Below are positions 1 to 64,000 of a stretch of 64,000 bases of DNA, piece after piece. This DNA is from Rheinheimera sp. (lineage in GTDB: Bacteria; Pseudomonadota; Gammaproteobacteria; Enterobacterales; Alteromonadaceae). The position numbers and the translations under genes were made by a program. Where the stretch lies: NCBI RefSeq assembly GCF_003543135.1, contig NZ_DPJG01000016.1. One strand, written 5' to 3'. The notes beneath the pieces were generated by a model, which was not told where the DNA came from, ran no database searches, and saw only the letters and a list, made by a program, of their open reading frames with translations. Numbering within the stretch: the first letter of the stretch is position 1; each line of letters opens with the position of its first letter.

Positions 1-20
1 GGGCAGGAAGGGGTTAATCG

Positions 21-899
21 ATGAAAAACTTTATATTAGCTCTGTTGGCGCTGGTTGCCATTGTGGTTTACTCCTCGGTCTTTGTGGTGCAGGAAGGTGA
101 ACGCGGTATTGTGTTCCAGTTCAGCAAAATCCAGCGTGATGCTGCAGGCGCTGTGGTGGTGTTTGAACCAGGCTTACATTTTAAGCTGCCGCTGATTGAA
201 AACGTGCGCACTCTGGATGCCAAAGTGCAAACGCTGGACGATCCGGCTGACCGTTTTGTGACGGCAGAGAAAAAAGACTTACTGGTCGACAGTTACGTGA
301 AGTGGCGTATCAAAGACTTTGGTAAATATTATTTATCAACCGGCGGTCGCACTGACAGAGCAGAAAACCTGTTAAAGCAGTACATTAACAACGGTTTACG
401 CACAGAGTTTGGTACCAGAACCATTCAGCAGATCGTCTCTGGTGAGCGTACTGAACTGATGACCAAAGCGCTGGCACAGGCGGGTAAAGGTTCAGACGAG
501 CTGGGTATTGAAATTCTGGACGTGCGGGTGAAGAAAATTAACCTGCCGGATGAAATCAGTAACAACATTTTCCAGCGGATGCGTGCTGAGCGAACCGCTG
601 TTGCCAAAGAGCACCGCGCCCGTGGTATGGAGCAGGCGGAAATTATCCGTGCCGACGTGGACGCCCGTGTCACTGTTATGGTGGCCGAAGCGGAGCGGAA
701 TTCACGCACCACCCGCGGTGAAGGTGACGCTCTGGCGGCAAAAGTGTATGCTGAAGCTTATAACAAAAACGCTGAATTTTTCAGTTTTGTCAGAAGCTTA
801 GAAGCCTATAACCGTAGCTTTAACAGCAAATCTGATGTGCTGGTGGTTCAGCCAGACAGTGATTTCTTCCAGTATATGAAGTCACAACAGAAAAACTGA
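21..899 (+). CDS. hflC: Protease modulator HflC (SPFH domain)
   Basis: N-terminal TM followed by FKLPLIENVRTLDAKVQTLD and FYxFVRSLEAY motifs; sits upstream of yjeT-purA as in the hflKC operon. Confidence 0.97.
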   Translation: MKNFILALLALVAIVVYSSVFVVQEGERGIVFQFSKIQRDAAGAVVVFEPGLHFKLPLIENVRTLDAKVQTLDDPADRFVTAEKKDLLVDSYVKWRIKDFGKYYLSTGGRTDRAENLLKQYINNGLRTEFGTRTIQQIVSGERTELMTKALAQAGKGSDELGIEILDVRVKKINLPDEISNNIFQRMRAERTAVAKEHRARGMEQAEIIRADVDARVTVMVAEAERNSRTTRGEGDALAAKVYAEAYNKNAEFFSFVRSLEAYNRSFNSKSDVLVVQPDSDFFQYMKSQQKN

Positions 900-914
900 G
901 ACTGAGCTCAAAAC

Positions 915-939
915 AAAGGCGCCTGAGGGCGCCTTTTTT
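915..939 (+). terminator. Rho-independent terminator after hflC
   Basis: AAAGGCGCC-tgag-GGCGCCTTTTTT. Confidence 0.85.
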
Positions 940-1004
940 GTTATAAAAAGCAGAGATTGCTAAAAAAGCCTTAGCGCAAATAGAGCCGGTGAGCGGAGCA
1001 GGAC

Positions 1005-2180
1005 ATGAGTTATAAAAAATATTATCAGGGCTTTTTAACCGCCAATGCCAAAGTGCAGCACTTTGCCTGCCATTCCCATCATTATTGGCCGGATGTTACC
1101 CGGGCTGCCGCTTTGCAATATTGGGACGATAGCGCCCGGCTGGTTGATGACAAGTGGGACTATATCTTTGGCGAAAAAGTCCCCAAAGTGCAAAAGCAGA
1201 TAGCTGGCATCTTAAAGCTGCAAAAGCCTGAGCAGCTGGTGTTTGCCCCTAACACTCATGAATTGTTATTCCGGTTATTAAGTTGTTTTGACTGGAACAA
1301 ACCGGTCAGAATTTTAACCACCGACAGCGAGTTTCACAGTTTCAGCCGGCAAATTAAACGTCTGGCAGAACTGCCCCAGATTGAACTGGTACAGGTGCAA
1401 ACCCTGCCTTTTGCCGATTTCACCACACGTTTTGCTGAAGCTGCAAAGAAGCTGCAGCCAGATTTAGTATTTTGCAGTCAGGTATTTTTTAACTCAGGTT
1501 TGGCTATCGCTGATTTGACCGCTTTTGTGACGTCGATAGCTGCAGTTTGCCAGGCCACTATTGCCATTGATGGTTATCATGGTTTTATGGCCTTGCCAAC
1601 CAATCTCAGCGAGCTTGAAGGGCGGATTTTTTATCTGGCAGGCTCGTACAAATATGCCCAGGGGGGTGAGGGCTGTTGTTTTATGCTGGTACCGCAAAAC
1701 AATGGGTTGCGCCCGCTTTACACCGGCTGGTTTGCCGAGTTTGGCACTTTAGCCGCAGCTAAAACCAGTCAGGTGCAATACAGCAAAGACGGTTATCAGT
1801 TTGCCGGCGCTACGATGGATTTTTCGGCTTTGTACCGGCTCGAAGCTGTGCTGGATTTATATCATGCCGAAGGCATCAGCGTGGCAAAGGTGCATCAGCA
1901 TGTGCAGCAGTTACAACAGGCTTTTTTAGCAGAGTTAAAAGCACAACAACATCCGTTATTAAACGAACAAAAGCTGCTTTGTGCTGACTTGCAAAACCAC
2001 GGTCATTTTTTCACTTTTATGCTGGATGATGCGGCGAAAGTGGCTGAGTTATCGGCTTATTTAAAACAACATGGCATTCACACGGACTACCGGGGCGACA
2101 GACTGCGTTTTGGTTTTGCCCTTTATCATGATGCCAGCGATTATGATTTATCTTGTCTGAGCCTGCGAAGAGGTGAGTGA
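1005..2180 (+). CDS. PLP-dependent aminotransferase class V / kynureninase-like enzyme
   Basis: DGYH (PLP Asp) and GSYKYAQGGEG (PLP Lys) motifs; 391 aa; stop overlaps the yjeT start. Confidence 0.8.
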   Translation: MSYKKYYQGFLTANAKVQHFACHSHHYWPDVTRAAALQYWDDSARLVDDKWDYIFGEKVPKVQKQIAGILKLQKPEQLVFAPNTHELLFRLLSCFDWNKPVRILTTDSEFHSFSRQIKRLAELPQIELVQVQTLPFADFTTRFAEAAKKLQPDLVFCSQVFFNSGLAIADLTAFVTSIAAVCQATIAIDGYHGFMALPTNLSELEGRIFYLAGSYKYAQGGEGCCFMLVPQNNGLRPLYTGWFAEFGTLAAAKTSQVQYSKDGYQFAGATMDFSALYRLEAVLDLYHAEGISVAKVHQHVQQLQQAFLAELKAQQHPLLNEQKLLCADLQNHGHFFTFMLDDAAKVAELSAYLKQHGIHTDYRGDRLRFGFALYHDASDYDLSCLSLRRGE

Positions 2181-2362
2181 TGGACATTTTCTGGCAATCA
2201 ATAGCGCTGGTGTTGTTGCTTGAAGGCATAGGCCCTTTGTTGTTTCCAAATAAATGGCGTTGGTATTTGCGCAAACTCAGTGAAGAGCCGGTGTCAGGTT
2301 TGCGTCAGGTGGGTGCTGTGCTTTGTGGTATGGCCGGGGTGATTTACCTGTTTTTAGTCTGA
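2177..2362 (+). CDS. yjeT: DUF2065 family small membrane protein (YjeT)
   Basis: ALVLLLEGIGPLLFP...LRQVG motif; conserved position upstream of purA. Confidence 0.9.
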   Translation: MMDIFWQSIALVLLLEGIGPLLFPNKWRWYLRKLSEEPVSGLRQVGAVLCGMAGVIYLFLV

Positions 2363-2488
2363 AAGCAAAGAAGTTTAGACGTCTTTTGATAAAAACTATC
2401 CTGTGAATCTTGAATGAATTCAACCAGCTGAAAAATCAGCTGGTTTTTTTTTACCCTTGCGGCTGAACTTTGCGTTTTATTTTGGTAG

Positions 2489-3820
<1,332 letters not shown>

Positions 3821-3835
3821 GCAATAGATGATGTG

Positions 3836-3865
3836 AAAAAACGCTGCCTGGTGCAGCGTTTTTTT
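3836..3865 (+). terminator. Terminator after purA
   Basis: AAAAAACGCTGC-ctggt-GCAGCGTTTTTTT. Confidence 0.85.
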
Positions 3866-3903
3866 ATGCGTCGCGGTTTTCTGTGGTGCAATCTATAATT
3901 TCC

Positions 3904-3931
3904 CTACAGAAATAGACTGTCTGGCCGATAT
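3904..3931 (+). promoter_or_regulatory. Sigma28 (FliA)-type promoter for motX
   Basis: CTACAG-N14-GCCGATAT against consensus CTAAAG-N14-GCCGATAA; motX is a sigma28 gene in Vibrio. Confidence 0.65.
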
Positions 3932-4005
3932 AACTAACAGTGCCTGTAGTACCTGCAGTGGGCATTTGATTTATCCGGTATCCGTATCTGAATTTGGGGT
4001 TGTAA

Positions 4006-4632
4006 ATGCGCAGATTAGCCGTTTTAGCTATTGTGTTGTTCTGGTGCAGTCCTGTTGCACTGGCACAGGTCAGCACTACCGAACTGCAGGTCGTTCAGCT
4101 TTATACACAGGATGAACTACTGCAACTGATCCGGCAAAACCAACATTTAAAACGGGTAAAAGCCGACGACTGCCAGCTGGTCAAAGATATTGAAGCCCGC
4201 GCTGATATTATGAAGTTACCCTCTTATCAGTTTTTATTTGGTGACATGCTGGCTTATGGCGTTTGTGTACCGCTGAATGTGGAGCGGGGCTGGGATTTAA
4301 TGTTGTCAGCCGCCAATCAGGGCCTGCCCGAAGCGCTTGAGCAAATTGGCCGTTATTATCAGCAGGGCAAATTTGTGCAAAAAGATTTAACCAAAGCCCA
4401 GCATTATCTGTTTGAAGCCGGCAGTATGGGTAACCTGAATGCGCAAGTCAGGCTTGCCGAATTATTACTGGCCGGTGTTGGCAGCCCGGTTGATTATGAA
4501 ACCGTCTACCGCTGGCTGCACCATTCGGTCACAGCAGATAAAAATATGCATCAGCGTATTCAAAAAGCACTGGCTGGCCTTGGCGGCAAAATGCCGGGTG
4601 CAGTGCTTGCCAGAGCCAGACAGCCGCTCTAA
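4006..4632 (+). CDS. motX: Sodium-type polar flagellar motor protein MotX (Sel1/TPR repeats)
   Basis: Signal peptide; YTQDELLxLI..HLKRVKADDCQLVxDIEARA and PSYQFLFGDMLAYGVCV; purA-motX-rnr synteny. Confidence 0.9.
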   Translation: MRRLAVLAIVLFWCSPVALAQVSTTELQVVQLYTQDELLQLIRQNQHLKRVKADDCQLVKDIEARADIMKLPSYQFLFGDMLAYGVCVPLNVERGWDLMLSAANQGLPEALEQIGRYYQQGKFVQKDLTKAQHYLFEAGSMGNLNAQVRLAELLLAGVGSPVDYETVYRWLHHSVTADKNMHQRIQKALAGLGGKMPGAVLARARQPL

Positions 4633-4733
4633 CCACAGCCTTTAGATTGTTTTGTTGCTTAAATGAACAGCAACAGTGAAAAAACAGCAGGAGGCTGTTA
4701 CACTTGCCGCAGTTTTAGTAATGAAGAGAATCC

Positions 4734-7136
4734 ATGACGATCAAAGATCCGCATCTTGCGCGTGAGCAAGAAAAATATGAAAACCCCATTCCAAGCCGCG
4801 AATTTATCCTCGAGCACATCAAACAGCGTCAGCAGCCTGCCTACTTCGAAGAGTTAGTTTCTGAATTAAAACTGGAAGGTGAAGAGCATTTATTTGCGCT
4901 GAAAAAACGTTTGCGGGCTATGGAACGCGACGGCCAGTTGTTATTTACCAAGACCAAACGTTATGGCCTGGTCGATGATTTAGATTTGGTCAAAGGTACT
5001 GTGATTGGTCACCGTGATGGTTTTGGCTTTTTAAAGCTGGAACAAGGCGGGCCGGATTGGTACATCCAGAATTTTGATATGCAGCGCCTGTTACACGGCG
5101 ATGTAGTGTTGGCCAGTGCCGGCGAGATCAAAGGCAAAGACAAAATTGAAGCCCGGATAGTGCGGGTATTAAAACCCCGTACTGAGCCTATTGTCGGCCG
5201 TTATTTTAAAGATTTTGCCCTTGCTGTGGTGGTGCCTGAAGATCCGCGTATTACCCAGGATATTGTCATTCCGGCCGGCGAAGAAGGCGCGGCGCGCCAT
5301 GGCCAGATAGTGCTGGCAGAAGTGACTCAGCGTCCGTCCAAGCGGGTGAATGCGGTGGGTAAAGTAATTGAAGTGCTGGGTGATCATATGGCGCCTGGTA
5401 TGGAGATTGAAGTCGCTATCCGCAACCATCAGTTACCCCATAAGTTTTCAGAAGCGGTAGAAAAACAAGTTGCAGCTTATGGCAAAGAAGTGCCGGAAGA
5501 GGCCAAAGCAGGTCGGGTTGATTTAACTGAATTAGGGTTATTAACCATAGACGGTGAAGACGCCCGCGACTTTGACGATGCCGTTTATTGTGAACGTAAA
5601 GAAGATGGCGGCTGGCATTTATGGGTGGCTATTGCCGACGTGACTGCTTATGTGTTGCCTGACACGCCACTGGACAGAGAAGCGCTGGATCGGGGGAACT
5701 CAGTGTATTTCCCGGATCATGTGCTGCCGATGTTGCCGGAAGTGCTGTCTAACGGTTTATGTTCACTGAATCCGCACACCGATCGCTTATGTTTTGTCGC
5801 CGAAATGCATATCAGCCCACAGGGCAAACTGGGCAGCTCAAAGTTTTATGAAGCTGTGATGCACTCCAAAGCACGGCTGACGTACAACAAAGTACACGCC
5901 ATTTTGCAGGGGGACCCGGAGCTTCGGCAACAATACGAAAGTAATCTGACGAATCTGGACAACCTGTATTCGCTGTATAAACAAATGGCGAAGGTGCGGG
6001 CGTTACGTGGCGCCATTGAATTTGAAACTGTGGAAACCCGTTTTATTTTTAACAGTCACCGCAAGATTGAACAAATAGTGCCGGTGCATCGTAACGAAGC
6101 GCATAAAATCATTGAAGAATGTATGATTCTGGCCAACGTTGCTTCGGCAAAATTAGTGGAAAAAGCCGAAGCTGCCGCTTTGTACCGGGTGCATGAACAA
6201 CCCGACTCAGACCGTTTTGCCAACTTTAAACGTTTCCTGGCCGAACTGGGTATCAGTGCCGATTTACCGCAAGAGCCAACACCACTGGAGCTGATGCATT
6301 TATTGCAAAAACTGCAGGACAGGCCGGATAAAGAACTGATAGAAACCACCATGTTGCGTTCAATGAAACAAGCGGTGTATCAACCGGAAAATCTGGGACA
6401 CTTTGGTCTGGCGCTGGAAGCTTATGCCCATTTTACCTCGCCAATCCGCCGTTACCCGGACTTGTTATTGCACAGAGTGATTAAATCTGTGTTGAAAAAA
6501 CAAGGTGAGCACACCACAGGCGCGCGCTCTTATACACCGGAGCAAATGGTGCCGCTGGGTGAACAATGTTCGATGACAGAGCGCCGCGCCGATGACGCCA
6601 CCCGTGAAGTGTCGGACTGGCTCAAATGTGAATATATGCAGGACCATATTGGTGCTGAATTCCCGGGCGTTGTATCCACTGTTACCAACTTCGGCTTGTT
6701 TGTGCGCTTAAGTGACCTTTATATCGAAGGTTTGGTGCATGTTACTTCACTGCCCAATGACTATTACCACTTTGATGTGGAACGTCAGGTACTGCTGGGC
6801 GAGCACAGCAATCAGAGTTACCGCATGGGGGATTTGATCACAGTCAAAGTGCTGGCGGTCAATCTGGAAGCGCGCAAAATTGATTTGGGCGTGGCCGGTG
6901 CGCCCCGTCATGCCGGTAAACGTAAAGTGTCGGCGGCGGATATCAAAGGCAGTGAAAACAGCCAAAAAGGTTTTAGCCAGAAAAAAGGCCGTGCTGTGGC
7001 CGATCCAACGGCAAGACCAGGTAAAACCAAAGCCGGGCGCAGTGGCAGTAAAAGCAAAACCGGCAGTAAAAAAGTCGCGGGTTCTGCTGCCAAAGCCGGT
7101 AGTGGCAAGCCAAAGGCGCCGCGCAAACGCAAATAG
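4734..7136 (+). CDS. rnr: Ribonuclease R
   Basis: TIDGEDARDFDDA, YAHFTSPIRRYPDL, S1 domain and Lys-rich tail. Confidence 0.98.
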   Translation: MTIKDPHLAREQEKYENPIPSREFILEHIKQRQQPAYFEELVSELKLEGEEHLFALKKRLRAMERDGQLLFTKTKRYGLVDDLDLVKGTVIGHRDGFGFLKLEQGGPDWYIQNFDMQRLLHGDVVLASAGEIKGKDKIEARIVRVLKPRTEPIVGRYFKDFALAVVVPEDPRITQDIVIPAGEEGAARHGQIVLAEVTQRPSKRVNAVGKVIEVLGDHMAPGMEIEVAIRNHQLPHKFSEAVEKQVAAYGKEVPEEAKAGRVDLTELGLLTIDGEDARDFDDAVYCERKEDGGWHLWVAIADVTAYVLPDTPLDREALDRGNSVYFPDHVLPMLPEVLSNGLCSLNPHTDRLCFVAEMHISPQGKLGSSKFYEAVMHSKARLTYNKVHAILQGDPELRQQYESNLTNLDNLYSLYKQMAKVRALRGAIEFETVETRFIFNSHRKIEQIVPVHRNEAHKIIEECMILANVASAKLVEKAEAAALYRVHEQPDSDRFANFKRFLAELGISADLPQEPTPLELMHLLQKLQDRPDKELIETTMLRSMKQAVYQPENLGHFGLALEAYAHFTSPIRRYPDLLLHRVIKSVLKKQGEHTTGARSYTPEQMVPLGEQCSMTERRADDATREVSDWLKCEYMQDHIGAEFPGVVSTVTNFGLFVRLSDLYIEGLVHVTSLPNDYYHFDVERQVLLGEHSNQSYRMGDLITVKVLAVNLEARKIDLGVAGAPRHAGKRKVSAADIKGSENSQKGFSQKKGRAVADPTARPGKTKAGRSGSKSKTGSKKVAGSAAKAGSGKPKAPRKRK

Positions 7137-7299
7137 TGGCTTGCGTAGCCGCTGAAAACCATTGCCGCTGATGTGAGCGGCAATGACGCTCGGCCGGCAC
7201 TTTGCTACACTAGCCACACTTTATCTGAACGCCTGGTTTTGCCAGGCGTTCGTTTTTACTTTTGTTGCAGTCTGGGCTGCAACCATGCAGGAATTGTTT

Positions 7300-8040
7300 A
7301 TGAGCACAGATTATGTTTTTGGGATCCACGCGGTCAGCGCTTTTATGGAAAGAGCCCCGGAAGATGTGCTGGAATTGTTTGTACTCAAAGACCGGGAAGA
7401 TCAACGCATGCAGCCGGTGATCCAGCTGGCGCGTAAGTCTGGCGTGTCAGTGCAGTTTTGTAACCGTAAAACGCTGGATGAAAAAGTCAACGGCGCTCAG
7501 CACCAAGGGGTTGTGGCCAAAGCGCGTTTACATGATGCCGGAGATGAATCTGACTTAGCCCGCATTGTAGAGCGCGAAACTGCGCCATTTTTGCTGATTT
7601 TAGATGGCATCACCGACCCGCATAACTTAGGCGCCATTTTACGTTCTGCTGATGCTGCCGGTGTGCATGCGGTGATAGCGCCCAAAGACCGTTCAGTGAA
7701 GCTGACTGCAGTGGTGCGTAAAGTAGCCTGTGGTGCTGCTGAGTCTGTGCCTTTTATTAACGTGACCAACTTAGCCCGTACTATCCGCCAGTTACAGGAC
7801 GCCGGTGTCTGGGTGCTGGGCGCTGCAGGTGAAACAGAAACCACTATTTATCAGGCTGAGCTTACAGGCCCGATAGCACTGGCGATGGGCGCTGAAGGTG
7901 ATGGTCTGCGCCGTTTAACTAAAGAATCTTGTGATTCTCTGGTGAAAATCCCGATGTTCGGTGCAGTTTCGAGCTTAAACGTCTCTGTTGCCACCGGTAT
8001 TTGTTTATACGAAGCGGTGCGTCAGCGTCAGGCTAAATAA
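7300..8040 (+). CDS. rlmB: 23S rRNA (G2251-2'-O)-methyltransferase
   Basis: Start moved to MSTDYVFGIHAV (ATG 7300); DPHNLGAILRSADAAG and SLNVSVATGICLYE SPOUT motifs; follows rnr. Confidence 0.96.
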   Translation: MSTDYVFGIHAVSAFMERAPEDVLELFVLKDREDQRMQPVIQLARKSGVSVQFCNRKTLDEKVNGAQHQGVVAKARLHDAGDESDLARIVERETAPFLLILDGITDPHNLGAILRSADAAGVHAVIAPKDRSVKLTAVVRKVACGAAESVPFINVTNLARTIRQLQDAGVWVLGAAGETETTIYQAELTGPIALAMGAEGDGLRRLTKESCDSLVKIPMFGAVSSLNVSVATGICLYEAVRQRQAK

Positions 8041-8116
8041 TTTTTAGCTGGCAGTTTTTGTCAGCCTTAGTTGTGTTGCAACAACACTCTTTATAAAACA
8101 GGTCAAGAAAACTCCC

Positions 8117-8159
8117 CGATAAAACCACGGAAATCCGCTGATTTTCCGTGGTTTTATCG
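8117..8159. terminator. Perfect 17 bp inverted repeat, probable terminator for rnr-rlmB
   Basis: CGATAAAACCACGGAAA-N9-TTTCCGTGGTTTTATCG. Confidence 0.6.
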
Positions 8160-8193
8160 TTCAGAGATATCTTCAGTAAAACTCATTCTCTGC

Positions 8194-8222
8194 TTGTTTT
8201 TAGCGCATTGAGTCCGTAGAAT
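8194..8222 (+). promoter_or_regulatory. Sigma70 promoter of the rpsF operon
   Basis: TTGTTT-N17-TAGAAT followed by GC-rich discriminator ACGCACCC. Confidence 0.6.
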
Positions 8223-8248
8223 ACGCACCCTTCGACCGTTCAACTAAC

Positions 8249-8312
8249 GTTCCTTGCCTCTATGCGAGTCTGGTCGAGCTCACCCGAGGCTAACTAACCG
8301 TAAGGAGCTACC
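8249..8312 (+). promoter_or_regulatory. S6:S18 autoregulatory mRNA leader
   Basis: TTCCTTGCCTC...GAGGC..CCG-TAAGGAG: the stem pairs with the SD sequence, with a CCG motif just 5' of it, directly upstream of rpsF. Confidence 0.75.
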
Positions 8313-8690
8313 ATGCGTCATTACGAAATCGTGTTTATGGTTCACCCGGATCAGAGTGAACAAGTACCAGGTATGATCGAACGTTATACAGGTGCGATTA
8401 AAGAAGCGGGTGGTTCTATCCACCGTCTGGAAGACTGGGGCCGTCGTCAACTGGCTTACCCAATCGAGAAACTGCACAAAGCGCACTATGTTCTGATGAA
8501 CGTTGAAGCGCCACAGTCAGTGATCGATGAACTGGAAACTAACTTCCGTTTCAACGACGCAGTTCTGCGTAACCTGATCATGCGCACTAACGGTGCTGTG
8601 ACTGAGCCATCACCAATGGCCAAGGTACGTGACGAACGTCGTGAACGTGCTCCGCGTGATGCTGACGAGCAGGTTGCAAACGACGAGTAA
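8313..8690 (+). CDS. rpsF: 30S ribosomal protein S6
   Basis: [25 protein letters not shown]. Confidence 0.99.
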
Positions 8691-8696
8691 TTGCTG

Positions 8697-9237
<541 letters not shown>

Positions 9238-9270
9238 GCCTGGTTCAACCGATACAGAGAGGATTAAACA

Positions 9271-9723
9271 ATGGATATCATTCTGTTGGATAAAGTTGCT
9301 AACCTGGGTGGTTTAGGCGACAAAGTAGTTGTTAAATCTGGTTATGCCCGTAACTTCTTATTCCCACAAGGAAAAGCAGTTCCAGCAACCAAAGCTAACC
9401 TGGAAAAATTCGAAGCACGCCGTGCAGAGTTAGAAGCCAAACTGGCTGCTAACCTGGCTGCTGCTCAAGACCGTGCTGCTAAAGTAGCTGAACTGGCTGA
9501 AGTAACTATCGCTGCAAAAGCGGGTGACGAAGGCAAACTGTTCGGTTCTATCGGTACCCGTGATATCGCTGACGCTATCACTGAAGCCGGTGTAGCTGTA
9601 TCTAAGGCCGAAGTTAAATTACCAAATGGCACTCTGCGTGACACTGGTACTTTCGACATCGCCCTGCAATTACACGCTGAAGTCACTGCAACCATCAAAC
9701 TGGTTGTAGTAGCAGAAGCTTAA
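9271..9723 (+). CDS. rplI: 50S ribosomal protein L9
   Basis: [22 protein letters not shown] and GKLFGSIG. Confidence 0.99.
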
Positions 9724-9732
9724 TTGCTTATT

Positions 9733-9758
9733 CAGGCACAGTGTTCGCACTGTGCCTG
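9733..9758 (+). terminator. Stable hairpin after rplI (UUCG loop, no U tail)
   Basis: CAGGCACAGTG-ttcg-CACTGTGCCTG. Confidence 0.55.
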
Positions 9759-9956
9759 GATCTCTCTCCTCGTGTTCACTGCGTTAGCAGCATTATTTTT
9801 CTTCATTTTCCGATCGTTTCTGCCTTAAAAAATATCTGCCAACTTTATTCTTTTTCCAACTGCTTCGGTTTCGGAAAAATGCTAGGCTATGGCGCAACTG
9901 AACCTCATTCTGGTGTTGGCCGTTTTGGTCAACCTTAAGCAATAAACTCCGGTGTT

Positions 9957-11390
9957 ATGGCAAATCCAAAAGAAAAATTTTCAAAAGATAAATATCAAAA
10001 AGATAAATATCCGCAGGACAGCCAGCTGGCCGCCGTAAAAATGCCGCCACACTCTATTGAAGCTGAGCAGTCGGTATTGGGCGGCTTGATGCTGGACAAT
10101 AACGCCTGGGACAGAGTGGCTGAAAAAGTGGTCGAGCACGATTTTTATCTGCGTGCGCATAAGTATATTTTTCAGGCCATGACCAGCATAGCCGAAGCCA
10201 ACCAGCCGATTGACTTAATTACCGTTTCCGAATGGCTGGAGCGCAACCAACTGCTGGACGATGTGGGTGGTTTTGCCTATTTAGGTGAAATTGCCAAAAA
10301 CACGCCAAGTGCTGCCAATATTCTGGCTTATGCCGACATAGTGCGTGAGCGTGCTGTGGTGCGCGATATGATAGCGGTGGCGCATGATATTGCTGACGCC
10401 GGTTATGACCCGCAAGGCCGCGACAGCGCTCAGCTGCTGGACTTTGCTGAAACCAAAGTATTTAAAATTGCCGAGCAGCGTGCCAACGCCAATGAAGGCC
10501 CTGAAGCTATCCACAGTATTCTGGCCAAAACCATTGATAAAATTGATGAATTATTCCGTAACCCAAGTTCAGGTGGCATCACGGGGGTGTCTACCGGTTA
10601 TACCGATTTGGACAAAATGACCAACGGTATGCAGCCGTCAGATTTGATTATTGTTGCTGCCCGTCCTTCGATGGGTAAAACCACTTTTGCGATGAACCTC
10701 TGTGAACATGCAGCCATGAGCAGCGATAAGCCGGTGCTTATTTTTAGTTTAGAGATGCCGTCCGAACAAATTATGATGAGGATGCTGGCATCTTTAGGCC
10801 GCATTGATCAAACCAAAGTACGGACAGGTCAGCTTGATGATGAAGATTGGGCGCGGTTATCCTCAGCCATCGAACTGTTAAACAGCAAAGGCAAGATGTA
10901 TATCGACGACGCATCCGGCCTGACTCCCACCGAGGTGCGCTCGCGTGCGCGGCGTATTGCCCGTGAGCATGGCGGCCTTTCGATGATTATGGTGGACTAT
11001 CTGCAGCTGATGACAGTGCCAGGTCTTTCCGAAAACCGGACTCTGGAGATTGCCGAAATTTCCCGTTCACTCAAAGCGCTGGCTAAAGAGTTAAAAGTGC
11101 CGGTGATTGCGTTGTCGCAGTTAAACCGTTCATTGGAGCAAAGGGCGGATAAAAGGCCGGTGAACTCAGATTTGCGTGAGTCTGGTTCTATCGAACAGGA
11201 CGCCGACCTTATTATGTTTATCTACCGCGACGAAGTGTATAACGAAGACAGCCCGGACAAAGGTACAGCGGAAGTGATTATCGGTAAGCAGCGGAACGGC
11301 CCAATAGGTCGGGTGCGGCTGACTTTCCATGGCCGTTATTCCCGTTTTGATAATTACGCAGGCTCTGCCCGGTTTGAGGATGAGTATTAA
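9957..11390 (+). CDS. dnaB: Replicative DNA helicase
   Basis: PPHSIEAEQ, ARPSMGKT (Walker A) and DLRESGSIEQDAD; 477 aa, no intein. Confidence 0.99.
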   Translation: MANPKEKFSKDKYQKDKYPQDSQLAAVKMPPHSIEAEQSVLGGLMLDNNAWDRVAEKVVEHDFYLRAHKYIFQAMTSIAEANQPIDLITVSEWLERNQLLDDVGGFAYLGEIAKNTPSAANILAYADIVRERAVVRDMIAVAHDIADAGYDPQGRDSAQLLDFAETKVFKIAEQRANANEGPEAIHSILAKTIDKIDELFRNPSSGGITGVSTGYTDLDKMTNGMQPSDLIIVAARPSMGKTTFAMNLCEHAAMSSDKPVLIFSLEMPSEQIMMRMLASLGRIDQTKVRTGQLDDEDWARLSSAIELLNSKGKMYIDDASGLTPTEVRSRARRIAREHGGLSMIMVDYLQLMTVPGLSENRTLEIAEISRSLKALAKELKVPVIALSQLNRSLEQRADKRPVNSDLRESGSIEQDADLIMFIYRDEVYNEDSPDKGTAEVIIGKQRNGPIGRVRLTFHGRYSRFDNYAGSARFEDEY

Positions 11391-12478
11391 TGAGCCGACG
11401 TCCGATAGCGCAAATTAATGTGGATGCGCTTGCGCAAAATTTTCAGCATATTCAAAGCATTGCGCCAAAAAGTAAAATTCTGGCTGTGCTCAAAGCCAAT
11501 GCCTATGGTCATGGTCTCTTGGCCGTTGCTGAACAGCTCAAAGCTGCAGGTGCTTTTGGTGTGGCCCGTATCGACGAAGCTTTGATGCTGCGCGCCGGTG
11601 GTATTGTCAAACCTATAGTGCTGCTGGAAGGCTTTTTTCACCCTGACGAGCTGCCACAGATAGTTGCTTCCAACTTGCAGGTGGTGGTGCACCACAAGTC
11701 GCAAGTGGAGGCGTTATTAAATGCTGAGCTTGAAGCGCCTGTGCATGTCTGGTTAAAAATTGACAGTGGTATGCACAGGCTGGGGATTTACCCTGCGGAG
11801 TTTCAGCAGGTGTATCAGCAGCTCATGGCAAGCCCGAATGTATTAAAACCACTTCGGCTGATGACCCATTTTGCCTGTGCTGATGAGCCGGATAATCCGG
11901 CCACAGAACGTCAGCTCGCGCTGTTTTCAGAGCTGATCAAAGGTTATGAAGGGGAGTTGTCTATTGCCAACTCGGCCGGTGTACTCGCCTGGCCACAAAG
12001 CCATGGTGACTGGATCCGCCCTGGTTTGGCGTTATACGGTGTGTCACCGATGTTGGCTGGCCGTTCTGCGCAGCATGGGTTAAGGCCGGTGATGACGTTC
12101 AGCAGTTCAGTGATTGCGGTACGCGACGTGAAAAAAGGCGAGGCCGTGGGTTATGGCGCAGCCTGGACAGCACCGGTTGATACCCGTTTGGCTGTTGTTG
12201 CCATTGGTTATGGTGATGGTTACCCACGTAATGCCCCCAGCGGCACACCGGTGCTGATTAATGGCAAACGTTTCCCAATTGTCGGCCGGGTGTCGATGGA
12301 TATGACCACTATAGATATAGGCTCAGATCCGGTGAATATCGGCGATCAGGTGATCTTGTGGGGCGAGCAGCTGGCGGTGGAAGAAATTGCTGAGCTGGTG
12401 CAAACCATTCCATATGAGCTGCTGTGTAACATTACCAGCAGGGTGCAGTTGCGTTATATTGGCGATAACCTGAGCTAA
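11390..12478 (+). CDS. alr: Alanine racemase
   Basis: AVLKANAYGHG and GYGDGYPR; start overlaps the dnaB stop. Confidence 0.98.
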   Translation: MSRRPIAQINVDALAQNFQHIQSIAPKSKILAVLKANAYGHGLLAVAEQLKAAGAFGVARIDEALMLRAGGIVKPIVLLEGFFHPDELPQIVASNLQVVVHHKSQVEALLNAELEAPVHVWLKIDSGMHRLGIYPAEFQQVYQQLMASPNVLKPLRLMTHFACADEPDNPATERQLALFSELIKGYEGELSIANSAGVLAWPQSHGDWIRPGLALYGVSPMLAGRSAQHGLRPVMTFSSSVIAVRDVKKGEAVGYGAAWTAPVDTRLAVVAIGYGDGYPRNAPSGTPVLINGKRFPIVGRVSMDMTTIDIGSDPVNIGDQVILWGEQLAVEEIAELVQTIPYELLCNITSRVQLRYIGDNLS

Positions 12479-12513
12479 CATAGCCAGATAACAAGCAGAC
12501 AGGTTTTTGCACA

Positions 12514-12546
12514 AATAAAAAGCCGGCATCAAGCCGGCTTTTTATT
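12514..12546. terminator. Bidirectional terminator between alr and cheX
   Basis: AATAAAAAGCCGGC-atcaa-GCCGGCTTTTTATT between convergent genes. Confidence 0.88.
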
Positions 12547-12582
12547 GTCTGAAACTCTGATCTGGGTCTGAGCAATGAATGC

Positions 12583-13053
12583 TTATTTCGGATTATCAAA
12601 ACTGACTTCAATATGCACTTTGCCAAAGTCAGAATCAAAAGGCATCAGTATTTTTGGACCATCACATTTGTGCGTAATGGTGTGACCTTTGCCGGAAACC
12701 ACCACAGGTGTGGCCATGCTGAATTCATAGCCCTTTTCACCCAGAATACGTTTAGCGCCGCCAGTCACCATATTGGTGATTTCACCAACCATGTCGGTCA
12801 CTTCTTCGTTAATGGATTTAGGTCTTTCTCCCAGCATCCGGAACATAATTTCCAGCGCCAGTGACTCTTCAAAACTCACTGAAAAAGAACCTTTGGTTTG
12901 AGGGCCTATCATGCCAATCAAACCTGAAACATCACCACGGGCAACTTCATCTTTTTTTATGCGGGGCTGACCAGGCACAATAGTCGTATTTGCCATAGTG
13001 CTTAATACATTGACCAAAGACGACAGAAATGGATTTACATACTCAACATTCAT
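12583..13053 (-). CDS. cheX: Chemotaxis phosphatase CheX
   Basis: MNVEYVNPF, DVSGLIGM and DMVGEITNMVTGGAK. Confidence 0.92.
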   Translation of the reverse strand: MNVEYVNPFLSSLVNVLSTMANTTIVPGQPRIKKDEVARGDVSGLIGMIGPQTKGSFSVSFEESLALEIMFRMLGERPKSINEEVTDMVGEITNMVTGGAKRILGEKGYEFSMATPVVVSGKGHTITHKCDGPKILMPFDSDFGKVHIEVSFDNPK

Positions 13054-13203
13054 TTAATGGACCCATCGAATAAATTTGCGTTGTGGTTGCTGGCGCTGGC
13101 CATGACGGTAAGGTTAGGCAGATTTTAAAGAATAAACAAGTCTAGCTCTTTGTTTTTGAGATAGTTTCCACCTTTATTCCTGTTATTTCTCCGTTAATCC
13201 GGC

Positions 13204-13680
13204 TTAATCACACTGATTTAGCTTATGCAGACTTTCTGAGGGTTTTGCCCCGACACAACGGCGACAAAGGCCACGGGCTTCAATGGTTTGTTGCTGAATT
13301 ACAAAACCTTCGGCATGAGCCAGACTGGCAAACTCCTGCTGCAATAATTTGGAGTGCAATTCTTCAACATGACCACATTGCTGACAAATCAGCAATTGTG
13401 CCGGGTGATGATGTTCAAAGTGATGGCACAACAAAAAGGCGTTACTGGACTCAATTTTATGAATAAAACCTTGTTCGGTCAGAAAATCCAATGCGCGGTA
13501 AATTGTGGCGGGTTTAGCTGCGGGTTCGGTTTGTTTCAGCTGTTCCAGCAGCTCATAAGCACCGACGCCAGACTGAGTTTGCGCCAGCAAGCGAAATACC
13601 TTTTCACGGATAGAGGTAAAACGTGCACCGTTATGCTCACAAATATGACGGGCCCGCTGGACCAGGGATTCAATCGACAT
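13204..13680 (-). CDS. zur: Zinc uptake regulator (Fur family)
   Basis: GAYELLEQL...PATIYRALDFLTEQGFIHKIES with CxxC pairs; near dusA and dnaB as in enterobacteria. Confidence 0.88.
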   Translation of the reverse strand: MSIESLVQRARHICEHNGARFTSIREKVFRLLAQTQSGVGAYELLEQLKQTEPAAKPATIYRALDFLTEQGFIHKIESSNAFLLCHHFEHHHPAQLLICQQCGHVEELHSKLLQQEFASLAHAEGFVIQQQTIEARGLCRRCVGAKPSESLHKLNQCD

Positions 13681-13810
13681 AAATCAGATTTACCTTTTTT
13701 GGCAGTAGCTTAGGAAGTGTACCATACAAAAGCCTGGCTTAAAGAGCGTAAAAACGCAGAAAGTTTGCCTGCTTAGAGGTAAAATAACCGGCCTTTTTCT
13801 GGAGAACGCT

Positions 13811-14770
13811 GTGGACCACAAATTTTCAATTGCCCCAATGCTGGATTGGACAGACCGCCATTGCCGCTATTTTCACCGTAAGCTAACCCGTCATGCTGTG
13901 CTTTATACCGAAATGGTCACCACAGGCGCACTGATTTTTGGGCAAGGTGATTATCTGGCATTTAATGAAGAAGAACACCCGGTGGTGGTGCAATTGGGTG
14001 GTTCTGATCCAGAGGCCATGGTGAAAAGCGCCATCATGTGCGAGCAGCGGGGTTACGACGCAATAAACATTAATGTGGGTTGTCCGTCGGATCGGGTGCA
14101 AAACGGCATGTTTGGCGCTTGTTTAATGGAAAAACCTGCACTGGTGGCCGAATGTGTCCGCCGGATGCGTGAGGTGGTTGATATTCCGGTGACGGTAAAA
14201 AGCCGGATTGGTATTGACGAGCTCGACAGCTATCAGTTTTTAGTCGATTTTGTCGGCACTATTGCGCAAGCTGGCTGCAGTGATTTTATAGTGCATGCCC
14301 GTAAAGCCTGGTTAAAAGGGCTGAGCCCAAAAGAAAACCGCGAAATTCCACCGCTGGACTATCCCAGGGTGTATCAGTTAAAAAAAGATTTCCCTCATCT
14401 GCAGATCAGCATTAATGGCGGTATTAAAACGGTCGAAGAGTGCCTGACGCATTTGCAGCATGTCGATGGCGTGATGGTGGGGCGCGAGGCTTATACTAAT
14501 CCGTTGTTTTTAAATCAGATTGATGCTGCCATTTATGGTGATGAACGCACACTGCTGACGCCGCACCAGGTGGTCAGAGAGATGTTGCCTTATATCGAGC
14601 AACAAATGACGGAAGGTGCCAGATTCTGGCATATAGCACGGCATATGTTAGGTATTTTCCAGGGGGTGACAGGTGCAAGACAGTGGCGGCGACACCTCAG
14701 CGAGCTTGGCCATTTGCCTTCCAGTGGCCCTGAAGTACTGTTGGCTGCCCTGGCAAAAGTACCTGAATAG
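13811..14770 (+). CDS. dusA: tRNA dihydrouridine(20/20a) synthase
   Basis: [31 protein letters not shown] and [15 protein letters not shown]; GTG start. Confidence 0.96.
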
Positions 14771-14780
14771 AATTTAAACC

Positions 14781-14913
14781 AAAAAGTGGCTAAAAATGCC
14801 ACTTTTTAGTTTTGATGAATTTTTCTACTTTTTCCAAATGAACTTTAATCTTATTAAATTCGTTTAAAATCAATCAGATAAAATAGTTTTTTTGTGTTGG
14901 CATAGCAATTGTA
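14781..14913 (+). promoter_or_regulatory. Sigma54 promoter with upstream enhancer-like site (copy 1)
   Basis: TTGGCAT-AGCA-ATTGTA at 14897-14913 (GG-N10-GT); CACTTTTTAGT at 14800-14810 inside palindrome AAAAAGTGGC-N7-GCCACTTTTT; AT-rich spacer. Confidence 0.6.
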
Positions 14914-14960
14914 ATAACAGATTGTCGTTCGTTAATTAAATTGCCAACAAGGAAACTATC

Positions 14961-15230
14961 ATGAAAACTTTAAATGCTGCTTTACTGGTTACTACGCTGA
15001 TGTTTGGTTCTGTAAACGCTTTTGCTGCTGAACCTGCTACCGAATTATCTTCTCAGTTGACTCAGGTTGTGACCAGTCAGGTGATGGAAGTCAGCCAAAA
15101 TATTCAGCAACAAATTGCTGACTCTATTGAAGCCACAGTCGCTGAAATGATTGTTGGCATTGAAGACACGCTGAGCCAGGCGCCAGCATCAGGCAACACA
15201 ACAGAGCAATCTGTTGCTGCAGTGGAGTAA
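14961..15230 (+). CDS. Small secreted acidic hypothetical protein
   Basis: RBS AAGGA, signal peptide ending in AFA/A, 89 aa. Confidence 0.8.
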   Translation: MKTLNAALLVTTLMFGSVNAFAAEPATELSSQLTQVVTSQVMEVSQNIQQQIADSIEATVAEMIVGIEDTLSQAPASGNTTEQSVAAVE

Positions 15231-15233
15231 CGC

Positions 15234-15362
15234 ATGCTGATCACCCCCATTGAGTTACTGGCGCTGTTTTTAATGCCGGTGCTGAGTGTGTTTGGTATCT
15301 GGTTATGTTCACTCTGGTTGTTACCAAACACTGATATTCCCCCTAAAACCCGGTCTTTGTAG
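15234..15362 (+). CDS. Putative 42 aa single-pass membrane protein (below the ORF track cutoff)
   Basis: ATG 3 nt after the upstream stop, GGAG SD sequence; MLITPIELLALFLMPVLSVFGIWLCSLWLLPNTDIPPKTRSL. Confidence 0.5.
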   Translation: MLITPIELLALFLMPVLSVFGIWLCSLWLLPNTDIPPKTRSL

Positions 15363-15437
15363 TACCGGGTTTTCTTTTTTAAGATCCGATTTTTCCTGCT
15401 TGAGCGCTATTGTTGTTCTTCATTTAGTCATTTTCAT

Positions 15438-15546
15438 CACTTTTTAGTCAAATTATTTTAAAGACAATGCCGCCTGCTTTTGCATCCAAGAATACTCTTT
15501 TAAAAACAATGCTTTGCGTTTGTTTGTGGTTGGCATGGCTTTTGTA
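15438..15546 (+). promoter_or_regulatory. Sigma54 promoter with upstream enhancer-like site (copy 2)
   Basis: TTGGCAT-GGCT-TTTGTA at 15530-15546 (GG-N10-GT); identical CACTTTTTAGT at 15438-15448; IHF-like AAACAATGCTTTG between them. Confidence 0.6.
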
Positions 15547-15595
15547 CCTTGTTATTTGAATCAATCATTTAACTGATAACAAGCCGAGGTTAACT

Positions 15596-15802
15596 ATGAA
15601 CAGAAGCAATCATCACAACTGGTACTGTAATAAAGCCCATAAAAAAATTTCCGGAGTTTGTGCAGGTTTAGCCGCTTATTATCAACAACCCAGATGGTTA
15701 GTGCGGGTGCTGGCGATTTTGTTGTTACTGACGTTCCCTGTTGCCGCAGTTGTTGCTTATTTGCTGGCTGCTTGTCTGCTTCCTGATCGTTATGTGATCT
15801 GA
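15596..15802 (+). CDS. PspC domain-containing protein
   Basis: KKISGVCAGLAAYY...LVRV...AYLLAACLLP, the PspC signature. Confidence 0.85.
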   Translation: MNRSNHHNWYCNKAHKKISGVCAGLAAYYQQPRWLVRVLAILLLLTFPVAAVVAYLLAACLLPDRYVI

Positions 15803-15818
15803 ATGCGGATGAGATAAG

Positions 15819-16274
15819 ATGAAGGCATTTCAGTCACTGGAGTCTGTCATGCCTTTGTTGTTTGCCCTTATGGTGTTCTTTAGTAGTTTTATTGTACAAG
15901 CCGCACCAGTGGAGTTTCAGAATGCCACTGTGCGTCAGCCGCTGCCGGGAAAGAACCTGAGTGCCGGTTATTTTTCTGTACTGAATTCCTCCGATAAGGC
16001 AGTAACTCTGGTTGCAGCGAGCAGCCCCTGGTTTGAGCGGGTCGAATTGCATCAGCACAGCATGCATAACGGCATGATGCGGATGGAAAAAGTCGATAGT
16101 TTTGCCGTTCAGGCCGGCGAACAGCTGCATTTGCAGCCGGGTGGTTTGCATCTGATGTTGTTTGCGCCTAAAAATGAATTAACTTTAGGTGCCATAGTGC
16201 CTATCCAAATCAGCGCGGCCGATGGCCAGCAATGGCAAATCTCGGCGGTTGTCACCAAAATCCCAACCCAATAA
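15819..16274 (+). CDS. Copper chaperone PCu(A)C
   Basis: ELHQH...MMRM and LQPGGLHLML motifs; signal peptide. Confidence 0.9.
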   Translation: MKAFQSLESVMPLLFALMVFFSSFIVQAAPVEFQNATVRQPLPGKNLSAGYFSVLNSSDKAVTLVAASSPWFERVELHQHSMHNGMMRMEKVDSFAVQAGEQLHLQPGGLHLMLFAPKNELTLGAIVPIQISAADGQQWQISAVVTKIPTQ

Positions 16275-16286
16275 CCGGAGTGACAG

Positions 16287-17264
16287 ATGCAAAAAGTGAA
16301 ACTGGCAGTCCTGCTCAGTAGCCTGGTGTTGATATTGTTTTATGCCATGGCTGTCTGGTACAGCAGTGAACCTGATACTTTTGATGTGATGGCTGAAGCA
16401 AATCAGGCTGCGCAGGGCGTTAAACCAGCCGTTGGTTATACCACCACCCATACCCTGGTGCACGTCACTGAAGTATTACTTCACAAATCCGGGGGGTATA
16501 TTTCCAACGACTTACTGCCGCCTTTTAGTATGCTGGATAATATGCCGGCCTGGGAGTTTGGGGTATTGGAAATGGTGCGGGATTTAGCCTTATCGATGCG
16601 CACAGATATCAGCCGCTCTCAGTCCCAATCGGTGGAAAATTCTTTTCTGAAACTGGCACAGCCAAAACTGAATATCGACCATCGCAGTTGGGCTGTACCG
16701 GCGGCTGAAGATGAATATGCCGAAGCTTTGCGTTTATTGCGCTCTTACCGCCAGGCATTAAATGATCCAAACAACAGAGACCATCAGTTTTATGCCCGGG
16801 CCGACAACTTAAGGGATTGGCTGAAAGCAGTGGAAAAACGCCTTGGCAGTTACAGTCAGCGGTTAAGTGCCAGCGTGGGGCAAGACAGGTTAAATACTGA
16901 CCTTGCCGGTGATGCACAGGCGCGTCAGTCAACCAATACCCCGGCCGAGTTGATGATTAAAACCAGTTGGTGGCGGATTGATGATGAGTTTTATGAGGCC
17001 AGAGGTGCATCCTGGGCGCTGCTGCATTTTTTAAAAGCCATTGAAGTTGATTTTGCCGATGTACTGGCCAAAAAAAATGCCACTGTCAGTTTGCAGCAGA
17101 TCATCCGCGAGCTTGAAGCCACCCAACAAACAGTTTGGAGCCCGATGGTATTAAACGGCAGTGGTTTTGGTCTGCTCGCCAATCACTCGCTGGTCATGGC
17201 AAACTATATCTCCAGAGCCAACGCGGCTCTGATTGAACTGACCGAATTATTGTCGCAAGGATAA
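16287..17264 (+). CDS. DUF2333 family protein
   Basis: N-terminal TM; LLHKSGGYISND, DNMPAWEFGVL and DDEFYEARG. Confidence 0.85.
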   Translation: MQKVKLAVLLSSLVLILFYAMAVWYSSEPDTFDVMAEANQAAQGVKPAVGYTTTHTLVHVTEVLLHKSGGYISNDLLPPFSMLDNMPAWEFGVLEMVRDLALSMRTDISRSQSQSVENSFLKLAQPKLNIDHRSWAVPAAEDEYAEALRLLRSYRQALNDPNNRDHQFYARADNLRDWLKAVEKRLGSYSQRLSASVGQDRLNTDLAGDAQARQSTNTPAELMIKTSWWRIDDEFYEARGASWALLHFLKAIEVDFADVLAKKNATVSLQQIIRELEATQQTVWSPMVLNGSGFGLLANHSLVMANYISRANAALIELTELLSQG

Positions 17265-17267
17265 CGC

Positions 17268-18011
17268 ATGAAAATTTTATTACCGCTGTTTGCTGCCTCG
17301 CTGTTTGTAACAAGTCCGCTGGTCACTGCCGATGTGCTGGGTGTGACTGTGGGGGCTGAATGGTGGCAAGCTAACCCCGAGGGGCGGGCAGGAGATACCG
17401 GCTTTAGTCAGCCACTGCATTTTGATGATGACAGTCACAGTGCTTTTTATGCGGCATTTGAACATCCGATCCCCTTGCTGCCAAACATGATGCTGCGGCG
17501 TCAAACCCTGAGTTTTCAGGGGGACACCCGGTTGGCGGGCACATTACAGCTGCATGGCGTGGTGTATGCCGCACAAAGTCAGGTAAACAATCATCTGAGC
17601 CTTGAATATACCGATGCCAGTATGTATTACGAACTGCTCGACAACGATATTCTGAGTGTGGATCTGGGCGTAAGTGCCAGATTTCTGCAAACTGATGTCA
17701 GTATTACGCAGGGCGGAACAGTCGCGCGTGGCGTATCAACCCCCTTGCCGATGGTATATGCCAATGCAGTCGTGGGCGTGTTTGGCACCAACTCCAGTCT
17801 GTTTTTTAATGGTAACTATGGTCGTTATGATGGTCATCAGATGTCGGATCTACGCGCAGGTTTTGCTTATGAATGGATCGATCTGGCGGCATTTTCGCTA
17901 TCGGTGAAGTTAGGGGTGCAGCGACTGGATCTGGACCTGAATAATGAAGATCGGATGGATGTTGATTTACTGGCCGATGGCGTATTTCTCGGTCTGGAAG
18001 CTGATTTTTAA
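17268..18011 (+). CDS. TIGR04219-like outer-membrane beta-barrel protein
   Basis: Signal peptide, AFEHPIPLLPN, YYELLDND, terminal aromatic residue (ADF). Confidence 0.8.
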   Translation: MKILLPLFAASLFVTSPLVTADVLGVTVGAEWWQANPEGRAGDTGFSQPLHFDDDSHSAFYAAFEHPIPLLPNMMLRRQTLSFQGDTRLAGTLQLHGVVYAAQSQVNNHLSLEYTDASMYYELLDNDILSVDLGVSARFLQTDVSITQGGTVARGVSTPLPMVYANAVVGVFGTNSSLFFNGNYGRYDGHQMSDLRAGFAYEWIDLAAFSLSVKLGVQRLDLDLNNEDRMDVDLLADGVFLGLEADF

Positions 18012-18143
18012 TATTGTCCCTCACTAAGCCGGCGTGTTGTAGGTTGTTGTTCGTACAGACAATACGCTGGCGCAGCTAAAACCTTGTAGTTCAATCTGTG
18101 CACCATTATAGTGAGGTATCAGATTGGATCGGTTTTTCTTAGC

Positions 18144-20306
18144 ATGAAGCAGCTTTTTATTCGCCCTCTGTGGCCCCTGATGTTGTTGGCCATCTTTGTT
18201 GTACTTTCTCTGGTGGCGTCCTGGTTTTCGTTACAGCTGTGGCAGCAGCAACAGCATACCGCGTATTTACATCAGCTGAGCCGTCATGCCGCATTATTGG
18301 CGATGCATCCGCTGCGTGAGCAGAATTCTCAGGCCTTGAGCCAGACTTTACAAGCCTTACAACAACATAGCGTTTTGCCATTGCAGGCTATGGCGGTGTA
18401 TGACAAAAACCAACAATTGTTTGCTGCCACCGAGGGGTCAGAAGAGGTATTAAGTAACTATTCACCATTGCCTTCAGCAACACAGCCTGTGGTTCTTGCT
18501 GACGGTATGCTGCTGTTTAGTGTACCTGTCTGGGCTGATGTGCAGCAGCAGGGGCGTCATGATTTACCTGTGCCAGCGATCAGTTCGGAACAACTGGGTC
18601 ATTTGTTGTTGGTGGCCGGCCCTTCTGCAGCAGTGCCTTTGTGGTTAATGCTGCCGATGTTGTTATTGGTGTTGCTGGCAGCTTTGTTGCTTTATGGCTG
18701 GCAGCAAAAAAAACAACAGAAAAGAGCGCGTCAGCAGCTGTTATTAAGTCAGCAACTGCAGCAGGGCTGCGTTGCCGATGTGCAGGGGCACGACTTTGCG
18801 CTGTTGATTGACGCCTGGCAACAGCAGCAGCAACGGCATCAACAGCAACTACGGTCGGTAGGCCGTGATGCCGAATTGCGGTTACAACAGCAGGAGCAGC
18901 AGCATGCTCATACCGCTGAAAACTTATTACAACTGCAACAAAGCTACCAGCAACTGAAACTGCACAGCCAATCCTGCGATCAGCAATTAAAGTTCTGGCT
19001 GGAGTTATGTCACAGATCGGACTCACTGAGTGCGGTGGATTTGCGCAGTAAAATTCAGGCATTACAGTTGTTGTCTGAGCTGCACGCTGCTGATTTTGCC
19101 CTGCAGCCGGACCATTTGTGGTTACCTGACTGGCTGGCGCAGCAGGCACCCCTTTGGTTTAGCGACAATAAACTGCCGGAACAGTTTGTTTTTGACGAAG
19201 ATCCGCAGGCTTATCAGTTCAAAATGAACATTGATACCAGACTGCTCAGTGTGTTGTGTCATATTTTCAGCAGTTATTGTCAGCAGGCTGCCGCTGGCCA
19301 GGATATTTTGTTCAGCTATCGTTTGTGTGAAGTACCGCAAAAACAACTGAAACTCACCTTTAAATATGCCGGCGCCGGTTTTTCGGCGCGCTGGCGTCAG
19401 TTGTTGCTGGCGCAGCCTGACAGCGAGTTGACACTGGACGATGTAGAAGCAGAAGTTGCCCGCAGATTGCTGCAGGAGCTGCACGGCAGTATTTCATTAA
19501 ACTCGCTGGAAGACTTGGGTACTCAGCTGGATATTCTGCTGCCGGTTTCCTGGCAAAAAACCAGTCAGTCTAAATTATGTCAGTCCATTTTGGTGCTGGA
19601 TGAGCGGCCCTGTCGTTTGCCTCTGCTGAAACAGTCGCTGGCGGCTATTGGTGAACAGGTCCATAGTGTGGCAACACTTGCAGCCTTGCCTGAAGCTGTG
19701 CAGTTACGTTTGGTGGATTTAGTGATAGTGCTGCTGCCGGAAAGCTCTGCGTCACTGCATCAGGACGCGGCAAAGCTAAGTGCACTTGCAGAGCGTTATC
19801 AGCTGCTGTTTTTTGCCTCTGATAAAGCCAGACAGCTGTGGCAGCCGCTGCTTGCAAGCCGTTTATTGCCTGTACCTATTTTGCTCAGTCATGTCAGCCA
19901 TGCGTTGCAGCACCCGAATGAGCTTGGTAATCAGCAGCTGCTGGTCGTCGATGATAATCTGACCAACCTGAAATATGTGCAGGCGATGTTATCAGGTGGT
20001 GGACTACGGATTGATATTGCCATGACAGGGCAAGACGCCATTAAAATGGCCAGCAACAACAGATACCAGCTGATTCTGATGGATATTCAGCTGCCGGATT
20101 TAGCCGGTACAGAAGTGACTAAAAGGATCCGGCAACTGCGGCATCATCAGCACACCACTATTCTGGCTTTTACCGCCCACGCCTTACCTGATGAAATCGC
20201 CAGTTTCCGCCTGGCAGGCATGGATGATGTACTGATTAAACCATTGGATACCCGAAAAATTGCCCATATTCTTACCAAACTCAGCCCGGCTGATGAAATA
20301 CGATAA
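18144..20306 (+). CDS. BarA/GacS-like hybrid sensor with degenerate kinase core and intact C-terminal receiver domain
   Basis: Two TMs, Gln-rich coiled coil, eroded HATPase boxes, degenerate first REC; C-terminal REC has LVVDDN..LILMDIQLP..AFTAHA..IKP. Confidence 0.75.
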   Translation: MKQLFIRPLWPLMLLAIFVVLSLVASWFSLQLWQQQQHTAYLHQLSRHAALLAMHPLREQNSQALSQTLQALQQHSVLPLQAMAVYDKNQQLFAATEGSEEVLSNYSPLPSATQPVVLADGMLLFSVPVWADVQQQGRHDLPVPAISSEQLGHLLLVAGPSAAVPLWLMLPMLLLVLLAALLLYGWQQKKQQKRARQQLLLSQQLQQGCVADVQGHDFALLIDAWQQQQQRHQQQLRSVGRDAELRLQQQEQQHAHTAENLLQLQQSYQQLKLHSQSCDQQLKFWLELCHRSDSLSAVDLRSKIQALQLLSELHAADFALQPDHLWLPDWLAQQAPLWFSDNKLPEQFVFDEDPQAYQFKMNIDTRLLSVLCHIFSSYCQQAAAGQDILFSYRLCEVPQKQLKLTFKYAGAGFSARWRQLLLAQPDSELTLDDVEAEVARRLLQELHGSISLNSLEDLGTQLDILLPVSWQKTSQSKLCQSILVLDERPCRLPLLKQSLAAIGEQVHSVATLAALPEAVQLRLVDLVIVLLPESSASLHQDAAKLSALAERYQLLFFASDKARQLWQPLLASRLLPVPILLSHVSHALQHPNELGNQQLLVVDDNLTNLKYVQAMLSGGGLRIDIAMTGQDAIKMASNNRYQLILMDIQLPDLAGTEVTKRIRQLRHHQHTTILAFTAHALPDEIASFRLAGMDDVLIKPLDTRKIAHILTKLSPADEIR

Positions 20307-21213
20307 CGTCGGCCAGTAGCTGCTGTAACGCTTGCCAGTATTGTGGATTGGGCTGACTGCTCAAAAGGGGTAACAATTCAGCGCCAATACTGGTGAATTT
20401 ATAATATTGCAGTACCAGCCCCTGATGTTTGGTGCGCCCCTGCAGCAGCTGTTGATGGTAATACCATTGTAATTGCTGGTTTTTACCAAGTTCACCACTT
20501 TCAATTTCAGACTGGTGCAACAAGCCAAGGTCAATCAGGTTTAAAATCTGCGGGTAAGTGAGGCCAAACTGACTCAGATTCAGCATGCCGCGGCTTTTGC
20601 CGGCCAGCCAGCGCCACAACGATCCCTGCTGCACATAACCAAAATAAATATGCGCCGGCTCCTGGCTTTTTATACGGCAACTCAGGCTGGCGGCCAGTTG
20701 CAGTGCAATCGCATCTTTGTGGTTCATTTGTTTGAGCAACAACAGGGTTTTTAACGAAAAGCTGCCCGGGCCACTGATTTCGCCGGCCAGAATTTTGGCC
20801 CAGAGTTTTTGCATACTGTGGCTCGAAATATCCAGTACCAGCTCACAATAAGCCGAAAACCAATCCGGGTCGACATCCTGGCTGGTCTGCATTTCGGTGC
20901 AATAATCCAGGGCCAGTGTCATCACCCGTTCAAGATTCAGCTGTTGTTGCTCCTGGCGCATCTGGATACGACGGTTGGCACGTTCCGCCAAAGTGAAGCC
21001 GGCAAACAGTTCTTGCTCGGTCAGCGCTACGCCGGCTCTGCTGCTAAGCTGTTGATGTTTGTCGATAAAGCTGGCATTGCCCTGCAATTCATCAAGCGGC
21101 AGAGGTGCAGTACTCTGACGCACAGTGCCGGCAGATTGTAAATCGCCGCCGAGTTGTTTCCTGGCCAGTTGACGTAACTTTTGTTGCCCGGACAGGCTCT
21201 GTACCTTGGTCAT
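20281..21213 (-). CDS. TIGR03899 / DUF2806-like protein
   Basis: VDPDWF, MQKLWAKILAGEISGPGSFSLKTL; start moved to MTKVQ, though an earlier start is possible. Confidence 0.75.
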   Translation of the reverse strand: MTKVQSLSGQQKLRQLARKQLGGDLQSAGTVRQSTAPLPLDELQGNASFIDKHQQLSSRAGVALTEQELFAGFTLAERANRRIQMRQEQQQLNLERVMTLALDYCTEMQTSQDVDPDWFSAYCELVLDISSHSMQKLWAKILAGEISGPGSFSLKTLLLLKQMNHKDAIALQLAASLSCRIKSQEPAHIYFGYVQQGSLWRWLAGKSRGMLNLSQFGLTYPQILNLIDLGLLHQSEIESGELGKNQQLQWYYHQQLLQGRTKHQGLVLQYYKFTSIGAELLPLLSSQPNPQYWQALQQLLADVIVFHQPG

Positions 21214-21550
21214 AAAGCTCCATGCTTTTGCGAAAATCATCGTATTGTGTTGCCGTCTCGGTAACAGCATATCGGCCAGAGCAGCCTGTACACAAAAAAA
21301 CTTTGTGTAAGCTGATAAATTTATTGTTATTTAAATGAATTTAAACGGTAATTTGTTGTTCGGCCTTGCTGCTGATCCCGACAAAATGATTGCATTTTTT
21401 AACTAAGCGTATAGTGTAATAAGTCAGACAACAAGCTGGCTACCGGCTTCACTGACAAGGTGTGCAGGTGTAATGTCGGTGCATATCCCGCCCTTTGTTC
21501 AAGCGGGAAATTTGTGCCAGATGTTCGGACTCAATGGATAAGGTCGTAAC

Positions 21551-23794
21551 ATGGTGTCAAAAGTAACAGAAGATGATTTTCTGTTTCTCGCAGAAGATGA
21601 TGTGCCAGAGTCAGAAATCCCGCAAATTACCGGGGAATGGCATCTGCTGATTGTTGATGACGATGAAGAAATCCATACCGTCACCCGCCTTGCTTTAAGT
21701 GATTTATTGGTGCTTGGGCGCAAATTAGTTTTCCACCATGCTTATTCTGGCAAAGAGGCCATTAGTTTTCTGCAGAAAAACCAGAATGTTGCCGTTATTT
21801 TGCTCGATGTGGTGATGGAATCTGACGACGCGGGTTTGCTGGTGGTGCAACAGATCCGTGAGCAGCTGGGCATGGATGAAGTGCGGATTGTGCTCAGAAC
21901 TGGCCAACCCGGTTATGCGCCGGAAGAAAGCGTCATTAAAGAATATGATATCAATGACTACAAAACCAAAACTGAACTGACCCGCAGCAAACTGGTTACT
22001 TCTATCATCTCGTCCATCCGCTCTTATCAGCAAATCCGCACCATCAACCAAAACCGGCTGGGTTTACAGAAAATTATTAATGCCGGCGCCAATTTGCTGG
22101 AACAACATTCGCTGCATGAGTTTTCCGAAGGCGTGGTGACACAAATTTCATCGCTGATTGGTTTGCATGCCGAAGGTGTACTCTGTGCACAAATTGAAGA
22201 TGATGGCTCGACCAGTGACAATGTGTATGTGCTGGGCGCTGCCGGCCATTATGCGCCCTATATTAAATGTAAACTGGAACGTTTAAATAACCCGCGCATT
22301 ATTCAGCAAATTTTGCAGTGCCTGCAGCAAAAACGGCATATTTTTACCGGTTTTGACACTGTGTTATATCTTGGCAATGCCGAGCACAGCGCTGCTGTGT
22401 ATATCGAAACCAACAGGCCGATTGAAGATTTTGACCGTCAGCTGATTGAGGTATTTTTAAGCAATATTTCTATTGGTTATGAAAACGTCACTTTGTTTCA
22501 ACAGCTCAAACATGCCGCTTATATCGACCCATTAACCAAAACGCCAAACCGTAATGAATTTACCCAATTGCTGGAGGAAACCAAAAGACTGGATCCGGGC
22601 AATAATGTGGCGGTGTTGATTGATATCGACCACTTTTCAGATGTTAATGATGGCCTGGGGCAGGAAGTTGGCAATGAGTTATTAATTGCAGTCACGCGCC
22701 GTTTGGTGGAGCATTTTGGCGATCTGGCGCAAATAGGTCGTATTGGTGCCGATGTTTTTGGTTTGATTGGGCCTGAAGATGTGCTGACGCCTCCGGCAAT
22801 TAATGCCGTTTTTACCCAGCCATTTCAGGCGTCAGAACATGGGTTACAAATTAATGCCACCCTTGGGTTTTGCCGCTTAGTGGATACAGTCAAACAAGGT
22901 TTGGGTATTCTCAAGCATGTCTATATAGCGCTGAACCGTGCGAAAAAGAATCTGTCGCAGAATTTTGAATATTACAGCAGCGAAATGGAAGAGCAGATGG
23001 CCGAACGTTTGGCTTTGCTGCGCACGCTGCGGCAGGATTTTAGCCAGGATAAACTGCAGCTGTGGTATCAGCCGCAAATATCTTTGCATACCAATCAGGT
23101 GATAGGTATGGAGGCGCTGTTGCGCTGGCCTACCGGGCAGGGCGGTTATATTTCCCCGGCTGTGTTTATTCCATTGGCGGAATATTCAGGTTTAATTGTT
23201 GAAATTGGTGCCTGGGTCATTCAGCAGGCATGTCAGCAAATTAAGTATCTGCAGTCACAGGGGCTGGCCGATATGCGCATTGCGGTGAACGTGTCGATGC
23301 CGCAGTTCCGGAATCCGTTATTTGTTGAGTCGGTGATTGACTGTGTGCAGCGTTATCAGGTGGCGCCTGAATTGCTGGAGCTGGAAATTACGGAGTCTGT
23401 GGTGATGGACGAGCCTAAGATAGTGATTGACGCGCTGAACAGGTTAAAAGATCACGGCATTAAAGTGGCGATTGATGACTTTGGTATTGGTTTTTCCAGC
23501 CTGAGTTATCTGCAACAATTGCCGCTGGACCGCATCAAAGTGGACAGGGCATTTATTCGTGACTTTGCTGCGCCAAATGGTGCTGTCATTGCCGAAACCA
23601 TTATTCATTTGGGCAAAAAACTCGGTTTAGCCACTATTGCTGAAGGTATTGAAACTCAGGAGCAGGCCGACGCTGTGCGTGCCATGGGCTGTGACGAAGT
23701 GCAGGGTTTTATGTATGCCAAGCCAATGCCTACTCAGGAATTACTGGCTTTTTTGCAGCAGAGCGTCAATCCGGCTGGTAAAAAGACCGATTAA
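21551..23794 (+). CDS. REC-DUF3369-GGDEF(degenerate)-EAL protein, probable c-di-GMP phosphodiesterase
   Basis: LIVDDDEEIH, RTGQPGYAPEE, INDYKTKTELT; GADVF in place of GGDEF; EALLRW and DDFGIGFSSLSYL. Confidence 0.9.
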   Translation: MVSKVTEDDFLFLAEDDVPESEIPQITGEWHLLIVDDDEEIHTVTRLALSDLLVLGRKLVFHHAYSGKEAISFLQKNQNVAVILLDVVMESDDAGLLVVQQIREQLGMDEVRIVLRTGQPGYAPEESVIKEYDINDYKTKTELTRSKLVTSIISSIRSYQQIRTINQNRLGLQKIINAGANLLEQHSLHEFSEGVVTQISSLIGLHAEGVLCAQIEDDGSTSDNVYVLGAAGHYAPYIKCKLERLNNPRIIQQILQCLQQKRHIFTGFDTVLYLGNAEHSAAVYIETNRPIEDFDRQLIEVFLSNISIGYENVTLFQQLKHAAYIDPLTKTPNRNEFTQLLEETKRLDPGNNVAVLIDIDHFSDVNDGLGQEVGNELLIAVTRRLVEHFGDLAQIGRIGADVFGLIGPEDVLTPPAINAVFTQPFQASEHGLQINATLGFCRLVDTVKQGLGILKHVYIALNRAKKNLSQNFEYYSSEMEEQMAERLALLRTLRQDFSQDKLQLWYQPQISLHTNQVIGMEALLRWPTGQGGYISPAVFIPLAEYSGLIVEIGAWVIQQACQQIKYLQSQGLADMRIAVNVSMPQFRNPLFVESVIDCVQRYQVAPELLELEITESVVMDEPKIVIDALNRLKDHGIKVAIDDFGIGFSSLSYLQQLPLDRIKVDRAFIRDFAAPNGAVIAETIIHLGKKLGLATIAEGIETQEQADAVRAMGCDEVQGFMYAKPMPTQELLAFLQQSVNPAGKKTD

Positions 23795-23815
23795 TGCTGT
23801 CACCAGAGATCCTTG

Positions 23816-23843
23816 TAAAAGCCACCTTCAGGGTGGTTTTTTA
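23816..23843 (+). terminator. Terminator after the EAL gene
   Basis: AAAAGCCACC-ttcag-GGTGGTTTTTT. Confidence 0.75.
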
Positions 23844-23963
23844 TTGCTGCGGACAGTGGGGATGGTCTGAAGTGAGACACAGTTGCCGACACTACAGCGC
23901 AGTTTTCTAACTTAGCACAAATACTGAGATGTCTTCACCCAGAGCCTGTTGCCGGGCAAGAAT

Positions 23964-23988
23964 AAAAAAGGCGCCATCGGCGCCTTTT
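23964..23988 (-). terminator. Terminator after the MCP gene
   Basis: AAAAAAGGCGCC-atc-GGCGCCTTTT. Confidence 0.8.
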
Positions 23989-24011
23989 GACTGTTTCACG
24001 AAAGAACGACA

Positions 24012-25631
24012 TCAAACCCGGAACAGGCGGGCAATACTTTCCAGATTTTGTGCCAGATTGGCCAGCTCACGGGCGGCTTTGGCAATATGCCCGGCACTTT
24101 GTGAACTGTGTTCTGTGTGCTTCACAATTTCTACCACATGACCAACTATGGTACCGGCCATGGTTTGTTGTTCTTCGGTTGCGGCGGCAATATGCTGGTT
24201 CATCTCGCGAATGCGACGAATACTGGTGGTGATCACCTGCAATGACTCACCGGCCTGGTTGGCTGAAGTCACACTTTGATCAGCCTGTACTGTACTTTGC
24301 TGCATTTTTTGCACAGCGGAGCGGGCGGCCGATTGCAGCTGTTCAATGGTTTTCTGAATTTCTTCAGTCGATTTCTGGGTGCGGGACGCCAGAGTACGAA
24401 CTTCGTCCGCCACCACCGCAAAACCCCGGCCCTGTTCACCGGCTCGTGCCGCTTCAATAGCTGCGTTTAATGCCAGCAGGTTGGTTTGTTCAGCAATACC
24501 TTTGATTACATCAAGCACTGCGCCAACCTGATTGGCGTCGGTTTCCAGTTTCAGAATAACTTCTGAAGCCTCCTGCACATTGGTGGCGAGCTGGCGGATG
24601 TTGTTGACTGTGACCCCAACAGTTTGCTGACCACGGTCGGCTGCAACGTTAGAGTCATTGGCGGCGCTGGAGGCTTCGTTGGCACTGCTGGCTTCGGCAA
24701 TCACACTGTTACTCATATCATCAACGGCGTACTTAGCCTGTTCGGCGGCCTGACGCTGCACAGCAATGGTTTTATTGGTGTCGTCGGTTAATTGATGTAA
24801 ATCTTTGGCAAGTGACGACAACGGCAGCGCAGTGTTGACAATTTCTTTCACCACACCCTGCAGTTTTTCCATAAAAGAATTAAACCAGAAGGCTAAATCA
24901 CCCAGTTCATCTTTGGATTTGGTTTCAATTCTTACTGTTAAATCGCCGTCTTCTTTGGCCAGATCTTTTAATGAATGAATAATATTGCCAAGACTGTTAT
25001 TAATGCCACTTACCACAGGGACGGCGGTACCAAATAACACCAGGGTGGTGATCACGCCCATCAGAATACCGACAGTGATCAGCGTACTGGCCTGATTGTT
25101 GGCGTCATCAATAGAGCCTTTAAAGTGGGTCAGCTGGACATCACGAAATTCGGTCAGTTTTTTCACTGTGTTGTCATAGTCTGCGTTCATTTTTTGCGAA
25201 CGTTCGCCTATGGTGGCCATATCTGCCGTGTTGTTCACCATTTCCTGCGACACTTTAAAGGCGACGGAGTAATAACTGTCGAACGAGGAAAGAATAGGGC
25301 TGATTTCTTTGCTCAGATCTGAATCTAAGGTACTGACCTGATTCAGTTGTTTTTTCAGCTGGTCGGCAAAAGCATTAGAAATATTCAGTGCTTCTTCGTC
25401 CCCTGTGGTGACTGCACTTGCCAGCGATTCCTTCACCCGCTCAAGTGCCACCAGGCTGCTTTCGGCGGCCTGCAATACCGGGAACTGAATGTCTCTGGTG
25501 CTTTCCAGTGTTTTGACGTTATTCAGTGCAGTAACTGTGGCCAAAACCAGGTAGATAATGAAACTGATTGTCCCGATGAAGGGTATTAAATAAATTTTTT
25601 TCGCAATCGAAAGGCGTTGCAAAAACTCCAT
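24012..25631 (-). CDS. Methyl-accepting chemotaxis protein
   Basis: Two TMs, HAMP domain, [34 protein letters not shown]. Confidence 0.97.
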
Positions 25632-25857
25632 ACACGCGTACCCCTGTAGCTAACAAACTGAAGGAATTGTTTGTAATAAATTTTTTTTAAAAACGGTTTT
25701 AGTATAGTCAGCAAAAAGCCTAAATGCTGCAACAAATCAAGTTATGCGACAAAAATCGTAATATAAAGAATGAATTATAACGATTTGCTTATTTTTGTTT
25801 CCAATCTGGTTTCAAAACAGCGGTAGGGCAGATGAGGGCTTGGGGAAATCGACGCAG

Positions 25858-25885
25858 AAAAAAGCCCGCATGAAGCGGGCTTTTT
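25858..25885 (-). terminator. Terminator after ppa
   Basis: AAAAAAGCCCGC-atgaa-GCGGGCTTTTT. Confidence 0.85.
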
Positions 25886-25888
25886 CAG

Positions 25889-26419
25889 TTATTTTTGCTG
25901 GGCACGTTCAAAAGAAGTGCTGATTTCAGCTTTGGCTTCGGCTTTGTCGCCCCAGCCAATGACTTTTACCCACTTGCCTGGCTCTAACTCTTTGTAACGC
26001 TCAAAGAAATGCTGAATTTGTTGTTTCAGCAGTTCAGGCACGTCATTGATGTCCTGGATATGGTCATAAATTTTGGTCAGTTTGCTGATTGGCACTGCCA
26101 GTACCTTGGCATCTTCACCTGACTCGTCAGCCATTTTTAATACTGCAACAGGGCGGCATTTGATCACAGCACCTGGAACCAGTGGGTAGGGTGTTGGTAC
26201 CAGCACGTCGACCGGATCTCCATCCAGGCTCAGTGTATGGTTCACAAAACCGTAGTTACATGGGTAGAACATTGGTGTGGCCATAAAACGGTCAACCCAG
26301 ACAGTACCGCTGTCTTTGTCCACTTCGTATTTGATTGGATCGGCATTGGCCGGAATTTCAATAATGACGTTAATTTCGTCAGGCAGGTTTTTACCTGCTG
26401 GTACCAGACTCAGGCTCAT
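25889..26419 (-). CDS. ppa: Inorganic pyrophosphatase
   Basis: KYEVDK, YPCNYG and DGDPVDVL. Confidence 0.98.
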
Positions 26420-26499
26420 GTTAGTTCCTTAAGATAAATGAAGTGTAAAAAATGCCGCCTATTATAACGGCGGCATCAAAAATGGCTATGGTTTTGACC

Positions 26500-26625
26500 T
26501 ATTCCCTTCATCCTTGAAGTTGTGGGGGGGTGGCCGCCTTCACTCAGCCCAGTCACATAGATGACTATGCTCCTGGGGCTGCTCTCAGTTGCCGCCTACC
26601 CACATCTTCAATGATTTTGGGTAAA
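26500..26625. repeat. ERIC/IRU-like 126 bp palindromic intergenic repeat
   Basis: Ends TATTCCC...GGGTAAA, central CCCAGTCAC-ATAGATGACTAT-GCTCCTGGG, TTGCCGCC; length and layout match the ERIC consensus as I recall it. Confidence 0.8.
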
Positions 26626-26631
26626 CGCCTG

Positions 26632-27603
26632 CTACGCCTGATGATACTTCAGGCAGGTTTCCACTTCGTGTTTAGAACCCAGGATCACCGCCACCCGTTG
26701 GTGAATATCGGTTGGCTGGATTTCCATAATGCGCTGGTAGCCTGTGGAACTGACACCACCGGCCTGTTCTACTAAAAAGCTCATTGGGTTAGCTTCATAC
26801 ATCAGACGTAATTTATAAGGTTTATTGGCATCTTTGGTGTCGGTGGGGTACATAAACACACCGCCACGGCACAACACCCGGTGTACATCACCCACCATGG
26901 CGGCTATCCAGCGCATATTAAAGTTTTTACCACGAGGGCCGGTTTTACCCAGCAGTAAATCAGCGATATAGGCCTGCATTGCCGGTTCCCAATGGCGCTG
27001 GTTTGACATATTAATGGCAAATTCGGCCGTCATACCTGGCACCGCCACTTCTTCCTGGGTTAACAAAAAGCCGCCGTAGGTTTTATCCAGCGTATAAAGT
27101 TTGGTGCCTTTGCCTGTGGTCAGCGCCAGCATAGTGGAAGGGCCGTACAACACATAACCTGCAGCCAGTTGGGCTGTGCCAGGTTGTAAAAACTGCGCAG
27201 CATCTGCAGCGTCCAGATCAGCACGCGCCGGCAGAATAGAAAAAATAGTGCCAATCAGACTGTTGATATCGGTATTGGATGAGCCATCCAACGGGTCAAA
27301 AGTCACCAGATATTTGCCGTTAGGATTGCCAGCCACAGTGTGGTCTTCTTCTTCTGACGAAATTGCTTTGACCAGACCGGTTTCCAGAATCATGTCTTTG
27401 AGCAGTTCGTTAGCCAGCACATCGAGTTTTTTCTGTGTTTCACCCTGAATGTTTTCATCCAGGGTCGAGCCCAGCACGCCAGCCAGTGCGCCCTGGCCAA
27501 CACGAAAAGAGATCTCTTTACAGGCAGCCAGAATTGTTTTGGTCAATGAAATCAGGTCGGTATCAACTCCGTCCTGCCGTAATACGGGAGCCAGTCGGCG
27601 CAT
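26632..27603 (-). CDS. fbp: Fructose-1,6-bisphosphatase class 1
   Basis: [18 protein letters not shown] and [10 protein letters not shown]; start moved to MRRLAP (27603). Confidence 0.97.
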
Positions 27604-27820
27604 GGTGAATTCCTTGTTGAAAATGCTGTAGGGTGGGTGTCTGCCCTTTTTCTGCTGGCCTCTGGGCGCTTGGCAGTACACCGGCGCACAGTGTAAAGAA
27701 TTTAACGAAAAAATGCAGTTTTTGGCCTTATTTTATTTGCTTTTGTTGTGAAGCGCTTTTGTTACAATGCCTTATCTTGGCCACGCTTGGCGCTTGTGGT
27801 CGCTGTACGAGGGAAAGGTT

Positions 27821-29179
27821 ATGCATATTCATATTTTGGGCATTTGTGGCACTTTTATGGGCGGTATTGCCGCTATTGCCAAAGCCATGGGACACAAAGT
27901 AACGGGCTCCGATGCCAATGTGTATCCGCCGATGAGCACTCAGCTGGAAGCTTTGGGCATTACCCTGACTCAGGGCTATGACGCCAGTCAGTTTGAACCA
28001 GCACCGGATTTAGTCATTATTGGCAACGCCATGTCGCGTGGTAATTCCGCCGTGGAATATGTGCTGAACAGCAACCTGCCTTACACCTCAGGGCCTGAAT
28101 GGCTGGCGACAAATGTGCTGCAAAGTCGTTGGGTACTGGCGGTGTCTGGCACTCATGGTAAAACCACCACCACCTCGATGCTGGCCTGGATTTTAGAATA
28201 TGCTGGCCTGACCCCTGGTTTTTTAATTGGGGGTATTCCGCAGAATTTTGACGTATCAGCAAGATTGGGTGATGCGCCGTTTTTTGTGATTGAAGCTGAT
28301 GAATACGACACGGCCTTTTTTGATAAACGCAGCAAGTTTGTGCATTACCGGCCGCGCACTTTAATTATCAATAACCTCGAATTTGACCATGCCGATATTT
28401 TCCCGGATTTAGCCGCTATCCAGCGCCAGTTCCACCATTTATTGCGCATGGTGCCGGGTAATGGCCTGGTGTTATCGCCGGCCAAAGTGCCCGCCATTGA
28501 TGAAACGCTGCAGATGGGCTGCTGGAGTGAACAACAACGTTCCGGCACCGACTGGCAGGCAACTTTGCTGCAAAAAGACGGCAGCAAGTTTTCCGTGAGT
28601 TTTAACGGCCAACAGCTGGGTGAAGTGCAGTGGGATTTAACCGGGCAGCATAGTGTCGACAACGGCCTGATGGCCATTGCAGCGGCGCGCCACGCCGGAG
28701 TGCCGGCAGCTGTTGCTATTGAAGCCTTGTCGAAGTTTATTGCGCCCAAAAGGCGGATGGAGCTTAAAGGCACAGTGGCCGACATTGCGGTGTACGACGA
28801 TTTTGCCCATCACCCCACTGCCATCGACACCACTTTGGCAGGTCTTCGCAATAAAGTGGGCGAAAAGCGTATTCTGGCCGTATTAGAGCCGCGCTCCAAT
28901 ACCATGAGGTTGGGCGTACACAAAGAAGCCTTGCCCGCCTCGTTAAAACAAGCCGATCTGGTGTTTTTATTTGAGCCGGCCAATTCCGGTTGGTCGCTTG
29001 CTGATGTGGCCAAAGCCATAGGACCACAGGCTGAAGTAGGCACCGACATTGACGCTTTGGTGGCAAGGGTAACAGAGCAGGCACAAAGTGGTGATTCGGT
29101 GGTGATTATGAGTAACGGCGGTTTTGGTGGTATTCATGACAAACTGCTCGATGCACTGCGGAAAAAATGGGAACACTAA
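27821..29179 (+). CDS. mpl: Murein peptide ligase
   Basis: [24 protein letters not shown] and [10 protein letters not shown]; fbp-mpl synteny. Confidence 0.97.
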
Positions 29180-29850
29180 TGCATAACAATCCTGATGTTG
29201 CCAAAACCAAAGGCAAAGAAGTGACGCTGGCTTTTACCGGCGCTTCCGGTGCTTTATATGGCTGGCGTTTGCTGCAGTCGCTGCTGGCACTTAATGTGAA
29301 AGTGCATCTGCTGATTTCAAGTGCCGCCCGGGTGGTGTTTGCCACCGAACACAATTTAAAGCTCAACGGCAATCCGCAAAGCTGTCAGCAGCAGCTGGTG
29401 GAGCTGTTTGGCTGCGATCCAGCCTTATTGGCGGTTTATGGCAAAGACGACTGGTTTTCGCCCGTAGCTTCAGGCTCGGCTGCGCCCAAAACCATGGTGG
29501 TGTGCCCTTGTTCTACCGGCACTGTTGCTGCTATTGCCCATGGTATGAGTGACAATCTGATAGAGCGGGCCGCTGATGTGGTGATCAAAGAGCAGGGCCA
29601 GCTGATTTTAGTGCCCCGCGAAACGCCATTAAGCGCTTTGCATCTGGAAAACCTGTTAAAACTTGCCAAGCTGGGCGTGACCATTATGCCGGCCGCCCCC
29701 GGTTTTTATCATCAGCCACAATCTATTGAAGATCTGATTGATTTTATGGTCGCCCGCATTCTGGATCATTTACAGCTGCCACAGCAGCTGATGCCACGCT
29801 GGGGTTATGCCACTGCGGTTTCTGCTGTCACAGGTTCGGCTGCAACCTGA
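29179..29850 (+). CDS. ubiX: Flavin prenyltransferase
   Basis: [25 protein letters not shown] and PAAPGFY. Confidence 0.93.
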
Positions 29851-29863
29851 TAAGGAGTTTTAC

Positions 29864-30790
29864 TTGACGCTCGCGCTTGATATTCAACAACTGAAAAAAA
29901 CCTATAAAAGTGGCACTGTGGCACTGAGTGGCATCGATTTGCAGGTGCAACAAGGGGACTTTTTTGCTTTGCTTGGCCCCAATGGTGCAGGCAAAAGTAC
30001 CTGTATTGGCATTATTGCCTCTTTGGTCAATAAAAGTTCGGGGAAAGTCAAAGTCTTTGATTTTGATATAGATACCGCGCTGGAAGATGCCAAAAGCCAG
30101 CTGGGCTTAGTACCGCAGGAATTTAACTTTAATCAGTTTGAAACTGTGCTGCAAATTGTGGTGAATCAGGCCGGTTATTATGGTGTGAATAAAACTGTGG
30201 CTTTGGCGCGCGCGGAAAAATATTTAGGCCAACTCGGATTGTGGGATAAACGTCACGCCCGCTCGCGTGAGCTTTCAGGTGGGATGAAACGTCGGCTGAT
30301 GATAGCCCGTGCTTTAATGCACGAGCCTAAGTTGTTGATTTTAGATGAGCCTACCGCTGGGGTTGATATAGAATTACGCCGCTCTATGTGGGAATTTTTA
30401 AAAGACATTAACCAGCAGGGGGTCACTATTATTCTGACCACCCACTATCTGGAAGAAGCGGAAAACCTGTGCCGTAATATCGCCATTATTAACCAGGGCC
30501 GTATTGTCGAAAACACCAGTATGAAGGCGTTGCTCAGCAAGCTGACCAAAGAAACCTTTGTGCTGGATTTAGCCAGTAGCGCCAAAGTGGAGCAACTGGA
30601 CGGTTTTACCGTGCGTCAGGTTGACGACCATACACTGGAAATTGACGTGGAAAAAGGCCAGGGCGTTAATGCGGTATTTGCGGCTTTATCAGCCAAAGGG
30701 GTGGAAGTGTTGTCAATGCGCAATAAAGCCAACCGGCTGGAAGAATTGTTTGTCAGTCTGGTGGAAAACGCGCAAGGAGTAAAAGCCTGA
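29864..30790 (+). CDS. yadG: ABC transporter ATP-binding protein (YadG-like)
   Basis: GPNGAGKST, LSGGMKRR and LDEPTAGVD; TTG start after AAGGAG. Confidence 0.88.
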   Translation: MTLALDIQQLKKTYKSGTVALSGIDLQVQQGDFFALLGPNGAGKSTCIGIIASLVNKSSGKVKVFDFDIDTALEDAKSQLGLVPQEFNFNQFETVLQIVVNQAGYYGVNKTVALARAEKYLGQLGLWDKRHARSRELSGGMKRRLMIARALMHEPKLLILDEPTAGVDIELRRSMWEFLKDINQQGVTIILTTHYLEEAENLCRNIAIINQGRIVENTSMKALLSKLTKETFVLDLASSAKVEQLDGFTVRQVDDHTLEIDVEKGQGVNAVFAALSAKGVEVLSMRNKANRLEELFVSLVENAQGVKA

Positions 30791-31560
30791 TGTCTGGTCG
30801 TTATTGGATTGCCTTTCAGAGTATTCTGAACAAAGAAACCAACAGATTTATGCGCATTTGGGTGCAAACCCTGGTGCCGCCTGCCATTACCATGACGCTG
30901 TATTTTATTATTTTTGGCAGTTTAATCGGCTCGCGCATCGGGGACATGGGCGGTTTTAGCTACATGGAATTTATTGTGCCTGGCCTGATTATGATGTCGG
31001 TGATCACCAACTCTTATTCCAATGTGGCGTCCAGTTTTTTTAGTGCCAAGTTCCAGCGTAATGTGGAAGAGCTGTTGGTAGCGCCAGTGCCAAACTACAT
31101 CATAGTGCTGGGTTATGTCGGCGGTGGGGTGGCCCGTGGGGTGCTGGTGGGTTTAATTGTCACTTTGCTGAGTCTGTTTTTTGTTGATATCCGTATTCAC
31201 CATCTGGCCGTGATTATTGCCACAGTGGTATTAAGTTCCACTTTATTTTCACTGGGTGGGCTCATTAACGCTGTGTATGCCAAAACCTTTGACGATATCA
31301 GCATAGTGCCCACTTTTGTGTTAACACCACTGACTTACTTAGGTGGGGTGTTTTATTCATTAACCTTATTGCCGGGTTTCTGGCAACAGGTGGCGGCGGC
31401 GAACCCTATTGTGTATATGGTCAACGCCTTTCGTTATGGTTTTTTAGGGGTGTCCGATGTCAGTATCACAGTGGCTTTTGCCGTGATGCTGAGTTTTATC
31501 GGTTTGTTGTTTGGTATTGCTATGCATCTGATCAACAAGGGGACTGGCCTTCGCAGCTGA
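30790..31560 (+). CDS. yadH: ABC-2 type permease (YadH-like)
   Basis: RFMRIWVQTLVPP and VLTPLTYLGGVFY. Confidence 0.9.
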   Translation: MSGRYWIAFQSILNKETNRFMRIWVQTLVPPAITMTLYFIIFGSLIGSRIGDMGGFSYMEFIVPGLIMMSVITNSYSNVASSFFSAKFQRNVEELLVAPVPNYIIVLGYVGGGVARGVLVGLIVTLLSLFFVDIRIHHLAVIIATVVLSSTLFSLGGLINAVYAKTFDDISIVPTFVLTPLTYLGGVFYSLTLLPGFWQQVAAANPIVYMVNAFRYGFLGVSDVSITVAFAVMLSFIGLLFGIAMHLINKGTGLRS

Positions 31561-31746
31561 ATATACAGCGGGAGTTGCCACCAGGACAGCAACAGATTGC
31601 TGCTGTTCCGACCAGTTTGGCCGGCAACACCAGTTTTTTGCAGACATTTAATGACACTTTTAGTACAGTGAATCCCTTTTTGACTGACCTTTTTGTGCCT
31701 GTGCCACTGTCAGATGCACAGGCGTAAAGACATCCAGTGAGAGCTT

Positions 31747-33396
31747 ATGACCGATTTGAAACGCCAGGCTGAGGCCTCGGAAGAAGCTTTATGGCGCATT
31801 TTCACGGTGCCGGAAGCGCCAGACTCCACGCTCAGTATTATTGAGCAGAATATTTCGCAAAACCTGGCGGGTTTTTTGCGCGAAAGCATAGTGGCAGTGG
31901 AAAAACCACTGTGGCAAATCGAACGTGATTTTCAGGCGTATCAAATTCCGGCCGAGCCAAAATTTGTGTCGGATTATGCCGAAAACATGATGGAAAAGCT
32001 GGTTGCCCATTCGGTGCATACAGCGGCCCCCAGTTTTATTGGCCATATGACCTCGGCTTTGCCTTATTTTGTGTTGCCCCTGTCCAAAATGATGGTGGGG
32101 CTGAATCAAAACCTGGTAAAAATTGAAACCTCCAAGGCCTTTACGCCGCTGGAACGTCAGGTGCTTGGCATGATGCACCACCTGGTGTACGGCGAAAGTG
32201 AAGGTTTTTATAAAAAGTGGTTACACAGCGCCAATCATTCATTAGGCGCTTTTTGCTCGGGTGGCACTGTGGCCAATATGACGGCGCTGTGGATTGCCCG
32301 TAACCGATTATTGCGCCCTGATGGCGACTTTAAAGGCGTGGCCAAAGAAGGTTTATTCCGCGCTATGCGCCATTACGGGTATCAGGATTTAGCCATTCTG
32401 GTGTCGGAGCGCGGCCATTATTCGCTGCGTAAAGCTGCCGATATCCTGGGTATTGGCCGCGATATGCTGATCCCGGTGAAAACCGACGAACACAACAAAG
32501 TCGACAGCAATGAAATGCGCCGCGTTGCCGCTGATTTAGCGGCACGTTCTATCCGCGTGATGGCGATAGTGGGCGTGGCTGGTACTACTGAAACCGGCAA
32601 TATCGATCCGCTGGACGAACTGGCCGATTTAGCCGCCGACTTAAACTGCCATTTCCATGTGGATGCCGCCTGGGGTGGTGCAACTTTACTCTCTGATAAA
32701 TATCGTTATTTACTCAAAGGTATTGAACGCGCTGATTCAGTGACCATAGACGCGCATAAACAAATGTATGTGCCTATGGGCGCCGGTATGGTGGTGTTTA
32801 AACACCCGTCAGCAGCGCATGCCATTGAACATCACGCCGAATATATCCTGAGGAAAGGCTCCAAAGACTTAGGCAGCCAGACGCTGGAAGGCTCACGCCC
32901 CGGCATGGCAATGCTGGTGCACGCCTGTTTGCAGGTGATAGGCCGCAAAGGCTACGAAATTCTGATCAACCGAAGCCTGGAAAAAGCCCGTTATTTTGCC
33001 GGTTTAATCGACCTGCATCCGGAGTTTGAGCTGATCACCGCCCCTGAGCTTTGTTTATTAACCTACCGTTATGTGCCAGCCAAGGTGCAACAGGCGATGC
33101 AAAAAGCCAAAGCAGCAGGCGATACCGAGCGGCTGCAGAAATTTAATGAGCTATTAAGTGGGCTCACCAAATTTATTCAAAAACGCCAGCGTGAAGAGGG
33201 TAAATCTTTTGTCTCCCGCACCCGGTTAAAACCACAAAGATACCAACGCCAGGACACAGTGGTGTTCCGGGTGGTACTGGCCAACCCACTGACGACAGAC
33301 AATATTTTGCACGAAGTATTGGCAGAGCAAGTGGAGCTGGCGGCGATGGATAAAGAGTTTTTGCCGAAGCTGCTGAGTATGGCAAAGGATGGTTAG
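31747..33396 (+). CDS. panP: Pyridoxal-dependent aspartate 1-decarboxylase PanP
   Basis: APDSTL, FIGHMTSALP, FHVDAAWGG, DAHKQMY and LEGSRPGMA. Confidence 0.88.
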   Translation: MTDLKRQAEASEEALWRIFTVPEAPDSTLSIIEQNISQNLAGFLRESIVAVEKPLWQIERDFQAYQIPAEPKFVSDYAENMMEKLVAHSVHTAAPSFIGHMTSALPYFVLPLSKMMVGLNQNLVKIETSKAFTPLERQVLGMMHHLVYGESEGFYKKWLHSANHSLGAFCSGGTVANMTALWIARNRLLRPDGDFKGVAKEGLFRAMRHYGYQDLAILVSERGHYSLRKAADILGIGRDMLIPVKTDEHNKVDSNEMRRVAADLAARSIRVMAIVGVAGTTETGNIDPLDELADLAADLNCHFHVDAAWGGATLLSDKYRYLLKGIERADSVTIDAHKQMYVPMGAGMVVFKHPSAAHAIEHHAEYILRKGSKDLGSQTLEGSRPGMAMLVHACLQVIGRKGYEILINRSLEKARYFAGLIDLHPEFELITAPELCLLTYRYVPAKVQQAMQKAKAAGDTERLQKFNELLSGLTKFIQKRQREEGKSFVSRTRLKPQRYQRQDTVVFRVVLANPLTTDNILHEVLAEQVELAAMDKEFLPKLLSMAKDG

Positions 33397-33431
33397 CTGT
33401 TTGGCGTAACAGCTTTTATCGCTTCTTGCTG

Positions 33432-33458
33432 AAAACGGCTGCTGTTGCAGCCGTTTTT
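33432..33458 (+). terminator. Terminator after panP
   Basis: AAAACGGCTGC-tgtt-GCAGCCGTTTTT. Confidence 0.85.
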
Positions 33459-33598
33459 GTTTTTATGTTTAGCAACATGGGGCTGGTGTTGGCTTTTTCG
33501 CAAGCCAAAGGCGTTGCTGGTTGAGCTGATGCCTGCGGACTTGTCATGTCTTTCAGCTTGCAGCTGATGGGGCTATAGAAGCGGAGGTTGTATGGGGG

Positions 33599-33650
33599 TG
33601 AGTGCTACCACATAGGTGACACAGCAGTTCAACCACATAGGTGACAGTGT
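33599..33650. mobile_element. Orphan IS481-like terminal remnant
   Basis: Begins TGA; 15 bp direct repeat ACCACATAGGTGACA at 33607-33621 and 33632-33646, resembling the reiterated transposase sites of IS481 ends; no transposase adjacent. Confidence 0.5.
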
Positions 33651-33681
33651 GTTTTAACAAGCTAAGTGTTTGTTTTATTTG

Positions 33682-33914
33682 ATGCCTGCGGCATGGCGCT
33701 ATGCGGGGTCTCGCCCCCGCAGGCGAGTCTCTTTCTTTGCTGACAAAGAAAGAGACGCAAAGAAATCACCCCGAGATCGCTCGAAAGCCCGTTGTTTTGA
33801 CACAATTTTGAGGCGCCGCCAAAACTCGGCAAGCGCTAGCGTCGCTTGCCTCAAACAGTTGGCGTCTTAAAACCTCAAAATCGGCCAAAACAACGGCTCG
33901 CTTGACGGGGCCAA
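33682..33914 (+). repeat. ~230 bp nested-hairpin element, copy L1
   Basis: Inverted homologue of 34869-35099; hairpins at 33727-33756 and 33828-33850 plus a long outer stem CCCCG...CGGGG. Confidence 0.9.
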
Positions 33915-34149
33915 GAGCGCTGCTGTCGTAAATTGGCTATTTATGGTTTGTGTCATTTGCTGACTATTAACAAATCAACGCTCACGAAAATTTCAATACT
34001 TCACGCGCTGCCAAAAAGTTAAAAAATCATGCATTATTCATGACGTACTTCAGCTAATTACCCGTGTTCAGACTTTAACGATTCCGTCAAAATAAGTTGG
34101 CCACAACATTATGACTCCCAGTGAGGGAAATGGGTTGGGAGAAAGATTA

Positions 34150-34659
34150 ATGGATTTAAAAGAAAAACTCGCATTGTCATCTGCTCTCGTTGCAGTCCTC
34201 GTTGTTGGTTCTGCTTTCCTTTTTAGAGGTGAGGATACCGTCATTCTGCGATTGCAGAATTGGTCAACGGAGACGTCATTCCAAGTAGCTAGAAAAGAGC
34301 CTGAGAGCCTTTCGATACCATCGAAAGGCAACCTGGGGGCTTTTTATAAATGTATGAGTAGATACTTTGATGGCTCAGAAAGGAATTCAGGTTTGCCGGT
34401 AACAGGGAGACCTGGGTATTTCTCACTTGTACTGGATGAAAATACTGAAATGAAAATCGGCTTTGTTTCTACTCAAGCGGGTTCGTTTACAATTTATACC
34501 CGTGATTCTTCAGGCAAAATTACAGGAGCTTCTCTTCGGTACGCGATAAGCTGTGATCATCGATTGTTAAACACTCCTGAAAGCGATATGCATTGTGTTG
34601 ATAAAGTAATTGGAAATGAAATCCGACCGGTTTGTACATACCAGCCGAAGCAACTTTAG
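34150..34659 (+). CDS. Orphan hypothetical protein with N-terminal membrane anchor (cargo between L1 and L2)
   Basis: GGGAG SD sequence, then MDLKEKLALSSALVAVLVVGSAFLF; the ORF track starts upstream at 34111; no recognisable family. Confidence 0.7.
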   Translation: MDLKEKLALSSALVAVLVVGSAFLFRGEDTVILRLQNWSTETSFQVARKEPESLSIPSKGNLGAFYKCMSRYFDGSERNSGLPVTGRPGYFSLVLDENTEMKIGFVSTQAGSFTIYTRDSSGKITGASLRYAISCDHRLLNTPESDMHCVDKVIGNEIRPVCTYQPKQL

Positions 34660-34868
34660 CCCCCAATAGTCTGTAAAAAGTTAGTTGACGTACAAAGCTC
34701 CAGTTTAAAAAAAGATGCTTTTTTTCCTCGATAATTTTTGGCAATGCATTGGGTTCATGAAAAACGAATGACCGTAATTAAGGCAAAGTAGGTATTCGTT
34801 TTTCAAATATCTCCGCTTTTAAACAACCGCTATTTGCTCAACACAGAAATTTCCAAGCAGCTCTGCTG

Positions 34869-35099
34869 TTGGCCCCGTCAAGCGAGCCGTTGTTTTGGCT
34901 GGTTTTGAGGTTTTAAGACGCCAACTGTTTGAGCGGGGTGACGCTAGCACCCCGCGAGTTTTGGCGGCGCCTCAAAAGCGAGTCAAAACAGCGGGCTTTC
35001 GAGCGATCTCGGGGTCGTTTTTTATGTCACTTTTTGTCGACACAAAAAGTGACTCGCCCGCGGGGGCGAGACCCCGCATACGTGCCATGCCGCAGGCAT
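34869..35099 (-). repeat. ~230 bp nested-hairpin element, copy L2 (inverted)
   Basis: Reverse complement aligns end to end with 33682-33914; differences cluster in stems and are compensatory. Confidence 0.9.
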
Positions 35100-35353
35100 T
35101 AATAAAATCAGAATTACCAATAAGTTAACCTGATTCGGCCGCCGCGGTTAAACCCGGCATACGCGCCATGCCGCTGGCATCAAACACAACAAAGCTTAGC
35201 AACCAACGCTGCCGGGTTGGTTAGGCAACACCAAGCATCAGCTCAAAACCCAATACCAAATCGGCAAAGTCACAAAACTCAACAACAACCCAAAACCCAC
35301 CAGGTTCCCCACCATCCTGGGGGCCAGGCCGGCCATAATGGCGATGGCGCCGG
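35060..35353. repeat. 294 bp direct repeat, left copy
   Basis: Colinear and same length as 39284-39577; about 4 scattered substitutions plus one 22 nt divergent patch. Confidence 0.95.
35238..35353 (-). pseudogene. Duplicated 3' fragment of the AEC transporter gene
   Basis: Nearly identical to 39462-39577 including the TGA stop; encodes ...GAIAIMAGLAPRMVGNLVGFGLLLSFVTLPIWYWVLS*; no 5' part. Confidence 0.9.
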
Positions 35354-35358
35354 TCCTC

Positions 35359-35470
35359 AGGGTCAGGTCTTGCCTTTTGCCTAATCCTAACCCCTTTGGG
35401 ATTAAAAGCTAAACCTTATTAATTAGCCTGAATCAAACTCACTAAAAGGCAAAAAGCAAGACCTGACCCT
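35359..35470. mobile_element. 112 bp MITE-like element with 24 bp terminal inverted repeats
   Basis: AGGGTCAGGTCTTGCCTTTTGCCT (35359-35382) and AGGCAAAAAGCAAGACCTGACCCT (35447-35470), 23/24 complementary; no ORF; no clear TSD. Confidence 0.65.
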
Positions 35471-35486
35471 ACTGGTTGTGGTTGCA

Positions 35487-35963
35487 TTATTCGCTTTGGA
35501 AAACAACACGCTCGTATTCATGAACAGCCGATTTAACCGGCTCCCAAATCGTTACATAGCGCCCATCCGAGTCAAATATCTTCCCATGATTGCGGTCCGC
35601 AGCGACCTTCATCTGGATAAAATTGGATGCGAACCATGAATTATTGCCTATATGAGAATGAATGTCTTCTTCAGTAATTTTCTCAAGGCCAGACCGCTTA
35701 AGTTCAATGTAAGCATTAAGTATTTGGGAATTGTATTGTGACTGTCGTTCTGGCTTTGACCACATTTTCAATCGCCGAACTACTTTAGCTATCTCGGCAC
35801 TAGATTCTCTTTCAACGAAAGTCTCTTGTTGGTTTGTGTTTGATTTAATCTTATCTACCAAAATTAAGCATTTCACCAACTTAGAATGTATTTCTTTTCG
35901 ATCTGAATCATCCACAAGCATGAATGCGGCTTCTTCAAGTTCACTTCTCAATTCATCAAGCAT
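35487..35963 (-). CDS. Hypothetical soluble protein (AT-rich island gene)
   Basis: GGAGG SD sequence, 158 aa, C-terminal SNFIQMK..DRNHGKIF..IWEPV; function unknown. Confidence 0.75.
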   Translation of the reverse strand: MLDELRSELEEAAFMLVDDSDRKEIHSKLVKCLILVDKIKSNTNQQETFVERESSAEIAKVVRRLKMWSKPERQSQYNSQILNAYIELKRSGLEKITEEDIHSHIGNNSWFASNFIQMKVAADRNHGKIFDSDGRYVTIWEPVKSAVHEYERVVFQSE

Positions 35964-36193
35964 AAAGACCTCCCAAAGACGTAATTAGTCTAATTTAGTC
36001 TATTATAAGCATCAATAAACATTTTTCATATAGCTGTTATCATGCAGACTTCTCAGCCGCACTACAGATGCTCATCAAGTCCGGTCAGTAGTGATAAAAC
36101 CGATTTATAGTTTCACTCAGAGATGTCCGCTTTTGGCACAAAGCAGCTGATGGCCATCCAATGCCTTGGTCTGAATAAAACGAATACTACAGA

Positions 36194-36517
36194 TTACTTC
36201 GTTAGCACTCCGGTGCTGGTGCAGCAAGCGGTAATGACGACCAGTGCCAACACCAATGCACTTGCCATGCTGAACTGTCCTCCCGACCAGTCCCGGGCGA
36301 CATGACTAAACATGGGATTATCCTGTAATTGCCAGGCCGCTAATCCAACACCTGAGACCAGACCCAACCACACGGCGCGGTTAGAGTGCCGGCGTGGAGC
36401 TGGTAAGCGCGACATGACGGTATCGACAAAACCGTCATCTGGGACTGCATCTGCTGCACTGTCGCGAAGCAGCTGGTTCAACAGGTCATCGTTTTGATCT
36501 TCCTTGCTTAAATTCAT
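36194..36517 (-). CDS. Putative membrane anti-sigma factor
   Basis: ATGA overlap with the ECF stop; DDGFVDTVMSRLP then two hydrophobic helices. Confidence 0.7.
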   Translation of the reverse strand: MNLSKEDQNDDLLNQLLRDSAADAVPDDGFVDTVMSRLPAPRRHSNRAVWLGLVSGVGLAAWQLQDNPMFSHVARDWSGGQFSMASALVLALVVITACCTSTGVLTK

Positions 36518-37083
36518 GTGGTCACTCCCGTATTCTCGTTGCTTTGGTAGTCTTTCAGCCATTGACGCAAACGTGCACTGCCGCGTGTCGCATGTGTTTT
36601 TACCGTGCCAAGGGGCAACCCGGTGATGTCGGCCGTTTCCTCATGACTCAGTCCCATTTGCGTGTGATACAGCATCACCAGCCGTTCGCCTTCAGGCAGT
36701 GCTTGCAGTGCCTTTTGCAAATCACGTTGCAAACCTGCGCGCTGTCGAGGTCCTGTGGCCTGGTCAAGCAAAGTTTCTTCCTGCATTTCATGAATGGGTT
36801 GCTGCCGATACGCCTGCAGGAAGCAATTGTGTGCGATGCGATACAACCAGGTTGAAAATCGCGCTTCGCTGCGAAATTGCGACAATTTCCGCCATGCCTG
36901 CAGAAAGGTGTCTTGCGCTAAATCATCTGCCCAGGCGTTATCATTCCGGCACAGGCGTCGCAACTGCGCCCGCACGTTGCTTTGATGCCTGCGGACCAGC
37001 TGATTAAACGCCTGCCGGTCTTCATTCAGCAGGACACGCTTCACCAGCGCCAAATCAAGGCGTGATTCGACTTCAGGAACCAC
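36514..37083 (-). CDS. ECF RNA polymerase sigma-70 factor
   Basis: AFNQLVRRHQ, ADDLAQDTFLQAW, FSTWLYRIA and GLPLGTVKTH; GTG start at 37083 inferred. Confidence 0.9.
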   Translation of the reverse strand: MVPEVESRLDLALVKRVLLNEDRQAFNQLVRRHQSNVRAQLRRLCRNDNAWADDLAQDTFLQAWRKLSQFRSEARFSTWLYRIAHNCFLQAYRQQPIHEMQEETLLDQATGPRQRAGLQRDLQKALQALPEGERLVMLYHTQMGLSHEETADITGLPLGTVKTHATRGSARLRQWLKDYQSNENTGVTT

Positions 37084-37456
37084 GCATGTCGCCTGCGCGC
37101 TGATCGAGCCACCAATTACCGAGATAGCCAAGGCCCAACATGACGGGCAATAGCCCCAGGCCCCAAAGGTCCGCAAGACGCTGCCCCTCGTCACTTTGCA
37201 CCGGCAACACCAGTAGGGTCAACATCAGACCGACACCGCCGCACAATAGAACCAGACCACGTCGCCGATCAGCATGGGGTTGATGCTGCTCGGCCAAAAC
37301 CGTCAAGGGCAAGTCCACGCCTTTGTCGGCCAGTTGCAGCAAGGTGCGATAACGCGCCTCGGTTTGCTGGCGAACAAAGCGCAGGGCCAGTGCTACCAGG
37401 GCAACAGGCGTTGCCAGTACTAAAAGCGGTATCATCATTTCGATGGTCATTTGCAC
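37073..37456 (-). CDS. Small membrane protein (DUF6249-like) co-encoded with the ECF sigma
   Basis: TM - RYRTLLQLADKG - RRRGLVLL - TM - GLLPVMLGLGYL; overlaps the sigma gene start. Confidence 0.65.
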   Translation of the reverse strand: MQMTIEMMIPLLVLATPVALVALALRFVRQQTEARYRTLLQLADKGVDLPLTVLAEQHQPHADRRRGLVLLCGGVGLMLTLLVLPVQSDEGQRLADLWGLGLLPVMLGLGYLGNWWLDQRAGDMRGS

Positions 37457-37478
37457 ACACCTACTGTTTTATAAGGGG

Positions 37479-38918
37479 CTATTGGGATTTGGTGGCAACA
37501 GGCGTTACCAGCGGCATCCGGTTACCATAGTATTCAACCAGCGATTCTGCCGCGGGTGGGTCCATGTTGGAAAGAGCAATCACCACATCACCAGTCGCCG
37601 GATAAATTCGTAAAGCGCCGTTCATGCCCTCTGCACCACCAGCATGTCCGAAGTGACGTGCAATGCCTTCACCGCCCAATTGGAAACCGTAGCCGTACAA
37701 GCCGCTGGGCGTCTGACTGCGGGTCGCGGCTGCCAGTGTTTGTGCTGATATCAACTTGCCGCTTAATAATGCCTGTGCAAAGAGTTGCAGATCGCCGGTC
37801 GTTGAATAGCCACCGCCGGCGGCAGTGCCGCGCCACGGCAAGGTGTCCTGATTATTCACCAAACCTTTTTCTGAGTGCATATAACCGACCGATAGCTGTG
37901 TGCGTACCTGTTCTTCCGGTTCAGCACCAGTGGCGCGCATCCCGGCGGGTTTGAAGATATGGTCGTGGACATAAGTGTGGTAAGACTGGCCGCTCACCCG
38001 TTCAATCACGCGTCCCAACAGGACATAACCATAGTTGGAATATGCTTCGCGGCTACCGGGGATAAACTCTGACGCGCGCTGGCCAAACAACCGGATATAA
38101 TCGGCGTGCTCACGGGTATTTAGTCTTTGTTGCTGATATTCATCAGTAAAAATGTCGCCTGTGCCACCGGTATGGGTCAGTAAGTGCCGCAGAGTTGTGT
38201 GCTTGGCGAGCGTGGTATTTGGATAATCGGATAAATAAGTGATCAGTGGTGCATCCAGCTGTAACTGGCCGCGTTCAACCAGTTGCAGCACAGCAATCGC
38301 CGTAAACATTTTATACATAGAGCCGAGGCGGAATTGTGTGTTAGCAGTGTGCTTTTGCGCAGTGTCGCGACGCGCGTCACCAAAATGTTGTTGCAGCCGA
38401 ATGTTGCCGCCACGAGCGACCAAAAGATTGCCTGCGAATTGTTCCTCTGCCAGCAGTTTCTGCGCTTTGCGTTGCAGCCGCTGCTGCGCATCCTGCTCGG
38501 ACAACCTTGTGGGCATCAAATCCGCGGGCACAATTGCCATCGGCTTTAGGCTGACCGATTTGACCCGCTTTGAGTCTTTGTCATCCAGTTGCAGCGTCAT
38601 GCTGCCGACCCGGTCGCCATCATGTTCGCGAATAATCACCGTGACCTGGCCGGCATCATCCTGCGTCACACGCAACGCCTCAAATCCGCCCGTCATCTGC
38701 CGGAAAGCCAGTTCACGCTCCAGTTGCATATCCGGTTCATGTGCTGTTTTAAACGCCTGCAGCTTGGCCGCATCGCCGGTGTTAAAAGCCTGCAGCCGCT
38801 GTTTGGCGAGTTGCGCTGCGGGCGTCTTTGGCCAACTGACGTCAGCCAAAGTCGTTGCAGAGGCGAATGCCGCACAAAACAAAGCCAGCAGGGAAATCTT
38901 CTTATTGAATAAATGCAT
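37479..38918 (-). CDS. Secreted serine hydrolase (beta-lactamase class C / PBP family)
   Basis: Signal peptide; SMYK (SxxK), YSN (YxN), HAGG; start MHLFNKK after GGAG. Confidence 0.88.
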   Translation of the reverse strand: MHLFNKKISLLALFCAAFASATTLADVSWPKTPAAQLAKQRLQAFNTGDAAKLQAFKTAHEPDMQLERELAFRQMTGGFEALRVTQDDAGQVTVIIREHDGDRVGSMTLQLDDKDSKRVKSVSLKPMAIVPADLMPTRLSEQDAQQRLQRKAQKLLAEEQFAGNLLVARGGNIRLQQHFGDARRDTAQKHTANTQFRLGSMYKMFTAIAVLQLVERGQLQLDAPLITYLSDYPNTTLAKHTTLRHLLTHTGGTGDIFTDEYQQQRLNTREHADYIRLFGQRASEFIPGSREAYSNYGYVLLGRVIERVSGQSYHTYVHDHIFKPAGMRATGAEPEEQVRTQLSVGYMHSEKGLVNNQDTLPWRGTAAGGGYSTTGDLQLFAQALLSGKLISAQTLAAATRSQTPSGLYGYGFQLGGEGIARHFGHAGGAEGMNGALRIYPATGDVVIALSNMDPPAAESLVEYYGNRMPLVTPVATKSQ

Positions 38919-39283
38919 GTGATGTCTCCGTCCAGTCCAATACTGGTTGCAAAGACTCTGATGCAAAGGGATGCGGTTTTAGATTCAATGCCCGGAAAAT
39001 TTTTTCCAGGGCTCCGGCGGCCTCAGTGAGTTGGTTGCAACCTTCAATCGACTTTCAGTTAAACCAGCATTAGCCGAAGTTGATGATCAGCCGCTGACTG
39101 ACAAAAACCGCGATCCGACGAAGTCGTTATTTTCCGTGGAGGTGGTGGTGCGATTAATTTGCAACAGGTGGTAAGTAAGGGTTGCAATAAGGTGGTCAAT
39201 TAAATGCAATTAATCAGGTGTTGGTTTGCATGATGCAGGCGGTATGGCGTTGTTTTCAGCTTGCAGCTGATGGGGCTGTAGCA

Positions 39284-39577
39284 GCGGGGGCGAGACCCCG
39301 CATACGTGCCATGCCGCAGGCATTAATAAATTCAGAATTACCAATAAGTTAGAGCGATTAGGTAGTCGCAGTGAAACCCGGCATACGCGCCATGCCGCTG
39401 GCATCAAACACAACAAAGCTTAGCAACCAACGCTGCCAGGTTGGTTAGGCAACACCAAGCCTCAGCTCAAAACCCAATACCAAATCGGCAAAGTCACAAA
39501 ACTCAGCAACAACCCAAAACCCACCAGGTTCCCCACCATCCTGGGGGCCAGGCCGGCCATAATGGCGATGGCGCCGG
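39284..39577. repeat. 294 bp direct repeat, right copy (includes the 3' end of the intact AEC gene)
   Basis: See 35060-35353. Confidence 0.95.
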
Positions 39578-40364
39578 CGGAAATCATCGGTGGCATGGCG
39601 GCTTCAAAGACCGAGACAGTCACAGCTTTGCCTTCCAAGCCCAGCGCATAACAAACGGCGTAGGCCAATAACGGCATTAAAATCAGTTTGATACTGATGC
39701 CGCTGACCAGCGGTGATAAACGCTCGCCACCGAGCGAAAAGCGCAAGGTAAAACCCACCGCCACCATAATCAGTGGCACTAAGGTTTGTGCCAGGTTGTC
39801 GATCAGCGCCTGGAAAAAACTGGGGTAGGGGGTGTTTTTCAAAAGCAAAGCCGCCACTAAGGCCAGAAAAGGCGGGAAAGTTAAAATTTTCAGGCTGATG
39901 CTTTTGACCGTGGCTTTTTCGGCACTGGGGCTAAAAGCAGCGGCCAGAATAGTGGAGTAGGTGGCAAGGGCGACAAAAGAGCCGGCCTGGTCGTAAATCA
40001 GCGCATAAGGCAGATGATCCCCGCCAAAAAACGCCTCTATCATTGGAAAACCCAAAAACGAGGTATTGCCAAGCGGCAGCACTATTAAAAGTGCTGCGGT
40101 AACATCGCGGCTCCACTGGAAAATTTTACTGAGCAGCAGCACCAAAGCCACCACAATCAACAACAATACCCAGGGCGTCACGGCCGGAATAAGCAGCGCT
40201 GAGGATAAAGTCAGGGCCGGAATTTTCTGCAAAATAAGGGCGGGCAAGGCAATATAAAGCACAAAAGCATTGAGTACAGCCGGTGTGTCCTGGCTGAATT
40301 TGGGGATAAAACGGATGCCAACCCCAATGGCCAGATACAGCAAAATCAGCAGAAAATTATCCAA
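39462..40364 (-). CDS. AEC (auxin efflux carrier) family transporter
   Basis: Multi-TM; LGNTSFLGFPMI and EAAMPPMISA motifs. Confidence 0.9.
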   Translation of the reverse strand: MDNFLLILLYLAIGVGIRFIPKFSQDTPAVLNAFVLYIALPALILQKIPALTLSSALLIPAVTPWVLLLIVVALVLLLSKIFQWSRDVTAALLIVLPLGNTSFLGFPMIEAFFGGDHLPYALIYDQAGSFVALATYSTILAAAFSPSAEKATVKSISLKILTFPPFLALVAALLLKNTPYPSFFQALIDNLAQTLVPLIMVAVGFTLRFSLGGERLSPLVSGISIKLILMPLLAYAVCYALGLEGKAVTVSVFEAAMPPMISAGAIAIMAGLAPRMVGNLVGFGLLLSFVTLPIWYWVLS

Positions 40365-40554
40365 AATTATACTCCAAAGCAGTCAACAGCCAGCAAAAAG
40401 CCTGGAAGCACCGATCATAACCGCTGGCGGTCTTTACCGCTATTCGACTTCTGGTGAACAGGGCATTTTTAAGGTTAAAGCAGTGCTTTACGCAGCTGTC
40501 GCTTTTATGGCTGCGTCTGCGCACCTGTGACTTGCTGAATTCGCGTTTTGAAAA

Positions 40555-40908
40555 CTAAGGTTGCTTTGGCTGCGGCAGTAGTTCTGACAGTAAAGCTCCG
40601 GCAATCAGCCGGTTCTTGTCGGCTTTTTTTAACTGTTTTAGCTGATACTCCCAAAGACTTGCCACACTGCGGTTTGGAGCCTGATATTGCCACACCAGCG
40701 TTAATGGTCCTTTACCGCGTAAAGCTTTGGCGCCACCGGCGAGTTCGCCACTGTGCTGGCGCAAGCGTCGTGCCGGGTCTGTGCTGATGCCGGCATAGAG
40801 TACACCTTTGCCGGTTTGCACCAGATAGACAAACCAGGATTGGGGCGTTTTTGTTTCTGTCTCAGATTGGGGTTCTGGCGCTGCTGACAAAGGTGAAATA
40901 TCCCGCAA
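40555..40908 (-). CDS. GIY-YIG nuclease, UPF0213/YhbQ family
   Basis: WFVYLV..LYAGISTDPARRLRQH..GGAKALRGKGPL. Confidence 0.88.
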   Translation of the reverse strand: MRDISPLSAAPEPQSETETKTPQSWFVYLVQTGKGVLYAGISTDPARRLRQHSGELAGGAKALRGKGPLTLVWQYQAPNRSVASLWEYQLKQLKKADKNRLIAGALLSELLPQPKQP

Positions 40909-41009
40909 AGGTTGATTCTGCTATACTCTGCTCGTTTTTTTGGCCGCCGTTGTTGTAGGCAGCCGTTGTTGTAGGCCGCAAAGGCCAGCGCCCCAATTCA
41001 AGGAACTTT

Positions 41010-42290
41010 ATGCAATTTGCAGATTTGGCGTTAAATGCGCCTATCTTAAAGGCAATCGCCGAGCAGGGCTATCAAAGCCCAACGCCAATTCAGCAAAAAA
41101 CCATACCGGTGATTTTACAAGGCAAAGATGTGTTGGGTGGTGCCCAAACCGGCACCGGCAAAACCGCCGCTTTTACCTTGCCGATATTGCAAAAGCTCAG
41201 CAGTGCGCCCAAAAGCCTGCAAGCCAGACAAGTACGTTGTTTAGTGTTAACACCTACCCGCGAACTCGCCCAGCAGGTGGCCGATAATATTGCCGCTTAT
41301 GCCCGGCATTTGCCGCTGAAAACTGCAGTGTTTTATGGTGGTGTGTCGATGAACCCACAGCTGGAAGCTGCTGAAGGCGGGCTGGATATTTTAATCGCCA
41401 CACCAGGCCGGCTGTTGGACCATATGCATCAGGGCACCATCAGCTTGTATCAGCTGGAAGTGTTAGTGCTGGATGAAGCCGACCGCATGCTGGATATGGG
41501 CTTTATTCATGACATTAAAAGGGTGATGGCCAAGTTACCCCCTGAGCGGCAAACGCTGTTGTTCTCTGCCACCTTTTCCAAAGAAATCAAAGAGCTGGCG
41601 GATACCTTACTGAAAAGCCCTGAGCTGATTGAAGTGGCCACCGCCAACTCGGCGTCCGCCCAGGTGCAGCAGCTGGCGTTTCGGGTCGATTCGCAGCGTA
41701 AACGTGAGTTGTTATCTCATGTGATAGGTGCCCGTAACTGGCAACAGGTGCTGATTTTCAGCCGCACTAAACATGGTGCCGACCGCCTCAGTAAACAGCT
41801 GGCGCTCGATGGTATTGAAGCGGCCAGTATTCATGGTGATAAAAGTCAGGGCCACAGAACCAAAGTGCTGCAGGATTTTAAAGACGGCAATCTGCGGGTA
41901 TTGGTGGCTACAGACATCGCCGCCCGTGGCCTTGATATTGAAGATTTGCCGATAGTGGTGAATTACGATTTGCCGCATGTGGCGGAAGATTATGTCCACC
42001 GTATTGGCCGCACCGGCCGAGCAGGCCGTTTTGGTCTGGCGGTGACTTTAGTGACGCCTGATGATTTACCGATGCTGGCACAAATTGAAAAACTGATTAA
42101 ACAGGTGATAGAGCAGCAGGTATTGCCGGGTTATGAGCATAACCCCAAGTTTAATCACTCCAGTAAAGCCAAAGAAGATGCTGCTGATGCTGAAGTAAAA
42201 ATGAAGAAAAAAATCAGCAATAACAAAAAGTTGTCTATTGAAAAGGCCAAACTGCGCGCTATAGCGCTTGGTAAAAAAAGGCCACAATAA
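41010..42290 (+). CDS. DEAD-box RNA helicase (RhlE-like)
   Basis: [20 protein letters not shown] and [10 protein letters not shown]. Confidence 0.95.
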
Positions 42291-42378
42291 CAGCGGCTGG
42301 TATCTGGCCTATTGTTGTAAAAACGAAAGGAGCCAATGGCTCCTTTGTTGTTCGATAAAACAGGCAGCTTTGTGCTGC

Positions 42379-42900
42379 TTAACCATCCACAGGTTCAAGC
42401 GGCGTTTTTAACGTCAGCTGATAAAAAGCCAAATCCAGATAACGGCCAAACTTAAAACCGGCCTGGGTAATGGTGCCGCTGTGCACAAAACCATGTTTTT
42501 GGTGCAAGGCAATACTGCCGCTGTTGCTGGCATCAATGCCACCAATCAGCAGGTGATAACCTTGTTGCTCTGCGCTTTTAATCAGCTGTTGCAACATCAG
42601 GCTGCCATAACCTTTGCCCTGATGATCCGGGTGCACATAAACCGAATGCTCCACCGAATATTTAAAAGCCGGAAATGCGCGAAAAGTGCCATAACTGCCA
42701 AAAGCCAGCAGCTCACCCTCATTGTTTTTTAACCCCCAGACCGGGAAATTGCCGGCAGCTTTGTTGGCAAACCACTGCTGCATAGTGTCCAGCGTGCGTG
42801 GTTTGTATTCATATAAAGCTGTGGTGTGCAAAATGGCGTGGTTAAAAATAGCCAGAATGGCTTTGGCGTCTGTATCAAACTGGCAAAGCGAAAGTTGCAT
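42379..42900 (-). CDS. GNAT N-acetyltransferase (YncA/phosphinothricin acetyltransferase-like)
   Basis: VEHSVYVHPDHQGKGYG, SIALHQKHGF and GFKFGRYLD. Confidence 0.88.
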   Translation of the reverse strand: MQLSLCQFDTDAKAILAIFNHAILHTTALYEYKPRTLDTMQQWFANKAAGNFPVWGLKNNEGELLAFGSYGTFRAFPAFKYSVEHSVYVHPDHQGKGYGSLMLQQLIKSAEQQGYHLLIGGIDASNSGSIALHQKHGFVHSGTITQAGFKFGRYLDLAFYQLTLKTPLEPVDG

Positions 42901-42931
42901 CCGGCTATTCCTGTGTTGCTGTGCGGCTGTG

Positions 42932-43210
42932 TTAACTGCGGTAAAGGGTTTTGATCAAATGAAAACCAAACTGGGTTTTTACCGGACCATGAACTTCTAA
43001 TAATGGCTTTTTAAACACCACATCGTCAAAAGGTTTTACCATTTGGCCGGCACGGAATTCGCCTAAATCACCGCCTTTTTTCCCTGAAGGGCATAAGGAG
43101 TGTTTTTTCGCAAGCTCATGAAAATTAGCACCTTTGGCCAATTGTTGTTTCAGGTTTTGGGCTTCTTCCTGGGTTTTTACCAGGATATGACAAGCACAGG
43201 CTCTGGCCAT
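42932..43210 (-). CDS. ppiC: Parvulin peptidyl-prolyl isomerase
   Basis: [22 protein letters not shown] and TQFGFHLI; 92 aa from the ATG at 43210. Confidence 0.93.
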
Positions 43211-43388
43211 CAGTTTTACTCCTACCACATGATTCTGAGCGCGCGACTGCAACGCGGCCGCGCATTTTAATGGAAAACTCAGGTTCGCAACAGTAGCTGT
43301 TTAGACCAGTGCCGGCGTTTTGTCATTGACAGCCAGGGGCATAAATGAGTAAAGCTATGTTTTATAAAAATAAAAACGGAGGGAAAAA

Positions 43389-45209
43389 ATGGCAAAGTGG
43401 TTGTTAAGAATTTTTGGGGTACTGCTGTTGGCTGCAGCTGTGCTGGTGGTGAATGCGGTCTGGTTTAAACCTTTTTCCAGCCGGGTATTTTATGAACGGG
43501 TGTTTCTGGAATTTGGTCTCACCAGCCCGGAGCTGCTGACTCAACTGCGGCTACTGGAGTCTTTTGGCCTTCGCTCCCACAATGCGCAGCTGGACGATCG
43601 CAGTCAGCAGGCGGCTGATCAGCAGTTTGCCAAAATGAAAACCGACCTTGCCACACTGCGCAGTTATGACCGCAATGCGATGTCTGAAGCACAGCGGCTG
43701 AACTACGACATGCTGGAGTGGTTTATGGCGCATAGCAGTGAAGGCGAGCGCTGGCGTTATCACAGTTATCCGGTCAATCAGCTGTTTGGGATTCAAAGCA
43801 ATTTACCGAAATTTATGGTCAGCAGCCATCCGCTGGCGGATTTAACCGACGCTGAACACTATATCAGCCGGTTAAACCAGTTCCGGCGGGTATTTAGTCA
43901 GGTGGTCGAAGATTTAAAAATCCGCGCTGATAAAGGCGTGATCCCACCGCGTTTTGTGCTGGAAAAAGTATTGGCCGAGATCGAAGGTTTTACTGCCGGC
44001 AAGCTGGAAGACCAGCTGCTGTATAAACATTTTGCCGATAAAATCAGTGAGCTTCATAGCATTGATGCCAACACGGCGAGCCGGCTGAAACAACAGGTGG
44101 GCGATGCTGTGCAGCAGTCTGTTAAACCAGCCTATCAGGAGCTCAGCAGCTATTTACAAACCTTATTGGCACAAAGCAGCACCGACGATGGTGTCTGGAA
44201 GTTACCCGATGGTGATGCTTATTACGCTTATATGTTAAAACAACACACCACCACTGACCTGACACCTGAGCAAATCCATCAGCTGGGTCTGGCGGAAGTT
44301 GCCCGTATTCAGGCACAAATGCTGGAGATTTTAACGGCGCAAGGCCACAGCGGTGATTCTGTAGCTGCCATGATGACAGCGCTGGGTGATGATCCGCAGT
44401 TTTTATATCCGGATACTGTGGATGCCCGCCAGCAAATTCTGGCTGACTATAAAACCCTGCTGGTTGATATTAATACCAGATTAGAACCTGCTTTTAATAT
44501 CAGACCCAAAGCTGAGATGGATGTAAAGCGGGTGCCGGAATTTAGTGAAAAAACTGCGCCTGGTGCTTATTACAATGCACCGGCCATGGATGGTTCACGT
44601 CCTGGTGTGTTTTACGCCAATTTGTATGACGTGCGGGCCACACCCAAATTTGGTATGAAAACCCTGGCGGTACATGAAGGTATTCCGGGCCATCATTTCC
44701 AGATTGCTATTCAGCAGGAATTAAAGGGGTTACCCACCTTTCGCAAAATTCTGCCTTTTACGGTTTATTCAGAGGGCTGGGCGCTTTACAGCGAAAAACT
44801 GATGGCAGAACTTGGTTTGTATGAAAACGACCCTTATGGCGATTTAGGCCGTTTGCAGGCGGAGTTATTCCGCGCTATCCGCTTGGTGGTCGATACTGGT
44901 ATTCACCACAAACGCTGGACACGGGAGCAGGCTATTACCTATATGAGCGGCAACTCAGGGCTGGCATCTTCTGATGTGCAGGCCGAAGTTGAGCGTTATA
45001 TTGTGATGCCGGGACAGGCCTGTGCTTATAAAATTGGCATGCTGAAAATTGTGGAATTGCGCGAAAAAGCCAAACAGGAACTGGGGCCTCAATTTAAGCT
45101 GACCGATTTTCATGATGTAGTGCTGAAAAACGGCGCTATGCCAATTGCCATTCTGGAGCGGGTGGTGGAGCAATATATTCAGACGACCAAACAAGGTGCA
45201 GCAGCCTGA
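43389..45209 (+). CDS. DUF885 family protein (putative peptidase)
   Basis: HEGIPGHHFQI, YSEGWALYSE, RLVVDTGIH and PGQACAYKIG. Confidence 0.9.
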   Translation: MAKWLLRIFGVLLLAAAVLVVNAVWFKPFSSRVFYERVFLEFGLTSPELLTQLRLLESFGLRSHNAQLDDRSQQAADQQFAKMKTDLATLRSYDRNAMSEAQRLNYDMLEWFMAHSSEGERWRYHSYPVNQLFGIQSNLPKFMVSSHPLADLTDAEHYISRLNQFRRVFSQVVEDLKIRADKGVIPPRFVLEKVLAEIEGFTAGKLEDQLLYKHFADKISELHSIDANTASRLKQQVGDAVQQSVKPAYQELSSYLQTLLAQSSTDDGVWKLPDGDAYYAYMLKQHTTTDLTPEQIHQLGLAEVARIQAQMLEILTAQGHSGDSVAAMMTALGDDPQFLYPDTVDARQQILADYKTLLVDINTRLEPAFNIRPKAEMDVKRVPEFSEKTAPGAYYNAPAMDGSRPGVFYANLYDVRATPKFGMKTLAVHEGIPGHHFQIAIQQELKGLPTFRKILPFTVYSEGWALYSEKLMAELGLYENDPYGDLGRLQAELFRAIRLVVDTGIHHKRWTREQAITYMSGNSGLASSDVQAEVERYIVMPGQACAYKIGMLKIVELREKAKQELGPQFKLTDFHDVVLKNGAMPIAILERVVEQYIQTTKQGAAA

Positions 45210-45472
45210 GTTGTCAAAGTGTAAGCCCTGCCAGATGGCGGGGCTTTATCATGTTGAACACACAACAAAGCAACTGCAAAATAAGACCGCTATTTACAAA
45301 AAGGCTATTTCACACCAAGGCCATTTCACAACAAGGCACCTGGCGTGCAAATGAGTGTCCAAAATAGCCTGTGGTGGGCAAGATAAAAAACGGCGCCTTA
45401 GCGCCGTTTTGTGTTTATTACCAAGCACCCGCTTAGCGGATGCTTGTTCTGTCTGAAAAGCAGTGCTGCTGA

Positions 45473-46024
45473 TTAATAAGCAACGTCGCGTTTTTCAATC
45501 AGATCCAGCCGAACTTCCTGCACCAGGGCAGATTCAGCCAGCGCTTTTTTCAGTTTCATCAGGTTGGTATTGGCTTTGGCTTGTAACAACACCAGACGCT
45601 CATCACCAGCACTTTGCACCAGAGTTAAATCAAACTCTTTTTGCAGTTGGGCAAGTTGAGAGGCATCTTTTAACAATACGCTGACAATACCACTGTAATG
45701 ACCGAATTCACCTGTCATGCGGTTTTTCACCACAGTACCAGGCACAATGTCAGTGCTGTACTGAATTTGTGGGCTCACACTGCGCACAATCACCTGTTCA
45801 CCAAAGCTGGCAACCACATCAGCAGACTGTGCTGTTTCGGCTGCCACAACCCGCAGTTCAGGCTGAACTTCATAAATAGAGCCACGCAGGGCTTTTTTGG
45901 TCGCAGGCTGAGTTTGTTCAGCTTGTTTGGTCAGTTGACGCAACTCTTTGTCCTGTTCAGTCGCGGTCGCTGGCAAAGCCATGGCGGTGATGAGCAGTGC
46001 CAAAGCAGATAATTTTGTATTCAT
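45473..46024 (-). CDS. Secreted protein, probable external chaperone of the upstream protease (Aeromonas ASP ORF2-like)
   Basis: Signal peptide; 15 nt downstream of the S8 gene; VVKNRMTGEFGHYSGIVSV resembles the ORF2 core as I recall it. Confidence 0.55.
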   Translation of the reverse strand: MNTKLSALALLITAMALPATATEQDKELRQLTKQAEQTQPATKKALRGSIYEVQPELRVVAAETAQSADVVASFGEQVIVRSVSPQIQYSTDIVPGTVVKNRMTGEFGHYSGIVSVLLKDASQLAQLQKEFDLTLVQSAGDERLVLLQAKANTNLMKLKKALAESALVQEVRLDLIEKRDVAY

Positions 46025-46039
46025 CGTTTATTCCTCGAC

Positions 46040-48316
46040 TTAGTGACCAAAGACACGCAGTGCTACACCTTCAACCTGAGAGGCTTCGCTGTTATTCATA
46101 TAACCATCAACTTCCAGAATACCGCCCGCAGAAGCGTAGTCAGTACCGTTGACGTCCAGTACACGGATTTTCCAGGTACCTTTGGCTGATTCACCATAAA
46201 ACGCATTGCTTAACAGTACTGTGTCTTTGAGCAGATAACCCGGGTTATCAGAGAAATCCGGGTCTAATGCCGGGTAAATCAGTGCTTGTTTAGACGACAA
46301 CAGCACACTGCGGGTTCCGGCAGGTGATGTCACTTCAATCGCTAAGTCGATACCGGCAGTGGTCTGGAATACACCGTCTGCAGTTTCAAAACCGTAGCTG
46401 TATTCCGGGTTGCTGATGCTGAATTTAAACTGAGCACCTTCCAGTTTGATATCGTCAGTCACTTCAATGCTCAGCTCTGCACCGGCGACGCTGTTGTCAG
46501 GAACTTCCAGTGCCAGCGCTTGTTTATCAGCTGCATAAACGCCTAAGCCTTTCCAGGCAGATACTTTTTCCGCTGGTAACGCTTTGTGTTGTTTTGCTAA
46601 AGCAACAGCTTTGCCTGCGTCAACACGACCAAAACCGTAGTTGTTGTTAAATTCATAACCGGCTTTGTTTTTCACCCAACCCTGATGGGCAACAAAGTCG
46701 CCATCCGCTGTTTTCAGTGTCACTGCTTTGTTCGCTGCATCCACTTTGGTACTGGTTTGTACCAGAATGTCGCGCACATCACGGTAGCTCAGGTTCGGAT
46801 TGGCTGACAGCATCAGGCTGACCACACCAGAAGCATTTGGCGCTGCTGATGAAGTACCGTTAAAGGTTGAAGTGTAGTTACAGCTTGTGTTGTCTTCATG
46901 ACCCGGGTTATTAAACGGGAAATAACCGGCAAAAAAGCCTGGCCAGTAAGCTTTATCGTAGTTATCCACACCGGTAAAGCTGCTGTAACCGCGTAAACAG
47001 GTCATTTGATCTGTGGTCACCATGGCCGGGGCGAAGGTACCGTATTCACCGGCAGGGGCAGACACTAACAGGTTGGCACCGGCGGTAGAATAACTGGTGT
47101 GTTTACCATCAGAGTTTACCGCGGCAACTGTCATGTAATAAGGCGTGTTCTGGCTTGGCTCTAAAGCACCGTTGTAGCAGGTTAAGCCCAGTGCGTTGGC
47201 GCCGTTGTCCCAACACAGATCAGCATCATATTCGTTGCCGTCCAGGAATGAGTTACCGGCAGCTTTAACGTTTACAACACCTTTACCGGCGCGCAGCACT
47301 TTGGCGCTGTAAGCCTGGATCACTTCTGACTGCTCACTGTAAGCAATAGCGGCAGGCACAGTAGTACCGTAGCTGCGGTTAAAAACGGCAACTGGTTCGT
47401 TGACACCAATACCACTGCCTGGGTGGCCGTGAATTAACAGAGTGCTACGGGCGCCCTGAGAGGCCAGGTAATTCATACCAATCAGTTGGGCATCAGGTGC
47501 TACACCACGACCACCCAGACCGTTCCAGCCCGTTGCAGCAATTAAACCGGCAACACTGGTACCGTGGTCGCCACCTGTGGCCATACTGGTTGGGTTGGTT
47601 GGGTCGGCTGCGCCTTTCACCAGATTTAACGAGCGGTTTGGTAACACGTTCGCCACCAAATCTTCGTGGTTAATTTCCAGGCCGCTGTCGACCACGACGG
47701 CAATAGTATTTTTACCTGTCGCGCCTAAAGCATAAGCGCCCAGAACGTTCATATCTTCGTTTGGTTTTAACACTGAAGGGTCGATACGTTTTGCCGCACG
47801 CGCGTCAGCATCTTCTTTGCTCCAGCCCAGAATGCGTTGCAACTGTAACGAATACTGTGCAACCAGGCTGTCGCTCATGGCATAGGCTTTTTGGCCTGTG
47901 TTGCGTAAATGCCATTGTTGATCAGCCAGTGGATCTGTTTTTGAAGCGCCGATCTGGATGGTGGCAGTGCTGCTTTCTTTGCCGTCAGACACTGTGTAGC
48001 TAAACACTGTGGCGCCTGGTTTTAACGCTGTGTAGCTGAATTCAGGACCTGTCAGCACCAGGTTGCCGTTTTTTAACGCATACACGCCATTTTTAGGTGT
48101 GATAGCAACACCGTCTTCGGCGATTTTAGTGATAGTCATCGGATCACCGTCGACATCACTGGCCACTAATTTGCCGGTAATTGGCACCCAAACCAAACCG
48201 CCGGCAAAACTTTCGCTTTTAACTTGCGGAGCTGTATTTTTACTGTCACTACCGCCACACGCAGTCAGCGCAATCAGCACTGATGCAGAGATAAGCGTTC
48301 TTTTAAGTTGAAGCAT
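46040..48316 (-). CDS. Lipoprotein S8 (kexin/furin-like) serine protease with Ig/cadherin-like N-domain and P-domain
   Basis: Lipobox LTAC; VVDSG (Asp), DHGTSVAG (His), AAGN, GTSSAAP (Ser); C-terminal P-domain. Confidence 0.92.
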   Translation of the reverse strand: MLQLKRTLISASVLIALTACGGSDSKNTAPQVKSESFAGGLVWVPITGKLVASDVDGDPMTITKIAEDGVAITPKNGVYALKNGNLVLTGPEFSYTALKPGATVFSYTVSDGKESSTATIQIGASKTDPLADQQWHLRNTGQKAYAMSDSLVAQYSLQLQRILGWSKEDADARAAKRIDPSVLKPNEDMNVLGAYALGATGKNTIAVVVDSGLEINHEDLVANVLPNRSLNLVKGAADPTNPTSMATGGDHGTSVAGLIAATGWNGLGGRGVAPDAQLIGMNYLASQGARSTLLIHGHPGSGIGVNEPVAVFNRSYGTTVPAAIAYSEQSEVIQAYSAKVLRAGKGVVNVKAAGNSFLDGNEYDADLCWDNGANALGLTCYNGALEPSQNTPYYMTVAAVNSDGKHTSYSTAGANLLVSAPAGEYGTFAPAMVTTDQMTCLRGYSSFTGVDNYDKAYWPGFFAGYFPFNNPGHEDNTSCNYTSTFNGTSSAAPNASGVVSLMLSANPNLSYRDVRDILVQTSTKVDAANKAVTLKTADGDFVAHQGWVKNKAGYEFNNNYGFGRVDAGKAVALAKQHKALPAEKVSAWKGLGVYAADKQALALEVPDNSVAGAELSIEVTDDIKLEGAQFKFSISNPEYSYGFETADGVFQTTAGIDLAIEVTSPAGTRSVLLSSKQALIYPALDPDFSDNPGYLLKDTVLLSNAFYGESAKGTWKIRVLDVNGTDYASAGGILEVDGYMNNSEASQVEGVALRVFGH

Positions 48317-48498
48317 GATGATTCCCTGATATTTATTGTCACTAAAAAATAAAGCGCATCCGATGCTAACATTTTGCTCAGGGTGTTTACTATTTTTTAA
48401 TAAAAAAACCTAAATTGAGTGACTAAAAAACAAACAAAAAAAGCACCTGACTGGTGCTTTTTTACGTTTTGATTGCAATTTAACGTGAAATTGCTGTT

Positions 48499-49620
48499 TT
48501 AAGCTGGCTGCTGCTGGGTAATACAGTGCACATTACCACCGCCGAGCAGAATTTCCCGGCCAGGCACTGTTACCACCTGATGCTGTGGAAATACCTTGCT
48601 TAAAATTTCAACCGCAACTTTATCCATCGGATCGTCAAAAGTTGGTAACACCAGGCCGCCATTACATAAATAAAAATTAATGTAAGAACCAGCAAGACGC
48701 GCCTGGGCTTCCCTCGGAGTGGCTGCGCCTGTTAAATCAACAGTTGCGTACTCTTCCGCTTTGGCCAATAACGGGCCTGGCACCGGCAGTTTATGAATAA
48801 TAAACTTACGGCCTTTGGCGTCGGTGCTGTTTTCCAGCACTTCCAGCGCTGCTTTAGAGCGGGCATATTGTGGGTCAGACTCGTCGTCAGTCCAGGCCAG
48901 CAGCACTTCGCCAGGGCGGACAAAACAACACATGTTGTCCACATGACCGTCGGTTTCGTCATTAAAAATGCCGTCTTCGAGCCAAATCACTTTGTCGATG
49001 CCAAGGTAATCACTGAGCTTTTGTTCAATCTGGCTTTTGGTTAAATGCGGGTTACGGTTTTTATTCAATAAACACTCGGCCGTGGTTAATAAAGTGCCTT
49101 CACCGTCGGTGTGAATAGCGCCGCCTTCCAGCACAAAACCTTCAGTGCGGTAACGGGGCAGACCTTCGACATTCAGTACCTTTTGCGCCACCTGATCGTC
49201 TTTATCCCAAGGGAAATATAAACCGCCGTCCAGACCGCCCCAGGCATTAAAGGTCCAGTCTACACCCCGTACTTCTTTGCCATTGGTGACAAAAGTAGGG
49301 CCAGTGTCGCGGCACCAGGCGTCGTCGGTTGACACTTCAATCACGCGGATTGGGTGATTGGTGGGCTCCATTGCCAGCTGGGCCTGGGTGTTGGCAAACT
49401 GTTTTGCAGATGCCATCACAGTGACAGGTTCAAAACGGGCAATAGCACGAATGACCGCACAAAATGCCTGTTGTGCCGGCTTAGCACCTAAGCGCCAGTT
49501 GTCGGTGCGTTCCGGCCATACCAGCCAGGTTTGTTTGTGGGTCGCCCATTCGGCCGGCATATAAAAACCGTCGGCTCTTGGGGTGCTTTGTAAGGTACGA
49601 TCTGAAATAAATCCGCTCAC
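48499..49620 (-). CDS. aguA: Agmatine deiminase
   Basis: [31 protein letters not shown] and [13 protein letters not shown]. Confidence 0.96.
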
Positions 49621-49742
49621 GTCAGGATCCTTATGCTGGTCCAGAGTTCTGGACTAAAGATGACTGCTGAAAAATACTCAGGCCAGAAATCTCCGGCCTG
49701 ATGTGATGTATTGATAAGGCGTGGGTTTTACCCCTGAATGCC

Positions 49743-50633
49743 TTATTCGTTGCTGTTTTTTGGCTTTGTTTTGCCGTCTTTGGTCAGCAGGGTATCAAAA
49801 ATGTCGATACGGCGGTCACGGAACACACCCCAGCTGCGGCGGATTTGCGCCAGCTCGTCTAAGTCAAAAGTGTGTACCAGCACAGCTTCGCTGACTTCAT
49901 CCGCTTCCTGTACCTTGGCACCAAACTGGTCCGCAATAAAACTGCTGCCGTAGAAAGTAATAGAAAAATCCTGTTCGGTTTCAGTACCAATACGGTTAGA
50001 GGCAATCAGCGGCACCAGGTTAGCGGCGGCATGGCCTTGTTGGGTGCGCTGCCAGTGGTCGCGTGATGAAATAGTGGCGTCATGTGGTTCACTGCCAATG
50101 GCGGTTGGGTAAAACAGCAGCTCAGCGCCCATTAATGCCATAGTACGGGCACACTCAGGGAACCACTGATCCCAGCAAATACCAATACCAATTTTGGCAT
50201 AAGCGGTATCCCAGACTTTAAAGCCGGTGTCGCCTGGCGTGAAATAGTATTTTTCGCTGTAACCCGGGCCATCCGGAATATGGCTTTTACGGTAAGTGCC
50301 AAGGTAAGAGCCGTCAGCGTCAATCACCGCAACGCTGTTGTACAGGCAGTTGCCGGCGCGCTCATAAAAACTGATAGGCAGCACCACATTCAGTTCTTTG
50401 GCAATCTTGGTGAAATGCGCAACAGCAGCGTTGTTTTCCAGCGGTGTTGCAAATTCAAGATATTCTGGTTTTTGCTTTTGGCAGAAGTAGTTACGCTCAA
50501 ATAACTCTTGCAGCAGGATAATTTGTGCACCCTGGGCAGCAGCCTGACGTACCAGTTTTTCCCCACGGGCAATATTTTCTTCCACATTCCAGCCACCCAC
50601 CATCTGGGTAGCGGCAACTGTTACATTACGCAT
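49743..50633 (-). CDS. aguB: N-carbamoylputrescine amidase
   Basis: Nitrilase triad in LQELF, RKSHIPDGPGYSEK and GICWDQWFPE; directly upstream of aguA. Confidence 0.95.
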   Translation of the reverse strand: MRNVTVAATQMVGGWNVEENIARGEKLVRQAAAQGAQIILLQELFERNYFCQKQKPEYLEFATPLENNAAVAHFTKIAKELNVVLPISFYERAGNCLYNSVAVIDADGSYLGTYRKSHIPDGPGYSEKYYFTPGDTGFKVWDTAYAKIGIGICWDQWFPECARTMALMGAELLFYPTAIGSEPHDATISSRDHWQRTQQGHAAANLVPLIASNRIGTETEQDFSITFYGSSFIADQFGAKVQEADEVSEAVLVHTFDLDELAQIRRSWGVFRDRRIDIFDTLLTKDGKTKPKNSNE

Positions 50634-50908
50634 GCAAAGGTTCTCCAAGCCAAAATAAAAAAGGACACCTTACTGTAGCCAGTTGTGCTTAATGGCGCAA
50701 AACAAAACGCAGCAGAAACAAGCACAACACCGGCTGAGTAAAGGTGATTTGGGCGCGCAAAATGCCGGATTTTTCACCGGCCGTCAACGCATTTTTCCTG
50801 CCTTTTAGCAATGCACAAAACTGCTGCATCAGCATGGCATGAATATGCTGAATATCCGAATAAAGATGGTTTTTATATGCGTTTTTCACAGTGGCTGTGA
50901 TCTCTGGT

Positions 50909-51559
50909 TCAGCGCTCTGCCGCTAATTTGGCGGCCAGCAATAACAATTCAGGTTCCAGCCTGGTTTTATAGTTGATATGCACATAACTAAACTGCACTT
51001 CGGCTTTGCTATTGAGAATATAAACCGCAGGCACCGGCAACACAGCTTTGCCTGTGTTGTCGTAGGTGAGCTCAATACCATAACTGCCTTTATATAAAGC
51101 CGTGGTTTTATCGTCCAGATAATAAGCCAGGCCAAAAGCACGGGCGGCATCAAGTGGTTGATCGGACAATAAACGGTAATTCAGCGCAGCGCCTTTGGTG
51201 TTGGCCTGGCTATCCGTCACCGCTTTTGGTGCTTGTGGGCTAATGGCAAGCAGCTGATAACCCAAGGCTCTCAGATTGGGTTCAATATCTTGAAGCCCTG
51301 CCAGCTGGGCATTGCAATAAGGGCACCAGCCACCACGGTAAAACACCAACACAGTAGGTTTTTTACCAACTTCAGTGAGTAATTGCACTTCTTTACCTTG
51401 TTGATCCAATAAAGTAACGGCCGGCGCTGTCATGCCATTAAGTAAAGGCCGGACTTGTTGTGGGTTATCTGCAATGACAGTCGCTGTTGTATTGGCGGCA
51501 GCGCCGAGCGTAACGAGCAAAGCAGTAATCAGCAGCAATGTTTTGGTGGGAAAATACAT
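50909..51559 (-). CDS. Peroxiredoxin-like AhpC/TSA family protein
   Basis: Signal peptide; FYRGGWCPYCN and LPVPAVY. Confidence 0.88.
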   Translation of the reverse strand: MYFPTKTLLLITALLVTLGAAANTTATVIADNPQQVRPLLNGMTAPAVTLLDQQGKEVQLLTEVGKKPTVLVFYRGGWCPYCNAQLAGLQDIEPNLRALGYQLLAISPQAPKAVTDSQANTKGAALNYRLLSDQPLDAARAFGLAYYLDDKTTALYKGSYGIELTYDNTGKAVLPVPAVYILNSKAEVQFSYVHINYKTRLEPELLLLAAKLAAER

Positions 51560-51735
51560 CAGGCAGTCCTTGTAGGTCGTTGAATAAGATAGTTGAGTAA
51601 AACAATAAACCGGTAAAAGAGGCCATTTCTTTCATGGTGTTAAAAAAATACTGGCTTTGCTGATCTGGCGCAGGGCAGGCTTCTTATTCTCAGGTAGAAT
51701 AAACCGCAAATAACAAGCGGCCGGGATGCAGGGGC

Positions 51736-52962
51736 ATGACAAAAAAACTGTTTGATATTCTGATTGTGGGCGGCGGTATGGTGGGCGCTTCGTTAGCACT
51801 CAGATTTAGCCAGGCCGGTTTGCAGGTGGCTGTGATTGAAAAAACGCCGCTCAGTTTAGTGCAGGACTCTATGCCCACAGATGCAGCAGAGACCACAGAG
51901 CCGCCAATAGATTTACGGGTTAGCGCCATTAACAGACGCAGTGAACAATGGCTGCAGGATATCGGCGTCTGGCAACATTTGCCTGCCACCCGCTTATGCC
52001 CTTATCGTGCTTTACAGGCGTTTGAAGGCGACAGCCAGCCTCACAATGAAGGGCTGACATTTACCGCAACTGAGCTGAATCAGCCTTATCTTGGCCATAT
52101 TATTGAAAATAACAGCCTGCAAAAAACCATGTGGCAGCAGTTTAATGAATTTATTACGTTGTTTTGCCCGGCTACTGTCGTGTCCTTGTCGCAGCAAAGC
52201 GCAATTTCTGGTTATGCATCTGTCACCACCAAAGAATTTGGTGAAATTTCTGGCCGGTTACTGATAGCGGCCGACGGCGCACAGTCACAACTGCGCAACC
52301 TGGCCGGCATTGGCCACAATGGCTGGCAATACCAGCAGGCCTGCCTGGTAGCCACTGTTGATACTGAGTATCCGCAGCAGGACATCACCTGGCAACAATT
52401 TACCGAACAAGGCCCAAGAGCCTTTTTGCCCTTGCCAGGCGCCCAGGCGTCTTTGGTTTGGTATGACGATTTACCCAAAGTAAAAGCGCTGGCGCAGTTA
52501 CCGGCGGCGCAGCTTGCACTGGAAATTCAACAAAACTTCCCGGCCAAACTTGGCAAAATAACCGTCAAACAACAAGGCTGGTTCCCACTGACCCGAATGC
52601 ATGCCAACCGTTATTGGCAAGGTAGGGTGGTATTGGTGGGCGATGCTGCCCACAGTATTAATCCGCTGGCCGGACAGGGTGTAAACCTGGGGTTTGCCGA
52701 CGCAGCTTTACTCGCAGAGCTGGTGTTGCAGGCGCTATCTGAAGGGCGTGATTTAGCTGATAGCCAGCTGCTGCAACAGTATTGGCAAGAGCGCAAAAAA
52801 GCGAATTTATTGATGATGTCGGCGATGGATGGCTTTTATCAGTTGTTTAGTAGCCGCTGGCCAGTGCTCAGACTGGCGCGCAAACTGGGGTTAACTGCAG
52901 CGGCCAAGGCCGGTCCACTGAAAGCCTGGGTAGGCGCTTATGCAGCTGGGCTCAAAGGTTAA
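51736..52962 (+). CDS. ubiF: UbiF-like FAD-dependent ubiquinone hydroxylase
   Basis: GGGMVG, DLRVSAI, AADG and GDAAHSINPLAGQGVNLG; next to the Met-Leu-Gln tRNA operon as in E. coli. Confidence 0.8.
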   Translation: MTKKLFDILIVGGGMVGASLALRFSQAGLQVAVIEKTPLSLVQDSMPTDAAETTEPPIDLRVSAINRRSEQWLQDIGVWQHLPATRLCPYRALQAFEGDSQPHNEGLTFTATELNQPYLGHIIENNSLQKTMWQQFNEFITLFCPATVVSLSQQSAISGYASVTTKEFGEISGRLLIAADGAQSQLRNLAGIGHNGWQYQQACLVATVDTEYPQQDITWQQFTEQGPRAFLPLPGAQASLVWYDDLPKVKALAQLPAAQLALEIQQNFPAKLGKITVKQQGWFPLTRMHANRYWQGRVVLVGDAAHSINPLAGQGVNLGFADAALLAELVLQALSEGRDLADSQLLQQYWQERKKANLLMMSAMDGFYQLFSSRWPVLRLARKLGLTAAAKAGPLKAWVGAYAAGLKG

Positions 52963-53009
52963 AGCAGCCGGAGCTGGTTTATTGCAACAACCTGCTCAGT
53001 CTCAAGCGG

Positions 53010-53564
53010 TTATTTAACGCCGGCCTGGCTTAACAACAGCGGCAATGCTGTTTTCCAGAAACTGCGCCACTGCTCCAACTCTTCTGCAGTAGTGAGCTGC
53101 TCATGTTGTAACGACAAAGCTACTTTATCAGTGGCTTTTTGCTGAATGTGAAGCGCCAAACGCGAGCCATCTGCCAGTTCACAGCGCCAATAACGCCACT
53201 TTTCAGTCTGACTGACTCTGGGCTGCGTTTTTAACTGCACTTGATTAAAACTCTGGATCCCGGCAACAGCCTGTAGCCAGAGTGTCAGCGCTTCATCAAG
53301 TTTTCCTGACAGCGTTTTATTCACCGATAACTTAAATTGGCCGCTGCAGTCCTGGCCCGGTTGGCGTTTGCCCAGATGCTGTTCAAACTTGACTGTCAGA
53401 CTTTGTGCCCACCAATCAGATACCCCTGGCTGGCTTTTTAATAAAGCGGCAATTTGTTGGTGATTGAGGTTGCCGGCCTGATGTGCTGTTAAAAAATCAA
53501 ACCAGCTTTGCAGGCTACGACCCGTGGCAATTGTGATTTTGTCTGTGGTTTGGCTTAAAGGCAT
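53010..53564 (-). CDS. Hypothetical protein (DUF4287-like N-terminus, SRPBCC-like C-terminus)
   Basis: IATGRSLQSWF..H..IA..WWAQSLTV; start moved to MPLSQ because the longer ORF runs into the tRNA terminator region. Confidence 0.65.
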   Translation of the reverse strand: MPLSQTTDKITIATGRSLQSWFDFLTAHQAGNLNHQQIAALLKSQPGVSDWWAQSLTVKFEQHLGKRQPGQDCSGQFKLSVNKTLSGKLDEALTLWLQAVAGIQSFNQVQLKTQPRVSQTEKWRYWRCELADGSRLALHIQQKATDKVALSLQHEQLTTAEELEQWRSFWKTALPLLLSQAGVK

Positions 53565-53697
53565 AACATGGCCTGAGGCAATGAAACAGCTGATTGCAGC
53601 ATACTCATTTAAGCATGCCCCTTGCAACGCCCTTGGCCGAAGACACTTGCAGAACGCAGAAAAAAGAAAACCCAGCATAAGCTGGGTTATCAAAGAA

Positions 53698-53772
53698 TGG
53701 CAGGGGTACAGGGATTCGAACCCCAGAATGGCGGGATCAAAACCCGCTGCCTTACCGCTTGGCTATACCCCT
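53698..53772 (-). tRNA. tRNA-Gln(TTG)
   Basis: Cloverleaf, anticodon loop TT-TTG-AT, TTCGAAT T-loop, encoded CCA. Confidence 0.97.
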
Positions 53773-53830
53773 GCAGAAATTTTGTGGCGCTAATTGTATG
53801 AACTGATGACCATACTGCCACTAAATTTAA

Positions 53831-53905
53831 TGGCAGGGGTACAGGGATTCGAACCCCAGAATGGCGGGATCAAAACCCGCTGCCTTACCGCTTGGCTATA
53901 CCCCT
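53831..53905 (-). tRNA. tRNA-Gln(TTG), identical second copy
   Basis: Identical 75 nt to 53698-53772. Confidence 0.97.
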
Positions 53906-53933
53906 GCAGAAACTGCAGAATTCTTACTTGCTT

Positions 53934-54018
53934 TGGTGCGGAAAGAGAGACTCGAACTCTCACGCCTCGCGGCGCTGGAACCTAAATCCAGTGCGTCTAC
54001 CAATTTCGCCATTTCCGC
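53934..54018 (-). tRNA. tRNA-Leu(TAG)
   Basis: 85 nt with long variable arm; anticodon stem CTGGA/TCCAG, loop TT-TAG-GT; CCA. Confidence 0.97.
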
Positions 54019-54045
54019 AATTTACGGCGAACAACGCAGAGAAAG

Positions 54046-54122
54046 TGGTGGCTACAGCGGGAATCGAACCTGCGACCCCAGCATTATGAGTGCTGTGCTC
54101 TAACCAGCTGAGCTATGTAGCC
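54046..54122 (-). tRNA. tRNA-Met(CAT), elongator type
   Basis: GGCTACATAGCTCAGCTGG...; loop CT-CAT-AA; G1-C72 paired; CCA. Confidence 0.96.
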
Positions 54123-54156
54123 ACTGTGTCTTAGTTGTCCTAAGCAAGTGGCGCGT

Positions 54157-54185
54157 ATTATGCTCAGATGCGTTTTTAACGTCAA
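54157..54185 (-). promoter_or_regulatory. Sigma70 promoter of the tRNA operon
   Basis: TTGACG-N17-CATAAT followed by GC-rich discriminator ACGCGCC. Confidence 0.8.
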
Positions 54186-54417
54186 CCCATTTTTTGCCGC
54201 AATAAAGCGAATTCAGTTTGTTTGCTGTTTTTCTATGCAGATTGGCTGTAGCTTAGCCAGTTTTACCCCAAATTCCATGGGCTTAGCCTGCTTTGGGCTG
54301 TGGTTTAGTTTGAAATTCCGTTAGTATCGCCATTCATGCGTAGGCAAATGCCGCGCTCCGACTGCAGCCAAGACTGCTATTTATGCCAAGGCATAAAAAA
54401 ATATTACAGGAGATTTC

Positions 54418-55986
54418 ATGTCGAGCCCGACAACTCAAACCGCAAATACAACAACCAGCCCGCGCTGGCCTAAACAGTTGCCTTATATTATTGCCAGCGA
54501 AGCCTGTTAGCGCTTTAGTTTTTATGGCATGCGCAATATTTTAACGCCGTTTTTAATGACAGCTTTGCTGCTTGCTGTACCTGAGCATTTAAGAGCAGGT
54601 GAAGCCAAAGACGTATTTCACTCCTTTGTCATAGGCGTGTATTTTTTTCCTTTATTAGGCGGCTGGTTAGCAGACCGCTATCTGGGTAAATACAACACCA
54701 TCTTATGGCTGAGTATTGTCTATGTGATTGGTCATTTATTTTTGGCCTTGTTTGAAACCAGTAAAGAAGGTTTTTACACCGGCTTATTTTTAATAGCGCT
54801 GGGCTCGGGTGGTATTAAACCGCTGGTTTCTGCTTTTATGGGCGACCAGTTTGATCAAAGCAATAAAAAACTTGCCCAAAAAGCCTTTGATATCTTCTAT
54901 TTCACTATTAACTTCGGTTCCTTTTTTGCGTCTTTACTGATGCCGTTGACGCTGAAACACTTTGGGGCTGCCATTGCTTTTGGTATTCCCGGGGGGCTGA
55001 TGGCGCTTGCTACGTTATTTTTCTGGCTCGGCCGTAAGCGCTATGTGCATGTAGCGCCAGAGCCGAAGGATCCCCATAGTTTTTTAAAAGTGGTAAAAAC
55101 TGCCTTGTTCTCAAAGCAACAAGGCAAGGCAGATGGCGGTTTATATCTGGCGTTGGTTGGGGTTGCTTTAGCGCTGTTTAGTTTAAGCCAAATCCCAACT
55201 TTAGGTTTTGTTGCTGCTTTTTGTTTAGCTTTAGTGCTGTTGATGGGCTTTGGTGGCGCTGGTGCCGCTATTCAGTTGGAAAGGGCGCGTGGGGTCCATC
55301 CGGATATCGCTGTGGATGGTGTGCGCTCCGTGCTGCGTATTTTAATTTTATTTGCGTTGGTGACACCATTCTGGTCTTTGTTTGATCAAAAAGCTTCAAC
55401 CTGGATCCTGCAGGCCAATCAGATGAGTAAACCACACTGGTTTGAACCTGCCATGATGCAGGCGCTAAACCCGCTGCTGGTAATGCTGCTGATCCCTTTT
55501 AACCATATTATTTTGTTTCCACTGTTAGAGCGTTGTGGTGTGCGTATTACCGCACTGCGCCGTATGGGCGCAGGTATTGCCTTTGCAGGTTTAAGCTGGA
55601 TTGTGATTGGTTCAGTACAACTGGCGATGGACGGTGGCACTGTAATGTCTATTGTCTGGCAGGTACTGCCTTATGCACTCTTAACTTTTGGCGAAGTTTT
55701 GGTATCAGCGACAGGTCTGGAGTTTGCCTATAGTCAGGCGCCAGCGGCTATGAAAGGCACCATCACCAGCTTCTGGCAGTTGTCGGTCACAGTGGGCAAC
55801 TTATGGGTGCTTTTAGCGAATAACAGCATTCGTAGTGAAGCTGTGCTGTCGCATGTAGCGGCTACCGGCTTGTCGCAAACCGCATTTTTAATGTTTTTCT
55901 TTGCCGGTTTTGCGCTGCTGGCTGCAGCGATTTTTGCACTTTATGCTCGCAGTTACACCATGCTGGATAACTACAGGGCCGTGTGA
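54418..55986 (+). pseudogene. POT/PTR family proton-dependent oligopeptide transporter interrupted by an in-frame TAG at codon 31
   Basis: AGGAGA SD sequence and ATG at 54418; the frame reads ...SEAC*RFSFYGMRNIL, with TAG (54508-54510) replacing the Glu of ExxERFxYY; the rest (from 54529) is intact with GSGGIKP and GLEFAYSQAP. Confidence 0.85.
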
Positions 55987-56022
55987 TTGGGTTCTGGTTT
56001 TACCGGAACTTTAGCGCTCATC

Positions 56023-56051
56023 ATAAACCCGGCTTTTAATGCCGGGTTTAT
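56023..56051. terminator. Terminator-like hairpin after the POT gene
   Basis: ATAAACCCGGC-ttttaat-GCCGGGTTTAT. Confidence 0.7.
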
Positions 56052-56417
56052 TTTATCCGCAGGGCTTTATCTAAGCTGAGTCATGCTGCTCATCAAGATC
56101 ATCCGACTATGGGAGTGGCTGATGTTGCTGTGGGATAGGTTTGGTTTGACAGACAAAGTGCATCGCAAGCAATAAAGCAGACAGTCCCTGGCGGTTCTTT
56201 TTGGGCACTGTTTTCCGCGCTATCGGCGACTGCAGATAATGAGCACCATGTTTGCGTGTACTGTTGCCATAGATAGAATCAGTGACTCCGACTGTACCAC
56301 CAGCAAAAATTTGGTTATTAAAACAGAGAAGATAACAATTTGTTTATTTTCACACCTTTACTTTTACTTTGTTGTTGCATAGGCTGAGCTTGTCTCGAAT
56401 ACAATGACAGGAGTGAG

Positions 56418-56726
56418 ATGATGAAAATAGTGCAGGGACTTGTGGTGGTATCCGTGTTGTGTATGACAGCCGGATGTGCGAACAATTATACGCAGGAACA
56501 GGTGAATAAAAAACATGCGGCCTATTACGCATCTGTGGACAAAGCACTGAAAGAGGATGGGAATCTGGCGAAAAAAGAACTGGTTGTTTGTTTCAGAGAG
56601 AAGCCCGTTGGAACTTTGATCCCACAAACAGTTTGTCGTACACCTGAGTTGATGGAGCTGGAGCGGGAAAAAACCAAAGCGCGCATCACCAGAACTCAAT
56701 TAAAGTCATTTACCGATAACCAGTAA
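56418..56726 (+). CDS. Small lipoprotein, hypothetical
   Basis: AGGAG SD sequence, lipobox TAGC, C-x6-GTLI-x4-C motif. Confidence 0.75.
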   Translation: MMKIVQGLVVVSVLCMTAGCANNYTQEQVNKKHAAYYASVDKALKEDGNLAKKELVVCFREKPVGTLIPQTVCRTPELMELEREKTKARITRTQLKSFTDNQ

Positions 56727-57098
56727 TATTTTACTGTTATGCAACACGGCGGTTTATTTTTGCTGTTTCCGCCTTGTTGATTGCTTGATAGTTAATCTGA
56801 CCGCTCTTAATCATCAACTCTGTTATTTTCTGACAGAAGCAAAGCCACAACGACCGCTTTAAAAACCTTTATTCCATAGGCAGCTCATTATCCGGTATCA
56901 GATCACATCCGGCATCCAATCACTGCTGGCACCGCCCACAAATACCGCCGCAAGTACCAATGCAATAACGGCAAAAAGAACAGTGTTTCAGTTTGCGGAA
57001 TTAACGGAGGATTGAGGCACTGTGGTTTTATCAGGCTTCTCATAACAAAAAACCGGACTAAAAAGCCCGGTTTTTAAGGAAAAAATACGATCTGAGCG

Positions 57099-58190
57099 TT
57101 AAACGTTAAACAGGAAGTGCATCACGTCGCCGTCTTTACAGACATAAGTTTTGCCTTCAACCCGCAGTTTGCCTGCTTCTTTGGCACCGGCTTCACCTTT
57201 ACAGGCAATAAAGTCGTCAAAAGAAACTACCTGGGCGCGGATAAAACCTTTTTCAAAGTCGGTGTGGATAACGCCAGCGGCTTGTGGCGCAGTGGCGCCC
57301 ACCGGAATAGTCCAGGCGCGCACTTCTTTGACACCAGCGGTGAAATAAGTGTGCAGGTTCAGCAGCGAATAACCGCCACGGATCACGCGGTTTAAGCCTG
57401 GCTCTTCCAGGCCCATCGACTCTAAAAACTCGGCTTTTTCGTCGTCTTCCAGCTCAGAAATTTCGGATTCAATAGCGGCACAGACCGGCACCACAATAGC
57501 GCCTTCTTTGGCGGCAATTTCACGTACCACATCTAAGTGCGGGTTATTTTCAAAACCATCTTCCAGTACGTTGGCGATATACATGGTTGGTTTGATGGTT
57601 AAAAAATTCATGTAGGAAATCAGCGCTTTTTCATCATCAGACAAAGCCAGCTGACGTAAGGTCAGGCCTTCTTCCAGATGTTTTTTTACTTTTTCCAACA
57701 CCTCAATTTCAGCTTTGGCGTCTTTGTCACCGGCTTTGGCTTTTTTGCTGACGCGGAAAATCGCTTTTTCCGCGCTGTCCATATCGGCCAGCACTAATTC
57801 CATATTGATAGTGTCGATATCGTCAGCCGGGTCAATTTTGCCGGCAACGTGAATAATGTTTTCATCGTCAAAACAACGCACTACATGGCCGATGGCGTCG
57901 GTTTCACGGATATTGGCCAGGAATTTATTACCCAGGCCTTCACCTTTGGACGCGCCTTTTACTAAACCGGCGATATCCACAAACTCCATGGTGGTTGGCA
58001 GAATACGTTGTGGATTGACAATTTCAGCCAGCTGCTGCAGGCGTAAATCCGGCACTGGCACCACACCGGTATTTGGCTCAATGGTACAAAACGGGAAGTT
58101 GGCCGCTTCAATGCCTGCTTTGGTCAACGCGTTGAATAAAGTAGATTTACCGACGTTTGGTAAACCAACGATGCCACATTTAAAACCCAT
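57099..58190 (-). CDS. ychF: Redox-regulated ATPase YchF
   Basis: [20 protein letters not shown] and [17 protein letters not shown]. Confidence 0.99.
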
Positions 58191-58300
58191 GAGATGATCC
58201 TTTGAACAAAATACAGGGCGAACCTGCGAAACGAACCTGGACTGAAATTTTACATTTCAGTATGTGTCTATCAGTCTGCGCCAGAGTTCAGCTCAATTAG

Positions 58301-58894
58301 CTAAACCGTAGCTTTAAAACTATGTAATCTGTGCTGGGCTTTCACCAGATCCTGCTGTTGCCAAAGCTCAAAACAGCGCAGGCTTTCGTCCAGCGCGTCG
58401 TTGATCAGCTTTTGCTCTTGCTGCGGCGCTTTGCCCAGCACATAACCTGTGACTTTGTCTTTATGACCCGGATGGCCAATGCCAAGCCGCAGGCGGTAAA
58501 AATTCGGATTATTGCCAAATTTGGCAGCTATATCTTTTAAGCCATTATGGCCGGCGTGGCCACCACCGAGTTTCAGCTTGGCAATGCCAGGTTCCAGCGC
58601 CATTTCATCATGCGCAACCAGAATAGCTTCAGGTGGAATTTTATAAAACTGCGCCATAGCGAGAACCGCTTTGCCGCTTAAGTTCATATAAGTTGTCGGC
58701 ACCAGTAATTTAATTTCACGGCCTTGCAACATGAACTTGCCGGTCAGGCCAAAAAACTTGGCTTCGGCTTTCAGACTGGTATTAAAACGACTGGCCAGTT
58801 GTTCAACGAACCACTGACCAGCGTTGTGACGGGTATTGCTGTATTCGGGGCCCGGATTACCCAGGCCCACTACCAGCTGAATGACTTCCGTCAT
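58301..58894 (-). CDS. pth: Peptidyl-tRNA hydrolase
   Basis: GLGNPG..TRHNAG, YMNLSG and GGHAGHNGL. Confidence 0.98.
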
Positions 58895-58896
58895 TA

Positions 58897-59496
58897 TTAC
58901 TCAGCAGCGTCGTCTGCTTTGCCAGCTGGTTTGTTTACAGAAACAACAGCCTGGTCATGGCCAGCACCTTTAGCCAGTTCAGCGATCACTACGCCGGCTG
59001 GAACTTTCAGGTCTGATAAGTGCAGAGTTGTACCAACAGCAACGTCAGCTAAATCCACTTCGATGAATTCAGGCAGGTTTTGTGGCAGAACAGTGATAGC
59101 CAGTTCGTTGATATGGTGAGCAACAACACCACCTTTTTTCACTGCAGCAGCTTCGTTGATGAAGTGTACAGGAACAACAGTGTGCAGTTCATGGCCAGCT
59201 TCAACACGTTGGAAGTCAACGTGAGTTACTTTTGGCTTGAACGGGTGACGTTGCATCGCTTTAACGATTGCTTTCACTTCTTCACCGCCAACGTTGATAG
59301 TCAGGATGTGAGTGTAGAAACCTTCGTTTGCCTGAGCTTGTAACAGCTTAGAGTGATCCAGCGTGATAGATACAGGGGCTTGAGCGCCGCCGTAGATGAT
59401 AGCTGGAACTTTGTCCGCGTGACGCAGGCGGCGGCTCGCACCTTTCCCCAGGTCGTTACGAACTTCAGCATTTAACGTGTAAATGGCGTTAGACAT
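58897..59496 (-). CDS. rplY: 50S ribosomal protein L25 (long, Ctc/TL5 form)
   Basis: [30 protein letters not shown] plus C-terminal domain; true start MSNAIY (59496) after GGAG. Confidence 0.96.
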
Positions 59497-59547
59497 GTTT
59501 ATCTCCAAATATGAATTGCTCTGGTTTCCGCGACCAGAAAACCAGAA
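59497..59547 (-). promoter_or_regulatory. Probable L25 autoregulatory leader hairpin
   Basis: TCTGGT-CGCGGAA-ACCAGA hairpin then an AU-rich stretch before the rplY SD; promoter TTGCAG-N17-TATTAT upstream. Confidence 0.5.
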
Positions 59548-59700
59548 TGAGGCTTTTTTCAGGCGCCATCCGGCGGAAAAAAGCGCGACATAATAGCACC
59601 GGGGCAGGGGAGCTGCAAACAAAAAAGGCGCCGGTTGGCGCCTTTTCTCTGCACTTCCCACTGCAGCTGCAATTGCAGTGGGAAAGGGCGGGGCAAAATA

Positions 59701-60645
59701 TTAATCAAACATTGAAGAGATAGATTCTTCGTTGCTGATACGGCGGATACATTCCGCCATCATTTCGCTTAAGGTCAGCTGTTTGACTTTGCTGACGGCT
59801 TTCATTTCGGCGCTCAGCGGGATGGTGTCTGTAACGATCAGTTCATCAATCACTGAGTTGGCAATATTTTGTGCGGCGTTGCCTGAGAATACCGGGTGGG
59901 TGGCGTAAGCAAAAACACGGCGGGCGCCTTGTTCTTTTAACGCTTCGGCAGCTTTACACAGGGTGCCACCAGTGTCGATCATGTCATCGACAATAATACA
60001 GTCGCGGTCTTTCACATCACCAATGATGTGCATCACCTGGGCTACGTTGGCTTTTGGCCGGCGTTTGTCGATGATGGCTAAATCTGCATCGTTCATCAGT
60101 TTGGCAATAGCACGGGCCCGTACTACACCACCGATATCCGGAGAAACCACCACAGGGGCCTGGAATTCACGTTTACGCATGTCTTCCAGAAGCACAGGTG
60201 AAGCAAACACGTTGTCCACCGGCACATCAAAGAAACCCTGAATTTGTTCAGCATGCAGGTCTACTGTTAAAACCCGGTCAACACCGACGCTCGACAGGAA
60301 GTCAGCCACTACTTTGGCAGTGATAGGCACACGGGCAGAACGGACACGGCGGTCCTGACGGGCATAACCAAAATAAGGAATAACAGCCGTGATACGGCCG
60401 GCAGAAGCACGACGCAGAGCGTCTACCATCACAATAAGTTCAATCAGATTGTCGTTGGTTGGAGCACAGGTAGACTGGATAATAAAAACGTCCGATCCAC
60501 GGACGTTTTCATTAATTTGCACACTGACTTCTCCATCGCTGAAACGGCCGACTTCGGCGTCGCCCAGTTTGATATACAAACGGCTGGCAATTTTCTTGGC
60601 GAGTTCTGGTACGGCATTACCAGCGAATATCTTCATGTCGGGCAC
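59701..60645 (-). CDS. prs: Ribose-phosphate pyrophosphokinase
   Basis: GTG start [10 protein letters not shown] (as in E. coli); [15 protein letters not shown] and DDMIDTGGT. Confidence 0.99.
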
Positions 60646-60713
60646 GGTAGGATCCTCAGGGCGGTTTTGAGTCCGGTTAAAATCTTCAGACGGGTAGCAC
60701 ACCCGTCTTCTCG

Positions 60714-61601
60714 TTATACGGCATGTTCCAACGCGGTCAGCAGCGGCGACCGGTTGACCCCTCGCGCGACAAAACCACGGCAATTGGCGGGTAAGTTCGC
60801 AAGGGCTCGACGAGCACTGATTTCGTCCGGGAATTCAGCGAATAAACTGGCGCCAGTGCCCGTCATTCGAGACGGCGCGTATTCTACCAACCACTGTAAG
60901 GTTATTGCAACAATGGGGTAGAGACGTTCAACCAGTGGCTGGCAGTCGTTTCGCCAGTCTGAGTTGTTGAGCCAATTGCCATCAACAGCGCCAAAAGAGT
61001 TTAGTACATCCGCTTTGCTGATGGCCTTGCTGTTGCGGATTAAATCCGGATGGGTAAAAACGGCAACAGTGCTGACATGGCAAGCTGGCGTGACAACTAA
61101 AAATACTCTTTCAGGAAGCTCTACCGGCGTGAGCTTTTCACCAACCCCTTCGGCAAAAGCAGTATAACCTTCGACAAAAAGGGGCACGTCGGCGCCAAGC
61201 TTCAGGCCAATAGCGGCAAGCTCGGCCACAGATAAATTCAGCTGCCAGACTTTGTTCAGCGCATGCAAAGTGGTGGCAGCATCAGATGAACCTCCACCTA
61301 AACCGCCACCCATCGGTAGTTTTTTATCCAGAACAATAGCCACACCGGCGTCAGCGGCGGCATAAGGTTTGAGCGCCATGGCTGCGCGATAAATCAGATT
61401 GTCACTGCCTTCGAGGCTTTTGTCGTTGCAGCTCAGTTGAATTTGGCCCGTCTGATTGGCGCTAAATTCCAGTTCATCACCGCTATCGAGCATCTGAAAC
61501 AAAGTTTGTAATAAGTGATAGCCATCAGAGCGCCGGCCAGTGATATGTAAAAACAAATTCAGTTTGGCCGGGGCCGGTAATCGAAGCTGCTGCGCTGTCA
61601 C
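60714..61601 (-). CDS. ispE: 4-diphosphocytidyl-2-C-methyl-D-erythritol kinase
   Basis: [28 protein letters not shown] and MTGTGA. Confidence 0.97.
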
Positions 61602-61680
61602 TGCCTGGTTTTCCTTTTTTCTACTGTTCTCATCACGTGCTTTCAGTCATTGCTGCAGGGTTGCCTGCCAAAGCCCTGGT

Positions 61681-62280
61681 TTACACCATTTTCCACTGGC
61701 GAATCACCAGTTTGAGTTTGGTGTCTTTGGATTCCAGTGTGATCCGTTTAGGTAACGACAGCTGATCCGGGAAAAACTCCGGATAACTGACCTGCCAGCG
61801 CCGGTTTTGACTGTCGAGCAGGCTAAAGCTGATTAACCTGCCCAAAGGGTCCCAGCGCAGCTCGCTGCCTTGTTGACCAGCCATGCCTTTAAGCCAGAGT
61901 GGCATTTCGGCAATAGGCAAAGACCAGCCGGATAAATAATCCAGCAGCACGGCCGCACTTTGCGCCTGATGGGTTTCACCACTGACCTGCACTGTGGCGC
62001 CGTTGGCGTCGGTCTGTAGTTTAAAAATATTAACGCCGATAAAATTGTTCATATCAGCGCTGTAAAAAGCACCTTGTTGTTGCCAGTTCAGGCTGCCGCT
62101 GACACTGTCATTGGGAGCCTTAACCCCTAGCGAGGCAGTCAGTTCAAAATGAGTCAGACTGGCGAGTTTTTGCTGGCGTTCTTTGGCTGGCAACGGCATT
62201 TCCACTACAGCCGGCACTGTGGCACAGCCGGTTAACCAGAACAGGGCCAGCGCACACCAGGTTTTTGTCTGAAAAATCAC
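61681..62280 (-). CDS. lolB: Outer-membrane lipoprotein LolB
   Basis: Lipobox LTGC; GWSLP..MPLWLKG; hemA-lolB-ispE synteny; GTG start at 62280 inferred. Confidence 0.9.
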   Translation of the reverse strand: MIFQTKTWCALALFWLTGCATVPAVVEMPLPAKERQQKLASLTHFELTASLGVKAPNDSVSGSLNWQQQGAFYSADMNNFIGVNIFKLQTDANGATVQVSGETHQAQSAAVLLDYLSGWSLPIAEMPLWLKGMAGQQGSELRWDPLGRLISFSLLDSQNRRWQVSYPEFFPDQLSLPKRITLESKDTKLKLVIRQWKMV

Positions 62281-62477
62281 GTTTTTTCCTATCAGCGTCT
62301 GCTGCGGCAACGGCAGCCTCTATGGTTGGGATCGGCAGAGTTGTTATGCTGTAGCCATTTTTAGCTGCTTTGCACTCTGGCCTGATGCAGTTAAGGCTTT
62401 TCTTGCCTTGTGTATTTTCGTACAATTCGCGCTTTCTTCGGTTTCCCGCCCGCTCTGCTTCGGGCCTTTTCAGGTGA

Positions 62478-63725
62478 ATGACTATTTTTGCGCTTGGCAT
62501 CAATCACAAAACAGCACCTGTAGCCTTACGGGAACAAGTGGCTTTTGCCCCTGAACAGGTGGCCGAAGCTTTGCTTGATCTGACCGCAAAAACGGCTGTC
62601 AGTGACGCTGTGATAGTGTCCACCTGTAACAGAACCGAGCTGTATTTTAGCGGCTCCGAGGCACAATCGAAACAGGTAATTGCATGGCTGGCGCAATTTC
62701 ATCAGTTGTCTTTGCCTGAGCTGGCGCCCCATCTGTATCTGCATCAGGACAATGCTGCCACTACCCATTTAATGCGGGTAGCCAGTGGTTTAGACTCGCT
62801 GGTGCTCGGTGAACCACAGATTTTTGGCCAGGTAAAACAGGCTTACAGTCAATCCCGTCAGGTAGGCACCATAGCACCGGTGTTTGAACGTTTGTTTCAA
62901 AAAACCTTTGCAGTGGCCAAACAGGTGCGGACCGACACTGAAATTGGCGCCAGTGCAGTGTCCGTTGCCTTTGCAGCTGTGGCACTTGCCAGGCAAATCT
63001 TTGGCAAGCTGGCCGATGTGAAAGTGCTGCTGATTGGCGCCGGTGAAACCATAGAACTGGTAGCCAAACATCTGCGTGAGCAAGGAGCCGGTCAGTTAAC
63101 TGTGGCCAACCGCTCTTATGACAGAGCAGCAGCTTTGGCGGCGCAGTTTCAGGCGCAGGTGGTCAGTCTGGCGCAGGTGCCACAGGCGCTGGTCGACGCC
63201 GACGTGGTGATCAGCTCTACCGCCAGTACTCTGCCGATAGTGGGCAAAGGTATGGTGGAGCAGGCGCTGAAAAAACGCCGGCACAAACCGATGTTTCTGG
63301 TGGACTTAGCTGTACCCCGTGATATTGAAGCTCAGGTGGCTGAGCTTGAAGATGCGTATTTATACACTGTGGACGATTTACAAAATATCGTGTCGCAGAA
63401 TATGCAGTCACGCCAGCAGGCGGCGGCGCAGGCCGAAACCATGATAGCCGCAGGTGCTGCCGAGTTTAGTCAGTGGCTGCAGCTGCAGGGCAATATTGAC
63501 TGGGTGCGCGATTATCGCGAACGTTGTGAAAAGGTCACCCAGGAATTATTGCAGCGCGCCATCAATCAACTGGCCAGTGGCCAAAACAGTGAGAAAGTGT
63601 TGCAGGAATTTGCCACTAAACTCAGTAACAGATTAATGCATGCACCAACCAAAACTATCCGTCATTTATTGCAGGAAGAGCAGGTTGATGCCAAAACTTT
63701 GATCAATTTTTTAGTAGATATCTAA
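62478..63725 (+). CDS. hemA: Glutamyl-tRNA reductase
   Basis: GINHKTAP..RE, STCNRTE, SLVLGEPQI, GAGET and DLAVPRDI. Confidence 0.99.
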   Translation: MTIFALGINHKTAPVALREQVAFAPEQVAEALLDLTAKTAVSDAVIVSTCNRTELYFSGSEAQSKQVIAWLAQFHQLSLPELAPHLYLHQDNAATTHLMRVASGLDSLVLGEPQIFGQVKQAYSQSRQVGTIAPVFERLFQKTFAVAKQVRTDTEIGASAVSVAFAAVALARQIFGKLADVKVLLIGAGETIELVAKHLREQGAGQLTVANRSYDRAAALAAQFQAQVVSLAQVPQALVDADVVISSTASTLPIVGKGMVEQALKKRRHKPMFLVDLAVPRDIEAQVAELEDAYLYTVDDLQNIVSQNMQSRQQAAAQAETMIAAGAAEFSQWLQLQGNIDWVRDYRERCEKVTQELLQRAINQLASGQNSEKVLQEFATKLSNRLMHAPTKTIRHLLQEEQVDAKTLINFLVDI

Positions 63726-63743
63726 TCAGGTACCCCATTTCCC

Positions 63744-64000
63744 ATGAAAGATTCGGTTTATCGTAAGCTCGAAGGTCTGGTTGAGCGCCACGAAGAAGTG
63801 CAGGCGTTACTCAGTGACGGCGGTGTAATTTCAGATCAGGGCCGGTTCCGTGAGCTTTCCAAAGAATACAGCCAGCTCGAGCCTATAGCGCTGGCTTTTG
63901 CCCAGTATCGTGGTGCGCAGGACGACTTACAAAGCGCCGAAGAGATGTTTAAAGACACCGACCCCGAGATGCGGGAAATGGCGCAGGAAGAATATAAAGC
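63744..64000 (+). CDS. prfA: Peptide chain release factor 1 (5' part, truncated by the window end)
   Basis: Read manually: [25 protein letters not shown]...[12 protein letters not shown]...[11 protein letters not shown]; follows hemA. Confidence 0.95.

Follow-up and report, generated by a model that had tools for sequence, protein, structure and literature searches.

The window, a 64,000-nucleotide stretch of a Rheinheimera sp. contig, holds a single orphan gene bracketed by two long, structured and inverted repeats, here called the left arm (L1) and the right arm (L2), and the whole unit lies between two core genes, panP on one side and an AEC transporter gene on the other. The arms belong to what is apparently a widespread and uncatalogued family of foldback (palindromic) DNA repeats. 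We put at about even the chances that L1 and L2 are the arms of one non-autonomous foldback repeat, the apex of which forms a slot, often occupied by integron gene cassettes, that is probably transcriptionally insulated and whose contents turn over by recombination. Literature searches on Rheinheimera and Chromobacterium repeats, MITEs, integrons and inverted-repeat cassettes found no description of the arm family.

The left arm occupies 33670-33921 on the plus strand (nhmmer model positions 1-251) and the right arm 34862-35110 on the minus strand (model positions 251-1), in both cases as given by the model match, alignment and DNA fold. A repeat search of the window recovers the pair as two inverted blocks, 33760-33925 with 34858-35023 (166 nt, 86% identity) and 33700-33747 with 35033-35080 (88%), and L1 aligned by MAFFT with the reverse-complemented L2 is identical in 89% of columns from end to end. 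These results confirm the inverted pair around one orphan gene that an earlier note had read from the window; the pairing of the arms stood, whereas the ends proposed for them did not, as the arms reach the longer extents given above and continue into inner extensions.

From its outer end, L1 consists of a T-rich lead, a REP-like hairpin H1 (33682-33694), alternative hairpins (33703-33727), hairpin H3 (33727-33756) and a long branched hairpin H4 (33769-33909). The individual stems described in the earlier note are all present. These are the two mutually exclusive 5' folds GCGGGG/CCCCGC and CTCGCC/GGCGAG in the segment of alternative hairpins; a second hairpin at H3, which reads GTCTCTTTCTTTG/CAAAGAAAGAGAC in L1 and GTCACTTTTTG/CAAAAAGTGAC in L2; the outer CCCCG...CGGGG stem (33769-33909) and the TTTTGAGG/CCTCAAAA stem; and the central hairpin, GGCAAGCG-CTAGCGT-CGCTTGCC in L1 (33828-33850, plus strand) and GCGGGGTG-CTAGCGT-CACCCCGC in L2, where 5 of 8 pairs have changed and every change is compensated. 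This central stem (covariation helix 8) is hypervariable around the conserved loop GCTANCGTC, with about 18 different stem sequences visible in the family alignment, double changes in 7 of its 9 pairs and 96.4% of cells paired. A terminator scan identified CTCGCC-CCCGCA-GGCGAG, followed by TCTCTTTCTT, as an inward-facing terminator-like hairpin (33710-33727, plus strand) that has its mirror image in L2 at 35070-35053 on the minus strand. Its stem also covaries between subfamilies, as CGCC/GGCG, CACC/GGTG and TGCC/GGCA in the family alignment.

On their inner sides, the arms pass into diverged extensions that reach 33968 on the left and 34805 on the right. Extension X (33922-33968, plus strand), on the upstream side of the cargo gene, contains GGTTTGTGTCA and ends TATTAAC, and the likeness of L1 to the opposite arm and to a locus of the relative G018 (L056) continues to 33955. 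Extension Y, placed by the junction listing at 34805-34861 on the minus strand, contains TTGAGCAAATAGCGGTTGTTTAAAAGC and lies on the downstream side of the gene. The complement of the terminal ATTAAC of X is GTTAAT, which agrees with 5-6 of the 7 positions of the core site GTTRRRY.

The predicted DNA folding energies are -66.2 kcal/mol for L1 (z = -6.1) and -61.1 kcal/mol for L2 (z = -5.5), and none of 200 shuffled sequences folded as well as L1 or L2. In a set of 59 distinct arms, 94.4% of cells are paired, compared with 72.3% in shuffles, and the covariation score is 0.535, compared with 0.161 in shuffles (0 of 500 as good) and 0.07-0.15 for slid partners. Compensatory double changes are found at 27 of the 37 predicted pairs, while G:U pairs account for roughly 1% of cells and changes on one side of a pair hardly occur. 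This very strong covariation across the family bears out the idea, put forward from the two window copies, that it is the fold, more than the sequence, that is conserved. In the family alignment, the most conserved bases are those of internal loops, among them the invariant loops GCTANCGTC, CTCGAAAGCCCG and TTAAAACCT, and the tips are the least conserved. Inspection of the conserved loops by eye found no IHF, dif or K-turn motif conserved across subfamilies. A protein-coding function of the arms was rejected, as an open frame is present in only 12 of 59 and is inconsistent in strand and frame.

Very strong covariation and conserved unpaired loops would also suit arms that work as structured non-coding RNA, such as a leader of the terminator/antiterminator type or a stabilising element in a UTR that is read together with the cargo or towards it, with pairing in the DNA as a by-product. 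The two mutually exclusive 5' hairpins fit this possibility too, given that both have compensatory variants in the family and one is terminator-like. We nevertheless consider an RNA function, which the earlier note had offered as an alternative, to be unlikely. A fold at the DNA level is favoured over RNA because G:U intermediates are almost absent, and A:C mismatches occur about as often as G:U, so that neither strand is preferred. No sigma-70-like promoter was found in 33300-35300, where 1.9 would be expected, and an Rfam scan of 33000-36000 at E <= 1 returned two chance-level hits and no relevant match. In addition, the mirror-image layout would leave the cargo mRNA with a sense arm at one end and an antisense arm at the other.

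The arms are not a unique pair but members of a family, with 27 matches in this genome, where about 10 copies are full and many are partial. The family occurs in 15 of 24 sampled Rheinheimera congeners, and at least 118 stretches from Rheinheimera, Alishewanella and eight genera of the betaproteobacterial Chromobacteriaceae contain its core motif and are matched by the nhmmer profile over positions ~35-245; the family thus covers two proteobacterial classes. Each arm is a hairpin chain of ~250-285 bp in which pairing is conserved and stems are hypervariable. Copies are 75-97% identical over about 250 bp, and an arm is not most closely related to its partner in the same unit. Of the adjacent arm pairs, 91 converge, 7 diverge and 38 are in tandem. 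The inner lengths are bimodal, with 39 units of 0-202 bp and 21 units of 655-1820 bp. These counts of orientation and length include some overlapping loci. The shorter units are empty foldback elements of about 550 bp, and the longer ones, found only in Rheinheimera, hold unrelated cargo of low GC. The recurrence of convergent arm pairs around unrelated cargo or around nothing upholds the description of L1, gene and L2 as a non-autonomous gene-carrying cassette. A search for an autonomous copy found none, with no transposase between the arms in about 60 pairs, and plasmid and phage collections held no arm copy, the family being found only on chromosomes.

Alternative alleles at the panP locus are present in relatives. 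G018 carries a different unit there, with different cargo and different left-junction content; in G014 only an H1 footprint is left, apparently through internal deletion; and in G006 and G042 the element is absent and the intergenic DNA is not alignable. No target-site duplication was definable from a comparison of these four genomes at panP. Downstream of ung, five relatives between them have a complete element, a mini-element with an internal deletion, remnants of one arm and filler of unrelated sequence, and none of the five has a clean empty site. At locus L056 of G018, arms 91% and 97% identical to L1 and L2 occupy another site around another gene, and X/Y are inverted there along with the gene.

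The arms occur patchily, in many copies and in two classes, which suggests, indirectly, that they are mobile. Such a distribution among species could reflect a conventional non-autonomous transposon (a MITE or mobile insertion cassette) that transposes as a whole unit, with the arms as long terminal inverted repeats bound in trans by a DDE-type or other transposase. Inverted arms, the same arm pair at a different site in G018 and the clear outer inverted motifs, 13 bp long, of the Neisseriaceae JH1-16 variant are consistent with this, and MICs, IMUs and TIME-COMPs provide precedents. However, we judge transposition of the whole unit to be improbable, since the most conserved bases of the arms are in internal loops rather than at the tips, no target-site duplication is found at the panP, ung and JH1-16 junctions and no clean empty site was found. 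The lack of a transposase between the arms of about 60 pairs, of closest kinship between the arms of one unit and of plasmid or phage copies argues in the same direction.

The cargo of the window's slot is a foreign segment of 835 bp (33969-34803, plus strand; GC 0.40), delimited by matches without arms on the metagenome contig L206 (89% identical) and on L218 (93%). Its orphan ORF lies at 34111-34659 on the plus strand, with a 169-aa product from an internal start at 34150 in public collections, and hairpin Q (34759-34804) closes the segment. The orphan protein has a hydrophobic N-terminal stretch, only 5 homologues among 5.8 billion proteins and no match to Pfam or NCBIfam models. Cargo genes of different units are mutually unrelated and have a GC of 0.38-0.43, compared with 0.49 for the genome. 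Pfam matches in cargo include MerR/TipAS, HEPN, DUF5343 with a Swt1-type HEPN, DUF2971 and UDG, and 4 of 10 scanned cargo proteins match no family.

Under our preferred explanation, a foldback repeat with a slot at its apex, the arms, which encode no enzyme, act in cis as folded DNA, forming hairpins or cruciforms in single-stranded or supercoiled DNA. We regard this step and the terminator-like hairpins of each arm as shown; the entry and exchange of cargo are read from patterns in the data. A consensus hairpin-plus-T-run scan finds one inward- and one outward-facing terminator-like hairpin with a T-run in each arm, and with such hairpins facing both ways the slot is probably insulated from panP and the AEC transporter gene. 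An insulated slot could then be a safe harbour for foreign DNA. Cargo would enter at a defined point, the inner end of an arm, in a constant orientation with respect to X (upstream) and Y (downstream). Over 21 units, X is upstream of the cargo in 7 and downstream in 1, and Y is upstream in 0 and downstream in 6, with the caveat that these counts include some overlapping loci and that the motifs were hand-picked. A defined entry point and a fixed orientation point to site-specific insertion. From these patterns, the likeliest insertion agent in Rheinheimera would be the chromosomal integron integrase acting in trans, because arms border nearly all attC arrays, an attC-like platform (P) and intI. 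Cargo may also be swapped between slots and strains by homologous recombination in the arms, which their 75-97% identity makes possible.

The association with the integron is seen at several loci of this genome. Its IntI is encoded outside the window (G000:C2:28995-29975) and scores 470.9 bits against TIGR02249, for which the cut-off is 265, and an arm lies 50 bp past the intI stop codon. Sites of the attC type were detected with nhmmer profiles of this genome's own attC types, after a scan for AAC...GTT with fold energy was dropped as noisy and missing known sites. They are present on contigs C2, C5, C22, C25, C26 and C34, with an arm at the array edge in all but C5, where the array sits at the contig start. 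At C22, C33, C3 and C34b, an arm is followed by platform P, which folds like a long attC site, then by GTTAGGC and cassettes, and in G018 and G014 about 12 of 14 P/attC clusters are found 0.1-1.5 kb inside an arm.

These arrangements suggest a bolder proposal, which we offer tentatively and regard as possible though rather doubtful. The arms may be portable, structured bookend platforms that seed integrase-less cassette arrays, with an arm plus the attC-like P forming a satellite equivalent of attI that is served in trans by the single chromosomal IntI, while the arms insulate the captured genes and let strains exchange them. If true, the platforms would be a vehicle not recognised before, built on a repeat family spread across proteobacterial classes, and would explain the origin of CALINs and solitary cassettes. 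The link between arms and cassettes could also be survivorship, with foreign DNA best tolerated in insulated intergenic slots and no targeting. IntI cannot explain the spread of the arms themselves, because, of 15 genomes outside Rheinheimera that carry the element, only 3 encode an IntI that scores above the cut-off. RAYT is not the enzyme that spreads the arms, and the spread does not need IntI.

For the window's own unit, IntI is only a candidate, because its cargo has no canonical attC site and its junctions are off G^TT. In the window's cargo, a search for integron-cassette features found a weak attC-like remnant, TTAAC...GTTAA, of 63 nt (33964-34026, -10.5 kcal/mol), and the cargo boundaries set by L206 and L218 do not coincide with a G^TT crossover. 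The cargo units L178, C26, C34 and C22, in contrast, do consist of an ORF with its own attC and have G^TT boundaries.

It is very unlikely that the integron integrase directly recombines the arms themselves as giant and atypical sites of the attC/attI type. Such sites would be in keeping with the close physical linkage of arms to attC arrays, platform P and intI, with folded imperfect palindromes bearing conserved bulges, with fixed cargo polarity and with the fit of the X end (GTTAAT on the complement) to 5-6 of 7 positions of GTTRRRY. Yet the attC boxes R'' (RYYYAAC) and R' (GTTRRRY) are not conserved in arms across subfamilies, and the arms are not attC sites, as the stems with GTT/AAC in this subfamily give way to other sequences in other subfamilies. 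The genuine attC sites of this genome look unlike arms; arms are inverted around cargo, whereas attC sites are direct; the family thrives in genomes without IntI; and the junctions in the window lie off G^TT. The idea that arm stems serve as IntI core sites (GTTGTTT/AAACAAC) was likewise rejected, these stem sequences being specific to one subfamily.

The earlier note suggested that a HUH/Y1 transposase acts in trans on single-stranded DNA of the arms, much as RAYT does on REP/REPIN sequences or TnpA on IS200/IS605 ends. This idea draws on a fold conserved in place of sequence, on the outer module H1 as a REP-like 13-nt palindrome that also occurs alone and on an inverted doublet architecture resembling REPINs, but it is largely refuted and can hardly be correct, since arms are 6-10 times longer than REP units and do not co-occur with Pfam Y1_Tnp (PF01797) among 31 genomes of the genus: there is no match at the search threshold in the element-rich G014, G021, G019 and G003, only a 53-aa fragment containing a stop in this genome, and strong matches in several element-free genomes.

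The foldback repeats share features with several known systems. Like REP/REPIN doublets and BIMEs, they are intergenic, multi-copy and non-coding, with hairpin modules that occur alone or in mosaics, inverted doublets, compensatory changes that keep hairpins and terminator-like features between convergent genes. Unlike these, the arms are about 250-285 nt long (compared with 20-40 nt for REP) and branched, with conserved loops, no RAYT, whole genes at the apex and variable stems that are not alike in the two arms of an element. Mobile insertion cassettes, integron mobilization units and TIME-COMPs are also non-autonomous inverted repeats around passenger genes, integron cassettes among them, and contain no transposase; in TIME-COMP-type elements, MITE copies flank passenger genes or integron remnants. 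Elements of these kinds, however, end in short repeats of IS or Tn3 type, duplicate their target sites and have a known parent transposase, and no such feature was found in the arm family; they are mostly plasmid-borne, whereas the arms were found only on chromosomes. CALINs and attG insertions resemble the filled slots as promoter-poor, low-GC, single-gene attC cassettes away from intI, in fixed orientation and with IntI acting in trans, and cassette insertion at non-classical genomic sites (attG) has reportedly been described by Loot et al. in 2024. CALINs differ in that a large, structured and inverted arm with the attC-like P stands at the head of the Rheinheimera arrays, and sometimes at their end as well, and in that some arm-slot cargo, including that of the window, is without a canonical attC. 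The Neisseria NIMEs/dRS3 (NTS) with Ssn nucleases, and minimal mobile elements, similarly place repeated hairpins around variable genes between conserved genes, and the arm family is also present in the related Chromobacteriaceae. The NIME/dRS3 repeats are, however, much shorter, at ~20 nt, and have a known cognate GIY-YIG nuclease. GIY-YIG domains are widespread. One report (PMC11893778) proposes that the NIME/dRS3 (NTS) repeats work at the level of single-stranded DNA and influence exchange through transformation and homologous recombination.

If the reading of the arms as bounds of an insulated slot holds, Rheinheimera would be a natural system in which cassettes are stored in an integron and in many small insulated slots set by a structured DNA repeat, which would bear on the origin of CALINs and isolated cassettes and on their harmlessness to neighbouring genes. 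The slot cargo, which includes HEPN-type and other defence-like or orphan genes, offers places to look for new accessory functions. Even apart from any link to integrons, these 250-nt folds form a large family in which covariation is very strong and hypervariable stems enclose invariant loops, and the partner protein of the arms, whether a nuclease, a recombinase or a binding protein, is a concrete discovery target.

Smaller pieces of the same sequences lie on both sides of the unit. A solo fragment at 33553-33590 (plus strand), read directly, corresponds to the outer ~40 nt of an arm, with a CAGCTTGCAGCTG-type H1 hairpin and the start of the next hairpin, and looks like a footprint or partial arm copy; the same outer module occurs alone at many sites of the genome (query positions 1-40 to 1-65). 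Next to it, a tandem repeat search found module Z, two 25-bp units of ACCACATAGGTGAC (33601-33650, plus strand), which also precedes an arm at L056 in G018, in G014 and on contig C26 of this genome. Beyond the right arm, the repeat search identified a solo outer-arm fragment at 35131-35193 (minus strand), made up of the REP-like H1 ATGCCGCTGGCAT and ~30 nt of arm, with the genome match C15:47305-47345.

Our analyses indicate that the two inverted elements between panP and the AEC transporter gene, L1 (33670-33921, plus strand) and L2 (34862-35110, minus strand), are the arms of a non-autonomous foldback repeat of structured DNA. The repeat belongs to an apparently undescribed family, and its apex is a slot occupied here by a foreign orphan gene. 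The inverted structured pair described in the earlier note is borne out by a repeat search of the window (33760-33925/34858-35023, 166 nt, 86%; 33700-33747/35033-35080, 48 nt, 88%), by the 89% end-to-end identity of 33660-33930 to the reverse complement of 34850-35120, and by single-stranded DNA fold energies of −66.2 kcal/mol for L1 and −61.1 kcal/mol for L2 (z = −6.1 and −5.5; no shuffle was as good). The hairpins quoted there were all found on direct reading of 33400-35400; the central hairpin of L1 (33828-33850) is GGCAAGCG-CTAGCGT-CGCTTGCC and its L2 counterpart is GCGGGGTG-CTAGCGT-CACCCCGC. Each arm is nearer to arms at other loci than to its partner, and the inner extensions (33922-33968 and 34805-34861) have diverged. 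The possibility of a hit to a described Rfam family came to nothing, as Rfam 15 holds no match to the arms, and literature searches returned no description of the family.

The co-varying fold claimed from the pair extends to an alignment of 59 distinct arms, for which RNAalifold predicts a long branched hairpin of 37 pairs, 27 of them with at least one sequence changed on both sides. On this structure, 94.4% of cells are paired compared with 72.3% in column shuffles, double changes occupy 481 cells where 162 are expected, and the covariation score is 0.535; slid partners score 0.07-0.15 and shuffles 0.161, with none of 500 shuffles matching the observed value. Complementarity is kept while entire stems are swapped, with the central stem occurring in ~18 versions, and the loops CTCGAAAGCCCG, AACTCG, GCTANCGTC, CTCARACA, TTAAAACCT and CGGCTCGCT are invariant. 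G:U pairs make up ~1% of cells and A:C mismatches are of similar frequency, indicating that neither strand is favoured. One-sided changes are nearly absent, which is not usual in typical RNA families and suits a constraint at the DNA level or templated correction within DNA hairpins. Protein-coding arms can be dismissed, since the frame is open in just 12 of the 59, with inconsistent strand and phase. Each arm also carries an inward-facing hairpin with a T-run (33710-33727, plus strand, in L1; 35070-35053, minus strand, in L2) and an outward-facing one (33786-33769, minus strand, in L1; 34997-35014, plus strand, in L2), and promoter-like sites number 0 in 33300-35300 compared with 1.9 expected.

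A search for L1 in its own genome (34 contigs, 3.99 Mb; the window is C15:12154-76153) and in relatives, as the earlier note had suggested, returned 27 own-genome matches, and arms were found in 15 of 24 same-genus genomes. About ten of the 27 are near full length, several lie at contig ends, and many are limited to the outer 40-65 nt. When one genome per prokaryotic species was scanned with the core motif AACTC-N7-GCTANCGTC-N7-TCRRACA, at least 118 stretches were found, from Rheinheimera, Alishewanella and betaproteobacterial genera, the last represented among the matches listed by Chromobacterium, Aquitalea, Vogesella, Chitinibacter, Pseudogulbenkiania, Craterilacuibacter, Crenobacter and Deefgea. 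Betaproteobacterial copies align with a profile built from Rheinheimera arms at positions ~35-245, and searches of 72,556 plasmid and 50,697 phage records found no copy of the family. An asymmetric ~800-bp variant is present in Neisseriaceae bacterium JH1-16 (loci L090, L098, L117, L144 and L152) and Crenobacter (L151), in which one arm is canonical and the other keeps only the outer hairpins, with a different inner fold lacking the GCTANCGTC loop; halves of a TTCGGCCAACGTTGGCCGAA palindrome lie at both ends and at the centre.

Neighbouring arms across all fetched loci are convergent in 91 cases, divergent in 7 and tandem in 38, counts that are inflated, though not biased, by overlap between some loci. 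The distance between inner ends is bimodal among non-redundant pairs, with 39 at 0-202 bp and 21 at 655-1820 bp. Pairs of the short class form foldback elements of ~550 bp, in which a centre of 51-53 bp recurs in several species; the sampled Chromobacteriaceae pairs are all empty and the sampled filled units are all from Rheinheimera. The cargo genes are mutually unrelated, in agreement with the proposal that inverted pairs recur around variable cargo, and have a GC content of 0.38-0.43, lower than that of the genome (0.49) and of the arms (0.54-0.55). Pfam matches in cargo include a MerR/TipAS regulator, HEPN, a DUF5343 plus Swt1-type HEPN pair, DUF2971 and a UDG-superfamily protein, and 4 of the 10 scanned cargo proteins have no Pfam match. 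A separate ~112-bp MITE with terminal inverted repeats GGGTCAGGTCTTGC (35359-35470) is found inside the slots of loci L060 and L074 and on contig C26 of the window's genome (G000), and recurs in or beside arm-family slots in several genomes.

The cargo gene of the window's unit is an ORF of 182 aa (34111-34659; listed in public collections as a 169-aa product starting at 34150) with no family match; a search of 5.8 billion proteins turned up just five homologues. On one 84-kb metagenome contig, a homologue of 83% identity neighbours a KAP-type NTPase gene, with no arms present, and the contig's DNA similarity to the window spans exactly 33969-34803 (89%); the match of a second contig, 93% identical, begins at 33956. 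These arm-less contigs indicate that the palindrome carries its cargo at the apex as a discrete segment of foreign DNA, ~835 bp long. Judged by eye, the 158-aa cargo of unit L060, from the congener G014, is a distant relative, sharing motifs such as GNLGAFYKC/GQLGKFFNC and a 3′ hairpin module. A hairpin module, Q (34759-34804; GAAAAACGAAT...ATTCGTTTTTC), terminates the window's cargo and is common to three cargo units with different genes (loci with Q: the window, L060, L177, L206 and L218); in the arm-less contigs it lies on both sides of the cargo, once with a loop ~75 nt longer. Q may represent another type of recombination site, or may be no more than a terminator.

The HUH/Y1 enzyme proposed in the earlier note is not supported, as Pfam Y1_Tnp (RAYT, IS200 type) and the arms show no co-occurrence in 31 genomes of the genus; none of the arm pairs examined encloses a recombinase or transposase gene. 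Integron material is physically linked to the arms. The window's genome encodes an integron integrase (C2:28995-29975, 326 aa; TIGR02249, 470.9 bits against a cut-off of 265) with a classical array of at least 5 attC sites upstream, forming a chromosomal integron outside the window (C2:23000-29975, L194), and an arm starts 50 bp past the intI stop codon. Profiles of the genome's own attC types matched contigs C2, C5, C22, C25, C26 and C34, with an arm at the array edge at every locus except C5, whose array begins a contig. On C25 an attI-region copy abuts the arm, on C26 the arm is followed by a gene and an attC site, and on C34 a run of three cassettes stops 60 bp short of an arm. The C34 arm is interrupted at about model position 85-94, within or beside hairpin H3, by an IS110-family element (313893-314954, L007; Pfam DEDD_Tnp_IS110, Transposase_20), which may target the arm hairpin in the way that IS110/IS1111 elements target REP and attC sites.

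A conserved platform of ~240 bp, P, is found only directly inside arms (in G000, C22:155-396; C33:169-351; C3:62236-62473; C34:341643-341827, locus C34b). P ends in GATTAAGTTGTTAGGC, followed by cassettes with attC sites, and is predicted to fold as an oversized attC site with two internal hairpins, closed by TTATAAC...GTTAGGC. In the complete genome G018 together with G014, ~12 of 14 P/attC clusters are found inward of an arm, at a distance of 0.1-1.5 kb and in matching orientation, and in one filled unit, L178, the gene is followed by a complete attC site. The arms themselves are not attC sites, as they lack R boxes shared by the subfamilies and flank the cargo in inverted orientation. The window's cargo has just a weak attC-like remnant (33964-34026), and its junctions are not at G^TT. 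IntI is above cut-off in just 3 of 15 element-bearing genomes outside Rheinheimera, and cannot be what spreads the arms.

The panP locus, where the earlier note suggested looking for empty or alternative-cargo alleles, differs among relatives: G018 has a different unit with a 165-aa cargo and mosaic arms, G014 retains an outer-hairpin footprint alone, and in G006 and G042 the intergenic region is short and free of any trace of the element. At another locus of G018, L056, the arms are 91% and 97% identical to L1 and L2, the flanks differ and the cargo is MerR-like, with inner extensions and gene inverted together. Downstream of ung, relatives carry a full element, an internally deleted mini-element in which 85 nt remain at the outer end of each arm, remnants with a single arm, or unrelated DNA. 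Such patterns are consistent with recombination among arm copies and with decay through deletions that join palindromic hairpins; at no site examined could a target-site duplication be defined. Of the two alleles of the inner extension, the X motif (TTTGTGCCA-like) precedes the cargo gene in 7 units and follows it in 1, and the Y motif (TTGAGCGAAA-like) precedes it in 0 and follows it in 6, so that cargo orientation is non-random relative to the element. This polarity suggests directional insertion. An orthologous arm-headed array (G014:C6:23500-27000, L204; G000:C26:23273-24650) has ~1.75 kb extra in G014 between the arm and a shared MITE and gene, which points to cassettes being gained or lost within closely related species.

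Among the systems nearest in kind are REPIN/BIME-type repeats and MITE-flanked cassette structures, and the arm family fails the defining tests of both. The reading we favour, to which we give an even chance, is that the arms would act as folded DNA, would insulate the slot transcriptionally, and in Rheinheimera would be platforms at which integron-type cassettes land and are exchanged, through IntI provided in trans and through homologous recombination of arm copies. The window has additional solo fragments of the outer arm (model positions 1-50) at 39284-39330 and 39373-39416 (compare 35060-35110 and 35131-35193). They open a 294-bp direct repeat bracketing a neighbouring 3.9-kb island, which carries an ECF sigma factor, an anti-sigma factor and a beta-lactamase-like gene, and whose repeats thus begin with pieces of the arm family.

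Follow-up and report, generated by a model that had tools for sequence, protein, structure and literature searches.

A 294-nt direct repeat in the panP-AEC spacer of Rheinheimera sp. resembles a scar of recombination between spacer alleles

In bacteria, long direct repeats give rise to RecA-dependent tandem duplication and amplification and to Campbell-type integration. Homology-facilitated illegitimate recombination (HFIR), described in naturally transformable bacteria and in E. coli conjugation, combines one homologous exchange with one non-homologous joint, involves no dedicated recombinase and places the acquired DNA beside its homologous anchor (PMC3240628). Clusters of REP/BIME sequences act as targets and breakpoints of mobile DNA (PMC1525189). 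Integrative islands and CIMEs, as classified in ICEberg, lie at gene 3' ends between direct repeats, with the gene restored and an empty site in relatives (PMC6323972).

The locus described here lies in a 64,000-nt window of one contig (C15) of a Rheinheimera sp. genome (G000), between panP and a gene for an AEC-family transporter (Table 1). A repeat search and pairwise alignment found direct repeats of 294 nt, ungapped, at 35060-35353 and 39284-39577, with starts 4224 nt apart. By direct count, the copies differ at 14 positions (95.2% identity; in left-copy numbering 35107, ten sites within 35128-35149, 35214, 35237 and 35282), and their longest common exact run is 71 nt. The sequences flanking the two copies are unrelated on both sides. 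The AEC stop codon (TGA) is at 39462-39464, so that the right copy consists of the 116-nt coding 3' end (39462-39577) and 178 nt downstream of it (39284-39461). The open frame remaining in the left copy is just 56 aa long and matches AEC residues 261-300 at 93% identity. These results uphold the initial annotation, which had reported same-length repeats of this composition, with the intact gene on the right and a 3' fragment (AEC') on the left. Within the repeat, 35111-35353 (243 nt) is unique sequence that the G000 genome has at just these two places; the first ~47 nt form a dispersed REP-like unit that recurs there about 10 more times. The 22-nt patch between the REP palindromes has at least four alleles among strains. 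The repeat is genuine and has the look of a scar that ordinary recombination left at a highly variable spacer.

Table 1. Features of the panP-AEC region (window coordinates).
Feature	Position	Strand	Basis or remark
panP (PLP-dependent aspartate 1-decarboxylase)	31747..33396	+	NCBIfam TIGR03799, 962.7 bits vs cut-off 606
panP terminator hairpin	33430..33459	+	13-bp stem + T run
GTGTTGGC octamer	33486..33493	.	spacer uninterrupted here in G000; operon block joined here in P-type strains
'TTTCAGCTTGCAGCTGATGGGGCT' dispersed repeat element, panP-side copy	33551..33587	.	92% identical to 39254-39290
L-arm	33669..33925	.	one copy of ~250-nt dispersed structured repeat; inverted vs 34858-35110
169-aa orphan cargo gene between arms	34150..34659	+	GC ~39-42%
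R-arm	34858..35110	.	outer 51 nt = first 51 nt of left 294-nt copy
Left 294-nt copy	35060..35353	.	178 nt AEC downstream + AEC' 35238-35353; patch type i, SNPs G, A, A
Hypervariable 22-nt patch	35128..35149 (right-copy counterpart 39352-39373)	.	between two REP palindromes
TCCTC linker	35354..35358	.	between AEC nt 116 and MITE1; only clearly illegitimate joint
MITE1	35359..35470 (to 35477 in wider call)	.	~112-119 nt, 24-nt terminal inverted repeats
158-aa orphan	35487..35963	-	GC ~37%
Operon block	36125..39104	-	Pfam, NCBIfam, gene calls
107-aa putative membrane/anti-sigma partner	36194-36517	-	in operon block
ECF sigma factor	36514-37083	-	in operon block
DUF6249	37073-37450	-	in operon block
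AmpH-like beta-lactamase-fold serine hydrolase	37479-38918	-	in operon block
MITE2	39104..39217	.	~113-nt dispersed element; travels with operon block
GTGTTGGT octamer	39218..39225	.	right-hand partner of 33486-33493; flanks operon block in P-type strains
TTTCAGC element, AEC-side copy	39245..39283	.	homology boundaries vs relatives
Right 294-nt copy	39284..39577	.	patch type ii, SNPs A, C, G
AEC-family transporter gene, intact, 300 aa	39462..40364	-	Pfam Mem_trans 1.7e-28; TIGR00946

In 24 Rheinheimera genomes, panP and AEC lie next to each other in convergent orientation, panP being the conserved left anchor of a variable spacer; AEC orthologues in three relatives (G014, G018 and G048) are 97-98% identical. 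In 22 of these 24 genomes the spacer measures 62-1640 bp, including those of the closest relatives (729 bp in G048 and 1635 bp in G018). Thus, the 3.9 kb in G000 is an insertion, as had been proposed. The operon is absent genome-wide from G014 and from the complete genome G018. The initial annotation had also called for a search of the panP-AEC interval for an empty site with one repeat copy, and a single copy beside an intact AEC was found in G018, G048 and the conspecific contigs L092 and L100. Such sites are predicted equally by a recombination model and by an att-site reading.

Among contigs of conspecific strains, five from five runs (L094, L095 and L097-L099) carry the operon beside AEC with one 294-nt copy; we refer to this arrangement as P-type. 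The Logan contig L095, which is 99.3% identical, alone reaches panP. It reads panP terminator - GTGTTGGC | 357-nt 4Y26-type flank - operon - MITE2 | GTGTTGGT - TTTCAGC - 294 - AEC, with neither MITE1 nor the 158-aa orphan between panP and AEC and with no second copy of the repeat. The contigs from the four other runs agree over AEC, the single copy and the operon, and end at or within the operon. The operon therefore reached the spacer without making a repeat, which runs counter to the proposal of an attL/attR-like insertion into the 3' end of AEC. The panP terminator hairpin is kept in P-type contigs (L095 and L057).

The operon block is 97% identical to another locus in Rheinheimera sp. 4Y26 and 93% identical to one in R. 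tilapiae. The 357-nt flank, which is absent from G000, starts inside a 4Y26 ORF, and this points to transfer from a 4Y26-like locus into the spacer; the flank also includes the end of the neighbouring ORF. Window positions 36134-39104 together with MITE2 are 97% identical to a locus on G048:C11, whose flanks match G000:C33 (68433/68506) at only 88-93%, and that site is empty in G000. The operon is found at other loci in G048, G058 and G015, and in G049 and G056 it is on contigs other than those with panP and AEC; in four congeners it occupies other loci without any AEC fragment. The island is pieced together from at least three modules, each with its own history: MITE1 plus the orphan, the operon block, and MITE2.

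A further arrangement, the FWPV type, was assembled from FWPV01007116 and FWWM01035500, which come from two different metagenome assemblies and overlap by 522 nt at 99.4%. Here the repeat comprises R-arm and 294, 488 nt in all with 2 mismatches. The order R-arm - 294 - AEC is present in G018 and in the conspecific contigs L092, L096 and L100, which could equally represent the right end of an FWPV-type array. Four different combinations of flank, patch and SNPs occur among the strains. The right copy of G000 has the P-type patch and SNPs and equals the single copy of P-type strains apart from one further SNP, and its left copy has the E-type R-arm flank. Thus, the repeats appear to recombine, as the initial annotation had supposed: strains are mosaic, and the copies differ at 2 of 488 nt in one strain type, compared to 14 positions in G000. 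Each of the L057-, D- and P-type forms could have given rise to the others, and the order of events is unrooted.

We consider it probable that G000 carries an "empty" and an "operon" spacer allele in tandem, united through one illegitimate junction, and that the two copies still exchange sequence. The spacer would be a REP- and MITE-rich recombination hot spot with several alternative alleles. In the E ("empty") allele, the order would be panP, TTTCAGC element, arm/cargo/arm unit, 178 nt and AEC. The P allele contains a ~3.6-kb block between the panP terminator and the TTTCAGC element, made up of the 357-nt flank, the hydrolase/DUF6249/ECF-sigma/107-aa operon and MITE2; this block was probably copied from a locus like that of 4Y26, and is bracketed only by the octamer GTGTTGGY, a putative insertion target, with one 294-nt copy. 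The left part of G000, from panP to 116 nt inside AEC, would be the E allele, and the right part, from the left edge of the operon through intact AEC, the P allele, with TCCTC-MITE1-orphan as the junction. Because the two alleles would stand in tandem, the 294-nt repeat would be the part of the spacer that both contain, and not an att site.

This structure would be reached most economically if DNA of two conspecific strains recombined as in HFIR, through a single homologous exchange at one side and a single illegitimate joint at the other. Alternatively, an equivalent tandem duplication with filler may have been followed by allelic replacement. The duplicated homology may then have been used by the homologous recombination of the cell, which would have homogenised the copies in some strains and left mosaics in others. 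Such recombination could, in principle, also remove or multiply the 4224-nt unit, and excision or amplification between the repeats is plausible. What we observe are the structures and how they are distributed; from these we infer the sequence of events and the enzymes involved.

An HFIR product has one junction in homology and one without, the latter usually with 3-12 nt of microhomology. In G000, the illegitimate joint (AEC nt 116 | TCCTC-MITE1) is seen directly, and the homologous side is suggested by flanks colinear with the E- and P-type. The locus would share with HFIR the pairing of a homologous exchange with a non-homologous joint, the lack of a dedicated recombinase and the position of the acquired DNA beside the anchor (PMC3240628). 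Unlike classical HFIR, which usually replaces or deletes recipient DNA, part of the recipient's anchor was kept here as a duplication of 294-488 nt, and the process is deduced from natural alleles. G000 encodes ComEC, which would be compatible with such a route by putative transformation.

The sole true novel joint is the right edge of the left copy, and MITE1 starts 5 nt (TCCTC) beyond it; a MITE-like element at this distance, noted earlier, was verified by its 24-nt terminal inverted repeats. L056, L058, L061 and L062 have one and the same AEC'|MITE1 joint, and in L057 and L060 the linker is a 7-nt tandem duplication of GTCCTCA, which fits a single origin. All contigs that extend far enough on that side show the 158-aa orphan linked to AEC'/MITE1, and it lies left of the operon in D- and FWPV-type strains only. 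A search for the original left flank or source of the MITE1-orphan module did not find one. MITE1 has a 97% identical relative elsewhere in G014 and ~70% copies in G000 (C26 and C33). The orphan has 19 homologues, none of them named or with a Pfam domain. A composite transposon or MITE-flanked unit was considered and rejected, as MITE1 and MITE2 are dissimilar in either orientation and there is no flanking duplication.

The left edge of the repeat is the presence/absence boundary of the arm-cargo-arm unit, since the repeat measures 294 nt in G000 and 488 nt in the FWPV type. At the other end, homology to the island-free AEC flank of G014 begins in the AEC-side TTTCAGC element (39245-39283), and FWPV-type island homology stops inside the same element, at 39279. 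As in REP/BIME clusters that serve as targets and breakpoints (PMC1525189), the boundaries other than the AEC' joint lie in REP-like hairpins or dispersed ~110-250-nt repeats, and a chromosomal rearrangement in G014 has breakpoints in the same cluster. Unlike in those clusters, the locus is associated with no transposase or intact RAYT, just a 41-residue remnant, and the inserted units hold cargo genes rather than transposases.

A more dynamic reading takes the 4224-nt unit (294 - MITE1 - orphan - operon - MITE2 - TTTCAGC) as an active RecA-dependent unit of circle formation and tandem amplification, which entered through a Campbell-type single crossover of a circle with its own AEC 3' end and which still excises, amplifies and re-inserts at 294-nt copies. 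We regard it as rather unlikely. Its best evidence is an ENA contig, L057, which runs from the operon through MITE2, TTTCAGC, 294, MITE1 and the orphan to the operon start again; the overlap of 113 nt has one SNP, and this is exactly the junction expected of a circle or tandem. Moreover, a Logan contig (L069) stops at window position 36134, the operon's left edge, a hint of two contexts in the sample concerned, and the copies are homogenised in the FWPV type. However, L057, which joins both island ends through a hybrid 294-nt copy (right-type flank and patch, left-type SNPs), may have been assembled at k=141 as a chimera of P-type and D/FWPV-type strains that occur together. The 294-nt copies of these strains can be identical over 154 nt, up to the first SNP at offset 155, which is more than k-1 = 140. 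In addition, the operon of P-type strains came in without a repeat. The locus resembles RecA tandem duplication and Campbell integration in that direct repeats of a few hundred nucleotides bracket a unit that could be lost, amplified or circularised, and in the form of the L057 junction. It differs in that the bracketing copies appear to come from different alleles and not from one in-situ duplication. The circle and amplification reading corresponds to the dynamic part of what the initial annotation had inferred.

It is very improbable that the repeats are attL and attR of a site-specific element, with the AEC 3' end as attB and an integrase that was lost, as in a CIME, or is encoded elsewhere. 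Like integrative islands and CIMEs, which are a recognised class (PMC6323972), the locus has direct repeats that bracket an insertion at a gene 3' end, a restored gene and one-copy empty sites in relatives, and 11 tyrosine recombinase hits above the Pfam cut-off lie elsewhere in G000. Against this, Pfam and NCBIfam scans found no recombinase domain in any island ORF, bearing out the earlier description as integrase-less, and no recombinase at the spacer in G000, G004, G015, G018 or the FWPV contig. An integrase is neither present in cis nor known in trans. The repeat is long and of variable extent (294 nt, 488 nt, or present just once), its mosaic differences are spread along it without an identical core, and its left edge is the boundary of another element. 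Sister strains hold the same cargo at the same site without repeats, and congeners hold the operon elsewhere without AEC fragments. A CIME with a cognate ICE was also rejected: relatives whose ORFs were scanned have no ICE or integrase at the spacer, and the short spacers of the 22 genomes leave no room for an ICE.

It is equally improbable that the island is the ancestral state of this site, that relatives have lost it and that the AEC fragment arose independently. The operon does occur at this spacer in many conspecific samples, but its absence from G014 and G018, its other locations in five further genomes, the short spacers of the genus and the piece of 4Y26 context retained in the P allele, with the end of a neighbouring ORF, speak against it. 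A misassembled contig, with sequence of two strains or two repeat copies joined in error, is hardly credible: dispersed repeats fill the region and terminate many G000 contigs, and the supporting data are at least partly metagenomic, but no exact run longer than 71 nt is common to the copies, a k=127 graph separates them because they share no 126-mer, an ENA metagenome contig of 176 kb (k=127) agrees at 100% along 12.5 kb that include the whole region, Logan contigs from SRR6486591 and SRR944699 match at 100%, a 3990-nt Logan contig spans the interval between the copies and extends 30 nt into each of them, and the R-arm - 294 - MITE1 joint is present in three independent assemblies.

The left side of the spacer contains further dispersed elements. 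The 'TTTCAGCTTGCAGCTGATGGGGCT' element has about 10 copies in the G000 genome and the ~250-nt arm repeat at least 13; the adjacency of R-arm and 294 recurs in G018, L092, L096 and L100. An integron cassette array or CALIN, in which an attC site (about 60-140 nt, R''/R' boxes) follows each cassette in a single orientation, was rejected: the arms are inverted around the cargo and unrelated to the attC sites of G000's own integron (C34), which are ~80 nt long with TAACAA...GTTAG boxes. Profile scans assigned the 169-aa cargo protein to no Pfam or NCBIfam family. The cargo between the arms varies, and other strains hold other genes at the same position.

Long direct repeats that include the 3' end of a gene are routinely taken as att sites of integrative elements. 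The initial annotation had read the island in the panP/AEC spacer of the source genome (G000) in this way, as an attL/attR-like insertion footprint, and its description of the locus was borne out. A repeat search of the window returned an ungapped pair of 294-nt direct repeats around the island, 4224 nt apart and duplicating the AEC 3' end. As described, the intact gene lies on the right, a promoterless 3' fragment lies on the left, and a MITE-like element (MITE1) lies 5 nt past the left copy. The reported absence of an integrase agreed with domain scans, which found a recombinase domain in none of the island ORFs (a 158-aa orphan, a 107-aa protein, an ECF sigma factor, a DUF6249 protein and a 479-aa AmpH-like beta-lactamase-fold hydrolase). 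Alignment and our own count gave 14 mismatches between the copies, and the longest exact run common to both is 71 nt. The first ~47 nt of the repeat form a dispersed REP-like unit; the other 243 nt occur just twice in the 3.99-Mb genome. A 22-nt patch flanked by REP palindromes on both sides is hypervariable: near-identical strains carry at least four alleles of it, of which one also occurs in a different species (G018). The surrounding 270 nt are nearly invariant.

Coordinates of features at the panP/AEC locus and at related loci; positions without a contig name refer to the window
Feature	Location	Strand	Content
Left 294-nt copy	35060-35353		AEC 3' fragment
Right 294-nt copy	39284-39577		last 116 nt of AEC and 178 nt downstream
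Patch, left / right copy	35128-35149 / 39352-39373		10 mismatches
Single mismatches (left copy)	35107; 35214; 35237; 35282
AEC-family gene	39462-40364	(-)	intact
MITE1	35359-35470		24-nt terminal inverted repeats
Operon core	36134-39104
GTGTTGGC	33486-33493		edge of P-type block
GTGTTGGT	39218-39225		edge of P-type block
AEC fragment/MITE1 joint, equivalent position	35352-35359		GTCCTCA duplicated in L057, L060
Arm unit, G000	33551-35110
Arm unit, G018	L032 4169-5547
Arm units, FWPV01007116	L067 5933-7532; 11740-13517
FWPV array left end	L067 1-5905		aligned with G000:C12:11046-16952
G014 breakpoints	33699; 39245
G004 spacer insert	L034 10477-16294
G015-clade spacer insert	L053 2137-3186
Site empty for operon	G000:C33 68433/68506
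Integron-integrase-like gene	G000:C34:309811-310770 (L090)
Integron-integrase-like gene	G000:C2:28995-29975 (L091)
C34 array	to about C34:320000

Independent contigs provide good, indirect support for the assembly of this region. The whole region is covered by a 176-kb ENA contig (k=127) of a sediment metagenome, with 100% identity over 12.5 kb, and Logan contigs of two runs match G000 at 100%. One Logan contig of 3990 nt starts within the left copy, of which it has the final 30 nt, and extends to the first 30 nt of the right copy. Because the two copies lack a common run longer than 71 nt, a k=127 graph would be unable to mix them up.

The comparison of the panP-AEC interval across relatives, as suggested in the initial annotation, was run, and it identified the island as an insertion. 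The genes for panP (TIGR03799) and AEC are convergent neighbours in 24 genomes of Rheinheimera, the genus of G000, with a stop-to-stop distance of 62-1640 bp in 22 of the 24. The exceptions are G004 (5796 bp, with an unrelated TonB-receptor/SBP insert) and G000 (6071 bp). Since the spacers of the closest relatives are short as well (729 bp in Rheinheimera sp. 4Y26, G048; 1635 bp in the complete genome G018), the 3.9 kb in G000 represents an insertion. The closest relative, G014, was dropped as an empty site because its locus is rearranged, the panP side leading to DNA at the end of contig C27 of G000 and the AEC side to the start of C7; it served for AEC-side flank comparison only. Both G014 breakpoints fall within the REP cluster of this spacer (L051, L031), and the partner ends of C27 and C7 also bear the same repeats. 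In the same spacer, G004 carries a TonB-dependent receptor, an SBP_bac_3 protein and two orphans, and the G015 clade an M28 peptidase.

Exact protein sequences were looked up in public assemblies and the recovered contigs were aligned to the window. Four spacer structures were recovered in DNA 97.5-100% identical to G000, one of them (D) being G000's own layout. In the P allele (L095, from SRR22388004), the panP terminator is followed by GTGTTGGC, a 357-nt flank, the operon, MITE2, GTGTTGGT, the TTTCAGC element, a single 294-nt copy and AEC, with no MITE1, orphan or arm unit between panP and AEC. In four other runs (L094, L097-L099), AEC leads through a single 294-nt copy to the operon, at or inside which the contigs end. 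The 357-nt flank, which G000 lacks, matches DNA left of the operon in 4Y26 and begins within an ORF there. The empty allele (E), with a cargo gene, an R-arm (the right one of the dispersed repeats around cargo genes), a 294-nt copy and AEC, is represented by L092, L096 and L100 and by G018, a related species; the three conspecific contigs may instead be the right end of the fourth structure, the FWPV-type array. On FWPV01007116 this array comprises an arm, TIR-domain cargo, R-arm, 294-nt copy, MITE1, the orphan, the operon, MITE2, TTTCAGC, an arm, 358-aa cargo and R-arm. FWWM01035500 overlaps the end of this contig by 522 nt (99.4%) and then continues through R-arm and a 294-nt copy into AEC, whereupon a reading of FWPV01007116 as the island moved to another locus was withdrawn. 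The FWPV contig was the sole match when metagenome contigs were searched for the junction of the AEC fragment and MITE1. In the FWPV type the repeat (R-arm plus 294-nt copy) spans 488 nt, and its copies differ by 2 mismatches. At its left end, the array joins DNA located on contig C12 in G000, at a convergent-gene terminator that is arm-free in G000; the join marks a second rearrangement or insertion site. Another contig, L072 (ERZ922795 k127_436259), folds back from TTTCAGC and an arm into an inverted TTTCAGC/MITE2 end. This is a genuine palindrome or else a fold-back introduced by the assembler.

On its right side the operon block has an identical junction, MITE2 followed by GTGTTGGT, in the P, D and FWPV types, indicating that they have one operon insertion in common. 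This insertion duplicated at most 8 nt (GTGTTGGC/GTGTTGGT) and did not produce the 294-nt repeat. The two 8-nt edges of the 3.6-kb block in L095 are possibly a target duplication or microhomology. The P-type block begins on its left within an ORF of the 4Y26 source locus and therefore does not have the natural end of an element there. The 294-nt repeat, in turn, has its left edge at the boundary where an arm-cargo-arm unit is present (left copy) or absent (right copy); FWPV-type strains have the R-arm in both copies, hence the longer repeat. Although the G000 locus looks similar to an attL/attR island or CIME (PMC6323972), it has no recombinase and no constant core, and sister strains of the P type carry the same cargo at the same site without the repeats. 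The attL/attR-like reading was not upheld, and the interpretation in the initial annotation is supported in part.

In G000, the right copy has the TTTCAGC flank, patch and three SNPs of P-type strains, and the left copy is flanked by the R-arm, as in E-type alleles. From these flanks, the patch and SNP types and the shared joints, we read the G000 locus as two spacer alleles in tandem. The stacked allele would comprise an E allele cut 116 nt into AEC, linked through MITE1 and the orphan to a P allele cut at the left edge of the operon. The sole novel joint, AEC nt 116 to TCCTC-MITE1, is identical in all contigs that contain it except L057 and L060. We infer that DNA of conspecific strains was combined by one homologous exchange and a single illegitimate joint, which is the logic of homology-facilitated illegitimate recombination (HFIR; PMC3240628). 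Alternatively, a tandem duplication with filler arose first, and the 294-nt homology then served for allelic replacement. Four flank/patch/SNP combinations occur among the 294-nt copies, which are mosaic across strains and homogenised in one strain type (2 mismatches in 488 nt in the FWPV type vs 14 in 294 nt in G000), as expected if copies and alleles repeatedly exchange sequence by homologous recombination or gene conversion. G000 encodes ComEC and may be competent. A REP-associated transposase (RAYT) was rejected as driver, since the search turned up only a 41-residue remnant with a stop codon.

The initial annotation had also proposed excision or amplification between the repeats, which is plausible. 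The ENA contig L057 (k=141) runs from panP through the 357-nt flank, operon, MITE2, TTTCAGC, a 294-nt copy, MITE1 and the orphan into a second operon start, and thus contains the junction that would be expected if the 4224-nt unit formed a circle or a tandem repeat. Its 294-nt copy is a hybrid, with a right-type 5' half and a left-type 3' half. A chimera of two strains would give the same picture and is about as likely: P-type and FWPV-like copies can have 154 nt in common, more than k-1, and the two operon starts differ by one SNP. L057 was downgraded as proof of a circle or tandem for the former reason. In L057 and L060, from two samples, GTCCTCA is tandemly duplicated at the joint and a 22-nt indel lies just past MITE1.

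The island itself is a mosaic of modules. The operon core with MITE2 is 97% identical to contig C11 of G048, and the operon is 93% identical in R. tilapiae (G058), 89% in G015 and 88% in G049. Its loci in G048, G058 and G015 have no relation to panP/AEC, and the contigs with the operon in G049 and G056 are not the ones that bear panP and AEC. The flanks of the G048 locus match contig C33 of G000 on either side of a site empty for the operon, at only 88-93%. MITE1 has a 97% copy elsewhere in G014, and GC content is ~37% in the 158-aa orphan vs ~50-57% in the operon. The 158-aa orphan and the 169-aa cargo orphan matched no family, and their homologues are all unnamed. The island differs from a composite MITE unit in that MITE1 and MITE2 are unrelated, which ruled out that reading. 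Beyond the genus (L077, L080, L083), relatives of the hydrolase reach 81% in a Permianibacter MAG and ~61-62% in Thermomonas and another gammaproteobacterial MAG, and wide exchange of the operon is possible.

The locus is a well-documented, ordinary product of recombination in a hypervariable spacer and no new kind of element. It works like HFIR or Campbell-type recombination, here at a hot spot rich in REPs, which are known as targets and breakpoints (PMC1525189). An att-like picture can thus result when homologous and illegitimate recombination act together at a REP/MITE hot spot, and long gene-end repeats are not necessarily att sites, a caution for island-calling. Near-identical strains keep alternative alleles (empty, operon without repeat, stacked with repeat) that form a natural series of intermediates. 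They offer a natural example of a small accessory operon, here an ECF-sigma/serine-hydrolase envelope module, changing loci and strains without a dedicated recombinase. We consider it unlikely that the duplicated AEC 3' end with its REP/arm segment (294-488 nt) acts as portable homology, such that homologous recombination of the host alone would stack, swap, delete and amplify accessory modules downstream of AEC, in concert with the arm-cargo-arm units between TTTCAGC and the REP hairpin. If true, this would be an integrase-independent, homology-guided cassette accretion site kept in a natural population.

G000 has at least 13 copies of the arms (~250 nt, around the 169-aa orphan), and many of these lie at the ends of contigs. 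In the four units compared, L-arm, one cargo gene and R-arm are always bounded by the TTTCAGC element on one side and the same REP hairpin (GCGGGGGCGAGACCCCGC) on the other, and the cargo differs per unit (169-aa orphan, 165-aa orphan, CAP12/Pycsar-type TIR-domain protein, 358-aa orphan). In G014 and P-type strains the two elements are directly adjacent. The pattern suggests either that a cargo-carrying element targets REPs or that cassettes are exchanged by way of the arms. G000 also has two integron-integrase-like genes, whose IntI-type extra domain was judged by eye. The C34 gene is followed by an array of small same-strand ORFs with ~80-nt attC-like sites (TAACAA...GTTAG) between them, and one arm-type repeat sits inserted in it. 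The island locus differs from an integron array in that the attC sites of the genome's own integron are unlike the arms; the arms were ruled out as attC sites because the true C34 sites are different sequences, the arm being just inserted among them. Both IntI-like genes are near arm copies.
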